NCBI GenBank assembly: GCA_951406725.2
Contig: OX597818.1
Span: forward strand, 52,638,001 to 52,702,000
Direction of reading: 5' to 3'
DNA length: 64,000 bases
Source of the DNA: Octopus vulgaris
Lineage: Eukaryota
Positions 1-64,000 of the stretch are shown here, one piece after another. The notes under the pieces are model-generated. The model had not been told where the DNA came from and did not search any database. It worked only from the letters and a program-made list of their open reading frames with translations. The translations under genes and the position numbers were made by a program. Numbering within the stretch: the stretch's first letter is position 1; each line of letters begins with the position of its first letter.

Positions 1-183
1 ATTCTGACAAACGTTGACTACACCTGTTTATCGTCTAGGAAGCGGTGGATATGTCTCTGTTTCAGAGAATATTCACTGATAATTTTCAACGACATGCCCT
101 GTAACTATACAGCAATTGCCTCAAAATAGAGGTATTTGTTGCCATTAAAATACACAAATAAGTCCAACATAAGTTTATAAATG

Positions 184-396
184 TACGGGGGATGCTGAGA
201 AGTTCCTGGCTTTAAGGGTTTCGTGAAAGGCTTGGATGGAAGCCCAAACTTCCTAGTTCTTTTACAGTGCCTAGAAAAACTGAAGCACCGCTGCAAAAGG
301 TACGTGAATCTGAGAGGGGAATATGTCGAATAATTAACTGACCCCTGCTGTATTTTCTTTCACTCAGAGCCAGGAACTTTTCAGCATCCCCTCGTA
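184..396 (+). mobile_element. Mariner-derived MITE retaining the transposase C-terminus
   Basis: TIRs TACGGGGGATGCTGAGAAGTTCCTGGCT / AGCCAGGAACTTTTCAGCATCCCCTCGTA with terminal TA; interior translates LEKLKHRCKRYVNLRGEYVE*, like mariner transposase ends. Confidence 0.85.
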
Positions 397-399
397 TAG

Positions 400-1178
400 A
401 TCCTCAATGTTGTATTCTTAGGTCACTGGGTTTTTCGGGTCTTCGACAAACATCCTGATCTAGGTAACCAGAACTAGGTTGATCAAGCCTAGCCCTGTAT
501 CTAAGTGACCCTCAATTGATTCCAGTCGATCACCTTTCCTCAGCCAGAGCTATCTAGGTATTTCCTCAGCAGCCTCTATGTTGTTCATGATGGTTCTTCC
601 GCTAATAAAATATCTGATCAATTTTTGGTGTTTAACAGTAAATATTTTTCCCCTGTTGGATTCAAAGCCATTCTTTTCCCACACTAATGTCTAATTTCAT
701 AATTTTCAGTTAAAAAAGAAATGATGTCCAAAAGGTGGTGGGGCAAAATGAATAATGAATAATGAATTTTACTAATTTATCTTTAACCGCATGGTGCTTA
801 ATATATCGGTAAGAGAGCTACTCAGAAGATCGTAAAGACGTTATGGCGAATATTTTATGTTGAGTTTTTTGATTTACTGTAAGTCCTCGAGTATAGTCCG
901 CCCTTGAGTATAATACGCAGGGGATTTTTAGTGGGCTGTACCTCTGAAAGACCTAAACCTTGTGTATAATACGCACCTCTTCACTAACTTGAGTCAAGGA
1001 TGTCTATATAACGTCCTTGGTTTGTATGTTGCTCATGATGGTTCTTCCGTTAATTTCTATACCCTTGTTCAGGGTACGACCTCCGACTGTCAAACTTCAA
1101 TGTAAAACATCTCGTTCTCCACCAATTATTGTGATAGTCTCCAACCAAATCCTGCTACTTAGTTCTCTTCCCATATGA
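400..1178 (-). mobile_element. 3' remnant of an RLE-type (Hero-like) non-LTR retrotransposon, interrupted at ~607-1024
   Basis: Minus-strand RTIMNNIEAAEEIPR*LWLRKG and ..DLVGD..WRTRC..EV.. resemble the Hero C-terminus; 3' UTR-like TGATCAACC...GAAGACCCGAAAAACCCAGTGACC. Confidence 0.55.
875..985. mobile_element. pogo/Tigger-like terminal fragment
   Basis: TACTGTAAGTCCTCGAGTATAGTCCGC followed by repeated GTATAATACGCA subterminal motifs. Confidence 0.45.
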
Positions 1179-1643
1179 ATACAATCTTTTATTTTAATAT
1201 TATCTTGTAATAATATGTAAAGAATACTATAAGACATCAAAGTCGTTCGTCATACGTCAAATTCCAGGTCATTGCACTGTTAAGTAAAAATTTATTCAGT
1301 TCTTAAAAGGATGGTGGTTGTCTAGGATCTCCTGCATTTGTAATATTTATTACAAAGATAGTATTATATTTGTTACAAAGATGGCACTATATAATTTTTT
1401 TTTGTTTACGCCCTCATACGTCATATAAAAGTAATATCTTTCGCATATACTCTAAATACCTACTGATGGATACGAATGTAATACAGAAATGGTTGTTTAT
1501 AATTCATCCTCCGACGCATTTTCTTATCACATCTTATCTCTGTTTTATATGTATTTCAAGAGATACAAGATATATATTCTGTTTCTAGACGTTGGAGAGA
1601 AACCCTTCTTAAACATGTATTTCATTCACAATACATACATAAT

Positions 1644-1910
<267 letters not shown>

Positions 1911-2344
1911 TATATAGAGATAGATAAATAGATACACATTGTGAATGAAATATATCACGTATACACGCACACACACACATATATATATATACAATGATTT
2001 TTATGTTCGGTTATAACATTTATGATACCAATTTTACTGTTATAATCTTATTTCACCGTCAATAATATTCTTGAATAAGAATATTAAATATATATACTAA
2101 CACAGATACATATGCGTATAAATGTATATTCCTGATGTATGTAACATTTGTGAAAAGATATTGTTTATGCTTAAATATTCATCATCTTAAAACATGGTGA
2201 ATTCATCAACAGAACAGTTGTAATTGAGTAGATATATTGTACAATCGTAATATATGGGATATATATTATAATTATGTATATGTCTTATCTTTTACTTGTT
2301 TCAGTCATGAGTCTGCGGTCATGTTGGGGTACCGTTTACAAGAA

Positions 2345-2428
2345 GGGGTTGGTAATTTGCAAGACTTATTTGTCTATGCTCCAAACCAGAAAACAAAGAA
2401 TGTTGTTTACCCAGAAGCTCTTACATAA
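2345..2428 (+). mobile_element. Helitron Rep/helicase extreme C-terminal remnant
   Basis: GVGNLQDLFVYAPNQKTKNVVYPEALT* matches the SRVG..LFV....TKN(I/V)VY.EAL end of Helitron PIF1-like helicases; preceded by a SINE 3' fragment at ~2288-2335. Confidence 0.75.
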
Positions 2429-2484
2429 TTTCCTTCAAAATATGTGGTAGAATTTATCTCCTTTTAAAAAAGTGGTAAATTTTG

Positions 2485-2546
<62 letters not shown>

Positions 2547-3044
2547 TTGCATTACAAATTCAGAATTGGTTTCCCAGTTAAAGAATAAATTGTATCCGAA
2601 TTGAAGAATAAATTGAATTTAGAATAACAAATTTCTATACAACATATTTTGCTTCGATTGGCGACTGTTCTCACAACAGGAAATCACGCATCCAGTACAT
2701 CATGACAACAAGAACTCTTCTCAATAACAGCGGTGAAGCCGTAAAACCAACTCTCTTTTAGTTCATCGATTTATAATTTCTCATTCATCCCTGAAGTTCT
2801 TACCCTTGTTACTATGATACTGGCTTGCGTGGTTCCCTGAATATATGGAGCTCGTCTGAATTTGATGTTCTCTCTTTTAACCGTCGGACGCAGATATAAT
2901 AGTCAGTTTAGTGTTTTCTAATTTGCTTTCCATCTCACCAACTTTTTATGGTAGGCTCGGCGAAAAAGAAGCGTCAACAGCATATCGATGAGTACTTACA
3001 ATATGGTTTTATCAAGAACTCTACGGTTCCAAAGTAGCCCTTTT

Positions 3045-3446
3045 TACTTATACTTACTTGTGACGGCGTTCACCCTGGGCGGGTTGAGCCGGCTTCTTCT
3101 CTGGTCTTGACGACATCACATAGAAGAAGTTTCGTGGGAATATTGAATTCACAAGCGGTCCCCGACTGACCGCATGCATATCCCGAGTGACGGGACGCCC
3201 TGTTTGCCGCGGAGTCTCCACAGACGCAGGGACAGAACGACCTCGAAGCTGCCGGTTGCCGATCAGACGCCTCTTGGAATTTTCACCAGATCCCCGTTGG
3301 CCAGGCTGCGACCCTAATACCGCTCGGTGCTAGACCAATCCGCCTTGGGTGGCCCTACCAGGAACCGAAGTTCCCGACGGCATAGCTCTGACACTGCCTG
3401 TTTACACCACCTTACCGCTTTGAGGAGGGGTTGGACTTTGGGGTAA
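3045..3446 (-). mobile_element. Non-autonomous RTE-derived retroelement inserted in the hAT remnant
   Basis: TSD AGCCCTTTT at 3036-3044 and 3447-3455; (TAAG)-like tail at left end; TTGGGTGGCCCTACCAGG...GGCATAGCTCT resembles the antisense RTE 5' UTR. Confidence 0.65.
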
Positions 3447-3624
3447 AGCCCTTTTGTATCATGTCATCAATCTTTGTTCAATGAAACCACGAAGCCCTCT
3501 CGACTCTGTGACTACATGAAAAGGAAACAACTCGTAAAAGTCGGTAAGCCTATCAAATATTCTGAGAGACTGAAAACTGATTTTGAAAATCGGATTACTG
3601 TTAAATCATTATTTAAGAAACTGA

Positions 3625-3770
3625 TATGTCCCATTATGATTACGTATTTCGTCGTCTCTGCGGTACTGGTCCGAACAGCATACCTTTGCCGACTGAACTT
3701 ACTGACTGTCACAGTCCGCTATTTATTAGCAGTGGACCAGCCCACTTCTCGCCTGGGGGCGTCCGCCACA
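3625..3770 (-). mobile_element. 146-bp solo-LTR-like insertion
   Basis: 5-bp TSD ACTGA (3620-3624, 3771-3775); minus strand starts TGTGGCG, contains AATAAA, ends ACATA; removal rejoins hAT coding sequence. Confidence 0.55.
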
Positions 3771-4349
3771 ACTGAAACAGACAAAAAATTAATGACTGTG
3801 GACTGATCGATTCCTATAAAACTGCAGAAATTATTACAAAAACAGGTAGTGCACACACGGTAGCTGAAATGATTATTGTGCCTGCTGTAGAAGCAGAAGT
3901 TATGAATCAAGATCCTTCATCTATCATTAAGGCTCTACCTTTGAGTAATAATTCTATTCGTAGGGGAATTGATAAAATGTCAGGTCATATCGAAGTCATA
4001 CTAATTCAAAGATTTAAAACAACGGATTTTTTTATTCAAATGGATAAAAGCACAGTTATTGACAATAAAGCCTTTTTAATGGGATATGTACGATATTTTG
4101 ATGGAAACTGTGCATTACAAGAAGATTTATTATTTGTAAAACAGTTGGAGACTGACACAACGGGCGCTTCTATATCTTTCCTGTGAAAACGTTTTTTGAA
4201 GAAAAAGAAATTCCATATTATGAAAATTTAGTCTCATGTACTACTGATGGTGCAATGTCTATGATTGGGAGACACAAAGGATTTATCTCTCAAAAAGGTT
4301 GTGCCACCAAATTCTAGTTTTACACTGTGTATGGGAGTTACAGGCTATC

Positions 4350-4388
<39 letters not shown>

Positions 4389-4462
4389 ACACATACACAC
4401 CCACAAATATATATGTATGTATATAATATATGTATATATACATGTATATATATACCTGTATA

Positions 4463-4505
<43 letters not shown>

Positions 4506-4509
<4 letters not shown>

Positions 4510-5308
4510 CATAAATGAGGGCAAAGGAAAAAAATTCTAATGCCAAATATGCCGAAAAATTGGACATATTGTCCATTAACCATATAATTTTTTCACAATT
4601 TCGAGTAGCGTGCGTATTGTGAAAAAATTATATGGTTAATGGACAACATGTCCAATTTTTCGGCATATTTGGCATTAGAATTTTTTCCTTTGCCCTCATT
4701 TATGAATTGTTTATAAATTTAACCGTTAAAGGTATTTTTTAATATGCTGGCCATTGATAAGATTTTTTTCGAGAAAATATTTTTTTTCGAAAAGAATTTT
4801 ATCCTCACAATTGATATAAATTTAAGTGTTCACTTCCAAACTAACTAACTCACTCTGTGAGAGTCTCAGTTCAAATCGCACGTGCCTCGAATGGGCTGGA
4901 GTATTTCTATTTTGGATGTATTTGGGGTACTTAGTTGTGCCCATGACTTACTATTTGCTTCTTCCATGGGTATGAGTAAGTATCTCATTTATTTCTTTTG
5001 CCACATGTATCACTGACGAAGAGAGGGCTCTTAGTAGCTAACTCTGAAATCGGTCCGATATGGTAATAATGGAATTTTTTAGAAATTTCTGTCGATCTTT
5101 TTTTCGAGTAGCGTGCGTATTGTGAAAAAATTATATGGTTAATGGACAATATGTCTAATTTTTCGGCATATTTGGCATTAGAATTTTTTTCCTCATTTAT
5201 GAATTGTTTATAAATTTAACCGTTAAAGGTATTTTTTAATATGCTGGCCATTGATAAAATTTTTTTCGAGAAAATTTTTTTTTTCGAAAAGAATTTTATC
5301 CTCACATT

Positions 5309-5313
<5 letters not shown>
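4506..5313 (+). mobile_element. Penelope-like non-autonomous element: inverted 5' segment plus tandem pseudo-LTRs
   Basis: 4506-4599 is the reverse complement of 4616-4708; 4600-4816 is repeated directly at 5103-5313; hammerhead motif between repeats; (TA)n on both sides. Confidence 0.75.
5008..5065 (+). ncRNA. Type I hammerhead ribozyme motif, core intact
   Basis: tatca CTGACGA AGAG..CTCT GAAA TCGGTCCGA TA tggta: stem I tatca/tggta, stem II AGAG/CTCT, near-palindromic stem III, AUA cleavage triplet. Confidence 0.75.
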
Positions 5314-5343
<30 letters not shown>

Positions 5344-5766
5344 TATGCATGTGTGTGTGTATGTGTGTGTGTGTGTGTGTGTTTATGGATGCATGCATGT
5401 CTCATAGGTTAATCTTTTTTGGTACGCTTATGCCTTAGAACCCTGAACCATACTACTTATAGCATACTAAGCAACCAGAGCACGCAGAAGAAGAATAACT
5501 TTTGAGTTTAATTAAAAGATTGGGAGATTAGGACTGATAAAATGAAGACAGAAATGTTTACCAAACCTGTCAGTACTGTTAAACAAACAAGAGATTCAAA
5601 GGAATATTACACGTAACTTAGAAAAATTACACAAACTGGAAATCAAATATGTAGACATCTTGTAGCGACTATCAGGAAAATGTCTGGTATAATTACCATA
5701 TTACACTAGCAGAAAAACGCTTCTCTGTTAGTATAATACGATTATTATTATTATTATCATTATTAC

Positions 5767-5811
<45 letters not shown>

Positions 5812-5850
5812 TATTGTTGTTGTTGTTGTTGTTGTTATTATTATTTTTAC

Positions 5851-5893
<43 letters not shown>

Positions 5894-6332
5894 GAGTGAG
5901 ACATCAGTGCATGCCATCAAAGTGATACTGGGGTAAAATATACGAAGCCCAGTATACCCGTCATGACTACCTGAGTGATAAGAGTACACCAGGCACATGC
6001 ATCACAACCATATGTGTGCGACATGGTGATCTCATATCAAATACAGGAATAACAAATACCTTACAGCATAAATTATTGATTTATTAAAATTACCTTTGCC
6101 TCTAGACGATCTACCATGGTTACAAGATGGCTGTTATGATCAGCTCCTCTTAAGAAGGGAAGATAGTCTCTAGATTTAAGAAGTCTCCAAAATTGAGAGG
6201 TTATGTAGGAAAAAGATAAGCTTATCGCCTGTGGATAAAGAAAATAGTTTTGTATCCGTGTTTCTGGCTTAATAGCCGGCGTCAGCACGACAATTCTACG
6301 GCCCTATCTCCAGTAGACAAAAGACTTCGACT

Positions 6333-6937
6333 TATGTATGTATGTATGTATGTATGTATGTATGTATGTATGTATGTATGTATGTATGTATGTATGTATG
6401 TATGTATGTATGTATGTATGTATATGTGTGTGTTTGAGTTTGTGTGTGTGTATCATTATTTGGTTTTATTCCAAGATTTCTTGTCAATAGAGAAAGATAT
6501 GGTTTCTAGCCTAGATCGAAGGCTCCTTCATAGGAATTTAAACATCAACAACAGGGTATTTTTGTATGTGTGTATGTATGTTTGTATGTATGCATGTATT
6601 TATATATGTATACGTGCAGATTTGCATGCTTTGTTTAATGTATGTATTCTCATGCATATAGTTGCATATCATACACATGTATGTATGTATGTATGTATGT
6701 ATGTATGTATGCATGTATGTATGTATGCATGTATGTATGTATGCATGTATGTATGTATGTATGCATGCATGTATGTATGTATGTATGTATGTATGTATGT
6801 ATGTATGTATGTATGCATGCATGTATGTATGTATGTATGTATGTATGTATGTATGTATGTATGTATGTATGTATGCATGCATGCATGTATGTATGTATGT
6901 ATGTATGTATGTATGTATGTATGTATGTATGTATATA
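6333..6937. repeat. (TATG)n tetranucleotide arrays
   Basis: Directly visible; source of MYVC/HTYI ORFs. Confidence 0.97.
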
Positions 6938-7005
6938 TGGATTTTTGCATAATGAGATTAAAAACCCCAAGGCTGTATAGATATTAGAGCATTTATAGAT
7001 AGAAG

Positions 7006-7057
7006 GTCTTACAGCTGTTTCTAGAATATTAATTAATAATATCCCTTTATCGGAGAC
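7006..7057 (-). ncRNA. Degenerate hammerhead motif
   Basis: Minus strand gtct CCGATAA AGGGATATT..AATATTCTA GAAAC AGCT GTA agac; stems I and III intact, core mutated. Confidence 0.5.
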
Positions 7058-7292
7058 GGTGTGAGAGGAAAAATCAAGTCATAGTTAGTTTCGATGTGAT
7101 ATAAATAGAGAGTGAGGTGGAGGAAAGAAAATAGATGTAAGATATGTATGAGTATTGAGTTCATAAATCCGTTTTATATGCATAATGGTATATATGAGTA
7201 ATATTCCAATATCCTTTGAGTATATATGTCTAATATTCCAATATCCTTTGAGTATGTATATATGTATGGATGGATGTATGTATGTTTATATC

Positions 7293-7842
7293 AGGTCACT
7301 TTCGAGTGCTACTGGTAACATGTAACCCAGTATAACCTGTTGCATGGTCGGGTCGTCGGCGACTAAACCGGCAACCCCACCAAGCTTGCTTAGTGAGGAG
7401 GGTGTTTAATGGACACCCTGCGGGGTGAAAGACAAAACCCGTCAAAGGGCGGAGGAACTCTTGAGAGACGACGGCCACCCAATAAATGTCTTAAGGCTGT
7501 ATCATGCGCGGGGACATAGAAATAATAGGACTGGAATACCCGATCGCGCGGTTAACTCATTGGGAGTAAAGGACTCCTAGCCTTTGTTAGGGCATCCTTC
7601 TAGGAGAAGGTAACTCGGGTAACTGGGATAACTCCGACATAAAACCTGCGGCTCAGTGGTTACCGATAATGTTGACTTGTTCTTCTTTTCGGATTATGGC
7701 CGCTGTTGCTTAGTGAGTGGGATTGACTCAGTTCACAGCCTAACCTCACTTTAAAAAAATCATCTGGCACAGGCATTGAACGATAACAAAATTGATTAAG
7801 TTTTGTGCTATGGCCATACTCGATAACGAAGGGGCAGCCACC
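7293..7842 (+). mobile_element. GC-rich RTE 5'-UTR-like non-autonomous retroelement
   Basis: GGGCATCCTTCTAGGAGAAGGTAACTC resembles the conserved RTE 5' UTR motif; sharp GC step; (TATG)n on both sides. Confidence 0.55.
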
Positions 7843-7980
7843 ATGTATGTATGTATGTATTTATGTATGTACACGCTCCTACACTTTTACAATTTTATAG
7901 TTATAGATATATTCTGATTGGCCACCACATTTCTAGCAAAGTTGTGAAGCAAAGCATCTTAGCTTGTTCATTATCCTTAC

Positions 7981-8152
7981 AATCTCAAGAATGTCTTGCA
8001 GATTTTTATTGACCCATGTACGTATGCATGTATGTGCAATGTCATAGAATGCGGTACTTGACCATTCCATACCTGACCAGACAGAATCTGTAGTGTCATA
8101 TCTCTTAGTCCTGAAGTTTCTCGTAAATAGTAATCTCTGTGTATCATTGAAT
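7981..8152 (-). other. Candidate host exon, product unknown
   Basis: Acceptor tttatacaattag, donor ATT/gtaagg; 57 stop-free codons FNDTQRLL...AFYDIAHTCIRTWVNKNLQDILEI; a second frame is open to an internal CAG/gtatgg donor. Confidence 0.4.
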
Positions 8153-8318
8153 CTAATTGTATAAACACATAGTGAAACTACAGCTTTGAATTACAACGGC
8201 AAACATAGACACAGCATATACGTATTTACATAGTTTCGAGTAGTTAATGTGATCATTTGTTAAGATAACATTGGAGCACGAAATAAACACACAAACACAC
8301 ATACACACACATCATACG

Positions 8319-8350
<32 letters not shown>

Positions 8351-8419
8351 CTTGCGCGTGTGTATGCGTGTATGTATATGTGAGTGTGTGTTTGACTATG
8401 GATATATGTATATATATAT

Positions 8420-8463
<44 letters not shown>

Positions 8464-8527
8464 GTACATATATGTATATATATGTGTATGTATATGTGTG
8501 TATGTACATGTGTGTTTCACTGTATGG

Positions 8528-8575
<48 letters not shown>

Positions 8576-8730
8576 GCACATATATGTATGTGTGTGTGTG
8601 AAATATGTGTACGAGTGCATAAGTATAATGTTTTCTATAAATTAGCTCTTATAACAGGAATGCGTTTTGCCACTTGAGTTTTTGTGGCATATATTTGGTT
8701 TTGCAAATTCACCACTCTGAATGCACTTAC

Positions 8731-8841
8731 CGAATGTCGGCAATCCTGCAAATAAGCTGGTGTCATAGGATATTAGCATATCATAACACCAAATTATTTG
8801 ATGTAATAGTTTGTCAAGCTCTTTCATTCTTTGAATATTCG
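8731..8841 (-). other. Candidate exon upstream of 7981-8152
   Basis: Consensus donor CG/gtaagt; open frame MKELDKLLHQIIWCYDMLISYDTSLFAGLPTF ends in phase 1. Confidence 0.3.
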
Positions 8842-8949
8842 CTTTTTAAAATATAATATAATATTGCTGTGGATTGTTTATGTCCACCTTATATTCATAC
8901 CAATGAATATATTTGAAATTAATTATAAAATGATATATAGTATTTTTTT

Positions 8950-9331
8950 ATGCGCCCTTTTCAAGCCTAGCCAGGCTCATGGGTCCGGTTTCCCGTTTTC
9001 TATGGCGTATGTGTTCCCCCCAGGTGGACGGGACGCCAGACCATCGCAGCGTTACACATTTTTGCCAGCTGAGTGGACTGGAGCGGCGTAAAATGAAGTG
9101 TTTTGCTCAAGAACACAACGCAGCGTTACTCCAGAAACAGGAAGAAAGAGTGAGAGAAAGTTGGGGTGAAAGAGTACCACAAGGCTCGCCACCCGACCCC
9201 CTGCCGGAGCTTCGTGGAGCTTTAGGTGTTTTTCGCTCAATAAACACACACAACGCCCGGTCTGGGAATCGAAACCACGATCGTCCGATCGTGAGTCCGC
9301 TGCCCGAACCACTGGTCCATTGCGACTTCAC
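8950..9331 (-). mobile_element. tRNA-derived SINE, family C (tRNA-Arg-like head)
   Basis: A box TGGACCAGTGG, B box GGTTTCGATTCC; relatives at 40869, 41676, 46388, 46615, 48910, 63681. Confidence 0.9.
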
Positions 9332-9689
9332 AGTATATAGTATAGGGAGATGAAAAAAAAAATTAACGGATGTTAAAACACCCATTGATTTGTAATATAA
9401 AGAAGCTTTATATTATAAAGATCCTTTACAAATCATACAGTCACATGGAGACGGTTTCCAGGTTGATCAAGTTCGAGCCTGCATCTCTGCGACAGCCATG
9501 AACTGATACAAATACTGAAATAGTTTGAAGGCACGTGCCTTCATGGTTAGGGTAATTCAGTTCACGATCTTAAGGGCGTCAGTTCGATTCTCAGTAGCGA
9601 TTTGTGTCCTTGAGCAACACACTTGATTTCACTTTGAACAGGACAATCCGGAGGGTGGTATCTTGACAGCCCACAGAAGTAACTTCATA

Positions 9690-9915
9690 CCTATTTATTT
9701 ACTACCCACAAGGAGCTAAACACAGAGAGGACAAACAAGGACAGACAAACGGATTACATCACCCCCATTGCTTAACTGGTAATTATTTTATCCGCCCCGA
9801 AAAAAAAAGTTATAGGCAATGTCAACCGCGGTAAAATTTGAACTCAGAACATAATGACAGACGAATCGCTGCTAAGCGTTTTGCTCGGTTTGCTAACGCA
9901 TCTGCCAGCTTGCCG
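9690..9915 (-). mobile_element. SINE family B (GGCGGCGAGCTGGCAGAA head), diverged
   Basis: Homologous to copies at 25930, 26930, 28076, 29385, 33704, 36018, 43600, 45928, 46990. Confidence 0.85.
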
Positions 9916-10405
9916 ACTTACGTACTTCATAATATAACTAAACATCTTTACTTCTCAGCATACTTCAAAGGCAGTGTTCCACCTACGAATGAGGGCAAGT
10001 ATCCCAGCTTGGTAGAAACCTGTAGTTCAAAGGGTCGACCTTGACAAACTTTGTGTGTCAAGCTGAATCTCCCCGAGAACTACGTTAAGGATACAAGTGT
10101 CTGTGGAGTGCTCAGCCACTTGCACGTTAATATCACGAGGAGGCTGTCTCGTTGATCGGATCATTTCATTGTATGTATATATCCAGACTTCTCTCAATCT
10201 TGTGTCTGGCAGGAGTCAGAGTAGAACAATTACTATTCCGATAGCATCTGTTGAAAGAGAAACGTGCTCACAGCTCTCCTCTTGTCCCGAGCAAAAGCAA
10301 AAGAAAAAAAAAAGCATAAAACAATAACATACCGTTCTTCTTTAACGCCATCTTTATTTTGAAAAATTTTCATAGAGATGTTATAATCGCCACTTCTTAT
10401 TTCGA

Positions 10406-10461
<56 letters not shown>

Positions 10462-10775
10462 AACTGTTATAAGTCTCTAATAATACAACTGTCGAGCGCG
10501 CTAGTATAGTGCCCGTTGTATTATTGAGTAATCAATGAAGTTCAAAACATCCTGTATATATATAGAACAGGAGGAAACAGAACAGGTAACACAACAGGAG
10601 ACACATGGAAGGAGAGTCGGTGAAGAGGTCGCAGGACGTGTGACAAAATATTTCCGGACATAAAATAAGAAAAATGATGAATCTAAAGTGAAGAACGAAT
10701 ATACAATGCGTGTGTTTATTTTGCAAAAACATTGGGCACCCAGAAATATAACAATACATGTATCTGTATACACCC

Positions 10776-10825
<50 letters not shown>

Positions 10826-11684
10826 AATATGAATTAGAGATAAAACCACTATTATGCAACTCAAACAGTGATAGACATAAACCAATACATAAATAACAAA
10901 TAATATAAATATAATTAATATAATATATAATATATATTTAAATATTTATTTTTTAATTTTTATTATATATTTTTTATTTTATTTTATTTTTTCCAAAATG
11001 TACAAAAAGAATGATAAATATAATATAATAAGTATATATATGTATTAATATATATATATATATATGTGTATGTATGTATATGTATATGTGTATGTATGTG
11101 TGTATGTATGCGTAAATATATATATGTATGTATGTATATATACCACGACTATCATCATTGTGAATTCATTCATTCATTTCTAGACACCATCGTTCTCATT
11201 GGTACAATTACTTCCACCACTACCATTATAATCAACTTCCTCATCAGTGCCACTCCCATTCTTATTACTATTGGTTGTTAACACTATCGCTACTGGACTC
11301 TGTTGTTATACTCCAGTTCTTCGACCACGTTTCCATCAACACTTTTCCATCAACATTCACACAACCCTTGTTTATATTAAGTTGCCAGATAAATTCGTTC
11401 GCTTCTTTTGTTTTTCATATTCATTTTAGTTCATTCCAATGTTATTTGAATAAACACAAACAATTTCACCAGTCTTTGATTGTATTTTTTGTAGCTCCGT
11501 TATATAACTTTTATCGTTTTTGAGATCTCAATACATCTATCACTTTTTACGTATATGACGATGGCGTGCCAAATAGAAAACAATGAAGGAAGTTGTCTGA
11601 CAGACCAATACAATGTATATTACATAACATCAACACCTCTTTTGTTACAGTTATTGACGCGCCTTCGGACAAAACAAGACTCAT

Positions 11685-11856
11685 TTCATTATTTACATTA
11701 TTTACATTCGACGGATATTTGTCATCACCTTGTCTGTTGTTAACACAACGCTTCGGCTGATATACCCTCCAGCCTTCTTCGGTGTCTTGGGGAAATTTCG
11801 AACCTTGGTTCTCATTTCTAAGGTATTTTTCGATGTTATTATTATTACTATTATTA

Positions 11857-11895
<39 letters not shown>

Positions 11896-12010
11896 GTGTT
11901 CAAATCACTGCTTGGAATCGAACTCGGAATATTGGTGTTAGTAGCCCGCGCTCTTAACCACTACGCCATATGCCGTGTTTGACTCCAAGCAGTGACCTGA
12001 ACACTAATAA
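11685..12010 (-). mobile_element. tRNA-headed element with (AAT)n linker and minimal hammerhead motif
   Basis: Minus strand: A box TGGCGTAGTGG, B box GAGTTCGATTCC, (AAT)n, then acac CGAAGA AGGCTG..CAGCC GAAGC GTT gtgt, tail (GTAAATAAT)2; short inverted copy of the head 3' part at 11975-12010; relative at 47870-48270. Confidence 0.65.
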
Positions 12011-12011
12011 T

Positions 12012-12073
<62 letters not shown>

Positions 12074-12124
12074 CAACAACAACAACAATAATAATATTAT
12101 TATTATTATTATTGTTATTATTAG

Positions 12125-27167: not shown

Positions 27168-27998
27168 GATAATAATGAGGGCAACAGCAACGCCTGCCGA
27201 TTGCTGTATATCCGAGCACATTGTTTTTTTATAAAACATTTTAAGGCAACAAACCTCTTACACAGTAACACATTAAGAGGGCAATAGTCCTCTTACATTA
27301 ACGACATGCAAAGCCATTTTGAGGCAATAAACCTCTTACAGAAGTCCTTTTAGGTATCAAAAATAAAATCTTCTTGCTCGATGGATCTACAATTTCTTGC
27401 TGATCAGCCTGCACAGGGATTTTCTTTTATAATGATTAAATGCTTGTACTAAACATTACATCATTCTCTTCAACGAACTGACATTGCCAGTACAGGCGCA
27501 CGCTGTACAATACGTCAGATGTTGAAGTGATTGTAGAGCTGCGTGAGATGAACTGATTTACTTAAAAACACGGCGCCCACCTGGTCCGTGTAATGGTGAG
27601 TGCACCATCCTAAACAGTAGGCTACGCTATGTACATATGTATATGAAGTGAACATAAATCAAACTTGTTTTTATTCCGTGTATAACTATTTTCAGTGACA
27701 TGGACGCATATAAAAAAACATAGACATATATTTTATCAGCAGGAGGCCAAAGAGATATTTGTTTGCTATAGATACATTTATTTACATAAAAGAAACAACT
27801 CTGTGTAAATAAAACCTGAATGCCATGAATTTCAAACAAAACACCGCTAAAAATTTTGAATAACGAAATGAGTGCAATTGGTACAGTAAACTGTTAATAT
27901 TTGTAAAATTCATCGGGGATGTATTTTCATACAATACCTACAGAAAATCTCAATGGACTTTTAATATATGATCAATAACTATGGTTATACATATTCAT

Positions 27999-28029
<31 letters not shown>

Positions 28030-28075
28030 AACGTACACACACATATATATATGTGTGTACTTACATATGTATGTA

Positions 28076-28495
28076 CGAGGCTGCGAGCTGGCAGAATCGT
28101 TAGCACACCGGGTGAAATGCTTCGCGGTATTTCGTCTGCTGCTACGTTCTGAGTTCAAATTCCGCCGAGGTCGACTTTGCTTTTCATCATTTCGGGGTCG
28201 ATAAATTAAGTGCCAGTTACGCACTGGGGTCGATATAAACGACTTAATCCGTTTGTCTGTCCTTGTTTGTTCTCTCTGTGTTTAGCCCCTTGTGGGTCGT
28301 AAAGGAATAGGTTTTTCGTCTGTTGTTACGTTCTGTGTCCAAATTCCACCGAGGTCGACTTTGCCTTTCATCCTTTCGGGGTCGATAAATAAAGTACCAG
28401 TTTCGCACCGGGGTCGATGTAATCGACTTAATCCGTTTGTCTGTCCTTGTTTGTCCCCTCTATGTTTAGCCCCTTGTGGGCAATAAAGAAATAGA
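28076..28495 (+). mobile_element. SINE family B, full plus partial tandem unit
   Basis: Second unit restarts at GGT(A/T)TTTCGTCTG near 28310. Confidence 0.9.
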
Positions 28496-28503
28496 TATGT
28501 GTG

Positions 28504-29870
28504 TACGAGGTTAAATCAAAATTAGACGCATTCTTAGTTTTGAAATTTATTAAAACAAAAGTAGATTGAACTTGCATCATTTTGCAACGTAGTCTCTTTG
28601 CTTTTCGATGCACTTCATCTAGCGAGCCACAAGCTTGTTTATTCCTCCAGAAAAGGCTTTCGGCTGTGGAGCAGCCATTTACGCACACCTACCTGTGGTT
28701 CTTCGTCCGTAGCAAATCGACGGCTTCGTAAAGGATGTTTGACTATCCCATCGAAAGACATGATAGTCAGAAGGGGCGAGATCTGGTCTGTATGCAGGTT
28801 GTCTCAGCAACCCGAACCCCAATTTCGGCGGTATGAGCAGCTTATATTGGCGTGCATTGTCATTCAATATGTTTTGATAGCAGGCCTCGGTGTCCTGTAG
28901 GAATTGCTAGTTTCAGTTGGTTGGCCAATATTTCACTGTAGCCTACGCTGGTGACTGTGAAACCCTTTTCAAGGTAATGCTCCAGCATAGGCCCATTTGC
29001 GTCCCCAAAAACAGTTAGTGTTACTTTCTGCAAAAGTTTGAACCTTGAATTTCTTTTTCGGTGGCGATTCGGGGTGTTTCCAGTCTATACTCTAGCTTTT
29101 AGATTCTGTCTCAAAACGATGGCCCACGTCTCATCTCATGTGACTATTCTCTTCAAAAGAGCTTTGCCTTCATCATTGTAGCGGTTGACCAAGCATTGTT
29201 AGATCTCCTACACGCTTGTGATTATGCGCTTTGGTAAGCTGTCTTGGCACCAATCTCGCACAGACTTTGCGGAAGCGAAGCTTGTCGTGGATATTTTGGA
29301 ATGCAGAACCGTGACGATTTTGCAGAGAACATGCCACCTTATTGATAGCCACACGTCGATTCGCCAGAACCATCTGTTAAACTTATTTCTTTATTACCCA
29401 CAAGGGGCTAAACATAGAGGGGGCAAACAAGGACAGACAAAGATATTAAGTCGATTATATCGACCCCAGTGCGTAACTGGTACTTATTTAATCGACCCCG
29501 AAAAGATGAAAGGCAAAGTCGACCTCGGCGGAATTTGAACTCAGGACTTAACGGTAGACGAAAACCGCGAAGCATTTCGCCCGGCGTCCTAACAAATCTG
29601 CCAGCTCGCCGCCTTCATCTGTTAAACTTGTTGTATTTTCATGTCAGTGGTTAAAGTTAATAGGCGTACTTCTCCCTTTTTGTGCTTGTTCTGCCATTTT
29701 TAAACTTCTGGATCACCCATACACACTTCTACGCGGTAGAGTGCTGTCCCCGTATTCTACTGAGAGCCTGCGATCAATTACAGCCCCTGATACATCTTCA
29801 GACCAGAGAAATCTGATCACTAATCACTGTTTTTCTTTGGGGCATACTGCCAGTGGAGTGGCCATGCTAA
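28504..29870 (-). mobile_element. Decayed mariner transposon
   Basis: TACGAGG terminus at 28504; PAYRPDLAPSDYHVF, DNAR, KVCARLVPRQLT; interrupted by a SINE. Confidence 0.9.
29385..29615 (-). mobile_element. SINE family B inserted in mariner
   Basis: 14-bp TSD CATCTGTTAAACTT at 29371-29384 and 29616-29629. Confidence 0.92.
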
Positions 29871-30051
29871 CTCTGTAACAAAGAAAAAAGAAAAGAAAAA
29901 GAAAAAGAAAACTGCAGCAATGAAGGTAAGAGTACATAACCACAAAAGTACCACTTTTTAGCACCATACGAGTACTGAAAAGACAGTGTGGCCAACTTTT
30001 AGCAAAAGTGCGGACAAAATGATATATTCTACAAGTGTTGCATTATTATAA

Positions 30052-30115
<64 letters not shown>

Positions 30116-30249
30116 CTTGTCGTATCTGGGGAGAGTCATTCTGTTTTAATGCATTATTAATTAACACACTCACCTGTTTGAAATCCGCTCATTTACGATT
30201 TTTTTCTGAAATTTTCGTTGCTTCTTGCAACCTCTTCCATAGTTGTTGA

Positions 30250-30284
<35 letters not shown>

Positions 30285-30837
30285 CCTCTCTCTCTCTGTA
30301 TGTATGTATGTACGTATGTACGTGTGTATGTATGTATGTGTGTATGTATGTATGTATGTATGCGTGCATGTATGTATACATGTATGTATGTGTGTATGTA
30401 TTTATATATGTATGTATGTATGTATTTATGTATGTATGTATGTATGTATGTATGTATGTATGTATGTATGTATGTATGTATGTATGTATGTATGTATGTA
30501 TGTGTGTATGTATGTATGTATGTATGTGTGTATGTATGTATGTATGTATGTATGAGTGTATAATGCAACACTTTACATAGGCGCAGGAGTGGCTGTGTGG
30601 TAAATAGCTTGCTTACCCATGAGTCTCTGTTGTCAGTGAGCGCATGTGTCATTGTGTTGTGCACCGAGGAAGATAGCCGGCAGTGTTTAGCCTGCCCAAA
30701 AAAGCTGCAGCAAGACCTTTGTCCCTTGGGCCCAGTGGGGTTCGTTGTCTGTGCTTATATTGTTTTACAAACAAGGAGTCCTCAGTGGATTCAGGATGTT
30801 GGCCTCCCTGCAGTTCAGCAATATGGTTCATATTAAA

Positions 30838-31347
30838 TGAATTTTTTTTCTCATTGTGAGAAGTACAGTTTTGTGGGCGTATCCTTCAACCAAAAGTTGT
30901 TCACATTTTAACAGTGTATGTTTTTACAACAACATTTACCATCATTGGAAAGCTGTATTTCAAGTGTTCACATGAAGTGACATTTTTTTTTCTCATTGTG
31001 GGAAGTATAGTTTGGTGACGTATCCTGCCACCAAAAAGTCGTTCGCTGTTTGTAAATACTGTGTATTTTTACAACTACGTTGGAAACCTGTATTTCAAGT
31101 GGAACAGACCAGGTTCTAATTGGAGTACCTTAGGGCTTGGAGTACCAGTTTGTAAATACTGTGTATTTTTACAACTACGTTGGAAACCTGTATTTCAAGT
31201 GGAACAGACCAGGTTCTAATTGGAGTACCTTAGGGCTTGGAGTACCTGTTTGTAAATAGTGTGTATTTTTACAACTACGTTGGAAACCTGTATTTCAAGT
31301 GGAACAGTCCAGGTTGTAATTGGAGTACCTTAGGGCTTGGAGTACCT
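30838..31347. repeat. Minisatellite: ~140-bp unit x ~1.5 followed by 100-bp unit x 3
   Basis: Units start at 31048, 31148, 31248 and are near identical; TTGGAAA.CTGTATTTCAAGTG is shared with the upstream unit. Confidence 0.93.
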
Positions 31348-31399
31348 GAATGCCAAAAATACTTTTTTGCTGTTTTGACCCCGTGGACCCAATCAGCCA

Positions 31400-32350
31400 T
31401 GGATCTGGTTACGTCAGATTTTTTTGAAAATAATTGGGTGCAGGTACCCGGTGATTCTTGAGGGTCGCCCCCACCTACCCAGGTGTCATCGGTGCCTGAA
31501 GCCTGGCCATATAAAGAAAAACTGCCCTCAGGGACAAAGCAAAGTTAATTGAGACCTCTGTAGAAAAGGGAACGAAGGCAGCTAAGGAGATGCAGGACTC
31601 CTCAGGGAAAGGCCGCAAGAGGAAGAAGGTGAGTAACAATGGGTGCTCACCGACGGATCCTGGGGATGAGGGAGGGGAGGTGAATCTCCCGGTCACAAGG
31701 AGACGCACCCTATCTCAGTTGAGAGGAAAATAAGAGGAAGAGGAAGAGAAACGGGACATTGCCGGCAATTGGTGACATAGCACCGGAATGTCCCGGAACT
31801 TTGCCGATAGGGGTTGTGCCATCGGCAGGGGATGAGACACCGTTGGAGGGACTTGTGCCGCCAACGGTAGAATTGACTACTTTGAACCCGGAGGAAGAGG
31901 ATATTCTTCTACAGAGGCGGAGAGGTAGAAGTGGTGGCGGAAAAGCACCATAAAGGAGTACCTTTAACATTTACACAGGATCCCAAATGGCCTCCGCAGA
32001 TAGCTGTGGAGGTCATAACGGTGTCTGTGGGGTATAGGCTGCAGGGACTCAATGAGGAATATCACTTGTGGCCGGGCGACGCCGGCTCGGAGCCCGCCTT
32101 AGTCTTGAATGAGGCGCGGGGAATGGTGGAGTATACGGGCACAAGCGATGTTGGGGAGGAATAATGACAAGAGGTTGAAAAGCCTCAGTGTTATAATGTT
32201 TATTGCAGAATGTTTAATGTTTATTTCATGTTATTGTGTTTAAGAGGCTTAACGCCCCAATTCTTAAACGGACCATTAGTCCAAAAATTGTAATACTGAA
32301 GTAAGAGGTTCAATACCTTGCTTTGTCTTTTTCTGTGAAAAAAAAAAAAG
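31400..32350 (+). mobile_element. Gag/ORF1-like zinc-knuckle retrocopy with poly(A) and no ORF2
   Basis: YPVILEGRPHLPRCHRCLKPGHIKKNCP (CX2CX4HX4C) at 31445-31528, GC-rich broken frame, A-run at 32338-32349. Confidence 0.7.
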
Positions 32351-32609
32351 AGAAGAAAATAATGTTTTAGAGAAGCAAAAAATCGGCGGGAGTTTTTTGT
32401 CTTCTCCCATTAATATCATCCTTTTCATCATTCACCTCATCAATGTCTTTGTCCAGCCCACAAGCTACTCTTTGCCACCTTATCTATGCAAAGACTGGAT
32501 ATTTCCGGTATTCTGTACTGAAAAAAATTCCATCGTTAATGGTCCAATTGCAACGAATACAAAGACAATATCCAACATACAATTTATGGCAAAACTTTTG
32601 AAATAAAGT

Positions 32610-32621
32610 AGCTTGCCCGTC

Positions 32622-32700
<79 letters not shown>

Positions 32701-32935
32701 TGTATGTATGTATGTATGTATGTATTTATGTGTGTGTGTGTGTTCCCCCACCATCGGTTCACAGCCGATGCTGGTGTGTTTACGCTCACGTAACTTAGCG
32801 GTTCAGCAAAAGAGTCGGATAGAATAAGTACTAGGCTTACAAACAATAAGTCCTGGGGTTGATTTGTTCAAGAAAAGGCGGTGCTCCAGCATGGTCGCAG
32901 TTAAACGACAGAAACAAATAAAAGAATAAAAAGAA
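32610..32935 (+). mobile_element. SINE family A 3' part; matching 5' tip lies at 30578-30620
   Basis: Homology to family A; GCCCGTCG precedes the internal microsatellite as in intact copies. Confidence 0.8.
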
Positions 32936-32999
32936 TAGTACAAACATTATTTGGCATGGAACTCAATACTCTGAATGGACAGGTACAAATTTCCTTTTT

Positions 33000-34450
33000 A
33001 TCAAGGTTCATATACCTATATTTGTCCAGGTGTATGCTTAAGAACTGTTCGATGTGCGTTTAGCAATTTGCATGTGCGTTTAACAATTTTGCTTCGCATT
33101 TTTTGTTGAAGCTCTTATAATAGTACCTAAATATTAATTGCTAAGAATGGTCCTGTACACAAATAGGTGTATTAGCAAAGGAATCCCTTAATCTTAAGGT
33201 AATAAAAACAATGACATCATGCAGTCTTAAAGATGATTAGTCAGTTACTGATAAAATATCATCGTATATATTGAATTTAATTAAGCTGATTAATAAATTT
33301 TCTGTCTACGACGAGTTTGCATAGCGAAGCGAAGTAGTTTTCAACTGTCCTGAGTATTTGATTAATTAAATTTAATTAATTTTAAATTGCTGTATTGATA
33401 AATTTATACTTGCAGTATTGACCGAAATCTATAGATTTATTCCGTAGTACATCGTAGCCTTATGAAACGAACACTGCTGAAGCGTTGCTAATTTATTGAT
33501 TGAACTATCTTCCAAGAATGCATCATTTATGTGACTCAGTGAGTTTAATTTAAAGATTCTATGACTAAATACATTGTGGACTACCAGACAATTATAGTCA
33601 GCTATTGGTGAAATCTCAACAGAGAATTAAACTGCTCACTCCCCATTTTTCTGACCACAGTGAAACCCTAAAAAAATAAATAAAGTCTTTTACCACAGTA
33701 TATGTTTCTTTATTACCCACAAGGGGCCAAACTAGGACAGACAAACGGATTAAGTCGATTACATCGACCCCAGTGTGTAACTGGTACTTAATTTATCGAC
33801 CCCGAGAGGATGAAAGTCAAAGTCGTCCTCGGCGGGATTTGAACTCAGAACGTAACGGCAGTCGTAATACGGCTCTGCATTTCGCCCGGCGTGCTAACGA
33901 TTCTGCCAGCTCACCGCCCTCTTTTACCACAGTATATTTAATGAATTTCAACGAATTTATGCCGGAAGTAATAACTGAAATTTTAGCCTTATTCCAATAT
34001 TTCTTAACATAAAAAATGAGTACTGTTAATTAGTCAGTATTTTTCAGCTAATTACTGCAATGTTGTTTATCTCTTCCTGGTATCTTATCGTCTTTCTAAA
34101 TAGTCTTGTTCATTTTTCTGAAAGTATTCTTGCTAATTAAGCTTTCGCGGTATTAATTAGTTAACATCACAAATTCGAAGCAAAATTTCTTTTTCGCCAT
34201 TAAGCATTATGCTTAGCTAGACATTCCTACCTATTATTTAATTTCATTTTATGAGCCTTTTTTGTTTTGCGTTACTGTTTATATAATTTTAAGTATTTAT
34301 GTTATTCTTTTGTAATTTGGGGTAATATTCTTACTAAGTAATTGTTTATAGGTGTTGTTTTCTGCTTCATAAAGGTTATTTGTTTTTATCAAAGAATATA
34401 AAGTTCTCGTTTTTGTCATTCTTAATGCTGTTAATGTCAGATATAAGGTT
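33000..34450 (-). mobile_element. Highly decayed Penelope-like RT region
   Basis: AT-rich; minus-strand traces resembling LINPAK...ISK near 34125-34160; weak. Confidence 0.35.
33704..33920 (-). mobile_element. SINE family B with 17-bp TSD
   Basis: CTTTTACCACAGTATAT at 33687-33703 and 33921-33937. Confidence 0.93.
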
Positions 34451-35039
34451 ATTTTGAAAGATATTAGTGTATCAACGGAAGTGTGTATTGGCTGTCATAT
34501 CCAAAAGGTCAGACTGAAAAATTTCTTGTGTTTGTTTATTTAATTATTTATCTATTTGCCTAGTGGTCGATGATTTGTCTCTGGTGACAGAATCATAGAA
34601 GAAAAATGATTCAAAGATGAGATTGCTTGCATTTCTAACACCCTGTCTTTCAATGATGAGAATCCACCTCGTGACATCATCTCCTGTATAACTCTTTTTA
34701 TGCTAAACGTTTAATCAAACATCGCTAATTCTTTTTATATTCATATACAGGCATTTCCCGCATAACCATCATTGCTGGAAATTATTCAGCAAGAATAGTC
34801 TAAGAGTGAATTACTACTGTACTCTGTGCATAAAAATTATTGTAAGACACAAGGTAACAAATTTAACACAGATTAACCAGAAACATGAGTGCCTGTCTAG
34901 AAAGAATGAAAAGTAGAGAATGTGTATGTAAACTACGAGATGAAGATAGGAGGAAATGGAAAATACAAATACACACGTACACACACAATTTCACACAGAC
35001 GCACACATATATAATTGTAAGACAAATGTTTCCTTAATC

Positions 35040-35720
35040 CAGTCCATGTTTCTGCCAAATAAACAGGTGAACTGGTCATGTGATACGGATAGGGGATGAG
35101 CGCATCTCCAAGCAGTTTTTTATGGCAAACTGTGTGCTGGTAAGCGAAAACAACGAAGACCAGAAAGAAAGAAAAAAGGTTTAAAGACTTGCTAAACATC
35201 AGTCTTAGAGAGTTGAATATACTAAACAAAGATGTTGAATCTATTACTCTTGACAGAAATAAATGGGGAAAATGATTTGGTCTAGGGTAAAGGATTATGA
35301 AAAAGAGAAACAAAAGTGTGCAAAAATGAAAAGGGAACAACAGAAATATAACACTCAGAGTTAGTGTCATCCACCACTTGCTCAACATGTGGTAATACTT
35401 CCCTTTCTAATGCTAGCTCAACTTCACATCTCAGAATTCATCTTCATGTAGATGGCCCAAATAACATAAAGATCATTGCAGCAGACACGCTCATATGCGT
35501 TATTTGCAATAAGACATGCAAATCCCCTGCTAGTCTAAAATAGCATTTAAACATCCATAAATCAGGTAACACAGGCAACACTGTGCCACATGAGGTGAGA
35601 TATATTTGCACTGTTTGTAACGCAAATTTCAAACAGCTTTAGGGATTCAAAAGCCACTTATGTGCTCATGCACGGTGAAACACATATAACAAGAAGTGGT
35701 CAAGCTTTGAATATAAGCAG
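35040..35720 (+). mobile_element. RTE LINE 3' remnant with two decayed C2H2-like fingers
   Basis: W.GHVIR..., FYGKLCAGKR, KRFKDLL; CVICNKTCKS.ASLK*HLNIH and CTVC...GFKSHLCAH. Confidence 0.65.
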
Positions 35721-35726
35721 ACTACA

Positions 35727-35765
<39 letters not shown>

Positions 35766-35864
35766 CTTGTGAAATTGCTCATAAAGGAGTGTCAAGATGC
35801 CAATAGAATATTGTGAAACTATCAAACAACGGTGAGGAATAAATCTACAAAGTGGCTATTCACG

Positions 35865-36517
35865 ACCACAGGACTTATTCTTTGTAAGCCTAGTACTTAT
35901 TCTATCGGTCTCATTTGCCGAACTGCTAAGTTACGGGGACGTAAACGCACCAGCATCGGTTGTCAAGCAATGTTGGGGGGGTGGGCACAAACACAGGCAC
36001 ACAAACATATACACATACGAGCTGGCAGAAACGTTAGCACGTCGGGCAAAATGTGTAGCCGTATTTCGTCTGCCGTTACGTTCTGAGTTCAAATTCCGCC
36101 GAGGTCGACTTTGCCTTTCATCCTTTCGGGGTCGATAAATTAAGTACCAGTTACGCACTGTGGCCGATATAATCGACTTAATCCGTCTGTCTGTCCTTGT
36201 TTGTCTCCTCTGTGTTTAGCCCTTGTGGGTAGTAAAGAAATAGGTATTTCGTCTGCCGTTACGTTCTGAGTTCAAATTCCGCCGAGGTCGACTTTGCCTT
36301 TCATCCTTTCGGGGTCGATAAATTTAGTACCAGTTACGCACTGGGGTCGATGTAATCGACTTAATCCCTTTGTTTGTCCTTGTTTGTCCCCTCTATGTTT
36401 AACCCCTTGTGGGCAATAAAGAAATAACAAACATATACACACACACATACATATACATATATATACATATACACGACGGGCTCCTTTCAGTTTCCGCCTA
36501 CAAAATCCACTTACAAA
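35865..36517. mobile_element. Family A SINE (-) with a family B dimer (+, 36018-36425) nested in its microsatellite core
   Basis: ACAAACATATACACA duplicated either side of the nested element. Confidence 0.85.
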
Positions 36518-36594
36518 ATGTCGCCAAGCATTTCGTCCGACGTACTAACGATTTTGCCCGCTAGCTGCCTTGAAAGAATAGTAATACAAATAAC

Positions 36595-37115
36595 TCAATG
36601 CCGTTGGCTGGATACGAACCGTTTATCTTGTTGTCTGCTGGTACATCTGTGCATATATTCTCGATGCTCTCTTGTAGCACTAAAACAAAATCACACACAC
36701 ACACACACACACACAAGGTCACATTTAAATTACTTGCCTCAACAGAAATTTACACAAAAATCGTCTTTCTGTTCTTGGTAACATGAATCTTTCAGACATT
36801 GATAATAGTTATGAGCTGTCATAGTGTTAACTCTATGAAGACCGAAAGCAGAAAACATACAACATACATACATTCATACATACATACTTACATGCGTGTG
36901 TATGTATGTATGTATGTATGTACGTAATACAACCAAATAAATAGATAAAAAATAAAACATTAAAAGATAAAGTAAAATATAAAAAAAAGAAATCGGCAAG
37001 TGACCTTGAGAGTACATGTCTACTCAGGGAAAGAATACCGCTGAAGCTAAATCTAACTAAATACCCAGCTGTATATAATCGCAGACTTGGTATGTTGTTA
37101 GCTGATAGCGTTTTA
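36595..37115 (-). pseudogene. Candidate three-exon small Cys-rich peptide (pseudo)gene
   Basis: Exons 37115-37005 (111 nt), 36832-36734 (99 nt), 36679-36595; all GT-AG and phase 2; YYQCLKDSCYQEQKDDFCVNFC*G...YMHRC with one in-frame TGA. Confidence 0.45.
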
Positions 37116-37647
37116 CTGTGAGAGGAAGAAAAATAAGCGGTGAGTTGTAGTCTGGGTTAAAACATTGCTTTACATACAACCACTTCACAGCGACGTTAAA
37201 TGGGTTAAAAGCAATTATTATGGTGTAACAAGATCAGATTTTTTTTTCTCAATTCTGTATTCAATTATATATATGTTAATTCAAATAAAAGGTCAATGAC
37301 ACGTAAGTAAAAAGTACAGACATGCAAACATACACATCCGAGCATGCATGTGCTGCTAAAACATACATGCATGCGAACATATACTCACGCTCAACATATA
37401 CTCAAGGATGAAGACGCACAGACACATATGCATCGTATGTATATCTCTATGTATGTGTGTATGTATGTATGTATGTAAGTATGTATGCATGCATGTGTGT
37501 ATGTATGCGCGTGTATATATGTATATAAATGTGTATATGTGTCTGTGTACGTGTGGAGGTGGAGTTGTATTTACGCACAAAAATATATGTATATATATGT
37601 ATATGTATATGTATATATATATATATATACATACATGTGTATGAATG

Positions 37648-37700
<53 letters not shown>

Positions 37701-37999
37701 ACATACATATATACATATATATATATATAGGTATAGATAATAGATAGATAGATATACATGCATACATACATACATATATAAACATATATATACCTGCCTA
37801 TTCATCAATCTAATTATACATCTTGCTATCTATGCATCCTTTCACACACATATATATAGTCTTGCATACACACACACATACATATGCATTAATAAATATA
37901 TGTACGTAACTATTACTAACTGACGCCATATCTCTCGCAGGTGCACGCACCTGTTCCTTGCCATATCTGTTAATTTATTTGCGCGCTCGTGTAACTAAG

Positions 38000-38428
38000 T
38001 ATAATGTATGTTTATACTGGAGTGCTTTACACAGTGGAGTCATATTTGTCGGAAATATAATATCTTGTTTTAAACGCGGTTCTGAAGTCCGTTTTCTTCG
38101 ATTATTTGGATGTTGCGTAAGGGAGGGAGTAAGAGAATAACTTTTGAGGACAGTTTTTCTGCTGTTGGATCTCATCTGGCACTCAACACTCTCCTTCGAC
38201 TTCACAAACTGCCTACGTGAAGTAGTGTACCTACCCCTGGCAAACAGTATCGGATGACTAACAAAACTAGGTTCAGCGTAGCTGTATAGTCTGAAACTCA
38301 CGGTGAAAACTATTAAAATTTGCCACCTTATCTATGCAAAGACTGGATATTTCCGGTATTCTGTACTGAAAAAAAATTCCATCGTTAATGGTCCAATTGC
38401 AACGAATACAAAGACAATATCCAACAAC
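38000..38428 (+). mobile_element. Possible pogo/Tigger DDE remnant
   Basis: FLLLDLIWHS...VVYLPLAN resembles LLLDN..H...V.FLP.N; last ~107 bp duplicated at 32471-32578. Confidence 0.35.
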
Positions 38429-38856
38429 GTCACTGTGTGACGCACACCTCAGGTAACGGTAAGATACGTAGATCGCTCTAGATATCTCGCTGCATCCTTG
38501 CCATTGGGTCCTAGATCTCAGGAACGAGAGAGTTAGGCTGATCGTTCACCTCAGCCCTTCAGCACTATAATTTTATTCTAGTACAAAACTTGGATTTCTC
38601 AGGGTCACGAGTAGACTGTATTTTCGTTCAGGGATTTGGAGTAACGTGCACGTTAGCAGCCCAGAAATACAGCTGCTTATTTAGTTTCCACATTCGTAAG
38701 AGCATGCAGACTGTGTAATGTAGGTAGTAAGCAACCGCGATCCAATCTCATCCACTGGGAATTGCCTTACAGATTGCTGATGGTCTTTAAGATGTGCAGT
38801 CAGTTGTCTAAGAGTTTTCTTGGTCGTCTTCCAAAACAAGAGACGAACAAAATTCG

Positions 38857-39087
<231 letters not shown>

Positions 39088-39390
39088 AAACAGAGGGTTA
39101 CCTAATTGCAAACAAATGTGGTAACATGTAACATTATTGACCGAGGTTACCGTGGTCTTTTCCGTAGGCTTTTGTTTCCATGGATAAACCTTATCTGCTT
39201 CCCCCTTTACACTTTACATCATGACACTGTGATAAACGATCCCTATTGATCGTTTTTTTCTTTCCCTTTTATGATCTCTTTTGATCGAAAACCTACCCCA
39301 CTTTTTTTTTCTTCTCTTCCCCAAAAGGAAAAGCTCTACTTTGTAATCTGTCCCGTCTGTGTGCAGCCCCGTGTGTCTAAAAAAGAAACA
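39088..39390 (+). mobile_element. 3' UTR of the Tx1-like LINE inside (CTAT)n
   Basis: Homologous to 16888-17194. Confidence 0.88.
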
Positions 39391-39589
<199 letters not shown>

Positions 39590-39599
39590 TCTTTTTTAA

Positions 39600-40030
39600 T
39601 GACATGTCAACTTTGGAGAAATTCTTGATCCTTGAGAACATCTCCCCCTCTCGCATGGAACTGTTTCAATTTGCCATGTGGTAATTGTGAGACATCCTCT
39701 GGAGACGGAGCTAATAAACCAATAATTTATATTCTATGGTATCTGATACATCTGTATTATTCTATGTAGTTCATATACATGCCACTGGCATGCAAATTAC
39801 CTAAGCCATAAGTGTGTTCTATTCTTTTTGTGCATGTCTAAGATCCTTAGCTGCTGAAGACAAGTTAAGAAAATTGTCATGCTGTTGACTCCGGAACACG
39901 TGTCCAAAACTGTCCTCCTATCTCAAGACAATAATCTTATCCTTTTCTTTATTGGTATGTCAACATTGAAGAATTCTTAATTCTTTGGACTATTTCCTCA
40001 TTTGCCATTTGCTAATTTTGCCCGTCTATA
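39600..40030 (-). mobile_element. Possible decayed RTE endonuclease region
   Basis: Minus-strand traces resembling GDFNGHVG, QH.LLV, W.KL. Confidence 0.3.
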
Positions 40031-40146
40031 TAGACAGAGATAATTTAAATAAATCAGGATTCAATGTGCGTGCGTACGCGCGCATATATATATATATATA
40101 TATATGTATATGTACAGGTATATGTATATATATGTGCTTATGTATG

Positions 40147-40187
<41 letters not shown>

Positions 40188-40234
40188 GTGCGTGCATCTT
40201 GTGTCGTATATATATTTATCTTTTTGATTGTACT

Positions 40235-40370
40235 TTATAATATCTGACGAGGCCTAGGGATATATATATAAGTACCTCGTTTTCAACTGTCTACCACCTC
40301 AATACACTTGACTTATATAGGCACAATGAGTTACTATTATCCATAGGCTGAAACAGCTGTAAGTGATTTT
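40235..40370 (+). ncRNA. Hammerhead motif with large stem II insertion
   Basis: CTGACGA GGCCTAgGGAT...ATCCaTAGGCT GAAAC AGCT GTA; palindromic stem III ACAGCTGT; stem I weak. Confidence 0.6.
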
Positions 40371-40868
40371 AATAATTTATATTCATGTTTTTTAATAACT
40401 ACTCGCATTCTCATCTTATATGCATTGAGTAATATACTATATGTATGTATGTTATTATGATTGTCGTTTTGATAAATATAAGTCAACATTTTAATATCCT
40501 AAAGCTGATGAACCAACTAATGTGCTTCTCCAATTTCTTATTTGTAATATATATATATATATATTCCTCTCTCTTTCTCTATCCTTCTTTCTTTCTCTCT
40601 CTCTCTCCCTCTTTCTTTCTTTCTCTCTGATAGTATAAACGCATGGCTAGTTGACTTTTCACCGTCATTCAAATCCGAAAAATGTCGCTGAATGATATGT
40701 AAACAAGTTTTAGTTTCAAGAGCAAAACAGTAAATTGATATAAATCGTATACTGTTGTGTTAATATGATATTTTTAAAATAAAAGATCGTTATTTTTCTC
40801 GTGACAGAGATGTTTCCATACTTGTTATTTGCATATGACTTAAAGGAAACTTTTGTATCGATGAGAAT

Positions 40869-41180
40869 GTTGTTCGTGTTTGTTTCTTCTCGAGCCATGC
40901 CTGGCTCATAAGGGCCGGTTTCCTAGTTTCATTGGCGTATAGGTTCCCCACCTGAACGGGACACCGGTCCTTCGCAGGTGAGCCGCTAGATGCAGGAGGA
41001 AAGAGTGAGAGAAAATTGTGGCGAAAGAATCAAGCAGAAGTTCGCCATTACCTTCTGCCAGATCTGCCTGGAGCTTAGGTGTTTCGCTCATAAACACACA
41101 CATCGCCCCTTCTGAGATTCGAACCCGTGATCCCTTGACCGTGAAACCGCTGCTCTAACCACTAGGCCATGTGCCTCCAC
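40869..41180 (-). mobile_element. SINE family C with TSD
   Basis: TSD ATCGATGAGAAT at 40857-40868 and 41181-41192. Confidence 0.92.
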
Positions 41181-41378
41181 ATCGATGAGAATATACCTTA
41201 CAATTTTTTTTTTCCGGCGATCTATTCATTTTAAAAACGCTTTTGAAGATTCGAAAGTGAATTTCTGTTTGCTGTTATTTTTCATCATAAATCATCTCCT
41301 CTTAGTTTATATTTTTTCATAACACACGTGATTCTTTGGAACTTTGAGACAACCGCAGTGTTTCAACCACTTTGTATA

Positions 41379-41463
41379 TCTCTATATATATAAACGGCAA
41401 AATGTCTGTGTATGTGTCCTTTATACAAATCTATGACCCGACGTTGCCGGGTCATAGTGCTAG
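41379..41463 (+). mobile_element. 85-bp mini-Helitron
   Basis: A/TC start, CTATGACCCGAC GTT GCCGGGTCATAG hairpin, CTAG/T end. Confidence 0.75.
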
Positions 41464-41675
41464 TCTCAGTTAAAGCTAACCACCCGGTCTGATAGATCTG
41501 ACAAGAGTACGAGCACTTCAAAAGTGCCTGACCTGGACAATGGCCACCTAGGAGAGAGAAACGACCTGTTCAAGAAAAGTATAAGATGGAAATATAGTGG
41601 ATCTGACTTGGCCAATATATTTGTTGACTCATGTAAAAACATGACACTGGCGTCCATGGCATATATTCTCATCGA

Positions 41676-41983
41676 TGTGGAGGCACATGGCCTTGTGGTT
41701 AGAGCAGCGGTTTCACGGTCAAGGGATCACGGGTTCGAATCTCAGAAGGGGCGATGTGTGTATTTATGAGCGAAACACCTAAGCTCCAGGCAGATCCGGC
41801 AGAAGGTACTGGCGAACTTCTGCTTGACTCTTTCGCCACAACTTTCTCTCACTCTTTCCTCCTGCATCTAGCAGCTCACCCGCAAAGGACCGGTATCCCG
41901 TCCAGATGGGGAACCTATACGCCAAGGAAACCGGGAAACCGGCCCTTATGAGCCAGGCATGGCTCGAGAAGGAACAAACACAA
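41676..41983 (+). mobile_element. SINE family C, inverted duplicate of 40869-41180
   Basis: Shares private variants and 15 bp of flank with the first copy. Confidence 0.9.
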
Positions 41984-42263
41984 ATAGTTGAGCATGTGTA
42001 GATCTCTTTTGTTGAATGTTTGGCACCTTGTTTAGAACTGTCTGATCCAGCAGCCAACAAATTCTATCGGCTCATTCTTTTTGACAAGAATGGTGAGGAA
42101 TTTTTGTATGTCTTGTGGATATGGCAAAAATGCTATTAAAGAGCATGATACCAAAAAAGCTAAGGTCAGATATTTTTTTTCCTTTCCAATTATGTTTGCC
42201 ATCGTCTTCAAGTTTCACTGGATGTGAAAGGTGAGGAAGAAGAGGGACAGAGAAAGAGAGAGC

Positions 42264-42298
<35 letters not shown>

Positions 42299-42696
42299 GA
42301 AGGATTTTTTTTTATCGTGGTATAAATGTTATGGAAGATGGGTGGGAATAACAGGATTAACGCGAATCAAAAGGGCCAACGTTTTAGTTTCCTCGGGAAA
42401 CTGGGACGTGGTAAAGAAGAAAAAAAAAATTCCGAAAGAAATATAAAAGGAAATGGAAGAAAGAAGAAAGAAAATGATAAAAGTCGTTCAAAATCAACAA
42501 CAGCAAACGACTCCATTTTTAATGGCGACAAGGAAATGAAAGAAATAGAATGATTGCACAGGAAGTCAGTTTTAATTATATATTCCTCCCCACCCGCGCT
42601 CTTTGTATTTTTCTATGTTTTCTGTATCTACCTACCTACCTACCTACCTATCTATCTATCTCTCTCTCTCTATCTATATATCCCATCTATCTAACC

Positions 42697-42765
<69 letters not shown>

Positions 42766-42919
42766 CCTACCTACCTATCTACCTATCTATCTATCTATCT
42801 ATCTATCTGCCTACCTACCTACCTACCTACCTACCTACCTATCTATCTAACCATCTATCTATCTATCTATCTCTATCTCTCTATCTATTTATCCCATCTA
42901 TCTAACCATCTATCTATCA

Positions 42920-42970
<51 letters not shown>

Positions 42971-43043
42971 AATCTATCTATCTATCAGTCTGTCTGTTCG
43001 TGTGTATGTCTCTGTCTCTTTCCCGATAAATACATACACACAT

Positions 43044-43090
<47 letters not shown>

Positions 43091-43599
43091 TGCACACATA
43101 CACAGACATGTATGTATTTTTAATGTGCGATTGTCCAAAAGAGAGGGGTCAATGTCCATTAGTCTGCAACCCACTCAAGCTGGTGTGATTGGTGCAGAGA
43201 TGTTTATTCTGCACATCTGTAGATTTTTATGTCTGCAGGGAAAAAGAAATTGGCAAGTGGGGAAATAAAGAGATAATTCTAAATAATGGCGAGATTGAGC
43301 GAAGGGTTTCGTGCCACGTCTGGAAAGTGCATTGTAGAAAGAGTTGATGGGAGAAGATTAGACTGGTGGGTTCGATGTTCATGGGTGAAAAGGTAAGCAG
43401 TTTTGCTAATTTAAAGGAGTAAGGGTTGTTAACGCAGCAGCGCAAGAAACAGAGAAAATAAAGTGGAAATATGTAAGATATAAGCTGCAATGTGTTGCTG
43501 AGTACAGTTTACAGTCAGTCGAATGGCTTTCTTTTGAATAAGAATAACAATACATATAAACTGACTTAAAACCTAAGTGGTATGAAGTTAATTCTGTTG

Positions 43600-43830
43600 A
43601 AGGCGGCGAGCTGGCAGAAACGTTAGCACGCCGGGCGAAATGCGTAGCTGTATTTCGTCTGCAGTTACGTTCTGAGTTCAAATTCCGCCGACGTCGACTT
43701 TCATCCTTTCATAGTCGATAAATTAAGTATCTGTTACGCACAGGGGTCGATGTAATCGACTTAATCCCTTTGTCTGTCCTTGTTTGTCCTCTCTGTGTTT
43801 AGCTCCTTGTGGGTAGTAAAGAATTAGGTA
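43600..43830 (+). mobile_element. SINE family B
   Basis: Homology to other copies. Confidence 0.9.
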
Positions 43831-43959
43831 TGAAGTTACATCCGGATTGTACTGTTCAACTCCAGCATCGATTACTGTAGCTTCTCTAGTTTAGCGAAGA
43901 TTATCTTAGTTTAGGCGCTGTTCTGCAGAACGACGCTTCCGAAACGTAGCCATTTACTA

Positions 43960-44370
43960 TTTAATTTAATTCAATTTTTTGGCTCAAAAATCAAAAGCAA
44001 GGCCATGTAGGGGGACATGGAGTTATGTACAGGGTGGTGTTCATACAAAGAGTTCAGGCCATTTCTGGTCAAGAGAGACTTTGAACCGAGCAGTCGTCGG
44101 CATCTTCACTATCTCGTCTGGCAGCTTATTCCACGGATCCGCAACCCGGACAGAGAAGGCCCCTCTCCTTCGATTGAGATGAAATCGTCGTAGATAGAGC
44201 TTTTCGGAGTGACCCCGCAGCCCACGCTCTGGAGCAGGAGTGAAGAACAGCTCTTTCGAGAGGTTACACTTTCCGCTTATGATGTTGTGATCACCACGGT
44301 GCCGTCGTTTCTCGAGAGAATAAAGGTCGAGCGTCTTCAACCGTTCTTCATATAAGACAAATGCTCACAG
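43960..44370 (-). mobile_element. CR1-like LINE 3' end
   Basis: LYSLEKRRHRGD, RGHSEKL, FSVRVADPWNKLP, FKVSLD; (AAATT)n-like tail. Confidence 0.92.
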
Positions 44371-45138
44371 ACAATGATCAGATATCAGTATGTGATGAAG
44401 CTATCTTGATTCGAGAAGTTAGTACAGCCACTCAATAGAGGGGGTCAGCTCGGTGAAATGCTTTCGATTTATCTAAAATCAAGTTACGTTTTGAACTTCA
44501 CGTATTGCAGAAACCCTTTCGTGTATCTGATACTGTTATAGGCCTTTCTTCCCATTACTCATTCTCTGCCGAAACTTAATAAAAACTTTCGATTTAGATT
44601 TTGAAGTTCGCCATTTCCAATGTATTCGCGCTAGAAACACAAAAACAGTTGGGTAAGGCACAGTTTAAAAATAGCAGACATTCGGATGGAATTGAACACC
44701 GCACAACCATTTCGTCAAAAGATCGAGGTGTAACTTTGTAGCCATAATCATGTGGCTTCCTCCCGATCAAATGAAACAGCTTTCATATCGTCTTAGATTT
44801 AAAGCATATGCCCCATTGTGACAACACAGTTTTCATGTTTGGTATCAAAGAAACAAAACACAAACACTTATTGTCTTAAGGGAGGGTTTAGTCCATTATT
44901 TCAACTCTCCACGGTATCCAAATGGTGTTTATTTTATTGAGCACGAAAAGATGAATGAGAAAATCAACGACAGAAAGATTAGAACTTAGGGGAGAAAAAT
45001 ATGTAACTAAACACTGGAAGATATTTATTCTGGTATTATACGGAGGAGCAATTTTAAAACAACTCCAATGTAATATTAACTTATATAATACTAATGTACG
45101 ATAGTGAGTCAAAAGTAATACAGTTTGTTTAATACAAA

Positions 45139-45551
45139 GGATCTTTTCGGTTTGAACGACAGTTTTTTAAAATAATTTCCACGTAACTAAACACTTTTAA
45201 ACTTCGTATACTGGTAGAATGTGTTTATAAAACATCTTTTTCTCTTGGATTTATTGAGAAAATTCTATAGTTTGTAAGATAATTTGTTGTTTTTTTTTCT
45301 TCAATTTCTGCAATTTCAACTAATCAATAACGTCTATTGAGGTAAAAACATTCTGTGCCGTATGAATATGTCCCTCGTTTAAGAAACAGATTGGGTTTAT
45401 TTACATTTGTGAAGAAAAAAAAATACCCTTCCCCCCACCCCTAACCCTAAAACAGATTGAAATGCAATAGATCGATACTAGGGTCATAATTATGGGTGAA
45501 AATTTCATATGGCATCGCTAGAAAAAACTGCCGTTCAAACCGAAAAGGTCC
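45139..45551. mobile_element. Merlin-like MITE copy 1
   Basis: TIR GGATCTTTTCGGTTTGAAC / GTTCAAACCGAAAAGGTCC; imperfect 8-bp TSD AATACAAA/AATATGAA; CCCTAACCCTAA inside. Confidence 0.75.
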
Positions 45552-45619
45552 AATATGAAAAGTAAGGAAGACAATCAAACATAATGTACATCAAAATACA
45601 ACTACACATCCAAGGTTCT

Positions 45620-45760
45620 CACCCCTACTTCTCAACAGTCACCAACTCTTTCAATGACAGGGTTTCACCTACAAACAAGGGCATATAACTCAGCTTCGCA
45701 AAACTCAGCTGGTTGCCGACGTAGCCAATTCTTTACAACAGTTTCGGTGTATTTAGTATA
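45620..45760 (-). mobile_element. Mariner transposase C-terminal remnant
   Basis: VKNWLRRQPAEFCEAELYALVCR*. Confidence 0.65.
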
Positions 45761-46387
45761 AATTATAATAGTTATAGTAGTAAATCTACTCATAGTCAGC
45801 AGCCAGCAGATTTCTACCAAACTGGGACACATGCCCTCATTCGTAGGTGGAACAACTGCCTTTAGAAGAGTGGGTGAGTATGCTGAGAAGTAAAGATGTC
45901 TAGTTATACTGTGAAGTACGTAAATCGACAAGCTGGCAGACGCGTTAGCAAACCGAGCGAAAGTCTTAGCGGCGTCTCGTCTGTCTTAATGCTCTGAGTT
46001 CGAATTCCGCTGCGGTTGACATTGCCTATCATTTTTTTTTTTTCGGGGCCGATAAAATAATTTTCCAGTTAAGCTCTGGGATCGATGTAATCGACTTACT
46101 CATTCCCCCTCGCAATTATTTCTAACCTTGACGCAAAGCCTGCAATTTTGAAGGGAGGAGGTAAGTTCGATTACTGATAGTTTATTTTATCGACCACCAA
46201 AGAATGAAAGGAAAACTTAATCTCAACAGGATTTGAGCTCAAAATGTAAGAGTCGGAAAAAAAAAATGCCATTAAGAAGTGTTGTGCGATGCACTAACAA
46301 TTCTATGAGCTCACCTCCTGCAATAATAACAACTACAATGATAATATAATAATAATTATCAACAATTATATATATATATATATTATA

Positions 46388-47842
46388 GTGGAAGCACATG
46401 GCCTAGTGGTTAGAGCAGCGGACTCGCGGTCGAGGGATCGCGGGTTCGAATTTCAGACCGGGCGTTGTGTGCGTTTATTGAACGAAAACACGAGGCTTCG
46501 GTAGGGGGTAGTGGCGACCCCTGTTGTACTCTTTCACCCCCAACTTTCACTCTGATAATATATTAATATTAATAATAATATTAATAATAATAATAATAAT
46601 TAACAATTATTATAGTGGAAGCACATGGCTTAGTGGTTAGAGCAGCGGACTCGCGGTCGAGGGATCGCGGGTTCGAATCTCAGACCGGGCGATGTGAGTG
46701 TTTATTGAGCGAAAACACCTGAAGCTCCACGAGGCTTCGGTAGGGGGTAATGGCGAACTTCTGTTGACTCTCTCGCCACAACCCTCTCTCACTCTTTCCT
46801 CCTGCATCTTGCAGCTCACCTGCGACGGACCGGTGTCCCGTCCAGGTGAGGAACCTATACGCAAAGGAAACTAGGAAACCGACCCTTATGAGCCAGTCGT
46901 GGCTCGAGAAGGAACAAACAATATATACTATAATAATCCTTTCTACTCTAGGCATAAGGCCAGGAAAATTGGGAGAGGGGCCAACTGGTACGTAATTTAT
47001 CGACCCCGAATGTATGAAAGGCAAAGTCGCACCTCGACAGAAGTTGAACTCAGAATGTAGTGGCAGACGAAATACCTATTTCTTTACTACCTACAAGGGG
47101 CTAAACACAGAGAGGACAAAAAAGGACAGACAAACAGATTATGTCGATTATATCGACTCCAGTGCATAATCGACCCCGAAAAGATGAAAGGCAAAGACGA
47201 TCTCGGCGGGATTTGAACTCAGAACGTAGCGGCAGAAGAAATACCGCTTAGCATTTCGCCCGGCGTGCTAACGTTTCTGCCAGCTCGCCGCCTTTAATAA
47301 TACTACAATAATCCTTTCTACTATAGACACAAGGCCTGAAATTTGGTGAGAGGGAGCCAGTCGTTTAGATCGATCCAGTACACAACTGGTACTTAATTTA
47401 TCGACCCCGAAAGGCTGAAATGCAATGTCGGACCTCGGCGGAATTAGTACTCAGAAATTAGTGGCAGTCGATATTTGAAAATACTATAATAATAATAATA
47501 ATAATAATTAACAGTTATATATACTATAATAGGAGCACTCCGTCGGTTACGACGACGAGAATCCCAGCTGATGCGATCAACAAAGCTTGCTCATGAAATC
47601 AACATGCAAGTGGCTGAGTAATCCACAAACACGTGTACCCGTAACGTAGTACTCAGGAGACTCAGCGTGACACAGAGTGTGACAAGACTGGCCCTTTGAA
47701 ATACGCGTACAACTCATTTTTGCCAGCTGAGTGGACTGGAGCAACGCGAAATAAAGAGTCTTGCTCAAGGACACAACGCGTCGCGGGGAATTGAACTCAC
47801 GACCTTACAATCGTGAGCCGAATGTCCTAACCACTAAGCCAC
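46388..47842. mobile_element. SINE cluster: two family C (+), family B units (-), and a tRNA-headed SINE (-, 47530-47842)
   Basis: A/B boxes and homology to other copies. Confidence 0.85.
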
Positions 47843-47869
47843 TAATAATGATTAACAATATATACTGAT

Positions 47870-47997
47870 AATACAGTTCTATATTTAAGAGATGAGGAAT
47901 TATGTACATTATTTACATTACCACTACGTCATATGCCCGTGGTTAAGAGCGCAAGTTACTAACCCCAAGATTTCATGTTCGATTCCAAGCATTGACC

Positions 47998-48058
<61 letters not shown>

Positions 48059-48270
48059 TCACTAGTACAACACTAACTACAACACTAAATATAAAACCAA
48101 ATATATGGCACACTAGGCATAACACCAACATGAACTTCCAACCTGGTGTCTCTTGAGGTCTCTGGGTGAGACTTGGAGCCAACTTGTACAGATGTGAAGC
48201 AAAAGTCAAACAGAATAATAATAATAATAATAATAACAACATCGAAAAATACCTTAGGAATGAGACTTTT
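47870..48270 (+). mobile_element. Second copy of the tRNA-head/(AAT)n element, with an R4/Dong 3' tip (48065-48213) inserted in its (AAT)n
   Basis: GTGGTTAAGAGCGC..TACTAAC..GTTCGATTCCAAGCA, then (AAT)n, then AACATCGAAAAATACCTTAGGAATGAGA as at 11810-11840 (-); inverted piece upstream. Confidence 0.7.
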
Positions 48271-48271
48271 G

Positions 48272-48599
48272 ACCAAAAATGGCATGACCCCTCTTACCCA
48301 CCCTCCTTATCCACGTGATTTTGCTCCCTGAAACTTTTTTTGTTTCCTCGAATGAAAAAAGTTCTGAAAGGAAAACGTTTTTTCTGATGTCGAAGAGGTG
48401 AAGAAAAATATGAAGGTGGCGTTAAAAGGCATCGCTTCGCAAGAGTTCAAGGACTGCTTCGAACAGTGGAAAACGCGCCTGCACCGATGCATTGCTTCAA
48501 ATGGAGAATACTTTGAAGGCGATAAAAGTGTAAACATGTAAAACCAAGTGAATGAAAAAATATTGCAAAATTCCGGTTTCTTTCGGGTACTTCCTCGTA
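48272..48599 (+). mobile_element. Mariner 3' remnant with TIR
   Basis: HPPYPRDFAP*NFFLFPRMKKVLKGKRF...FEQWKTRLHRCIASNGEYFEGD; ends CCTCGTA. Confidence 0.9.
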
Positions 48600-48909
48600 T
48601 ATTAAAACCCCAAATTAGTTAATACAATTTAAAGTTTAAAAGATAACTTAGAGCTTTTTAAAAGGATTAAAACGATTAAATTTTAACACATATAATTAGA
48701 GGGATTAAATTTACAATGTTTAAATGCAAAGTATGAGATGCTTATTAAAATATAAAACAAGTTAATGCCTTTTAAAATGATTAAGGTTGAAAAATTATTA
48801 AGTATCGCTGTGTTAGAGATAAGATTTTAGCCGTGTCGGGAAGATATGGAAACCCTTAATGAAATGATTAAGGTTATTCACGAAATATACATTTAAACTG
48901 ACAGTGATG

Positions 48910-49295
48910 GTGTGGAAGCACTCCATCGGTTACGACGACGAGGGTTCCGGTTGATCCGATCAACGGAACAGCCTGCTCGTAAAATTAACGTGTAAGTGGC
49001 TGAGCACTCCACAGACACGTGCACCCTTAACGTAGTTCTCGGGGATATTCAGCGTGACACAGAGAGTGACAAGGCCGGCCCTTTGAAATATAGGTACAAC
49101 AGAAACAGGAAGTAAGAGTGAGAGAAAGTTGTGGTGAAAGAGTACAGCAGGAATCACCACCATCCCCTGCCGGAGCCTCGTGGAGCTTTAGGTGTTTTCG
49201 CTCAATAAACACTCACAACGCCCGGTCTGGGAATTGAAACCGCGATCCTACGACCGCGAGTCTGCTGCCCTAACCACTGGGTCATTGCGCCTCCA
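48910..49295 (-). mobile_element. SINE family C head with alternative 3' tail
   Basis: TSD ACTGACAG(T/A)GAT; tail shared with 47530-47710 and ~10025-10160. Confidence 0.88.
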
Positions 49296-49912
49296 CTGAC
49301 AGAGATAACGTAGAGATGCCTATAGCTCGTAGAAGGGTTGAAGTATGGAAGACCATAAAAGGAATAGGGAATAAAACATTGATGGCGATAGATTTGATAT
49401 TTATAAATGCAAAAATAACCACGAAACTATGAAATCTCTTATGATAATACTTGATAATTTTGTATTTTTGTTTTATTATTAACTTAATTATTAATTTTGC
49501 TTTTTTACTATACTGTCGCCAGCTTTATTTACGTTTTATCGCTAATCTATCTTTTTATAGTCTTCCACACATCTTTCATCACCAGTATAAGTCGCAGACA
49601 CCCTCAGCCTCTTTTCTATCACTTTCAATGGGTCCATCAGTTTCGTTAGTAACCATTTGGGCTTCCTTATTTCCTTGAGACCGCCATTGACATCTCTCTG
49701 CACTAGAAGTCTTCAAAAAGTGCGCTGTGGGGCTATCTAGATGCGCTGGGAAGTTTAAAACTATAATTTAAGGATTAAGAAACTATGATAATCCTTAAGC
49801 GTTTTAAAAAAACATGTTATTTACAATTTTATTACACACAAGTATGATGCATAAAAAGAGTTAATCTGTACTTTTCTATTTTTTCTAACTGTTAATCTTC
49901 AAAATATTTTTT

Positions 49913-50542
49913 GGATCTTTTCCTTTTGAACGGCAGACAATTTCTTGTTAACTAAACACTTTAAAACTTCGTATACTGGTAGAATGTGTCAAAATAAAAC
50001 ATTATTTTCACTTGGCTTTCTTGAGAAAATTGTAATTTGTTTGTTTAACGTAGTTTTATTTTTCGAATTTTAACCAATCCTATGCTCTCTTTTGAGCTAA
50101 AATAATTTGCTGCGTCTAAAACTGAGACAACATCCTGTAACTAACCCTAAACCTACCCCCTAACCCTAATTTTTTTTTCTTAATTGTTAACTTAGTTTTT
50201 TATTGTTACGCATGTAAAAAAAACTAAAGCAATGGAATTACATTAAGTTAACAATTAAGAAAAAAAAATTACGGTTAGCGGGGAGGTTTAGGGTTAGTTA
50301 CAGGATGTTGTCTCAGTTTTAGACGCAGCAAATGATTTTAGTTGAATAGAGGTAATCGATTGGTTAAAATTGCCGAAATGCTCGGATTTTCAGACGAAAT
50401 ATCTTACAAACTATAGAATTTTCTCAATAAAGCCAAGAGAAAATGATGTTTTATAAACACATTCTACCAGTATACGAAGTTTAAAAAGTGTTTAGTTAAC
50501 TAGAAATTGTGTTGACATCTGCCGTTCAAAAGGAAAAGATCC
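49913..50542. mobile_element. Merlin-like MITE copy 2, near-complete palindrome
   Basis: GGATCTTTTCC...GGAAAAGATCC; 8-bp TSD TATTTTTT; TAACCCTAA repeats facing TTAGGGTTA. Confidence 0.85.
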
Positions 50543-51241
50543 TATTTTTTAAGCTTTCACACAAATTGCGCTGACAATTCTTATATTTTCCGTACAGAGT
50601 GTGCCAGCAATTTTTTCACGTGTAGTGCTCCACAATGCCCTCAAAGTCAAACAGATATGAGAACTACTATTTTATACTACCGAATCGAAATAACTTTTCG
50701 TTTTAAAGTATTTTAATAATTTTAAATGGCATTAAAGCAACGAACTTGCAGACTGGCTAGCACGCCGGACATGAAGCGTAGCGATAATTCTTCTAGATTT
50801 ATGTTCAGAGTTCAAATTATGCTTGAGACAACTTTGTCTTTAATCTCTCTCTGTGGTCAATAAAACAAGGATCAGTTGAGCACCGAAGTCAGTCTAATTT
50901 GACTAGCCCTCTTTCCCCCAAATTTTAGGGGTTTTGCCACACTTGTAGAAAAAAAGGATTTCAAATTGCATTAACTTGTATCCTATACTTAATATCTTTG
51001 ATTTGTTTTAGTGATTAGACTGCGGCCACACTGGGCCAGTAACTTGAAGAGTTCTTAGTTGAACGAATCGAACCCCATTACTTTCGGTTCTAGTACTTCT
51101 TTTAAAGCCTGGTACTTTATTCTATCAGTCTCTTTTGCCAAACCGCTAAGTTACGGGGACGTTAACAAAGTAACACTGGCTGTCAAGCGGTCGTGGTGGT
51201 GGGACAAACACAAAGACACACACAAACACATGTATGTATAC

Positions 51242-51277
<36 letters not shown>

Positions 51278-51758
51278 GTGTGTGTATGACTCGCTTCTTT
51301 CAGTTTCTGTCTAACAAATCCACTTACAAGGCTTCGGTTGGCCCGAGGCTATAGTAGAAGGCACTTGCTCGAATGTCACGCTGTGGGACTGAACCCGGGA
51401 CCATGTGGCTGGAAAGCAAACTGCTTACCACACAGCCACTCCTGCACCTATTCACACATTTTAACCTAACTGTTCTAGTTATTTTAATCATACTAAGCTG
51501 TCGTTTAAATTTTCTTAATAATTTTAAATTGTTTTAACTTGGTGTAACAGTGTGAAATGCTTGTACGATTTTTTATTTTTCATTACTCTGGAAATATGGA
51601 TATAATATTTTAAACATTTTTCTATGGTCGGTTCTGGGTTCGGTCCCACTGCGTGGCACCTTGGGCAAGTGTCTTCTACTATAGCCTCGGGCCGACCAAA
51701 GCCTTGTGAGTGGATTTGGTAGATGGGAACTGAAAGAAGTCCGTCAAATATATGTATG

Positions 51759-51856
<98 letters not shown>

Positions 51857-52259
51857 TGTGCGTGTGTGTATATGTTTGTGTGTCTGTGTTTGTCGCCCCA
51901 ACATCGCTTGACAATGTGGAATAGTGGTTAGGGCATTCGGCTCAAGATCGTAAGGTTGTGAGTTCGATTCCCGATGGCATGTTGTGTCCTTTATTTCATG
52001 TTGTTCCAGTCCACCCACCTGGCAAAAATGAGTAGTAGCTGTATTTCAAAGGGTCAACATTGACACATTTTGTGTCCTTAATCTACTTTAAGGGTACGTG
52101 TGTCTGTGATATGCTCAACCCCTTGAACGTTAATTTTACGAGCTGGCTGTTTCGTTCATCAGAATAACTGGAACACTCGTCGTAACCGACGGAATACCTG
52201 TTATAAACTGGCATGTTATTTCTAGGCAAACTAACATGTTATTTCTGAGAAAACTTATT

Positions 52260-52665
52260 TTTCCAGGAATAGAATAGTTTTCAGCGTATATTAAACACAG
52301 ATGGTCATTTCGAAACAAGACGGATAGTTTGGTCTTAATTACAACCACCCAGGACCTTTCTATGCCACAAATAATCACACAGATATATTATATCTTCATT
52401 AAAAATTACCGGAATAATTGCTTCTTCATTCTTTGAAACCATTAAGTGATTATGTATTTAATATACAAGACTGACACACGTTTCGTAATATGAAACCACA
52501 AATACCACGAGTAATAAACCCCACCAAACCAACCCAGACGTACGTGAAGCTTATCTGCCAGAAATAAATTAGCCCAGGAGCTACAAGCTATTCAGCCTAA
52601 AGAAGTAAACCGAATATCTGTCCTAATGAATAATATCAACTATGGCCTTCCAACGAGGCATTAAT
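52260..52665 (-). pseudogene. Decayed ionotropic glutamate receptor-like M1-M2-M3 segment
   Basis: One frame: DRYSVYFFRLNSL*LLG*FISGR*ASRTSGLVWWGLLLVVFVVSYY, compare RFSPY..FNSLWF.LG..S.R....VWW....I.SY. Confidence 0.62.
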
Positions 52666-53300
52666 ATACTCTTTTACTCTTTTACTTGTTTCAGTCATTT
52701 GACTGTGGCCATGCTGGAGCACCACCTTTAGTCAACCACATCGACCCCCAGGACTTATTCTTTGAAAGCCTAGTACTTATTCTATCGGTCTCTTTTGCCG
52801 AACTGCAAGGTTACGGGGACGTAAACACGCCAGCATCGGTTGTCAAGCGATGGGGGGAAGGCAAACACAGACACACAAACACATACACGCACCTACATAT
52901 ATGTACATATACACGACGGGCTTCTTTCAGTTTCCGTCTACCAAATCCACTCACAAGGCTTTGGTCGGCTCGAGGCTATAGTAGAAGACACTTGCCCAAG
53001 GCGTCACGCATTGGAACTGAACCTAGAACGATGTGATTGGTAAACAAGCTACTTCCCACATAGCCACTGCTACGTCTACACTCTTATACTCTCTCTTTTT
53101 ACTCTTTTACTTGTTTCAGTTATTTCACTGTGGCCATGTTGGAGCACCGCCTTTAGTCGAGCAAATCGACCCCAGGACTTATTCTTTGTAAGCCTAGTAC
53201 TTATTCTATCGGTCTCTTTGCCGAACCGCTAGGTTACGAGGACGTAAACACACCAGCATCGGTTGTCAAGTGATGTTGGAGGGACAAACACAGGCACACT

Positions 53301-53332
<32 letters not shown>

Positions 53333-53807
53333 CATATATACGATGGGCTTCTTTCAATTTCCGCCTACCAATTCCACTCACAAGGCTTTGGTCAGCTTGA
53401 GGCTATAGTAGAAGACACTTGCCCAAGGTGCCACGCAGTGGGACTGAACCCGGAACCATGTGGTTGGTTAGCAAGCTACTTACCACACAGCCACATGTAT
53501 ATATTTATATTTTATTCCTTATATGCTCCAGTCTCTAGATAGCAGTGATGCTGGGGCACCACCCTGATGGCTTTTCGTCAAACGAAGCGACCCCAATACT
53601 TATTTCTTAAAGCCTGTGTTTATTTTATTGCTGCTCTTTGTCGAGTATAAGTTCGAGGACGTAAGGAAACCAACACTTGTTGTTAAATAATGGTGGTGGG
53701 GAACAAACAAAATACAGACACGACTACACACACACACACACACACACATACACACAAACACACACACACGCACACCCGCATGTGTGTATATATATATATA
53801 TATATAA

Positions 53808-54131
53808 GGTAAAGACCCCCTTCGGTCATGAATGACCATGGGATTGCACCTAGAAAGTTACCCTCCTAGGCACAAGTCCGGGCAAGGTTGTTTATGGAAG
53901 ACCAGCAGTCGCCCATGCATACCGGCCTCCCTCTCCACGCCACCAGTTTTATCCAAGGGAAAGACAAAGGCCGATACAGCTTGGCACCAGTGACGTCGCA
54001 ACTCATTTCTACAGTTGAGTGAACTGGAGCAACGTGAAATAAAGTGCCTTGCTCAAGAACACAACACGCAGCCCGGTCCGGGATTCGAGCTCACAACCTC
54101 ACGATCGTAAGTTCGACGCTCTAACCACTGA

Positions 54132-54135
<4 letters not shown>
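53808..54135 (-). mobile_element. SINE family D (tRNA head plus RTE-related segment)
   Basis: A box TGGCTCAGTGG, B box GAGCTCGAATCC; GTTTATGGAAGACCAGCAGTCGCCCATGC; second copy at 58950-59284. Confidence 0.85.
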
Positions 54136-54224
<89 letters not shown>

Positions 54225-54478
54225 AAGGACAGAAGCAATTGACACTCGTTGTCCTTTTATTCTTTCATACTTTTACTTGTTTTAGTCATGTGACTGTGGC
54301 CATGCTGGAGCACCGCCTTGAAGACGGTAAGTCGAAGAAATCAATCCCAGGACTTATTTTTTGTAAGCCTAGTACTTATTCTATCGGGCTGTTTTACCTA
54401 ACCGATAAGTCACAAGGACATAAGCACACCAACATCGGTTGTCAAGCAATGGCGGGGAGACAAACACAAATACGCACA

Positions 54479-54519
<41 letters not shown>

Positions 54520-54531
54520 CACATACATATA

Positions 54532-54829
54532 CAGTGGCGGTGGACCAGGTTGCCAGCTTGCCCGATGGCAAGTGGGCCCCTGCGCCGTTAGAATCCATAT
54601 ATGGCGGTCCATGTTAGTATCTAAGTGTCCCATCCCCTCAAGTTTAAGAATTTTTTATTTCACTCCTGGAAGAAGGCATTAATTATTTCAGCCTGGCTGT
54701 GTTTGTAGACAGTTGAAAAGAATAATTTTAACAAAAAATAAATAAATAAATAAATAAATGATAACATTGTAGTTGCAGGTGGGTACCCTTAGTCTCCTGG
54801 CAACCAGTATTTTTAGACGCAGTCCGCCA

Positions 54830-54832
<3 letters not shown>
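54532..54832. mobile_element. hAT-like MITE
   Basis: TIR CAGTGGCGG/CCGCCACTG; flanks TACATATA/TATATATA. Confidence 0.65.
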
Positions 54833-54884
<52 letters not shown>

Positions 54885-55563
54885 TTCAGCAAAATTTAGA
54901 TACAAATGAATATGGTACTTAAGTCAGATGCACCAGAATTTTGTATGGTATTATCCATATAAATCCACGGGGGTGATTATAATCAAAATAAGTATATGTA
55001 TTATCCCTTCGATGGAAGACTTCTATAAATGGCTGAAGATTGCTCAACATTTTAAAACTGATGTAATACTTACAATGTTTAATAAAATGATGTAGCATGA
55101 AACGATCGTACCAAATTACCAAAGATAAACTTGTTGCAAATTTTGATTATATATATATTTATATATACACGAAAGACTTCTTCTAGTTTCCGTCTACCAA
55201 ATCAACTCACAAAGCTTTGGTCGGTCCGATGCAATAGTAGACAGTTGCCCTAGGTATCACGCAGTGGGACTGAACGCGGAACCATGTGGTTGGGAAGCAA
55301 GCTTCTTAACACACAGCCAGGCCTGCGCCTGCTCCTGCGCTTGCGTAGTAAACGATAGATAAAAACATATGAAGAAATGAATGGAAGGAAAAATGTAATT
55401 AACTCTTTAATGAATGAATTTTCTATTCATTTTCTGCAAGCAGAGACTTACTTTTGCCATAAATGTTGTTATGAGCAATTTAAGAAGACATTAAATGACT
55501 TTTAAATATTTTTTATTTATTAAGAAAATAGAAAAATAGAAAATACAATGAAAAACATTGTAC

Positions 55564-55765
55564 CTTTACAAGATTGTTGACAAGACCAATTACCGTCTGC
55601 CATATTTCTCGGCAATAAAAAGAATGAGTTACCATGTTTAAAACTCATGTAATTCAAAATCTCGCAGAACTTTTCACAGTAATTTCATTGTAACGTTAAT
55701 ACCAGTTCGAATAAGCTCAAAGCACGTTAGAACCTGTTTTGTCATGAAGATAATTTCTCGGTGTA
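55564..55765 (-). pseudogene. Decayed ionotropic glutamate receptor-like S1 ligand-binding segment
   Basis: With frameshifts: TG.N..FE.YS, LL.K, EKYG, DGNW, GLVNNLVK then donor AAG/gtacaa; compare DGKYG...G.W.GMVGELV. Confidence 0.55.
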
Positions 55766-55934
55766 AGGCATATGGCGCAGGCGTGGTAAGTAGCTTGCTT
55801 ACCAACCACATGGTACCGGGTTCAGTCCTACTGCGTGGCACCTTGGGCAAGTGATTTCTAATATGACTTCGGGGGGACCAAAGCCTTGTGAGTGGATTTG
55901 GTAGACGGAAATTGGAAGAAACCCGTCGTGTATA

Positions 55935-56056
<122 letters not shown>

Positions 56057-56289
56057 CGTGTGTGTCTGTGTTTGTCCTCCCAACATCGCTTGACAACCGA
56101 TGCTGTTGCGTTTATGTCCCCGTAACTTAGCGGTTCAGCAAAAGAGACCGATAGTATAAGTACTAGGCTTACAAAGAATAAGTCTTGGGGTCGATTTGCT
56201 CGACTAAAAGGCGGTGCTCCAGCATGGCCGCATGGCTGTAACGAGTAAAAGAATAAAAGAATACGGAGTAAATATATTATTATCAATTG

Positions 56290-57200
56290 AAGAAATAATT
56301 TGAGAAACATTCTGTGAGACGGAGAATCAAACTAAAATTTTTTTAGTGCTAATTATCTTGTTACATTTATTGCCTTTAGTAAAGTGCTTTGTATAATGAT
56401 TTAACTAAGTTATTTTTAAACATTTTTACGAGTGCTATTATTAATATTGTTTTTTATTAGAATTTTTATTATATTTATTTATCTGTGAGTTAATTATATT
56501 TACGTATGGGGTATATCGTTTCCTTTTGTTTTTATGAATTTTATTACCAATGTCTTGGATATAAACTATATTATTTATATTAACCTCATCCAATTGTTTT
56601 ATTTAAGTATACAATATTATTACGATTATCATTGTTGTTCTAAAATCTAGTTTTAGATCTTTTGATTTTATGATTCTTATTCTTAAGATTTATTTATTCC
56701 TTATTACAACCGTTCTTGCTGCATAAGTTTTGTTCACTAATTTTAGCACGTAAAATTCCGTTGTTATATTAATAACCTGCTGAGTTTTAATTTCAATTCT
56801 TTTATTTCTGTTTATTTATTTCTATTTCAGTTTTACTGTTGTAGATATTATTTAGTGTATATTTACTATCATCATAATGTCCATTCTTCAAAGAGCATTT
56901 AAACATTCAGCTGTATTCTGTTTTATCTAAATTTTTCCTATTACTTCAGTTTTCTTTCTGTACTTAACCATAACCTTATCACTGTACTTAACCATAACCT
57001 CATCACTGGTTATCATCTAAGAAGTTGACAGAATTATGCACGTTTGCGATAGTTATGGATAATCCTATGTTTCTAAAGAATTTATAAAAGATTTTCTTAT
57101 ACAATTCTAATTTTCTATTTTTATAGATAGGCAATATAGTAATATATGTTCTTGAATATAGACCTATATTAGTCTAATAATAAAAATAACCGTAACAAAT
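56290..57200 (-). mobile_element. Decayed Penelope-like RT/thumb region
   Basis: KFFRNIGLSITIANVHNSVNFLD, NAL..NG, KHFTKGNKCNKII resemble PLE motifs GL.IT...V.FLD, AL..SG, KHFP..N...KI. Confidence 0.7.
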
Positions 57201-57220
57201 TTTTATGACGTGGAACGCGA

Positions 57221-57286
<66 letters not shown>

Positions 57287-57287
<1 letters not shown>

Positions 57288-57693
57288 ATAACAGTAGGAA
57301 GGCTTCTAAGTCATGGAACAGCAAAAAAAAAAGAAAAAAGTAAAAAAACGAAAAGAAAAGACAGTTCAGAGAGCAAATAGCTACATTACTAGAACAGATC
57401 AAAAATTTATAATTAAGGATTAAGGGATTAAGAATTCAGGATAAAGTCCTGTCATTAGAGGAAGTCCATTCAACGAATTACATGCATGAGTTAACTTTTG
57501 AGCGTTTTACCTTACCGAAAATGTATTCCAGAAACGGCTGTGGAATAGACTTCCTCTAATAACGGCAATTTATTCTTTATTCTTAATCCTTTATTGTAAA
57601 GTTTTATCTTTTCCAGTAATGTAGTTGCTTGCGCTCTGAACTGTCTCACCTTTCTTTGCTGTTCCATGACTTGGACGCCTCCCTTCTGTTATC
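57287..57693. repeat. Diverged fold-back between two (TA)n tracts
   Basis: AAGTCATGGAACAGCAAA / TTTGCTGTTCCATGACTT; ATTAGAGGAAGTC / GACTTCCTCTAAT. Confidence 0.85.
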
Positions 57694-57700
57694 TTATATA

Positions 57701-57756
<56 letters not shown>

Positions 57757-57951
57757 CACTAGTTTCAGTCATTTGACTGCGGCCATGCTGAAGCACCGCC
57801 TTTAGTCGAGCAAATCGACCCCGGGACTTATTCTTTGTAAGCCCAGTACTTATTCCATCGGTCTCTTTTGCCGAACCGCTAAGTGACGGGGACGTAAACA
57901 CACCAGCATCGGTTGTCAATTGATATTGGGGTGACAAACACAGACACACAA

Positions 57952-58053
<102 letters not shown>

Positions 58054-58380
58054 ACATATACGACAGGCTTCTTTCAGTTTCCGTCTACCAAATCCACTCA
58101 CAAGGCATTGGTCGGCCCGAGGCTATAGCAGAAGACACTTGCCCAAGGTGCCACGCAGTGGGACTGAACCCGGAACCATGTGGTTGGTTAGCAATCTACT
58201 TACCACACAGCCACTGTTGAATTTTTTTCTATAGTTTTATCATTTCATTTTCAATCTCTATTTCTCTTAATGCGTTCTCTTTCGTTTGCCCTCACCATAT
58301 TTACACCTCGCATATTTTTACATTCTTTTAACTTATATTTTTATTTATATATTTATGTTATGCTTTTATATACAGATTTG

Positions 58381-58788
58381 GGATCTTTTCGCTTTGACCG
58401 GCAGATTTTTAAAATAATTTTTTTGTAACTAAACACTTTTAAACTTCGTATACTGGCAGAATGTATTTACGAGTGACCCCTCAGTTTATGGCCACAGGGT
58501 ATCTTTTTTCTCATAAATAGCAGTGACAAATTCATATGACACCGCAAATAATTGTTGTTGACAAAGATTCGGAGAGATTGTATTCACCTCAATAGACGTC
58601 ATTGATTGGTTGAAATTGCCGAAATGCAAGAAATTAAACAACAAATATCTTACAAACTACAGAATTTTCTCAAGAAAGCCAAGAAAAAAAGATGTTTTAT
58701 AAACACATTCTACCAGTATACGAAGTTTAAAAGTGTTTAGTTACAAAGAAATTATTTTAAAAATCTGTCAGTCAAAGCGAAAAGATCC
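58381..58788. mobile_element. Merlin-like MITE copy 3
   Basis: GGATCTTTTCGCTTTGAC / GTCAAAGCGAAAAGATCC; perfect 8-bp TSD CAGATTTG. Confidence 0.88.
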
Positions 58789-58949
58789 CAGATTTGCATT
58801 GATCTGTATTAATATGTATTAATGCATAAGTATTTAAAAAATTAGAACTTTATGTCTGTGTTTTCCGTTTGGGAATTTTCTGATTGACCTAAACTTTTTT
58901 TTAGTTTACCTCTTTAAGTCTATATACATATATATAACACGTATTGCTG

Positions 58950-59284
58950 AGAACCCTTGGGTCATGACTGACCATAGGATTGCACCTAGAAAGTTGCCCT
59001 CCCAGGTACAAGTCAGAGCAAGGGTGTTTATGGAAGACCAGCAGTCGCCCATGCATGCCGGCCTCCCCTCTCCATGCCACCAATGTTATCCAAGGGAAAG
59101 GCAAAGGGGCCGATACAGATTGGCACCAGTGACGTCGCAACTCATTTCTACAGCTGGGTGAACTGGAGCAACGTGAAATAAAGTGTCTTGCTCAAGAACA
59201 CAACACGCAGCCCGGTCCTGGATTCGAACTTACAACCTCACGATCGTAAGCTCGACGCTCTAACCACTGAGCCATGCGCCTTCA
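58950..59284 (-). mobile_element. SINE family D
   Basis: Homologous to 53808-54135. Confidence 0.85.
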
Positions 59285-59332
59285 CAAACACACACACAAT
59301 TATATATCTGTGTTTGTGTGTCTGTGTGTATG

Positions 59333-59364
<32 letters not shown>

Positions 59365-59806
59365 TGTATGTATGTATGTATGTATGTATGTATGTATGTG
59401 TGTATGTATGTGAGGGATTTACATCGGTTTCCGTTTAACAAATTCCTTCACAGAGCATTGTTTGGTCCAGGACTATAGTAGAAGACACTTGTCGAAGATG
59501 TCACGCACCGTGTAGAACTGGACCCGGAGCCATGTGGTTGGAAAGCGAACCTCTTACCACACAGCTACGCTTGCATATATACTCTTTACTTTTTTACTCT
59601 TTTACTTGTTTCAGTAATTTGACTGTGGCCATGCTGGAGCACCGCCTTTAGTCGAGCAAATCGATCCCAGGACTTATTCTTTGTAAGCCTAGTTACGTAT
59701 TCTATCGGTCTCTTTTGCCGAACCGCTAAGGTACGGGGAGTAAACACACCAGCATCGGTTGTCAAGCGATATTGGGGTGACAAACACAGACACAGAAATA
59801 TACACT

Positions 59807-59870
<64 letters not shown>

Positions 59871-61139
59871 CGACGGACCTCTTTCAGTTTCCGTCAACCA
59901 AATCCACTCACAAGGCTTTGGTCAGACCGAGGCTATAGTAGAAGATACTTGCCCAAGGTGCCACGCAGTGGGACTGAACCCGGAACCATGTGATTGGTAC
60001 GCCTATACAGGATTTACTTCATATATGCAAACTATTGGTCGGTTGCTGCTGTCTTCTTTCTTTGATGTTCAAAATATAATTGGAATTACTACAACGATTT
60101 CCTCATTTTTTTCTATCGGTCTCTTTTGCCGAACCGCTAAGTTACGGGGACATAAACACACCAGCATCGCTTGTCAACCGATGTTGGGAGGACAAACACA
60201 GACACACAAACATATACACACACACACACGCGCGCACACACATACACACATACACACACACACATATATATATACATATATTCGACAGGCTTCTTTCAGT
60301 TTCCAACTACCAAATCCACTCACAAGGCTTTAGTCGGCCCGAGGCTATAGTAGAAGACACTTGCCCATGGTGCCACGCAGTGGGACTGAACCTGGAACCA
60401 TGTGGCTGGTGAGCAAGCTAATTATCACACAGCCACTCCTGAATATTTATTATCATTTATTTAATGAATTTAAACTTCTTTGTGAAGCTGGGCAAGCCAA
60501 AGAATAAAGTAATAAGTGCAAAAACTAGGAAAAAGAAAACGCACGAATGAACAGTTAAACGTTTCTGTCATTAAATCATTTTGTAGACTTCTTGAACGGG
60601 AAGAAGCTTGTTCATAGTATGCAGATAACCTCTAGCCTTGTGCGGTATATATATCCGTTCTTCCCAACCTTCTATCCCACTTTCGCCTCGTTTTCACCGT
60701 CCACTTCGGCATAATCACACTTCTGACCCGTGACCTCATCATCTAGTCTATCTCGCCCGGATGTCCTTTTTTCACTGTCAGTTTATTCCCTTGGTAACCC
60801 GGCTTTACATACTTCATATCCTTCTCCTCCCACATCTAATTCTTTTACTCTGCCCTCTTTCAATTTACCTCCCTCATAAACTCTTTTCATTTCCTTGTTT
60901 TTTCTTCACTATTATTTGCGTCTATATTCCCCGTGGACCCTTTTTTTTATCTCCCTCTCCCACTCTCTAACTCTAATTTAATTGCTCACTCTTACTTCCG
61001 CCTCATATGATGGTTTATAATTTCTTCGTAATCGATCTCTTCATACTCCTCTCTTCTCTATTCTTTCGTGCTTTTCGTTATATTTTAATACCCTCTTCAA
61101 ACGGCCTTCTTTTCATATAATGATGTGATAATAATAATG

Positions 61140-61153
61140 ATATATACATACAA

Positions 61154-61245
<92 letters not shown>

Positions 61246-61396
61246 ATATATATGTATATATGTATATATATATATATGTATATATGTATATATATATGTA
61301 TATATGTATGTATATATGTATATATATATATATGTATATATGTATGTATATGTATGTATATATGTATATATATATATATATGTATATATGTATATA

Positions 61397-61467
<71 letters not shown>

Positions 61468-61478
61468 TTATTTATATT
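61140..61478. repeat. Long (TA)n / TATG-interrupted microsatellite
   Basis: Directly visible. Confidence 0.97.
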
Positions 61479-61943
61479 AAGGGCATTACTATACATAAAT
61501 GCCTCACGCTAGGAGGGACTCTTTAAGTCAAAACTACCATAATAAACAAATTGTACCGAATGCAAAGAATGCCACTATCGAAGCGAGCCTTTTAAAAACA
61601 GATTCAGCTGCATATCATATGATTTCATAATTAGTGCACAAATGTACTTTTTAATCGTCAGTGCTAGCATAATCAAGACATAAAAATGAACAAAAAAATC
61701 AACATACCAGACGAACACCAAATGCATCCAGCATAGAACATAAAATTGTTCACACTTATATATCTAAGTAAAAGGCGGGCTTTTCGAACTGCACTTCGGT
61801 ACACGTGAATATTCAGAATAATTCAGCACTGAATATATTCCAGTTAAATTTACAATTTAAAATAGGATAAAATCTTTATAAGAAATTATCAAGTAGTTAG
61901 CGTGAAAAACCTCATAAGAGAAAAATTTATTAATTATTCCCTT

Positions 61944-62009
<66 letters not shown>

Positions 62010-62178
62010 AATTGAGATAGAGGTTGTAAATGCAACCCTCCATGGGATAACATATATCCAATATACTGCTAGTGAAGTACCCAACAAAGTTAATACATAA
62101 ATGTTAATGATTGCGATGTAATCAATTCATTTACTGTATTATATGGGCAAAGGTAAAATGATTTACCACAAATTACTA

Positions 62179-62621
62179 ATACAAGATAAGAAAATGGAGA
62201 AATACATCAAAATCAAATATCAATTACCAGATAATACTCAATCACATACTTTATTAAACCATCACATAAGAGACTGTAGGGTTAGATATAAAAAGCAGAA
62301 CAAATCAGTGTACATCAAGGTATGTTCATAAAAAAGTGTACATAAACGAGTAATGTTGTATAATAATTAGAATATATATAAAAGAGAATATAAATATAAG
62401 CAAATATAAATATATATTCTCTTTTATATATATTCTACTTATTATACAACATTACTTTTTTATGTACACTTTTTTATGCACATTCCTTTATGTACACTGA
62501 TTTGTTCTGCTTTTTATATCTATCCCTACAGTCTCTTATGTGGTGGTTTAATAAAGTATGTGATTGAGTATTATCTGGTAATTGATATTTGATTTAGATG
62601 TATTTCTCCATTTTCTTATCT

Positions 62622-62626
<5 letters not shown>
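62179..62626. repeat. ~210-bp-arm fold-back within a (TA)n-bounded element (62008-62626)
   Basis: 62179-62391 reverse-complements 62412-62626 with scattered mismatches. Confidence 0.92.
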
Positions 62627-62677
<51 letters not shown>

Positions 62678-63307
62678 GATGGTAATGGAGTGATAGTAAA
62701 ATATGAGCTGTTGTTGTGATAGAGGCGGAGGCGGCGGTGATGATGGTGGCGGTGGTGTTGGTGTTAGCCGAATCGGTCAGGGATGACAGTGAGAGTAAGT
62801 AATGTGAAAGGCAGTCGTGAAGGAGAAGGTGGCGAGGTCAAAGGTATAAAAGTAGTGACGTTAGAAGTTTGAATGGTGTGTGCATGGCAGATGTGGTGGC
62901 GATGGGGGTAGTACAGTTGTTTATCATACAGCTGTGCAATAAGTTCCAAATTCACAAATTATATCATTGTTTTGATGAAAATTGTTCATTGCTTGAAAAA
63001 TATTGTTCAAGTTTAATAATGCATGAAGTGTCATTGTTGGGGTCCAAGACCTAATGAAGAGCCCTCCACAGAAACTAGCTTTAAAACCACTCTAGCGATT
63101 TTTCAGCTAGTAATATATATATATATATATATATAATACAGTGTACATTTAAACACATTAAGATGTATCCGTCATAGGACTCCCTTACGCTAGAAGGAAC
63201 AGCTAAAGTCCAAACCACTAATTAGGGACATACGCTAGGCCACTGGTAGTAAAAATTTCTAAAGTCTTTATTACTCTGATATTATTAATTATATATATAT
63301 ATTTGCG

Positions 63308-63339
<32 letters not shown>

Positions 63340-63494
63340 TATGTATGTATGTATATGTATCTGTGTGTGTTTGTGTACAGGCTGCAAGGAGCATTTCAGG
63401 ACACTTAATTATCATTATGTTGCTCTTTTCAAAATGATGAAAAGTTTTGTATTTTTTTCAGATCCCCCATAACAGATTAAATTCTGACATAAGA

Positions 63495-63670
63495 AATGAA
63501 AATGCATGGTTTTTGTCATCTTTGCCATATGTGCAGAATACGAACGATTTAGAAATTGCAGACTTTCTAAATCCTGCAAAAACCTGTGTACACAGAGTTC
63601 GGATGGAATTAGAAACCTTTAGCGGAAATATCTTCACTGTGTCAAAGAGTTTTAAAAAAATTCTCAACGT
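63495..63670 (+). mobile_element. Tc1/mariner-type transposase N-terminal HTH remnant
   Basis: NDLEIADFLNPAKTCVHRVRMELE. Confidence 0.5.
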
Positions 63671-63680
63671 TCGGGCACTA

Positions 63681-63930
63681 GTGGAGGCGCAATGGCCCAG
63701 TGGTTAGGGCAACGGACTCGCGGTTTCGATTCCCAGACCGGGCGTTGTGTGTGTTTATTGAGCGAAAACACCTAAGAGCTCCACGAGGCTCCGGCAGTGG
63801 GTGGTGGCGACCCCTGTTGTACTCTTTCGCCACAACTTTCTCTCACTCTCTCTTCCTGTTTCTTGAGTAACCCTGCTATGGACTGGCGTCCCGTCCAGCT
63901 TGGGGGAACACATACACCACAGGAGCCTGG
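63681..63930 (+). mobile_element. SINE family C
   Basis: GTGGAGGCGCAATGGCCCAGTGG A box, GGTTTCGATTCC B box. Confidence 0.9.
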
Positions 63931-64000
63931 TTAGTCTTGAAAAGGGCAAAAGAATGAAGGAAAGTTCGGGCACTATAACAGCACTACATTTCATCCAACA

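What the first reader, a model, noticed from the sequence alone, without database searches (positions are those of the whole stretch)
4506..5313. ORF-less Penelope-architecture element with an intact hammerhead (retrozyme-like)
Seen: ~94-bp inverted 5' segment, two ~210-bp direct repeats about 500 bp apart, a complete hammerhead core between them, (TA)n on both flanks, near-identical repeats (young). Established: PLEs show tandem pseudo-LTRs, inverted 5' pieces and minimal type I hammerheads, and non-LTR retrozymes are known in some invertebrates. Inference: a ~500-nt self-cleaving unit mobilised by a PLE enzyme.
Basis: partly seen in the sequence, partly recalled or inferred. Interest (0 to 1): 0.75.

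Follow-up and report, generated by a model that had tools for sequence, protein, structure and literature searches.

The report
Penelope-footprint retrozyme, hammerhead in predicted intron
This is one of at least several hundred copies of a 503-base, protein-free jumping repeat that carries a predicted self-cutting RNA motif; its kind (a retrozyme) is known, its insertions have the shape left by Penelope-type enzymes, which likely copy it, and the motif lies between conserved splice-site-like signals that would let splicing remove it.

Summary
Observation confirmed. 4506-5315 is an inverted 94-nt arm plus 1.43 turns of a 503-nt ORF-less unit with one type I hammerhead (5008-5065, predicted cut after 5060), set in (TA)n. 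The genome holds 808 exact matches to a 24-mer of it. All sampled copies are circular permutations of the unit; 152 of 173 segments end at one of two fixed UAUA sites, 62 of 94 loci have two arms joined 5'-to-5', 11 segments carry two cleavage sites. Hammerhead stems covary across subfamilies. This fits a non-LTR retrozyme moved in trans by a Penelope-like enzyme; a young Neptune-like coding family here also ends at two sites in (TA)n, but shares no sequence with the unit. It is not a truncated coding element. A circular template is likely, not shown (about 0.55). New here: GTAAGT and a pyrimidine-AG acceptor bracket the hammerhead in three related families; 1,224 unspliced versus 0 spliced genomic junctions; splicing itself is untested. 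The kind is published, and this scan has reported like elements 21 times on other DNA. New member of a known kind.

The parts
4355..4505 (.). Left flank: compound AT-rich microsatellite ending in (TA)n, the insertion target
4506..4599 (-). Inverted arm: second, short copy that begins at 3' end site A and points outward; joined 5'-to-5' to the main arm
   Evidence: same layout at 62 of 94 loci
4599..5101 (+). One full 503-nt unit (ORF-less, 34% GC, predicted highly paired as a circle, z about -8)
4599..4817 (+). Upstream direct repeat (pseudo-LTR-like; the extra 0.43 turn)
4699..4722 (+). 3' end site A: hairpin whose 3' arm holds UAUA; 73 of 173 segments end at its equivalent
4803..4825 (+). 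3' end site B: AUAUA just after a long hairpin, 103 nt past site A; 79 of 173 segments end at its equivalent
4869..4877 (+). B-box-like motif GTTCAAATC (GTTCGAATC in the sister family); role unknown, no T-arm or clear A box
   Evidence: motif name recalled
4976..5082 (+). Predicted 107-nt spliceosomal intron enclosing the hammerhead: GTAAGT 4976-81, CTAAC 5038-42, TTTTTTAG ending 5082
   Evidence: splicing not observed
5008..5065 (+). Type I hammerhead ribozyme, palindromic helix III, predicted cut after A5060
5102..5315 (+). Downstream direct repeat ending at site B
5311..5346 (.). Right flank (TA)n

Best explanation
This is a copy of an ORF-less, 503-nt hammerhead-bearing repeat family with a Penelope-type insertion footprint, likely a non-LTR retrozyme pasted in by a Penelope-like (probably Neptune-type) reverse transcriptase/endonuclease working in trans. 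Shown: copy number, circular permutation, two fixed 3' ends at UAUA motifs running into (TA)n, two-armed inverted insertions, covarying hammerhead stems, subfamily variants shared by both repeats of a copy. Inferred: the enzyme nicks (TA)n; the freed TATA-3' end pairs with UAUA at site A or B of the RNA and primes reverse transcription; because (TA)n is self-complementary both strands can prime, giving two arms; the enzyme runs more than one turn (1.43 here, 1.84 at most). Inferred with less support (about 0.55): the template is a monomer circle made by double self-cleavage (probably as a dimer) of transcripts of two-hammerhead copies, then ligation. Predicted (about 0.5): the hammerhead lies in a retained intron inherited from a Penelope pseudo-LTR.
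For: 808 exact 24-mer matches, control 0; 2,586 first-look candidates. 152 of 173 segments from 94 loci end at site A or B and 128 of those 152 run into (TA)5+; 62 of 94 loci have 5'-to-5' arms; 11 segments span two cleavage sites. No fixed difference between upstream and downstream repeat; subfamily-2 variants stand in both turns of L086, L121, L127, and 18 of 20 segments of 700+ nt are concordant. Hammerhead covariation, kept in a 73-78% sister family and, by eye, in a distant third family that shares only a 72-nt piece of the 3' module. Monomers fold far better than shuffles, z -4.9 to -8.4 in 7 of 7. 16 of 16 copies of a young coding family (RT, CX4CX2C linker, GIY-YIG) end at one of two sites in (TA)n. 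PLE architecture, tail and two internal start sites as described in PMC8557442 and PMC11167929.
Against: No coding parent found: a profile of the unit hit none of 70 loci of four sampled coding PLE families except nested sister-family inserts. No segment longer than 927 nt and no trimer among 173, unlike the long arrays of many retrozymes. Two of 20 long segments (L138, L021) join turns of different subfamilies, which needs a template switch. The active fold is 6.6 kcal/mol above the local minimum, helix III is unstable alone, and position 10.1-11.1 is A-U not G-C. No Rfam hammerhead match. In the Anolis PLE, hammerhead mutants still inserted and priming sites were not homologous to the target (PMC11167929); 8 of 9 Xenopus retrozyme dimers did not cleave in vitro (10.64898/2026.07.22.740005).
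Confidence: 0.85

Rival explanations
1. Same element and enzyme, but no circle: the template is an uncleaved linear read-through RNA of a tandem copy, and the repeats are renewed by re-priming or template jumps; the hammerhead is protein-assisted or acts at another step.
For: Length ceiling near 930 nt and no trimers; subfamily chimeras L138 and L021; active fold not the minimum; uncleaved RNA was the main substrate for the Anolis PLE in vitro (PMC11167929).
Against: Variants shared by both turns of a copy and no position-fixed repeat differences need renewal from one template at each round; 0 indels at 132 crossings of the cut site (biased, since copies were picked by a pattern across this site); related retrozymes make circles in coral, mussel and axolotl (PMC7229834).
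Confidence: 0.4
2. The copies are 5'-truncated ends of a coding Penelope-like element.
For: PLE protein fragments lie near four sampled copies; only four coding families were sampled.
Against: Upstream of every sampled repeat the sequence returns to the unit itself; flank-to-flank hits are microsatellites and other common repeats (output partly cut); at L098, the one case read, a TA tract separates the two elements.
Confidence: 0.05
3. A foldback or MITE-like DNA element, or local DNA duplication, with a chance hammerhead-like motif.
For: The 94-nt inverted arm and (TA) flanks resemble Tc1/mariner-type MITE ends (recalled).
Against: Arm length and 5' ends vary while 3' ends are fixed; 32 of 94 loci have no inverted arm; stems covary.
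Confidence: 0.02

Closest known systems
Metazoan non-LTR retrozymes (PMC7229834; vertebrate survey 10.64898/2026.07.22.740005)
   Same: ORF-less, low-GC repeat unit with one type I hammerhead per unit; monomer and dimer copies; highly paired predicted circle; coexists with PLEs; PLE mobilisation already proposed.
   Different: Unit of 503 nt (170-450 in the first paper, 51-972 in the second); dispersed 1-2-turn copies, no long array in the sample; PLE footprint readable at insertion ends; predicted intron round the ribozyme; cleavage and circles untested; no homologous coding pLTR found.
EN+ Penelope-like elements, Neptune type (PMC8557442, PMC4209133, PMC11167929)
   Same: Partial tandem with pseudo-LTR, inverted 5'-truncated arm, two alternative 3' ends, (TA)n targets, hammerhead with palindromic helix III, intron signals in the repeat.
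   Different: No RT or GIY-YIG ORF; tail 103 nt rather than 30-40; start sites match the target (UAUA against (TA)n), unlike the Anolis Poseidon element; the predicted intron encloses the whole ribozyme, whereas in D. virilis Penelope the intron ends at helix I.
Non-autonomous Chlamys PLEs such as MRC1 (PMC8557442, passage)
   Same: ORF-less elements with pLTRs and head-to-tail copies moved by a PLE.
   Different: Those resemble their autonomous partner at the 3' end and mostly lack hammerheads.

Membership tests
Non-LTR retrozyme | Type I hammerhead in each unit | tested here: met
   Core intact in 100 of 111 stretches; covariation; no Rfam model match
Non-LTR retrozyme | Head-to-tail repeats with two consecutive hammerheads (the 2026 preprint's 'active' copy) | tested here: met
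   Family: 11 of 173 segments span two cut sites. The window copy itself has one and counts as a single-ribozyme offspring
Non-LTR retrozyme | Short unit, low GC, no coding frame | tested here: met
   503 nt, 34% GC; longest frame 76 aa, no Pfam hit; above the 150-450 bp of PMC7229834, inside the 51-972 bp of the preprint
Non-LTR retrozyme | No LTR, primer-binding site or polypurine tract | tested here: inconclusive
   Repeats are variable permutations, not LTRs; no search for a tRNA primer site was run
Non-LTR retrozyme | Self-cleavage of the transcript | not testable with these tools
   Needs a bench assay
Non-LTR retrozyme | Monomeric circular RNA in cells | not testable with these tools
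   Only contigs of runs guessed to be RNA were offered
Non-LTR retrozyme | Target-site duplication, when present, longer than 4 bp | tested here: inconclusive
   Hidden by (TA)n on both sides
Autonomous EN+ PLE | ORF with PLE RT and GIY-YIG endonuclease | tested here: not met
   (no tblastn hit in the window)
PLE-mobilised element (works like) | Partial tandem, inverted 5'-truncated arm, alternative 3' ends (tail), microsatellite target | tested here: met
PLE-mobilised element (works like) | Sequence kinship to the pseudo-LTR of a coding PLE | tested here: inconclusive
   None in 70 loci of four families; the searches scored only 150 of 6,136 and 150 of 14,564 candidates
PLE-mobilised element (works like) | Retained spliceosomal intron in the repeat | tested here: inconclusive
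   Signals conserved in three families; 1,224 unspliced and 0 spliced genomic junctions; no spliced RNA seen
Minimal PLE hammerhead (min-HHR, PMC4209133) | No helix III, helix II of 7-8 bp | tested here: not met
   4-bp palindromic helix III; helix II 4 bp + internal loop + 3-4 bp

The most novel reading that the evidence does not exclude
The hammerhead sits inside a real spliceosomal intron, so splicing and self-cleavage compete: only unspliced RNA is cut, circularised and copied, by a Penelope-type enzyme that primes telomerase-fashion by pairing both strands of a nicked (TA)n target with two UAUA sites of a 503-nt circle. The family would be a minimal natural substrate that explains PLE pseudo-LTRs, inverted arms, tails and intron retention in one mechanism.
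Probability: 0.22. Interest if true: 0.72.

Novelty: new member of a known kind. Interest (0 to 1): 0.45.

Why it matters
How Penelope-like elements make their tandem and inverted ends and keep introns is an open question (PMC8557442), and the retrozyme-PLE link rests on co-occurrence and pLTR similarity (10.64898/2026.07.22.740005). A 503-nt family with hundreds of readable insertions and a young coding PLE in the same genome gives a small, cheap substrate for testing circle use, twin priming on (TA)n and the role of the ribozyme. The kind itself is known and common in this genome, which caps the surprise.

Tried and rejected
Rfam: no hammerhead family; the miRNA hits are the inverted arm and microsatellites. 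Expression: no RNA holder listed; 8 runs guessed to be RNA were laid as contigs, showing family variants but no joint at the predicted intron; no evidence either way on expression, splicing or circles. An apparent fixed difference between the two repeats (A4810 versus T5309-type) was a private change of this copy. Clusters of 5' ends (unit positions ~250, 270, 302, 405) suggested a start site, but several coincide with alignment breaks in older subfamilies, so no start site is claimed. Pol III transcription of the whole unit was set aside: B-box-like motif but many T runs (reasoning, recalled motifs). Parent search in four coding PLE families was blank. A genome search with the covariance model was not available, so distant hammerhead relatives were reached only by DNA stepping. 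Donor 9 of 9 and acceptor 10 of 10 identity between the two close families is not significant alone against 405 of 503 background; the weight comes from the third family. A spliced reading gives only a short frame (by eye). Sequence look-up in earlier scan notes found nothing.

Full report
Observation. The longest stop-to-stop frame inside is 76 aa, without Pfam match. Rfam does not recognise the ribozyme (one search listed 150 of 260 matches, none a hammerhead). The genome is 2.8 Gb; that it is an octopus is my recall of look-alike SINEs and the wording of earlier scan notes, not a test.

The family. The middle of the element gave 2,586 first-look candidates, of which 40 were scored at 95-100%; a 24-mer of the ribozyme has 808 exact matches, the reversed control 0. 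I analysed 94 loci: 29 best hits and 65 picked by the pattern in genome order (6 overlapping duplicates dropped), giving 173 segments. Every segment maps on a closed 503-nt unit. 3' ends are fixed: 73 at site A, 79 at site B (103 nt further; the class includes older subfamilies that lack an 18-nt duplication), 21 elsewhere; 128 of the 152 run into (TA)5+. 5' ends vary. 62 of 94 loci carry two arms joined 5'-to-5' with both 3' ends facing out, as in the window. Eleven segments span two cut sites, none three; the longest is 927 nt. Both end sites contain UAUA next to a predicted hairpin; site B junctions are sharp, site A junctions slip by a few bases.

The ribozyme is under selection. 100 of 111 stretches keep the core (the sample is biased to intact copies). 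In 24 copies chosen for diversity, 97.1% of cells pair and 6 of 17 pairs change on both sides, above 499-500 of 500 shuffles and all slid controls; relatedness inflates these counts and the structure came from the same sequences. A sister family (73-78% identical, unit 456-469 nt, same two ends) keeps all helices with other pairs. A third family shares only about 72 nt of the 3' module at 73-75%, has its own hammerhead of the same build (read by eye), and one copy shows the same head-to-tail return. Natural monomers fold much better than shuffles as circles (7 of 7, z -4.9 to -8.4, 30 shuffles each). Against easy cleavage: the active fold is 6.6 kcal/mol above the local minimum and helix III is stable only as a homodimer (-13.9 kcal/mol), which fits the dimer model of PMC4209133.

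One template per insertion. The two repeats show no position-fixed difference; within-copy divergence is 178 of 4,739 sites against 5.4% between copies. Subfamily-2 variants stand in both turns of L086, L121 and L127, private ones in L100 and L116; 18 of 20 segments of 700+ nt are concordant, though most belong to the major subfamily and say little. This favours renewal of both repeats from one RNA, a circle or a re-read molecule. L138 and L021 join turns of different subfamilies, so template switches occur too. Circle about 0.55, linear about 0.4.

Who moves it. The genome holds a very young coding family (781-codon frame; RT, CX4CX2C linker, GIY-YIG), Neptune-like by the linker described in PMC8557442. 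All 16 copies fetched end at one of two sites in (TA)n. It and three other sampled families share no detectable sequence with the unit (70 loci, some overlapping), apart from nested inserts. The parent is therefore unidentified; the sampling was partial. PLE fragments beside four copies look like neighbours in shared TA tracts (one read in full).

A predicted intron. GTAAGT at 4976, CTAAC at 5038 and TTTTTTAG ending at 5082 enclose the ribozyme. Donor: 66 of 80 and 27 of 28 copies in the two close families; acceptor: 91 of 108 and 28 of 31. In the distant family GTAAGT lies upstream in 5 of the 6 hammerheads whose upstream sequence is still element (10 in all) and an acceptor follows in 7 of 10, at nearly the same offset, against background rates of 0.023 per 100 nt and 0.054 per 40 nt; none of 15 unrelated hammerheads had both. 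The genome has 1,224 exact unspliced donor junctions and 0 exact spliced ones, as expected if PLE copying keeps introns, but also if nothing is spliced. No spliced RNA was seen in contigs, which cannot show absence.

Mechanism. Shown: family structure, ends, arms, covariation, concordance. Inferred: nicking of (TA)n, priming at UAUA on either strand, more-than-unit copying, action of a Neptune-type enzyme. Predicted: cleavage, circularisation, splicing.

What is known. Read: 10.64898/2026.07.22.740005, parts 1-3 of 5, abstract to discussion; PMC7229834, passages, parts 2 and 4 of 6 and section 14; PMC11167929, parts 1-2 of 4; PMC4209133, parts 1-2 of 4; PMC8557442, passages. Non-LTR retrozymes, their circles and the proposed PLE link are in print. 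Searches (listings only for the rest) showed no paper on an octopus retrozyme or on a retrozyme hammerhead inside an intron; no supplement was read, and those of the hammerhead surveys may list cephalopod repeats. Earlier notes of this scan (21 findings in at least 3 genomes, 8 shown) reach the same reading on other hammerhead repeats; they are unchecked AI notes, were seen after my analysis and are not support.

Verdict. Real; a new family of a known kind, filed as a non-LTR retrozyme that works like a non-autonomous PLE, with cleavage and circles untested. Not an autonomous PLE. Interest 0.45; the intron-switch, target-paired priming reading has probability about 0.22 and would merit about 0.72.

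Noticed in passing
window 12460-12830 (+): A second type I hammerhead core (CTGATGA at 12482, long helix II, palindromic helix III) in an AT-rich relic whose 3' part resembles, by eye, the 3' region of a coding PLE family in L068.
   Followed up: partly
L154 2262-3141 (-): An unrelated ORF-less-looking 492-nt tandem unit (repeats 99.5% identical) with a hammerhead and an inverted arm; a relative in L138. Probably another retrozyme family.
   Followed up: partly
L056 781-5572 and 15 other loci (L051-L063, L066, L069, L070): Very young Neptune-like PLE, unit about 4.7 kb, with a 473-codon upstream frame, a U3-A8 hammerhead variant (variant described in PMC4209133), tandem CCAAT/TGACGTC blocks before a TATA box, and terminal repeats up to about 510 nt.
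   Followed up: partly
L171-L200: Third hammerhead family (1,692 first-look candidates, about 90% identical) that shares the 3' end module with this unit but not the rest; suggests module exchange or deep common descent.
   Followed up: partly
L201-L230: A large, GC-richer PLE family (14,564 first-look candidates; frames up to about 850 codons), 27-32% identical to the young family in protein.
   Followed up: no
L138, L021: Copies whose two turns come from different subfamilies: template switching between RNAs.
   Followed up: partly
L018, L029, L039, L057, L069, L127, L134, L208, L229: Many further distinct hammerheads with long helix II in flanks of unrelated loci; the genome seems dense in them.
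   Followed up: no
window 28126-28498, 36061-36426, 52672-53494: Tandem 183-184-nt and 427-nt repeats that look like octopus SINEs (recalled, not tested).
   Followed up: no
window 3780-4340: Left of the insertion, a decayed coding-like stretch (105-codon frame at 3869, no real Pfam hit), possibly a DNA transposon relic.
   Followed up: partly
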